A stretch of 12,968 nt of DNA from Promethearchaeati archaeon (GCA_013166835.1 JABLTI010000075.1:1-12968), one strand, 5' to 3'; positions 1 through 12,968 are shown, counted from the first letter of the stretch. A program made the numbers and translations. The notes: generated by a model from the sequence alone, not told the origin.

Positions 1-123
1 ATACCTATTCATTATGTTTGGAGCGCTTGGCAAACATTCATTGCCAACTATGGTTCTTATGTTATGAGTGAATGCCAAATTATTCATCTTGAATATTGGG
101 AATCTTATGAATTTGAACAATAA
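1..123 (+). CDS. 3' end of a gene entering from the left edge (hypothetical)
   Basis: Frame 1 is open from base 1 (IPIHYVWSAWQTFIANYGSYVMSECQIIHLEYWESYEFEQ) to TAA at 121-123, then a second stop and a hairpin/T-tract. Confidence 0.55.
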   Translation: MPIHYVWSAWQTFIANYGSYVMSECQIIHLEYWESYEFEQ

Positions 124-154
124 TAGTAAAGAATAACTCAAAGATTACACACGA

Positions 155-198
155 GGCACTTGTAGAAAAATACAGTGCCAATTTTTTTTATTTTTTTA
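155..198 (+). terminator. Hairpin plus T-tract terminator
   Basis: GGCACTTGTA-gaaaaa-TACAGTGCC (one bulged T) followed by TTTTTTTTATTTTTTT, about 30 bp after the stop at 123. Confidence 0.6.
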
Positions 199-308
199 GA
201 TTAGTGCTCAAAGAGCAGTAAATGTACTAAAATAACTCAAGAATTAATCCTAACTACAGTGAAGTCTTTTATATTTTGTCGATTATTATATTATCAGAGG
301 GAGCACGT

Positions 309-605
309 ATGTCGGAAAACGAGGAAGAAATTCCAAAAGATGTTATTTCAACACGTCAATCATTACACAGTGAAATAGAAGAAATTTTGATTAAGAAACT
401 ATTCACAGTAGTTGAAAAAATTGATATGCTTCCTAGTGGGGATCTAGATTTCAAACCTTATGATGATAGACTTCTAATTCAGCTTGAAGCATTAATCGAG
501 AAGAAATTTGATCAGAAAATATTCGATCAAAGAAAAGATAGACAAATTACCTCATTCCTTAGTCAGCTTAAAAAGGAGCGCGCAATACGAGATTTTGGTC
601 TCTAA
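309..605 (+). CDS. Hypothetical protein, about 98 aa, charged and probably helical
   Basis: ORF track gives 276..605. ATG at 309 (MSENEEE...) follows the SD-like GAGGGAG and is the more likely start. No family recognised. Confidence 0.65.
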   Translation: MSENEEEIPKDVISTRQSLHSEIEEILIKKLFTVVEKIDMLPSGDLDFKPYDDRLLIQLEALIEKKFDQKIFDQRKDRQITSFLSQLKKERAIRDFGL

Positions 606-627
606 TAAAACCACTATCTTAATCAAT

Positions 628-661
628 TTCTTCTTTTTTTTAATTTAATTTATTTTTTTTT
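628..661 (+). terminator. Oligo-T (archaeal-type) terminator region
   Basis: Long T-runs directly downstream of the stop at 605, between convergent genes. Confidence 0.45.
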
Positions 662-725
662 GTTGCCTTATTCGTATCGTGCAAATAACTAATAACTCGT
701 AAATAATTTTAATACAAGATATAAT

Positions 726-1635
726 TTATTGAACTTTTTTCTTCATTATGATATTTAACGTAATTGGTAACGCAATAACAATAGTAAATGCTCCACCGAT
801 TATTATCCAGAACCAAAATGGCATGGTTTCATTTGAATTACTCGGTGTTGTACTTGGTGTTGGACATAATGGAATAGAATCATTTCCATGTTGTAAATTT
901 GCATAGAAATCAATAAATGAAACATCAACTGTACTATCATTTATTGGAAAGATAGTTCCCCCTATATAGATTGAGTTTAATGGTTTTGTTAACCCACTAG
1001 ACCAGTAATGATTAAGATAGTAATCAGGTGTACTGTCCATTTCACAAAGAACTTCACCATTCTGACGTCCAATTCTAAGAATTAAATGACTTGATGTAAA
1101 TACTGTTCCCTCAGTTGTATTGTATTCTTCATAACCATCAAAAGGATGTCCAATGATTTTGCAATCAGGGCCTTCGACATTGGATATATCAAAGAGAATA
1201 CTCTGTGTGATTCGATGTTCCTATATTGTCAGCAATGCTACCATTTTCTGAGCAATAACTCTCAAGTCTCACAAAGAATTCAGCTAAAGTGATTCCTGTA
1301 TAACTATAATCTATTGTTAATTCCATGTAAAAATCAGAATTAGCTTGTTCTACCAACTGATAATGATACAAATCAGTAGCATATAAACTGGATGATCCCC
1401 CTGAATAACTAAAATCTATTGATGAATTTGATTTCGTACTAATCAATTCAGGATCATCTTCTATTTGATTAAAATGATAAAAATTCGAGATCTCTGAATA
1501 ATAGATGTCCTCGGGTTCAATTTCGCTCAAATTGTTTTCAATACTTCTGACTGGACTAGTATTTATGCGAGTTGAGTAAATTGCTACTAAGATTGAAAGA
1601 ATTATGAATAATCCAAGATTTTTAGTTAATTTCAA
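726..1635 (-). pseudogene. Frameshifted secreted/surface protein (about 300 aa if fused), with N-terminal signal peptide and C-terminal TM anchor
   Basis: ORF 1189..1650 has a signal peptide (likely TTG start at 1635 after GGAGGG) but no anchor. The frame of ORF 726..1040 stays open up to 1220 and overlaps it at about 1192-1220. That frame ends in a PTPSTTPS linker, a hydrophobic helix and KKK. Confidence 0.7.
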
Positions 1636-1873
1636 GTTTCTACCCTCCAATTAACTTGAACTAGATGTTATTTATAGAGCTTACATTAATTAATTATTTC
1701 CTATTTGATATGAATTATAAGAAATCAATCTCTCATAACATCAAAGTATTTCTTTAGATAATAATCATTTTTTCTGCGAAAAATTGATGAATCTTTTTAA
1801 ATTATGTAATTATACTATTGTTATTTGTATTCAAAATAATAATTTACTTTCTTATTATAGGCTAGGGTGAAGG

Positions 1874-3853
1874 ATGTCATATAAAGTAGGAATTGGAATG
1901 TATGATTGCACTGGTCCAGCTGCAGAACAAACTATGATAGGTTATTCAGCCTCTGAACAAAGAACCTCGGGAATTGCTGATAGGCAATGGGTTCGAGCTT
2001 TTATTATTAAGGATAAAAATAGTAACTATCTATGTATAGCAGTTGCCGATATAGGTATGGTTTTTCAATCAATCAAAAATGAAGTATTAAAGCGTTTACC
2101 AATGAAAATAATGAGTGTTTTAAAAACTGATAATATAATGCTAAGTGCAACACATACTCATTCTGGACCCGCGGGTTATTCATATTATCCTATTTTTAAT
2201 ATATCTAGCAAAGGTTTCTGTAAACAAACTTTCGATGCTATTGTTAATGGTTATGTTCAAGCAATTATTAGAGCCTGGAATAATATGAAACCAGCTAGTA
2301 TTTTTATCAATATAGGTGAGCTTTTGGATTGTGGAGGACAAAGGTCTCGAGAAGCTTGGGAAAGCAATCCACAAGAAGAAAGAGACAAATATGGTGATAC
2401 TGATAAATCAATAACATTATTGAAGATCATAGATGCTTCAGGGAAAGTATTTGGTATTATTGTTTTCTATGCATTACATTCAACTTCCATTGGATTAAAA
2501 AATCGATTAATATCTTCAGATAATAGAGGATACGCATCTAGATTTTTGGAACGAATGTTTGAAAACGATCCTTATAATAACAATCCAAATTTTATAGCTG
2601 CTTTTCCAAATGCTAATGGTGCTGATGTAAGTCCAAATGTTGGGCAAGGTCATCCTCCTGGTGGTGAAGAAGATTATAGAAGAATGAAAGTAATTGGTGA
2701 TAAATTAATTCAAAAAACACTACAAATGATGAATTCCGAAGCAGAAGAAATTTTAGGTGATATTAAATATGGTCAGATGAATGTTGATTTAGCGAATATA
2801 CAAATTAATGGTACTAACAGAAAAACGTGTGATGGAGCACTTGGAGCAAGCTTTACAGGTGCATCAAGTGAGGATAATTCATCTCCCGTACCATTATTTG
2901 TGGAAGGGTTGACTAAATCTGAATTCCTAAAAGGTGAGGTAGCTCGTAAATATTCATTTCGAAACAAAGTCCTAACATTCCTTTTTGATTTAATATGGCA
3001 CGATATGGATGATCCCGAGTGGGTAGAAGCTCAGGGTGAAAAACCCATTTTTATACCAGTTGGCAGAGCTAAGTTTCGAGGTACGCCCCTTTTTCCTCAT
3101 ATTTTTCCATTTCAGATTTTCAAATTAGGTTCTGTTAGCATTATCGGTTTTCCTGGTGAGATGACATCGATGGCAGGAATACGGTTAAAAAATAAAATAC
3201 TCAATGCATTCAAAAGAACAGAAGTAAAATATAGTATACTTAATTGTTATGCAAATTCATTCGCACATTATACAACTACAAAAGAAGAATATAATCAGCA
3301 ACATTATGAAGGTGCAAGTACCCTGTTTGGTCCAAATCAATTAGAAGCCATACAGCAAGAATATCAAAAATTAGCTGAAATGATAAGAGATAACGAAACT
3401 ATTCCTCTAGGTGCACCATTTCCGAGATTTTTAACCAGATTGAAACGATTCCATACTCGAGTAAAATTTGATGATGATCCAATGGGGAAAGATTATGGGG
3501 ATGTCTTAATTCAACCAAACTCAACATATAATTGCGAGGAAAAAGTGTTAGTGGAATTTATTGGGGCTAATCCTAGAAATAATCTTAGAACAATGGACAC
3601 ATATCTTGAAATTCAAAGAAAAACAAATAGTGATTGGGAAACGGTTTACAGAGATTTAGATTTTGAAACACAATTTCATTGGAAAAGAAAAGGGATTGCC
3701 CATTCGATTATAACTATTGTTTGGCATATTCCAAAAAATGAGAAACCTGGTGAATATAGAATTATACATGAAGGGGATTCAAAATCAAGGTGGACAAAGA
3801 AAATCACTCCTTACATAGGGATATCTAATACTTTTGAAGTATTAAAAAATTAA
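1874..3853 (+). CDS. Neutral/alkaline non-lysosomal ceramidase family protein
   Basis: 659 aa with family motifs SATHTHSGP, HSTS, SSDNRGYAS, ADVSPN, PGEMT and EEYNQQHYEGASTLFGP, plus a C-terminal Ig-like domain (GANPRNNL...PGEYRIIH). SD-like GGGTGA before the ATG. Confidence 0.93.
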   Translation: MSYKVGIGMYDCTGPAAEQTMIGYSASEQRTSGIADRQWVRAFIIKDKNSNYLCIAVADIGMVFQSIKNEVLKRLPMKIMSVLKTDNIMLSATHTHSGPAGYSYYPIFNISSKGFCKQTFDAIVNGYVQAIIRAWNNMKPASIFINIGELLDCGGQRSREAWESNPQEERDKYGDTDKSITLLKIIDASGKVFGIIVFYALHSTSIGLKNRLISSDNRGYASRFLERMFENDPYNNNPNFIAAFPNANGADVSPNVGQGHPPGGEEDYRRMKVIGDKLIQKTLQMMNSEAEEILGDIKYGQMNVDLANIQINGTNRKTCDGALGASFTGASSEDNSSPVPLFVEGLTKSEFLKGEVARKYSFRNKVLTFLFDLIWHDMDDPEWVEAQGEKPIFIPVGRAKFRGTPLFPHIFPFQIFKLGSVSIIGFPGEMTSMAGIRLKNKILNAFKRTEVKYSILNCYANSFAHYTTTKEEYNQQHYEGASTLFGPNQLEAIQQEYQKLAEMIRDNETIPLGAPFPRFLTRLKRFHTRVKFDDDPMGKDYGDVLIQPNSTYNCEEKVLVEFIGANPRNNLRTMDTYLEIQRKTNSDWETVYRDLDFETQFHWKRKGIAHSIITIVWHIPKNEKPGEYRIIHEGDSKSRWTKKITPYIGISNTFEVLKN

Positions 3854-3876
3854 GCTGATATACATAAAGAAATAAT

Positions 3877-3900
3877 TAGTGTGCCCGTGCGAATTCGAAC
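3877..3900 (-). repeat. tRNA 3'-end fragment, copy 1 (degenerate)
   Basis: + strand TAGTGTGCCCGTGCGAATTCGAAC; 19/24 identical to copy 3, with the same AAATAAT left flank. Confidence 0.75.
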
Positions 3901-3964
3901 CAACTATACTCAAAAAGTACTAACTATAATTTAAAAAAATAATCTTCTCTTGAAGAAAGAGAAA

Positions 3965-4111
3965 TCATCTTCTATTAATTTCTAATAATGGTTTCCCACA
4001 AATACTGCACTTATTATGACATTGACAATACACTCTTTGTGGATGATTCTGACAATATCTCACAGGTGGACAATATTTGAATAAATCTTTGACTATGCTT
4101 TTAATCATCAT
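3965..4111 (-). CDS. 48-aa Cys/His-rich putative zinc-binding microprotein (not in the ORF track)
   Basis: Manual translation MMIKSIVKDLFKYCPPVRYCQNHPQRVYCQCHNKCSICGKPLLEINRR*. It has CxxHP and CxxCGKPL knuckles, an SD-like GTGA just upstream and a TATA-like TTAAATAA on the minus strand near 4181-4188. Confidence 0.7.
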   Translation of the reverse strand: MMIKSIVKDLFKYCPPVRYCQNHPQRVYCQCHNKCSICGKPLLEINRR

Positions 4112-4245
4112 ATATCACATGTACGATATATAGCAAAAGAGATATATATGTCTTTTTGTTGCACTTATCTTTGATCAGAATTATTTAAGCTAATTTCAAG
4201 ATTTTATTCTCTAAGAAAATGAAATTTATTTTTTTAAAAAATGAT

Positions 4246-4269
4246 TGGTGGACCCGCGCGGATTCAAAC
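4246..4269 (-). repeat. tRNA 3'-end fragment, copy 2 (Ala-like)
   Basis: Minus strand G-TTTGAAT-CCGCG-CGGGTCC-A-CCA; 23/24 identical to copy 3. Confidence 0.9.
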
Positions 4270-4371
4270 TATGTCCTATTCAATTAACAGATGTATCATT
4301 ATTGATAACTCTACAGCAAATTAATATAGAAATACATTAATTGGAAGTAAAAAGAATAGAATGGTGAAGAA

Positions 4372-5256
4372 ATGAGTGAAAAAACTAAGAAGAAACTTGG
4401 TCTTATAGCTGATTCTTCATGTGATATTCCTATTACAACTATTGAAAAATATGATATAACTATAATATCTGTTAATGTTATTTTTGACAATGAGATAAGA
4501 ATACCATATGTTGATCTTACAACAGAACAAATCTTTGAAAAAATTGTAACGGAAAATGCAGTACCTACTACCGGTCTTCCACCACCTAAGAGATTCAAAG
4601 AAGCATTTAGCAAAGTGCTCGAAAAATACGAGGAAGTAATTTTTCTTACAGCTTCAAAAGACCTAAGTGGATTATGGGAAAATGCAGTAAAATATGCAAA
4701 AGAGATTGCAAATGATAAAATAACTGTTGTAGATACAAGAAATTCAATTCATCCATTTGGATTAATTGTATTGAAAACAGCAAGAATGATAGAAAATGGT
4801 CTAAGTAAAGAAGAGATCCTGAATAAGGTATCTAATGATCTAATACCTAAAGCTCGATTTGAAGCTTTTCTTGGTACATTGGAATTTTTGAAAAGATCCG
4901 GAAGAATACCTAATTTACAACATTTTATGGGCGAATTATTCCAATTCAAACCATGTTTGACAATAGAAGATGGTTTGGTTGCATCCCATGGAAAAGTCCG
5001 TGGTGAGAAAGCAAAAATGAAATATCTAAAAAATCTAGGAGAAAAAATTGTTAATTTTCTACCAGAAAATGAAACATTTGCAGTCATGCATTCAACTAAT
5101 ATGGAAAAAGCAATAGAACTAAAGGATTATCTTCATAAAGTATCAAACAAGGATTTAGAAATAGTAATTTGGGAAACAGGTCCAGCATCAAGTGTTCACC
5201 TAGGACCGGGATTACTTGGATTAGCATGGATTGGTCCAGCAGCTGAAGATTTATAG
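4372..5256 (+). CDS. degV: DegV family (FakB-like) fatty-acid-binding protein
   Basis: 294 aa with DegV signatures IADSSCDIP, PTTGLP, SKDLSG, VVDTR, LEFLKRSGRI, KPCLTIEDG, KVRG and HLGPG. Confidence 0.92.
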   Translation: MSEKTKKKLGLIADSSCDIPITTIEKYDITIISVNVIFDNEIRIPYVDLTTEQIFEKIVTENAVPTTGLPPPKRFKEAFSKVLEKYEEVIFLTASKDLSGLWENAVKYAKEIANDKITVVDTRNSIHPFGLIVLKTARMIENGLSKEEILNKVSNDLIPKARFEAFLGTLEFLKRSGRIPNLQHFMGELFQFKPCLTIEDGLVASHGKVRGEKAKMKYLKNLGEKIVNFLPENETFAVMHSTNMEKAIELKDYLHKVSNKDLEIVIWETGPASSVHLGPGLLGLAWIGPAAEDL

Positions 5257-5372
5257 AAAAAAAATCTATTTGCATATCGCATCCTTTCGTTCACCAAAAC
5301 TTGAATCAATAGCTACCAATAACTTAAGTTTAAGCATAATGATTATTAACTAATATTCTGCTTCACTAAGAC

Positions 5373-6248
5373 ATGACTCTAACTGAAGAAGAAGCTTACA
5401 AGATGTTCCTGAAAGCTGAATATGAAGAACATGCAGAAGAACGCTATTTTACTGTGTCCGATGGTTCGCAAATTAGAGTTTTGTTATCAAAAGCTCCTAA
5501 AGAAGAACACAATGAACTCACATTTGTATTAATTGCAGGTTGGAATACTGTTGTCTCTGGATGGGACGAAGTTCTACTTGAAGCAATGAAAGACTTCGAT
5601 GTAGTGTATATTGAAACAAGGGAAAAAGGTTCAAGTATTGTAGTTAAAAATGCTAAGTTTGATATGGATCGTTTTTCATCTGATATTCAAGAGGTAATTG
5701 AAGAATTACAAATTAATCAGAAGAAAATGGTACTCTTTTCTTCTTCATTGGGAACAATAGTTACAGCCCATTTACTTGGCAGTAAAAAACTCGAACCTTT
5801 TCTTACTTACTTTATAGGTCCAGTTCATAGATTTGAAACACCCAGGGGATCAAGATTCTATATGTATCTAGTACCCAACTGTTTTCTTACAATAACAAGA
5901 CCAATATGGAAATTGTGGATTCGAAAAAGAAAAAGTGAAGATCCCGAACAAGCTGCGAAATACATCCGTGCTCTAGAAGAAGCAGAAGTTAAGAAGTGGA
6001 GAGCTACTGCATATGCTAACGCATGGGTTGATTTTCTTGATATGTATGAAAAAATAAAGGTTAGGAATTATATTGTTGGTATGGAAAAGGACAAAATGCA
6101 TGAGAGAGAGATATCAATGAGAATTCATGAAGGAATGGAAAATTCAACTTACATTGATCTTGAAACCAACAAAAAAACACATTCAGCAGAAATGATCAAA
6201 GTTGTTAGGCAACATTTATCAGACATTAAAAAAGAGAAGCAGAAATAA
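5373..6248 (+). CDS. Alpha/beta-fold hydrolase (putative esterase/lipase)
   Basis: 291 aa. FVLIAGW oxyanion region, nucleophile elbow FSSSLG, candidate acid in EKDKMH and candidate His in KKTHS. Confidence 0.75.
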   Translation: MTLTEEEAYKMFLKAEYEEHAEERYFTVSDGSQIRVLLSKAPKEEHNELTFVLIAGWNTVVSGWDEVLLEAMKDFDVVYIETREKGSSIVVKNAKFDMDRFSSDIQEVIEELQINQKKMVLFSSSLGTIVTAHLLGSKKLEPFLTYFIGPVHRFETPRGSRFYMYLVPNCFLTITRPIWKLWIRKRKSEDPEQAAKYIRALEEAEVKKWRATAYANAWVDFLDMYEKIKVRNYIVGMEKDKMHEREISMRIHEGMENSTYIDLETNKKTHSAEMIKVVRQHLSDIKKEKQK

Positions 6249-6399
6249 AGTAGAAGCTGTTGAGTTAAGAGAATTTAACAATAATTTTGTCATCCATTAA
6301 TAATTGGGATTTATTTTTCCAAATTTGTTTTTAAGTCATACCTAGATGTTGAATAGTGATTATTAATCACAAACTTTTATTGTATAAAGACATTAGTAA

Positions 6400-6429
6400 T
6401 TGTAATATTACAACTATATTACAACTATA
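6400..6429. promoter_or_regulatory. 14-bp palindrome overlapping an 11-bp tandem duplication upstream of the plsY-like gene
   Basis: TTGTAATATTACAA (6400-6413) is a perfect palindrome. ATATTACAACT occurs twice (6405-6426), just before the SD AGGAG. Confidence 0.45.
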
Positions 6430-6442
6430 ATAGGAGATTTAG

Positions 6443-7111
6443 ATGTACCAATATTTTATTGCCCCAATTATAGGATTCCTCTTTGGTTCTATACCATTCT
6501 CATGGTTAATAGTCAAAATTGTTACTGGAAAAGATGTTCGTGAAGAAGGTTCTGGATCTGTTAGCACACGAAACACGATTCGAACAGCTGGATATTTCTG
6601 GGCTATCCTTACTGGTTCACTTGATATTACTAAAGGATTTCTTGCTGTATTTATCACAAGATTCTATTTAGCACCAACTGTAGCAATGGGTTCAGATGAT
6701 TTGTCCATATTATGTGCTGCTCTAGCAGGTATTGGAGCATTTACAGGTCATTTATGGATGCCTTGGATGAAATTTAAAGGAGGTAAGGGATTTGCTGTAT
6801 TATTAGGATCAATGATAGTTATTAATCCCTATGGGAACCTTGTTTGGGTGATATCTATTCTATTGTTTCTTGTTATTATCCGATATAGTTATCTAGCTGG
6901 TTTGGCTGCAACTATATCAGTTGCTATACTTGGTACATTCTTTTATATCTTCACAGTACCAAACATCTATTGGAGCTCATGGGCAGTAATAGTTCATGGG
7001 TGGGGAATTGTAATTATACTAGTTCTACGTTTAATTCCTGATTTTAAAGCTATGAGAAGAGGAGATATTAAACGCTGGAGTGGTGTGAAAGTTTCCCAAT
7101 GGACGAAATAA
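6443..7111 (+). CDS. plsY: PlsY family glycerol-3-phosphate acyltransferase-like membrane protein (divergent active-site motifs)
   Basis: 222 aa, multi-TM. Motifs GFLFGSIPFS, GKDVREEGSGS, LDITKG and GH...FKGGKGFA. Confidence 0.85.
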   Translation: MYQYFIAPIIGFLFGSIPFSWLIVKIVTGKDVREEGSGSVSTRNTIRTAGYFWAILTGSLDITKGFLAVFITRFYLAPTVAMGSDDLSILCAALAGIGAFTGHLWMPWMKFKGGKGFAVLLGSMIVINPYGNLVWVISILLFLVIIRYSYLAGLAATISVAILGTFFYIFTVPNIYWSSWAVIVHGWGIVIILVLRLIPDFKAMRRGDIKRWSGVKVSQWTK

Positions 7112-7119
7112 AAAATAAT

Positions 7120-7143
7120 TGGTGGACCCGCGCGGATTCGAAC
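7120..7143 (-). repeat. tRNA 3'-end fragment, copy 3 (Ala-like, intact)
   Basis: Minus strand G-TTCGAAT-CCGCG-CGGGTCC-A-CCA, starting 9 bp after the plsY stop. The 5' part of a tRNA is absent. Confidence 0.92.
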
Positions 7144-7224
7144 CATAGATTTTGTTTTCTCACACCAATATTAGGTTATCTTAACAAATTTAACTAGTGC
7201 CCCGAAAAAACTGGTATAAAAAAT

Positions 7225-8271
7225 CTATAAGAATATCTCTAATTTATCAAAAATTGTTGTATAATAGATTTCAATTATATTAGAGAATCTTTTATAAGAA
7301 TTAATATTTAGAGTAAAGAAATCAAGGTAATTCTTCTTTATCTTAGCATCAACATTCAAAGATTGAACTCTTCTTATGAAATTATCATTCAAAATCATAA
7401 TTATTCCTTCAATAGTTCTGATTGATGCTTTAGTTCTAATAATTACATAATCGATTAGCGAATATTTTGTTTTATAATATTTTTTCCGATCTTTTGATTT
7501 TTTTACAATTTCAACTGCATCAAATTTCACTAATTTTGTTAATGCTTCAGAAACAGTACTTCTACCATACTTGGTAAATTCGATTAGATAATCTTGAGTG
7601 ATTGGATTTGGCTCAATAACTAGTGCATGTGAAATTGCCGTTAACTCTCTGTTTCTGCCATATGCTGTTTGAGTTTCCATTGCATATTTTACAAAATCCT
7701 GTTTGATCTTTATTAGAGTATCAGCTTCAACAGGTTGTAAGTTCTTTGTGGTTTCTTTTACAAGATTCTCAAGATCCAAATTAGATCCTTTAAGTTCATT
7801 AGTAAGAGTTAACTTGAAATTGGGATTTTCTTGAAACTTTTCCCAAATAGTGTTAATGTCATCAGCTAACTCATTATAATAATAAGTGACTAGCAAATTT
7901 ATTCGAAGATATTTTTCCAAATGTCTTTTTTCAATTGAATCTTCTTTTATTGATTCCAGTCGGAATAGAAAAACAGGAATTGCTTTCAAATTAGAAATTG
8001 TCAATTGTATTGATTGCAATAGATAATATTTGATGTATTGATCAAAAGAAAAAGGACAGTAGTAGTAATTCTTCTTGGAATCTGGTTTTCTTGTTTGTAA
8101 GATAGGAAGACTAGTATTATCAATTAATATCTTCAACGTCTCAGATACAGCAGTTCGACTTAAACCTGTGAGTTCTATTATTTGATCTTGAGTCAAATAA
8201 TCTTGTTCCAAAAGAAGAGAATGCAAAACACAGACTGAATTTTCTTCATTCCATTTTAGGGATTGTTTCAT
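7225..8271 (-). CDS. Transcriptional regulator with two tandem GbsR/MarR-like winged-helix domains (start may be upstream at 8331)
   Basis: Internal duplication: LTQDQIIELTGLSRTAVSETLKIL...KPDSKKNYY versus ITQDYLIEFTKYGRSTVSEALTKL...KSKDRKKYY. Divergent from an ABC exporter operon. Confidence 0.82.
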   Translation of the reverse strand: MKQSLKWNEENSVCVLHSLLLEQDYLTQDQIIELTGLSRTAVSETLKILIDNTSLPILQTRKPDSKKNYYYCPFSFDQYIKYYLLQSIQLTISNLKAIPVFLFRLESIKEDSIEKRHLEKYLRINLLVTYYYNELADDINTIWEKFQENPNFKLTLTNELKGSNLDLENLVKETTKNLQPVEADTLIKIKQDFVKYAMETQTAYGRNRELTAISHALVIEPNPITQDYLIEFTKYGRSTVSEALTKLVKFDAVEIVKKSKDRKKYYKTKYSLIDYVIIRTKASIRTIEGIIMILNDNFIRRVQSLNVDAKIKKNYLDFFTLNINSYKRFSNIIEIYYTTIFDKLEIFL

Positions 8272-8391
8272 GAAATTAATGTAGTCAATCTTTAGCTGTT
8301 TTAATTCTTTATCCGATTTTTTTTCTGAAATTCTACAAACCTACCTTCAATATAATTACATTCTCCCTACTATTTAAAGAATTTTTCCAAG

Positions 8392-8438
8392 TTTTCGTTA
8401 TTTTCTGAATTTTCGCAAATTTCTGAAAACATTTATAT
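8392..8438 (+). promoter_or_regulatory. Tandem 18-bp operator-like repeat abutting a BRE/TATA-like promoter
   Basis: TTTTCG-ttat-TTTCTGAA (8392-8409) and TTTTCG-caaa-TTTCTGAA (8410-8427), then TTTATAT (8432-8438). A TATA-like TTTAAATA lies on the minus strand at about 8371-8378. Confidence 0.6.
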
Positions 8439-8509
8439 TCATAGTTAACACTTTAACAAATAGATGCTAGAAATAAGGATAGCATCATATAAATCTAGGA
8501 GAACTCGTA

Positions 8510-9448
8510 TTGAGTAATAAAACTCAAGATATCGTTCTAAATGTTACAAATCTAACAAAAATTTATGGTAGAAATATTTCATTGGGAAAATGGAATATTA
8601 GCAAGCGAGTTGTTGGAGCAGAGAAAGTATCCTTTGATGTAAAGAAAGGTGAAATTTTTGGTTTCTTGGGACCAAATGGTGCTGGAAAAACCACAACTAT
8701 TAGATCAATTCTTGACTACTTACATATCCAAGAGGGTAAGATAACTGTCTTCGGCTTTGATCATCATAAAGATGCTCTAGAAATTCGAAAGCGAATTGGT
8801 TATGTTCCTGGTGATCTCTCTCTCTATGAAGATTTCACTGGTTTAGAATTGATTAAATATTTTAATAAATTTAGACAGTATGATAATGATTTCTTGGAAG
8901 AGTTAAAATCTATCTTCAAAGTTGATTTATCGACGAAAGTCAAAATCCTTTCAAAGGGCAACCGACAACAAATTGGACTAATACTTGCATTAGCACCTAA
9001 ACCTGATTTTCTTATCTTTGATGAACCATCAGCAGGTTTAGATCCCTTGATTACAGCTCAATTTCATCGATTATTGAAACGATTAACAAAGGAAGGAATC
9101 ACTATTTTCCTAAGTTCTCATGACCTTTCCGAAGTGCAGAATATTTGTGATCGAGTTGGTATCATAAAGGATGGAAAAATGATTCTAGTTGAAGAAATGG
9201 AAAATCTAAAATCAAAATTTCTGCAGATTGTTGACGTTATTTTTGAAGGCGATAATGTACCATCAGATGACAAATTACTAGCATTAGAGACTATTATTGA
9301 TATTTCAGTTAGGAACACACATCACTTCAAGTTAAGGATAAAGGAAGATGTTAATGAAATTCTACAGTTTCTCTCATCTTTTTCAGTAAGCCGATTGGAA
9401 ATAAAAGACGCTTCTCTAGAAGAGATATTCTTACATTATTATGAATAG
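8510..9448 (+). CDS. ABC-2 type (multidrug exporter-like) transporter ATP-binding protein
   Basis: Walker A GPNGAGKTT, signature LSKGNRQ, Walker B LIFDEP, H-loop SSH. TTG start after AGGAG. Confidence 0.95.
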   Translation: MSNKTQDIVLNVTNLTKIYGRNISLGKWNISKRVVGAEKVSFDVKKGEIFGFLGPNGAGKTTTIRSILDYLHIQEGKITVFGFDHHKDALEIRKRIGYVPGDLSLYEDFTGLELIKYFNKFRQYDNDFLEELKSIFKVDLSTKVKILSKGNRQQIGLILALAPKPDFLIFDEPSAGLDPLITAQFHRLLKRLTKEGITIFLSSHDLSEVQNICDRVGIIKDGKMILVEEMENLKSKFLQIVDVIFEGDNVPSDDKLLALETIIDISVRNTHHFKLRIKEDVNEILQFLSSFSVSRLEIKDASLEEIFLHYYE

Positions 9449-9460
9449 GAGGATATCAAA

Positions 9461-10261
9461 TTGGTTAAAGTCATGTTAAAAGAAATGAGAAAGAAATTAT
9501 TATCAGGAATTCTTCCACCATTACTTGTCGTTCTTTTCGTACCAATGATTGCTAGTTTTTGGCCCACTTTCAAAGATCAGATTGCTGCTTTTCAGGAGCT
9601 TCTACAAAATCCTATATACATAGCTGTATTAGGACAACTTGGATTAGGCGACCTTTCATCATTTCAAGGATTTTACAATATGTACATTTTTGTTGTTTTG
9701 GAAATGGTTATGCTCTTCATCACAATAATAATTCCAGCAAGAATGATTACAACAGAGGTTGACAAGAGAACTTTAGATGTTACTCTAAGTTATCCAATTT
9801 CTAGGTGGCGATATCTATTGGAAAAATTTGGAGCTTATCTTATTTTCAATCTTCTATATCCAATACTAATGTTATCAGTAACGTTAATCTCTAACAAAAT
9901 TCTGAATGAGGAAATGAACTTTGTACTATTAACATATGGATTTATTGGATCGTGGTTACTTTTCTTTGCTTTAGGAGCAATTTCATTGCTTTGTGGTGCA
10001 ATTTTCCTTGAAGGTAAAAAAGCTATTACTGCTGCTGGTGGTATAATAGTTGGTATGTGGATTCTTGTGAGAATTGGAGGAATAGTTGAATCAGTCAATT
10101 TCTTGAAATATCTTTCCTTGTTCAATTATTTAAATACTGCAATAATCTTCTCTGAAGGTGTAATGCCATTAGATGAGCTATTTATCATTCTAGGAGTTGG
10201 CCTTGTTTCATTGTTTAGTGCACTAATCATTTTTGAAAAGAGAGAATTAGCTATTGTCTAA
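9461..10261 (+). CDS. ABC-2 type transporter permease subunit
   Basis: About six hydrophobic segments, EVDKRTLDVTLSYPISRWRYLLEK motif and FEKREL C-terminus; 12 bp after the ATPase with SD AGGAGG. Confidence 0.9.
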   Translation: MVKVMLKEMRKKLLSGILPPLLVVLFVPMIASFWPTFKDQIAAFQELLQNPIYIAVLGQLGLGDLSSFQGFYNMYIFVVLEMVMLFITIIIPARMITTEVDKRTLDVTLSYPISRWRYLLEKFGAYLIFNLLYPILMLSVTLISNKILNEEMNFVLLTYGFIGSWLLFFALGAISLLCGAIFLEGKKAITAAGGIIVGMWILVRIGGIVESVNFLKYLSLFNYLNTAIIFSEGVMPLDELFIILGVGLVSLFSALIIFEKRELAIV

Positions 10262-10328
10262 TTCTCTTAATTCATTTCTATCTATACTAGTTTTAGAAGT
10301 ACGATTTAAAATATAGAATAGAAATAAT

Positions 10329-10352
10329 TGGTGGGCCCTGCCGGATTCGAAA
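10329..10352 (-). repeat. tRNA 3'-end fragment, copy 4 (Ile/Val-like)
   Basis: Minus strand T-TTCGAAT-CCGGC-AGGGCCC-A-CCA; 22/24 identical to copy 5. Confidence 0.9.
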
Positions 10353-10508
10353 CAGCGTCTTTATAAAACTAATAACCAATGAAATATTTACTATAGATTT
10401 AAAGCAAATAGTGTGTAAATTTGTTTTTATTTTAGATTCCTTAAATAGAAAACACTTTTAAAAAATATCTCAAAAATGAACCCATTACCAATTAGGTGAT
10501 TAAATAAA

Positions 10509-11540
10509 ATGAACTATTTAGAAAATATCAAAGAAGTGTTGCGAAAATATCTATCTGATAAGAGAGATTCTGTATCACTGAGAATAGAAGACATTACTCA
10601 ATTTACTCAGGCTTTAGAAACTGAAATTTATTCTTTTTTAGAAATATTCACAATTGACAAAAAAGAGATTATAAGCAAACTAGTTTTACGGATGTATCCA
10701 AAAAGCTATCTAGGATTTGGGGTAAAACACGAATATAATATAATGCAAAACTTGTTAAAAGAAGGTTTTCAAGTTCCATCGGTACTTTTTTTTAATGAGA
10801 AAGAAGAAATTCTAGGAAAACCTTTCATGATTATGGAATTCATAGAAGGAGAAACATTAAATGATAAATTTTCTAAAGCTTCTCCAGATCAAATTCCAAA
10901 TCTAATGAAGCAATTTACTTCATTAATGGTTAATCTCCATAGTTTAGATTGGAAGAAGATTACTACCGGTAAAACTCAAATTGATATAAACAATCCTTAT
11001 TTTGCGACAGATTGTATTATTGATAATTTGTGTTCAATTACAGAGAAATTTAATAATAAAGAATATCAAGCTACAATTGAATGGCTTCAAGACCAAAAGG
11101 TAAATTATCCCGTTGAAAACTATTCTATTATCCACAAAGATTTCCATCCACTTAATATTATTGTCGCTGAAAATAATTCTTTATTTGTTATTGATTGGAG
11201 TCAAGCAAGAGTTTCAGATATACGAGATGACATTGCTCAAACATCTTTTCTATTTAATATATTTGGAGGTTCTCAACTAAATCCATTATTTTTCAAATAT
11301 TATGAAGACCTTTCGGGAAATTCAATAGGGGATTTAAAGTTTTACGAAGTCACTTCAGCTATTAGTTTACTCATATTTCTAACTTTACAAATTGGTAATT
11401 CCGATTTAAATGAAAATCAAGCTAAATTAATGAGTATTATTCAAATTCTAAATCCGATGTTACAAAGTGCTTATAATTATTTAATTGAAAGAACTAATAT
11501 TAGAATTCCTGAATTTGAAACAAAACTGGGATTGAAATGA
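10509..11540 (+). CDS. APH/choline-kinase-like phosphotransferase family protein
   Basis: LVLRMYP, HEY, MIMEFIEG, Brenner-type HKDFHPLN and VIDW motifs. SD-like AGGTGA upstream. Confidence 0.88.
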   Translation: MNYLENIKEVLRKYLSDKRDSVSLRIEDITQFTQALETEIYSFLEIFTIDKKEIISKLVLRMYPKSYLGFGVKHEYNIMQNLLKEGFQVPSVLFFNEKEEILGKPFMIMEFIEGETLNDKFSKASPDQIPNLMKQFTSLMVNLHSLDWKKITTGKTQIDINNPYFATDCIIDNLCSITEKFNNKEYQATIEWLQDQKVNYPVENYSIIHKDFHPLNIIVAENNSLFVIDWSQARVSDIRDDIAQTSFLFNIFGGSQLNPLFFKYYEDLSGNSIGDLKFYEVTSAISLLIFLTLQIGNSDLNENQAKLMSIIQILNPMLQSAYNYLIERTNIRIPEFETKLGLK

Positions 11541-11564
11541 AAAAAAGCTATCTTAGAAGCTAGT

Positions 11565-11588
11565 TGGTGGGCCCGGCCGGATTCGAAC
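11565..11588 (-). repeat. tRNA 3'-end fragment, copy 5 (Ile/Val-like, intact)
   Basis: Minus strand G-TTCGAAT-CCGGC-CGGGCCC-A-CCA, starting 25 bp after the phosphotransferase stop. Confidence 0.92.
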
Positions 11589-11690
11589 ACCTTTGGTAGA
11601 ATCATTAACATAGATATTTTTCCTAGACTAATAATAATCCCCTTATATTTACTACCGAAGTTGATTATAGAAATTAATGGAGACTGAACT

Positions 11691-12857
11691 TTGAACTTTA
11701 ATAGAAGTAAATCAGCTTTTCTACGATTTCTTACAATAGCTACTATCTTGGGTTTAATTATAGTTCCTAATGTTTTAGATACAAAATCGGAAACTGAATC
11801 AGATTATTTTCCAAAACCAAGATATGGGCATAATTTAGTCTACATTCCAACTGATGGTTCTATCTATCTTTATGGTGGAGATTATGGTTATCAATCAGGT
11901 GTACTACTTAAATCTCTTTGGCGTTTTAATCTAACATCAAGATTGTGGACTGAGATAGCGAGTGATATTGGTCCTCCATCAACAGAAAATTCTGGTTTTG
12001 TATACGATTCAAATAATAATCAATTGGTTCTCTATGGTGGTTTTAAAACTGATAATTACGATATGTTAGCAGATGTTTGGACATTTAATTTAGATGCACA
12101 GAACTGGACTGAACATTCCTTAGTTGTAAAACCGGATTCAAGAAGTGATTCAAGTTTCTATTATGATCCAAAAATTGATGGTTGTGTCTTGTATGGTGGC
12201 TATGCTGAAAATGATACACTTCTCTCTGATACTTGGATTTTCTTTACAAGCAATAACTCATGGTCAGAAATTATTACCACAAGTCCTGGATCAAGATATG
12301 GTCAACATATGGTCTATAATCCCCATGATGAAGTGGGATTGATGTTTGGAGGAAGAACTACTACATATACTGATGAAACTTGGCAATTCAATACAAGTGA
12401 TATGACGTGGTCTCAAATAATAACTGCTCATATGCCAACTAAAAGATACTGGTACTCCTATGCCATTGCTGAAGAAAGAAATGAATTCTATATCTTTAGT
12501 GGAAGAAATGATGGTTATCCAGATAGTGCAATTGGACATCTTGCTACTTACAATCTGATATCACAAGATTGGAATCAAACAATTTCAGCTGGTGAACCTA
12601 GTTCACGATTCATGTCGAGTATGGTTTATCACGAAGAATTTGATTGCCTATTCCTATTTAGTGGTACAAAAGGCTTCAACTCATATTTATACAACGATTA
12701 TTGGCTTTATCATATAAGTAATAAAACTTGGACCAGTTTTATACCAAATACTCCAACTGTTAATGCTAGCTTCGATAAGATGATAATTTCATCGACAATT
12801 ACACTTGCTTTTCTCTGTATCACAATTGTATATAAGAAGAAGAAGAAGAATAAATGA
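11691..12857 (+). CDS. Secreted, membrane-anchored Kelch-repeat beta-propeller protein
   Basis: Six repeats of the form P..R..H/S...Y......lyGG....d.W.f......W, with an N-terminal signal peptide and a C-terminal TM helix followed by KKKKKNK. Confidence 0.88.
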   Translation: MNFNRSKSAFLRFLTIATILGLIIVPNVLDTKSETESDYFPKPRYGHNLVYIPTDGSIYLYGGDYGYQSGVLLKSLWRFNLTSRLWTEIASDIGPPSTENSGFVYDSNNNQLVLYGGFKTDNYDMLADVWTFNLDAQNWTEHSLVVKPDSRSDSSFYYDPKIDGCVLYGGYAENDTLLSDTWIFFTSNNSWSEIITTSPGSRYGQHMVYNPHDEVGLMFGGRTTTYTDETWQFNTSDMTWSQIITAHMPTKRYWYSYAIAEERNEFYIFSGRNDGYPDSAIGHLATYNLISQDWNQTISAGEPSSRFMSSMVYHEEFDCLFLFSGTKGFNSYLYNDYWLYHISNKTWTSFIPNTPTVNASFDKMIISSTITLAFLCITIVYKKKKKNK

Positions 12858-12957
12858 TAGGCTATAACCTATTACACTTTCTTTTTTTTAAAACAATTCA
12901 TGTGGATTTCTTTTTTGTACAAAAATATTGAAGATGGAATTGAATAGAGAAATGAAT

Positions 12958-12968
12958 TGGTGGGCCCG
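12958..12968 (-). repeat. tRNA 3'-end, copy 6 (cut by the window edge; another fragment or the end of an intact tRNA gene)
   Basis: + strand TGGTGGGCCCG, 11/11 identical to the start of copy 5, with a similar AAATGAAT flank. Confidence 0.8.

Follow-up and report, generated by a model that had tools for sequence, protein, structure and literature searches.

A variable region bounded by tRNA-Ile 3'-end repeats in a Heimdall-group archaeon: a putative integron-like array of integrase-less cassettes

Genes and repeats in the window

The window, i.e. the whole stretch of 12,968 nucleotides analysed here, constitutes a complete contig of a Heimdallarchaeota-type (Heimdall-group) draft genome (G000; 3.56 Mb, completeness 85%). 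A ceramidase gene is followed by five modules separated by short repeats (Table 1), and the contents that a first-pass annotation had assigned to these modules were confirmed, i.e. a microprotein, DegV-hydrolase-PlsY, a regulator plus ABC exporter, a phosphotransferase and a Kelch protein. Pfam matches within the modules correspond to DegV, PlsY (G3P_acyltransf), the double winged-helix regulator, the ABC ATPase, the ABC-2 permease, the APH-family kinase and the Kelch propeller, while only NCBIfam and PHROGs identified the 291-aa ORF, as an alpha/beta-hydrolase or esterase. The cassette PlsY is a second copy in this genome, and its protein is 72% identical to the copy on contig C130.

Table 1. 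Features of the window, in order of position
Feature	Coordinates	Strand	Remarks
Neutral/alkaline ceramidase gene	1874..3853	+	Pfam PF04734 and PF17048; conserved chromosomal flank, tRNA-distal side
R1	3877..3900	- (tRNA sense)	most distal and most degenerate tRNA-Ile 3'-end fragment; counterpart by position of the G003 fragment beside the ceramidase gene
Micro cassette	3901..4245	-	48-aa Cys-rich ORF 3965-4111, - strand
R2	4246..4269	-	1 mismatch to consensus; rare A at position 7
DegV-hydrolase-PlsY cassette	4270..7119	+	DegV/FakB-like 4372-5256; alpha/beta-hydrolase or esterase 5373-6248; PlsY 6443-7111
R3	7120..7143	-	0 mismatches to consensus
Regulator-ABC cassette	7144..10328	.	double winged-helix regulator 7225-8271 (-); ABC ATPase 8510-9448 (+); ABC-2 permease 9461-10261 (+)
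R4	10329..10352	-	2 mismatches to consensus; rare letters T11 and A24
APH cassette	10353..11564	+	APH-family phosphotransferase 10509-11540
R5	11565..11588	-	identical to consensus
Kelch cassette	11589..12957	+	Kelch-repeat propeller protein 11691-12857
R6	12958..12968	-	incomplete at contig end; probably the 3' end of the intact tRNA-Ile(GAU) gene

The repeats comprise five full 24-mers and a sixth at the contig end, all intergenic and in the same orientation. Searching with at most three mismatches recovered the consensus on the + strand at R2 to R5, and 200 dinucleotide-preserving shuffles of the window, used as control, gave 0 matches. R1 is a real but degenerate copy, which this search missed because 5 of its 24 letters differ from those of R5. 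The copy claimed at R6 stands in part: its 11 letters are those with which R5 starts, and it is not full length because the contig ends there. The spacings first given (369, 2874, 3209, 1236 and 1393 bp) are right, and so is the intergenic placement, with R1 24 nt past the ceramidase stop, R3 9 nt past that of PlsY, and R4, R5 and R6 68, 25 and 101 nt past the ABC-2, APH and Kelch stops, respectively. Compared with the proximal copy the mismatches number 5, 4, 3, 2 and 0 as the distance to the tRNA end shrinks; these five values could order R1 to R5 by age, or could instead mirror different source sites.

The assembly is backed by independent Logan contigs: one contig of run X2 spans positions 5523-12968 with zero differences, and contigs from another study (X5 and X6) span the repeats at 7120, 10329 and 11565. 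An X2 contig extends 1747 nt beyond the window end, and an X2 contig diverges from the window sequence directly after position 7145, at R3.

The tRNA-Ile(GAU) locus in related genomes

The 24-mer had been identified as the reverse complement of tRNA positions 53-76, and the same letters do end the intact tRNA-Ile(GAU) genes of relatives. All seven congeneric loci that were fetched with their tRNA-proximal end (L011, L012, L013, L015, L016, L017 and L019) have an intact or near-intact tRNA-Ile 3' end together with the tRNA body, and in three of these (L011, L015 and L019) ARAGORN predicted a tRNA-Ile(gat) with a 31-nt intron. The tRNA genes of the window genome are often interrupted. At 0.3-2.7 kb downstream, L011, L012, L013, L015 and L016 have one or two tRNA-Ile fragments, and L018 has two copies; hence the relatives, like a metagenome contig (L039), have a displaced 3' fragment that lies downstream of the intact target tRNA in the same orientation. 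Both flanks of the region are conserved among relatives, the tRNA-distal one with the ceramidase gene and the opposite one with Ras-family GTPases, an OST3-like gene and thioredoxin, and in the congeneric genomes the variable stretch between the tRNA gene and the downstream flank is split by the tRNA-Ile 3'-end fragments.

In the window genome, contig C113 corresponds to the conserved flank that lies past the tRNA gene in relatives, and the intact tRNA would thus, from these sequence comparisons, sit past the contig end. The intact tRNA-Ile is absent from the assembly, which counts against the cassette reading, as does G006, where the tRNA is present with no fragment at up to seven mismatches. 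A scan of the 3.56-Mb genome showed that the copies are local, four of the eight matches (at most three mismatches) being inside the window.

Further arrays in the same genome lie downstream of tRNA-Pro (two fragments), tRNA-Leu (one) and tRNA-Asn (one), and of one other tRNA type on contigs C20, C93 and C224; all of these arrays are co-oriented and their cargo consists of accessory enzymes. Cassette cargo includes acetyltransferase, SnoaL-like, methyltransferase and hydrolase genes, and the SnoaL cassette is common to C93 and to contig C26 of G009 (85% DNA identity) with different neighbours.

The 24-mers might be host RNA or DNA signals, e.g. split or permuted tRNA halves, processing or termination signals, or sequences resembling primer-binding sites. 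The interrupted tRNA genes fit such an origin, and the + strand motif is complementary to a tRNA 3' end as is the primer-binding site of a retroelement. However, no matching 5' halves are present in the genome, no Rfam family matches at the repeats, and the DNA around all five repeats folds no better than shuffles (z +0.56 to +1.37). Moreover, the repeats are mixed in orientation relative to neighbouring genes and always lie downstream of, and co-oriented with, a matching tRNA gene, and we consider a host signal very improbable.

Cassette order, sites and recombinases

Among the window and its relatives, the micro, DegV-hydrolase-PlsY and APH cassettes are arranged in four ways, and homology stops at the 24-mer in each. 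In the window the order is ceramidase / R / micro / R / DegV-hydrolase-PlsY / R / ..., in G003 ceramidase / R / DegV-hydrolase-PlsY / R / micro / tRNA-Ile, in G007 PlsY / tRNA-Ile and in L039 ... / R / micro / R / APH / tRNA-Ile. The ceramidase gene keeps its position (DNA identity to the window 90% in G003 and 83% in G005), and the micro cassette is conserved in G003, G002 and L039, at positions other than in the window. The DegV-hydrolase-PlsY cassette is 93% identical to that of G003 and 91-92% to that of G007. The APH cassette, which in L039 has the micro cassette on one side and the intact tRNA-Ile gene on the other, shows 96% identity between the window and L039 over 10322-11588, compared with 90% for the flanks of the window genome and G003. 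L039 and G003 are 98.7% identical in the tRNA-side flank, and micro is the sole cassette in common; judged from these alignments, cassette turnover is fast relative to divergence. The regulator-ABC cassette has a copy on contig C8 of G010 (72-75% identical) at a site without such repeats, and for the Kelch cassette there was no DNA match among the matches listed in a search of 40 relatives. The FAD-oxidoreductase gene, a bounded cassette in L039, has no distal repeat in G005 at up to ten mismatches, which speaks against the cassette reading.

The first-pass annotation had proposed a comparison of relatives for cassettes gained, lost or reordered at breakpoints within the repeat, and this test was positive. 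As to the findings that it had named as contrary, i.e. scattered copies and gene order conserved across the repeats, copies are not scattered, they lie downstream of the tRNA gene in relatives, and the breakpoints are at the repeats. That the same packets occur in different orders in related genomes suggests integron-like gene collecting.

Position 20 (T-loop TTCGAA) is C in every one of the 14 fragments, whereas it is T in four of six resident tRNA-Ile genes. In addition, rare repeat letters move with the module on the tRNA-proximal side of the repeat: the G003 repeat to the left of the DegV cassette shares the A at position 7 of R2, and the L039 repeat to the left of the APH cassette shares T11 and A24 of R4. 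It thus appears that each cassette carries a tRNA-mimic site of its own, much as integron cassettes carry attC. Two observations count against the cassette reading. The repeat beside PlsY is very different among G000, G003 and G007, and sites thus change faster than the simple model predicts; the fragments of G008 and G010 are similar to the resident tRNA in their CCA-side half, which hints at a crossover inside the 24-mer instead of at its end.

Alternatively, the repeats could stem from a few old integrations and, together with the conserved flanks, now serve only as short homology anchors; strains that take up DNA would then swap modules through homologous recombination or gene conversion, with no dedicated site-specific recombinase involved. 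From genome to genome, the repeats by a given module differ as though halves had often been exchanged, searches of the window genome revealed no dedicated recombinase (the PF00589 match is XerA-like only, and PF16795 and PF00239 gave none), and module exchange by homologous recombination between tandemly integrated elements is described in the portion of a review cited here (PMC8371274). Homologous recombination, however, makes no new repeat copies, yet distinct cassettes each have a repeat with its own rare letters; as anchors, stretches of 24 bp with 2-5 mismatches are very short and imperfect, and in all 14 fragments the tRNA homology ends uniformly at G53, the final letter of the 24-mer. 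We regard anchors of this kind as decidedly improbable.

That the modules are integrase-less, as claimed, was borne out by a Pfam scan (E<=0.001), where none of 33 ORFs from 24 of the 27 modules matched an integrase, recombinase or transposase; a PHROGs scan of five of the seven module ORFs without Pfam match gave no integrase match. The modules scanned from the tRNA-Ile variable region of eight relatives contained no integrase, no helper element with a cognate integrase was found at these sites in nine congeneric loci or in IMG/VR, and seven loci around other integrases of the genus had no such repeat pairs. The window genome has one tyrosine recombinase (PF00589) match, a XerA-like gene on contig C61 away from the array, with an NF040815 score of 117 bits (below the 220-bit cut-off) and a Cys-rich insertion; matching open frames of 351-360 aa are present, one each, in six of 11 genus genomes. 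This result, together with the absence of PF16795 and PF00239 matches in the 85%-complete genome, counts against cassettes moved by a recombinase in trans, as does the check for circular cassettes, which in public contigs gave neither a circular junction nor a clean excision joint. There, the single joint that goes back on itself represents the micro cassette of a roughly 90%-diverged relative, and the skip joints have sides shorter than 30 letters.

The modules could also be eroded integrase-bearing elements (viruses, plasmids or islands) that were serially integrated in tRNA-Ile and then, through deletion, lost the integrase and most of their other genes, the small units never having moved as such. 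Relatives have 0-6 PF00589 matches per genome, and integrases therefore circulate in the genus; the distal repeats are degenerate, and the G005 module noted above lacks one. Sections of two sources cited here are in keeping with this, reporting that archaeal and bacterial elements form tandem arrays when a single att site is used repeatedly (PMC6563490) and that large elements integrate at tRNA sites in Heimdallarchaeum (PMC8813620). On the other hand, the ORFs scanned by Pfam include no mobile-element hallmark gene either, the modules are compact with intact ORFs (0.34-3.2 kb, median 1288 bp, n=27), the permuted order with breaks at repeats is not a product of deletion alone, and the fragments uniformly have a T-loop letter missing from most resident tRNAs. 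Erosion is accordingly an unlikely account of the array.

Comparison with known systems and a proposed mechanism

Islands and integrative elements at tRNA genes reportedly have a tyrosine integrase and a crossover in or near the T-loop, as Williams is said to have described in 2002. The array resembles such islands in the displaced co-oriented 3' tRNA fragment at the far end, the intact tRNA at the near end and the stacked inserts. The islands, however, carry an integrase by the att site, whereas the inserts here have neither an integrase nor a mobile-element hallmark gene, are small (the smallest thaumarchaeal cryptic element is, in the part of PMC6563490 cited here, 2.6 kb including its integrase), have single accessory enzymes as cargo and are permuted in order. 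Elements at tRNA genes are also known from the same archaeal class: the portion of PMC8813620 cited here describes aloposons, HeimV1 and CRISPR-Cas operons at tRNA sites in Ca. Heimdallarchaeum. These are large and carry giant or viral genes, including, in HeimV1, an integrase; arrays of small integrase-less cassettes are not described in that portion.

Integrons, which occur in archaeal metagenome genomes according to the section of PMC9668308 cited here, likewise have small, mostly one-gene cassettes with accessory cargo and a site at the end that faces away from the docking site, and here as there the docking site is fixed, the newest cassette lies beside it and cassettes can be permuted. 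In contrast to an integron, which has intI adjacent, the array has no such gene beside it. While attC is variable and folds into hairpins, the 24-mer is conserved and lacks the T-stem partner strand, and none of the five regions folds beyond shuffles. Finally, integron cassettes are promoterless and co-oriented behind a common promoter; here gene orientation is mixed (in the window, C224 and C231) and the DegV, APH and Kelch genes have 100-180 nt of upstream sequence of their own, and therefore no common promoter is implied.

Xer-dependent modules, i.e. IMEX and the pdif/dif modules of Acinetobacter plasmids (described in the portions of PMC13141974, PMC6449649 and PMC12907356 cited here), are also small accessory modules without their own recombinase and bounded by short site copies. 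They are shuffled between replicons by a host tyrosine recombinase acting in trans, and a host Xer-like gene is present here. Their borders, however, copy dif and are alternately inverted, while the array has tRNA 3'-end copies as direct repeats, is chromosomal and is anchored at a tRNA gene. That the XerA-like enzyme acts on the arrays is a guess. CIMEs are cis-mobilisable elements without integrase between the att sites of an ICE, and are thought to be moved by the integrase of a helper. Like the array, they consist of DNA that lacks an integrase and has an att site on either side at a tRNA-type locus, but they use a helper with a cognate integrase, for which the nine congeneric loci and IMG/VR gave no candidate, and here there are many independent cassettes and several tRNA genes.

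The inference first drawn from the window, minimal integrase-less cassettes on a gene-capture platform using tRNA ends, is supported by the four arrangements with breaks at the 24-mer and by the lack of an integrase among the 33 ORFs. We consider it probable that the window represents a variable region downstream of tRNA-Ile(GAU), with five cassettes inserted at tRNA-mimic sites by a recombinase acting in trans, and we rate the array as tRNA-site integration in a new variant form; "integron-like" denotes, by analogy, a likeness of function. A cassette would consist of 1-3 accessory genes and one 24-bp copy of the tRNA T-loop-to-CCA end (positions 53-76), placed at its tRNA-distal end, and would be present transiently as a circle. 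A recombinase encoded by no cassette would join its tRNA-mimic site to the tRNA 3' end or to a resident site copy, leaving the tRNA undamaged, the tRNA end having the role of attI and the 24-mer that of attC. Since each repeat remains for the most part with the cassette that adjoins it on the side of the tRNA, the crossover would probably fall closer to the CCA or trailer end of the 24-mer. Repeated insertion would generate an array with the newest cassette beside the tRNA, and recombination between any two sites would result in cassette loss or movement.

Tentatively, and with considerable doubt, we raise the possibility of a dedicated Heimdallarchaeial cassette capture that evolved apart from integrons, where several tRNA 3' ends dock cassettes with 24-bp tRNA-mimic sites, all arrays are served in trans by a chromosomal enzyme, perhaps the single XerA-like recombinase, and accessory genes are spread between lineages. 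If true, accessory genes would be spreading in this way between lineages of the archaea closest to eukaryotes, and these would include a bacterial-type fatty-acid/phospholipid set (DegV/FakB-like, esterase and PlsY).

tRNA-Ile fragments in the window and the locus to which they belong

The first-pass annotation described a set of intergenic, co-oriented repeats in the window and read them as copies of a tRNA 3' end, and both points hold. The 24-mer matches at 4246, 7120, 10329 and 11565 with 0-2 mismatches (0/200 shuffles gave a match), a degenerate copy is present at 3877 and an 11-nt truncated copy at the contig end, and every copy is intergenic and has the same orientation. Its reverse complement runs from G53 through the T-loop, the T-stem 3' strand, the acceptor-stem 3' strand and A73 to CCA, and it ends the intact tRNA-Ile genes of relatives. 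The T-stem partner strand is absent at each window copy, and the copies are therefore tRNA fragments, not genes; no tRNA was predicted in the window using ARAGORN (with and without introns) or Rfam at E≤10. Moreover, at 2/5 repeats the CCACCAAT end has a potential pairing partner of 6-7 nt, located approximately 45 nt within the adjacent cassette; this may be due to chance.

The window is the complete contig C203 of a 3.56 Mbp draft genome (G000; 260 contigs, 33.7% G+C, completeness 85%, contamination 6.8%), the tRNA genes of which are archaeal in style with encoded CCA and frequent introns. The repeats are spanned at ≥99% identity by Logan contigs of the probable source run and of a different study, i.e. 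the assembly is sound. The 24-mer has eight matches in the genome at ≤3 mismatches, four of them in the window; the cluster is thus local, and a REP- or MITE-like genome-wide repeat was ruled out. The 24-mers were also considered as halves of split tRNAs, as signals and as primer-binding sites; these readings fail, since the Rfam, 5'-half and folding searches were negative and since the repeats are consistently linked to a tRNA gene of the same orientation. Specifically, split or permuted tRNA genes were ruled out by a genome search for 5' halves pairing with the acceptor strands of the fragments, in which none with a D-arm was found.

A pattern search identified co-oriented 24-mer-type pairs on a single contig in 8 of the 10 other genomes of the genus, seven of the tRNA-Ile type and the eighth (G007:C89) of another tRNA type, and nine such loci were fetched for comparison. 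ARAGORN predicted an intact tRNA-Ile(GAT) gene having a 31-nt intron and a 3' end identical to the 24-mer in three of these (L011, L015 and L019); the same gene is present in L013 and in the metagenome contig L039, where the ARAGORN label is wrong. Clustering of ORFs revealed a conserved frame. One side has genes for an ATP-grasp protein and a 600-aa protein, joined in some members of the genus by a ceramidase gene; the opposite flank comprises a pair of Ras-family GTPase genes, genes for an OST3-like protein and a thioredoxin, and others. The two tandem small GTPase genes together with the OST3/OST6-like and thioredoxin genes form a conserved 5'-side flank of tRNA-Ile. The stretch from the distal (ceramidase-side) flank to the tRNA differs by genome and is divided by one or two tRNA-Ile fragments. 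The window corresponds to the ceramidase-side flank followed by five modules. Contig C113 of the same genome represents the Ras-side flank and begins approximately 1.5 kb past the expected tRNA position, and a Logan contig (run X2) extends 1747 nt beyond the window end; on these grounds the last window repeat is most likely the tRNA-Ile gene itself. A contig with a 74%-identical ceramidase gene (L023) has no tRNA/cassette locus of this kind.

ARAGORN predicted no tRNA at the tRNA-Ile locus of G007 or G005. The G007 gene is normal from the D-arm to the 3' end with its 5' acceptor strand replaced by other sequence, and in G005 the T-arm appears interrupted; either non-canonical introns or gene damage could account for this. 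In G000 the Rfam tRNA model gave 26 matches above cut-off and ARAGORN 17-22 genes, and upstream of several T-arm-plus-acceptor ends (e.g. C200:33113 and C152:7749) the sequence is AT-rich and unlike tRNA, which together suggests that many tRNA genes are interrupted. Asgard tRNA introns are the subject of a preprint (10.64898/2026.10.13.758758).

Cassette order, turnover and arrays at other tRNA genes

The same modules occur in new orders among relatives, and in every cassette comparison homology reaches the 24-mer and ends there (Table), which supports the main points of the earlier interpretation as a cassette array. On the tRNA side the flank is 98.7% identical between L039, a 6.6-kb metagenome contig retrieved with the APH protein, and G003, and the micro cassette (encoding a 48-aa Cys-rich ORF) is the sole one that they have in common; moreover, G000 and L039 are 96% identical over the APH cassette, whereas the flanks of G000 and G003 are 90% identical. 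Hence, cassette content turns over faster than the sequence diverges, and the APH cassette, at least, looks to have been shared more recently than the surrounding chromosome. A search with the APH protein gave relatives at 95% and 82% identity and next only 30%, and therefore no donor can be assigned. Among the contigs of the probable source run, one passes PlsY and the repeat and departs from the window sequence directly after 7145, while others join just ahead of 7112 and 4358, a hint that co-occurring strains may differ at repeat borders. The Kelch protein had no match in the first scan of the genome contigs, and a Kelch gene near the G009:C26 array was ruled out as the same cassette (29% identity only). 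The regulator-ABC homologue in G010 is chromosomal and has no tRNA-type repeats; it is flanked on both sides by a direct repeat of approximately 350 nt resembling the termini of genes duplicated in tandem.

Cassette orders and coordinates of features (R, tRNA-end repeat; G and L, genomes and fetched loci)
Feature	Location	Details
Order in G000		ceramidase-R-micro-R-DegV-hydrolase-PlsY-R-regulator-ABC-ABC2-R-APH-R-Kelch-R(tRNA?)
Order in G003		ceramidase-R-DegV-hydrolase-PlsY-R-micro-tRNA-Ile
Order in G007		...hydrolase-PlsY-tRNA-Ile
Order in G002		micro-R-DegV...
Order in L039		ABC2-like-R-FAD oxidoreductase-R-micro-R-APH-tRNA-Ile-Ras...
DegV/FakB-like-esterase-PlsY cassette	window 4270-7119
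Core PlsY gene	G000:C130:4250-4927	72% protein identity to cassette PlsY
Putative pairing stretches	window 7090-7173, 10299-10382	- strand
Ras-GTPase/OST3/OST6-like/thioredoxin flank	L011:10870-12207	counterparts in L012, L013, L015, L017
G007 tRNA-Ile	L017 (G007:C174), oriented 1284-1410
G005 tRNA-Ile	L012 (G005:C61), oriented 12201-12260
~350-nt direct repeats	L020 (G010:C8), about 8020-8420 and 10880-11240
XerA-like gene	G000:C61 (L021:934-1992)	sole tyrosine recombinase found in G000
tRNA-Pro array	G000:C231	2 co-oriented fragments downstream
tRNA-Leu array	G000:C189	1 co-oriented fragment downstream
tRNA-Asn array	G000:C156	1 co-oriented fragment downstream
Other tRNA type	short contigs C20, C93, C224 of G000	2-4 copies each of tRNA end
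Two different tRNA-type 3' ends	G000:C20:2458-2535	26 nt apart, same strand; no recognisable tRNA body upstream
Same-contig pairs of tRNA-type ends	G038:C84:29551 and 32705; G050:C59:2139 and 5291	another family of the class

Arrays are also present at other tRNA genes of G000, where the repeat covers at least the complete T-arm. G000:C93 and the G009:C26 array share a SnoaL cassette with 85% identity at the DNA level, and its tRNA end and neighbours differ between the two. Many of these non-Ile arrays are on 3-6-kb contigs, as would be expected if strain variation breaks the assembly at arrays. Outside the genus, a class-wide pattern search gave mostly one tRNA end per contig. Two contigs from another family each have two co-oriented, near-identical ends 3.15 kb apart, and these may be similar arrays.

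Module content and the search for a recombinase

The 27 inter-repeat modules (five from the window, 10 from other G000 arrays and 12 from relatives) range between 337 and 3185 bp with a median of 1288 bp. For 24 of these, 33 ORFs were subjected to a Pfam scan, the remainder being the micro modules of G000 and G003 and the G003 DegV module. Integrase, recombinase or transposase domains were found in 0/33; seven ORFs lack any Pfam family, and five of the seven had no PHROGs integrase match. The cargo consists of accessory enzymes and transporters: GNAT acetyltransferase, TPP enzyme, LVIVD-repeat protein, beta-helix protein, SnoaL-like, VIT1, CBS, PLP enzyme, methyltransferase, NIPA transporter, ATC-hydrolase-like, beta-lactamase-fold hydrolase, a PmbA/TldD pair, another DegV, S41 peptidase and Fer4 protein. 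The main rival explanation, that the modules are decayed ordinary integrase-bearing elements, accounts for the degenerate distal repeats; it leaves unexplained why 24 modules are completely devoid of element genes and why the same small units reappear in changed order.

The cassette-borne set of DegV/FakB-like, esterase and PlsY genes is an additional copy; for PlsY, matches with 67-72% identity in DNA are listed at other locations in eight further genomes of the genus and in genome G011.

PF00589 has a single match in G000, a 352-aa protein that matches the archaeal XerA model below cut-off (117 vs 220 bits) and contains an additional Cys/His-rich segment that separates its N-terminal domain from the catalytic one. 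Counterparts with an open frame of 351-360 aa are present, one each, in 6 of the 11 genomes of the genus, and we consider this XerA-like protein a candidate for a trans-acting enzyme. In the search for helper elements, PF16795 and PF00239 had no match in G000, and the surroundings of other integrases in the genus, examined at seven loci, contain no tRNA-end repeat pairs. When IMG/VR was scanned twice with the 24-mer, one scan matched 15 contigs and the other none; the 15 matches represent intact tRNA genes (13 called tRNA-Met(CAT)), lie in DNA of 45-71% G+C and have no relation to the lineage of the window.

Repeat ownership, proposed mechanism and relation to known systems

Among 14 fragments, positions 1-5 (TGGTG) and 15-24 (GGATTCGAAC) are almost invariant and the middle is variable. 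Position 20 is C in 14/14, which gives the T-loop palindrome TTCGAA, vs T in four of six resident tRNA-Ile genes; the fragments are therefore not merely displaced ends of the resident tRNA, and their T-loop side has another source, most simply the incoming cassette. Sites are tied to one neighbouring cassette: the rare letters T11 and A24 mark the repeat distal to APH in G000 as well as in L039, and G000 and G003 share a rare A7 in the repeat that lies distal to the DegV cassette, so that the bulk of the repeat stays with the tRNA-proximal cassette. Judged from these letters, a cassette would comprise its body and a single site at the distal end, in which case the crossover should lie near the CCA or the trailer end. 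Less fitting are the CCA-side half of the fragment, which resembles the resident tRNA in G008 and G010, and the PlsY-adjacent repeats, which differ strongly among three genomes; repeated site-site exchange would give such mosaic repeats. Towards the tRNA, mismatches to the proximal copy in the window are 5, 4, 3, 2 and 0, a gradient of five values only that agrees with insertion at the tRNA end.

We propose that a cassette-borne tRNA-mimic site would recombine with the tRNA 3' end or with a resident site through site-specific recombination catalysed in trans, resulting in an array able to gain, lose and reorder cassettes, and we regard this mechanism as moderately probable. The array anatomy, its link to a tRNA gene, breakpoints at the repeats, cassettes free of recombinases and the tie of each site to one adjacent cassette are observed; the circular cassette intermediates, the enzyme, the crossover point and the first acquisition of a site by a gene are the parts that we infer. 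Exchange of modules by homologous recombination alone could not make new repeat copies. For circles and excision we searched Logan contigs for all runs, which gave neither a circular junction nor a clean excision joint, and window stretches without cover in run X9 were left out as evidence of absence. One joint, 10351->3933, has the topology of a circle junction; its micro part is only approximately 90% identical, and it is for that reason read as a different arrangement in a relative. Two others (7145->10320 and 9111->11813) were left uncounted, their sides being 25 and 24 letters.

Integration at tRNA genes is textbook knowledge, and the array has the target and the displaced fragment in common with classical tRNA-gene islands while their defining integrase and size are missing. 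It resembles an integron in having a docking site and a cassette-borne site, and Xer-dependent dif modules in having modules without a recombinase. Unlike in an integron, there is no adjacent intI and no common promoter, and attC-like folding is absent (5/5 repeat regions fold no better than shuffles); unlike in dif modules, the sites copy a tRNA end and not dif. The array thus belongs to neither family.

Large elements integrate at tRNA sites in Heimdallarchaeum (PMC8813620) and tandem arrays through re-use of a site have been published (PMC6563490). Small integrase-less cassette arrays at tRNA ends are not described in the available portions of PMC8813620, PMC9897764, PMC6563490, PMC11529989 and PMC8371274, the supplements of which may list such loci. 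As far as these portions of the literature on Asgard and other archaea go, small integrase-less tRNA-mimic cassettes at several tRNA genes and in shifting order have not been described.

If confirmed, the arrays would represent a second, independent solution to the task of integrons, would supply a short and clearly defined recombination site with which to look for an enzyme, and would give the heavy gene flow of Heimdallarchaeia, as the closest group to eukaryotes, a concrete, testable route. Finally, bacterial-type acyl-phosphate lipid genes on a mobile-looking unit bear on how such genes spread among Heimdallarchaeia and may bear on the lipid divide.
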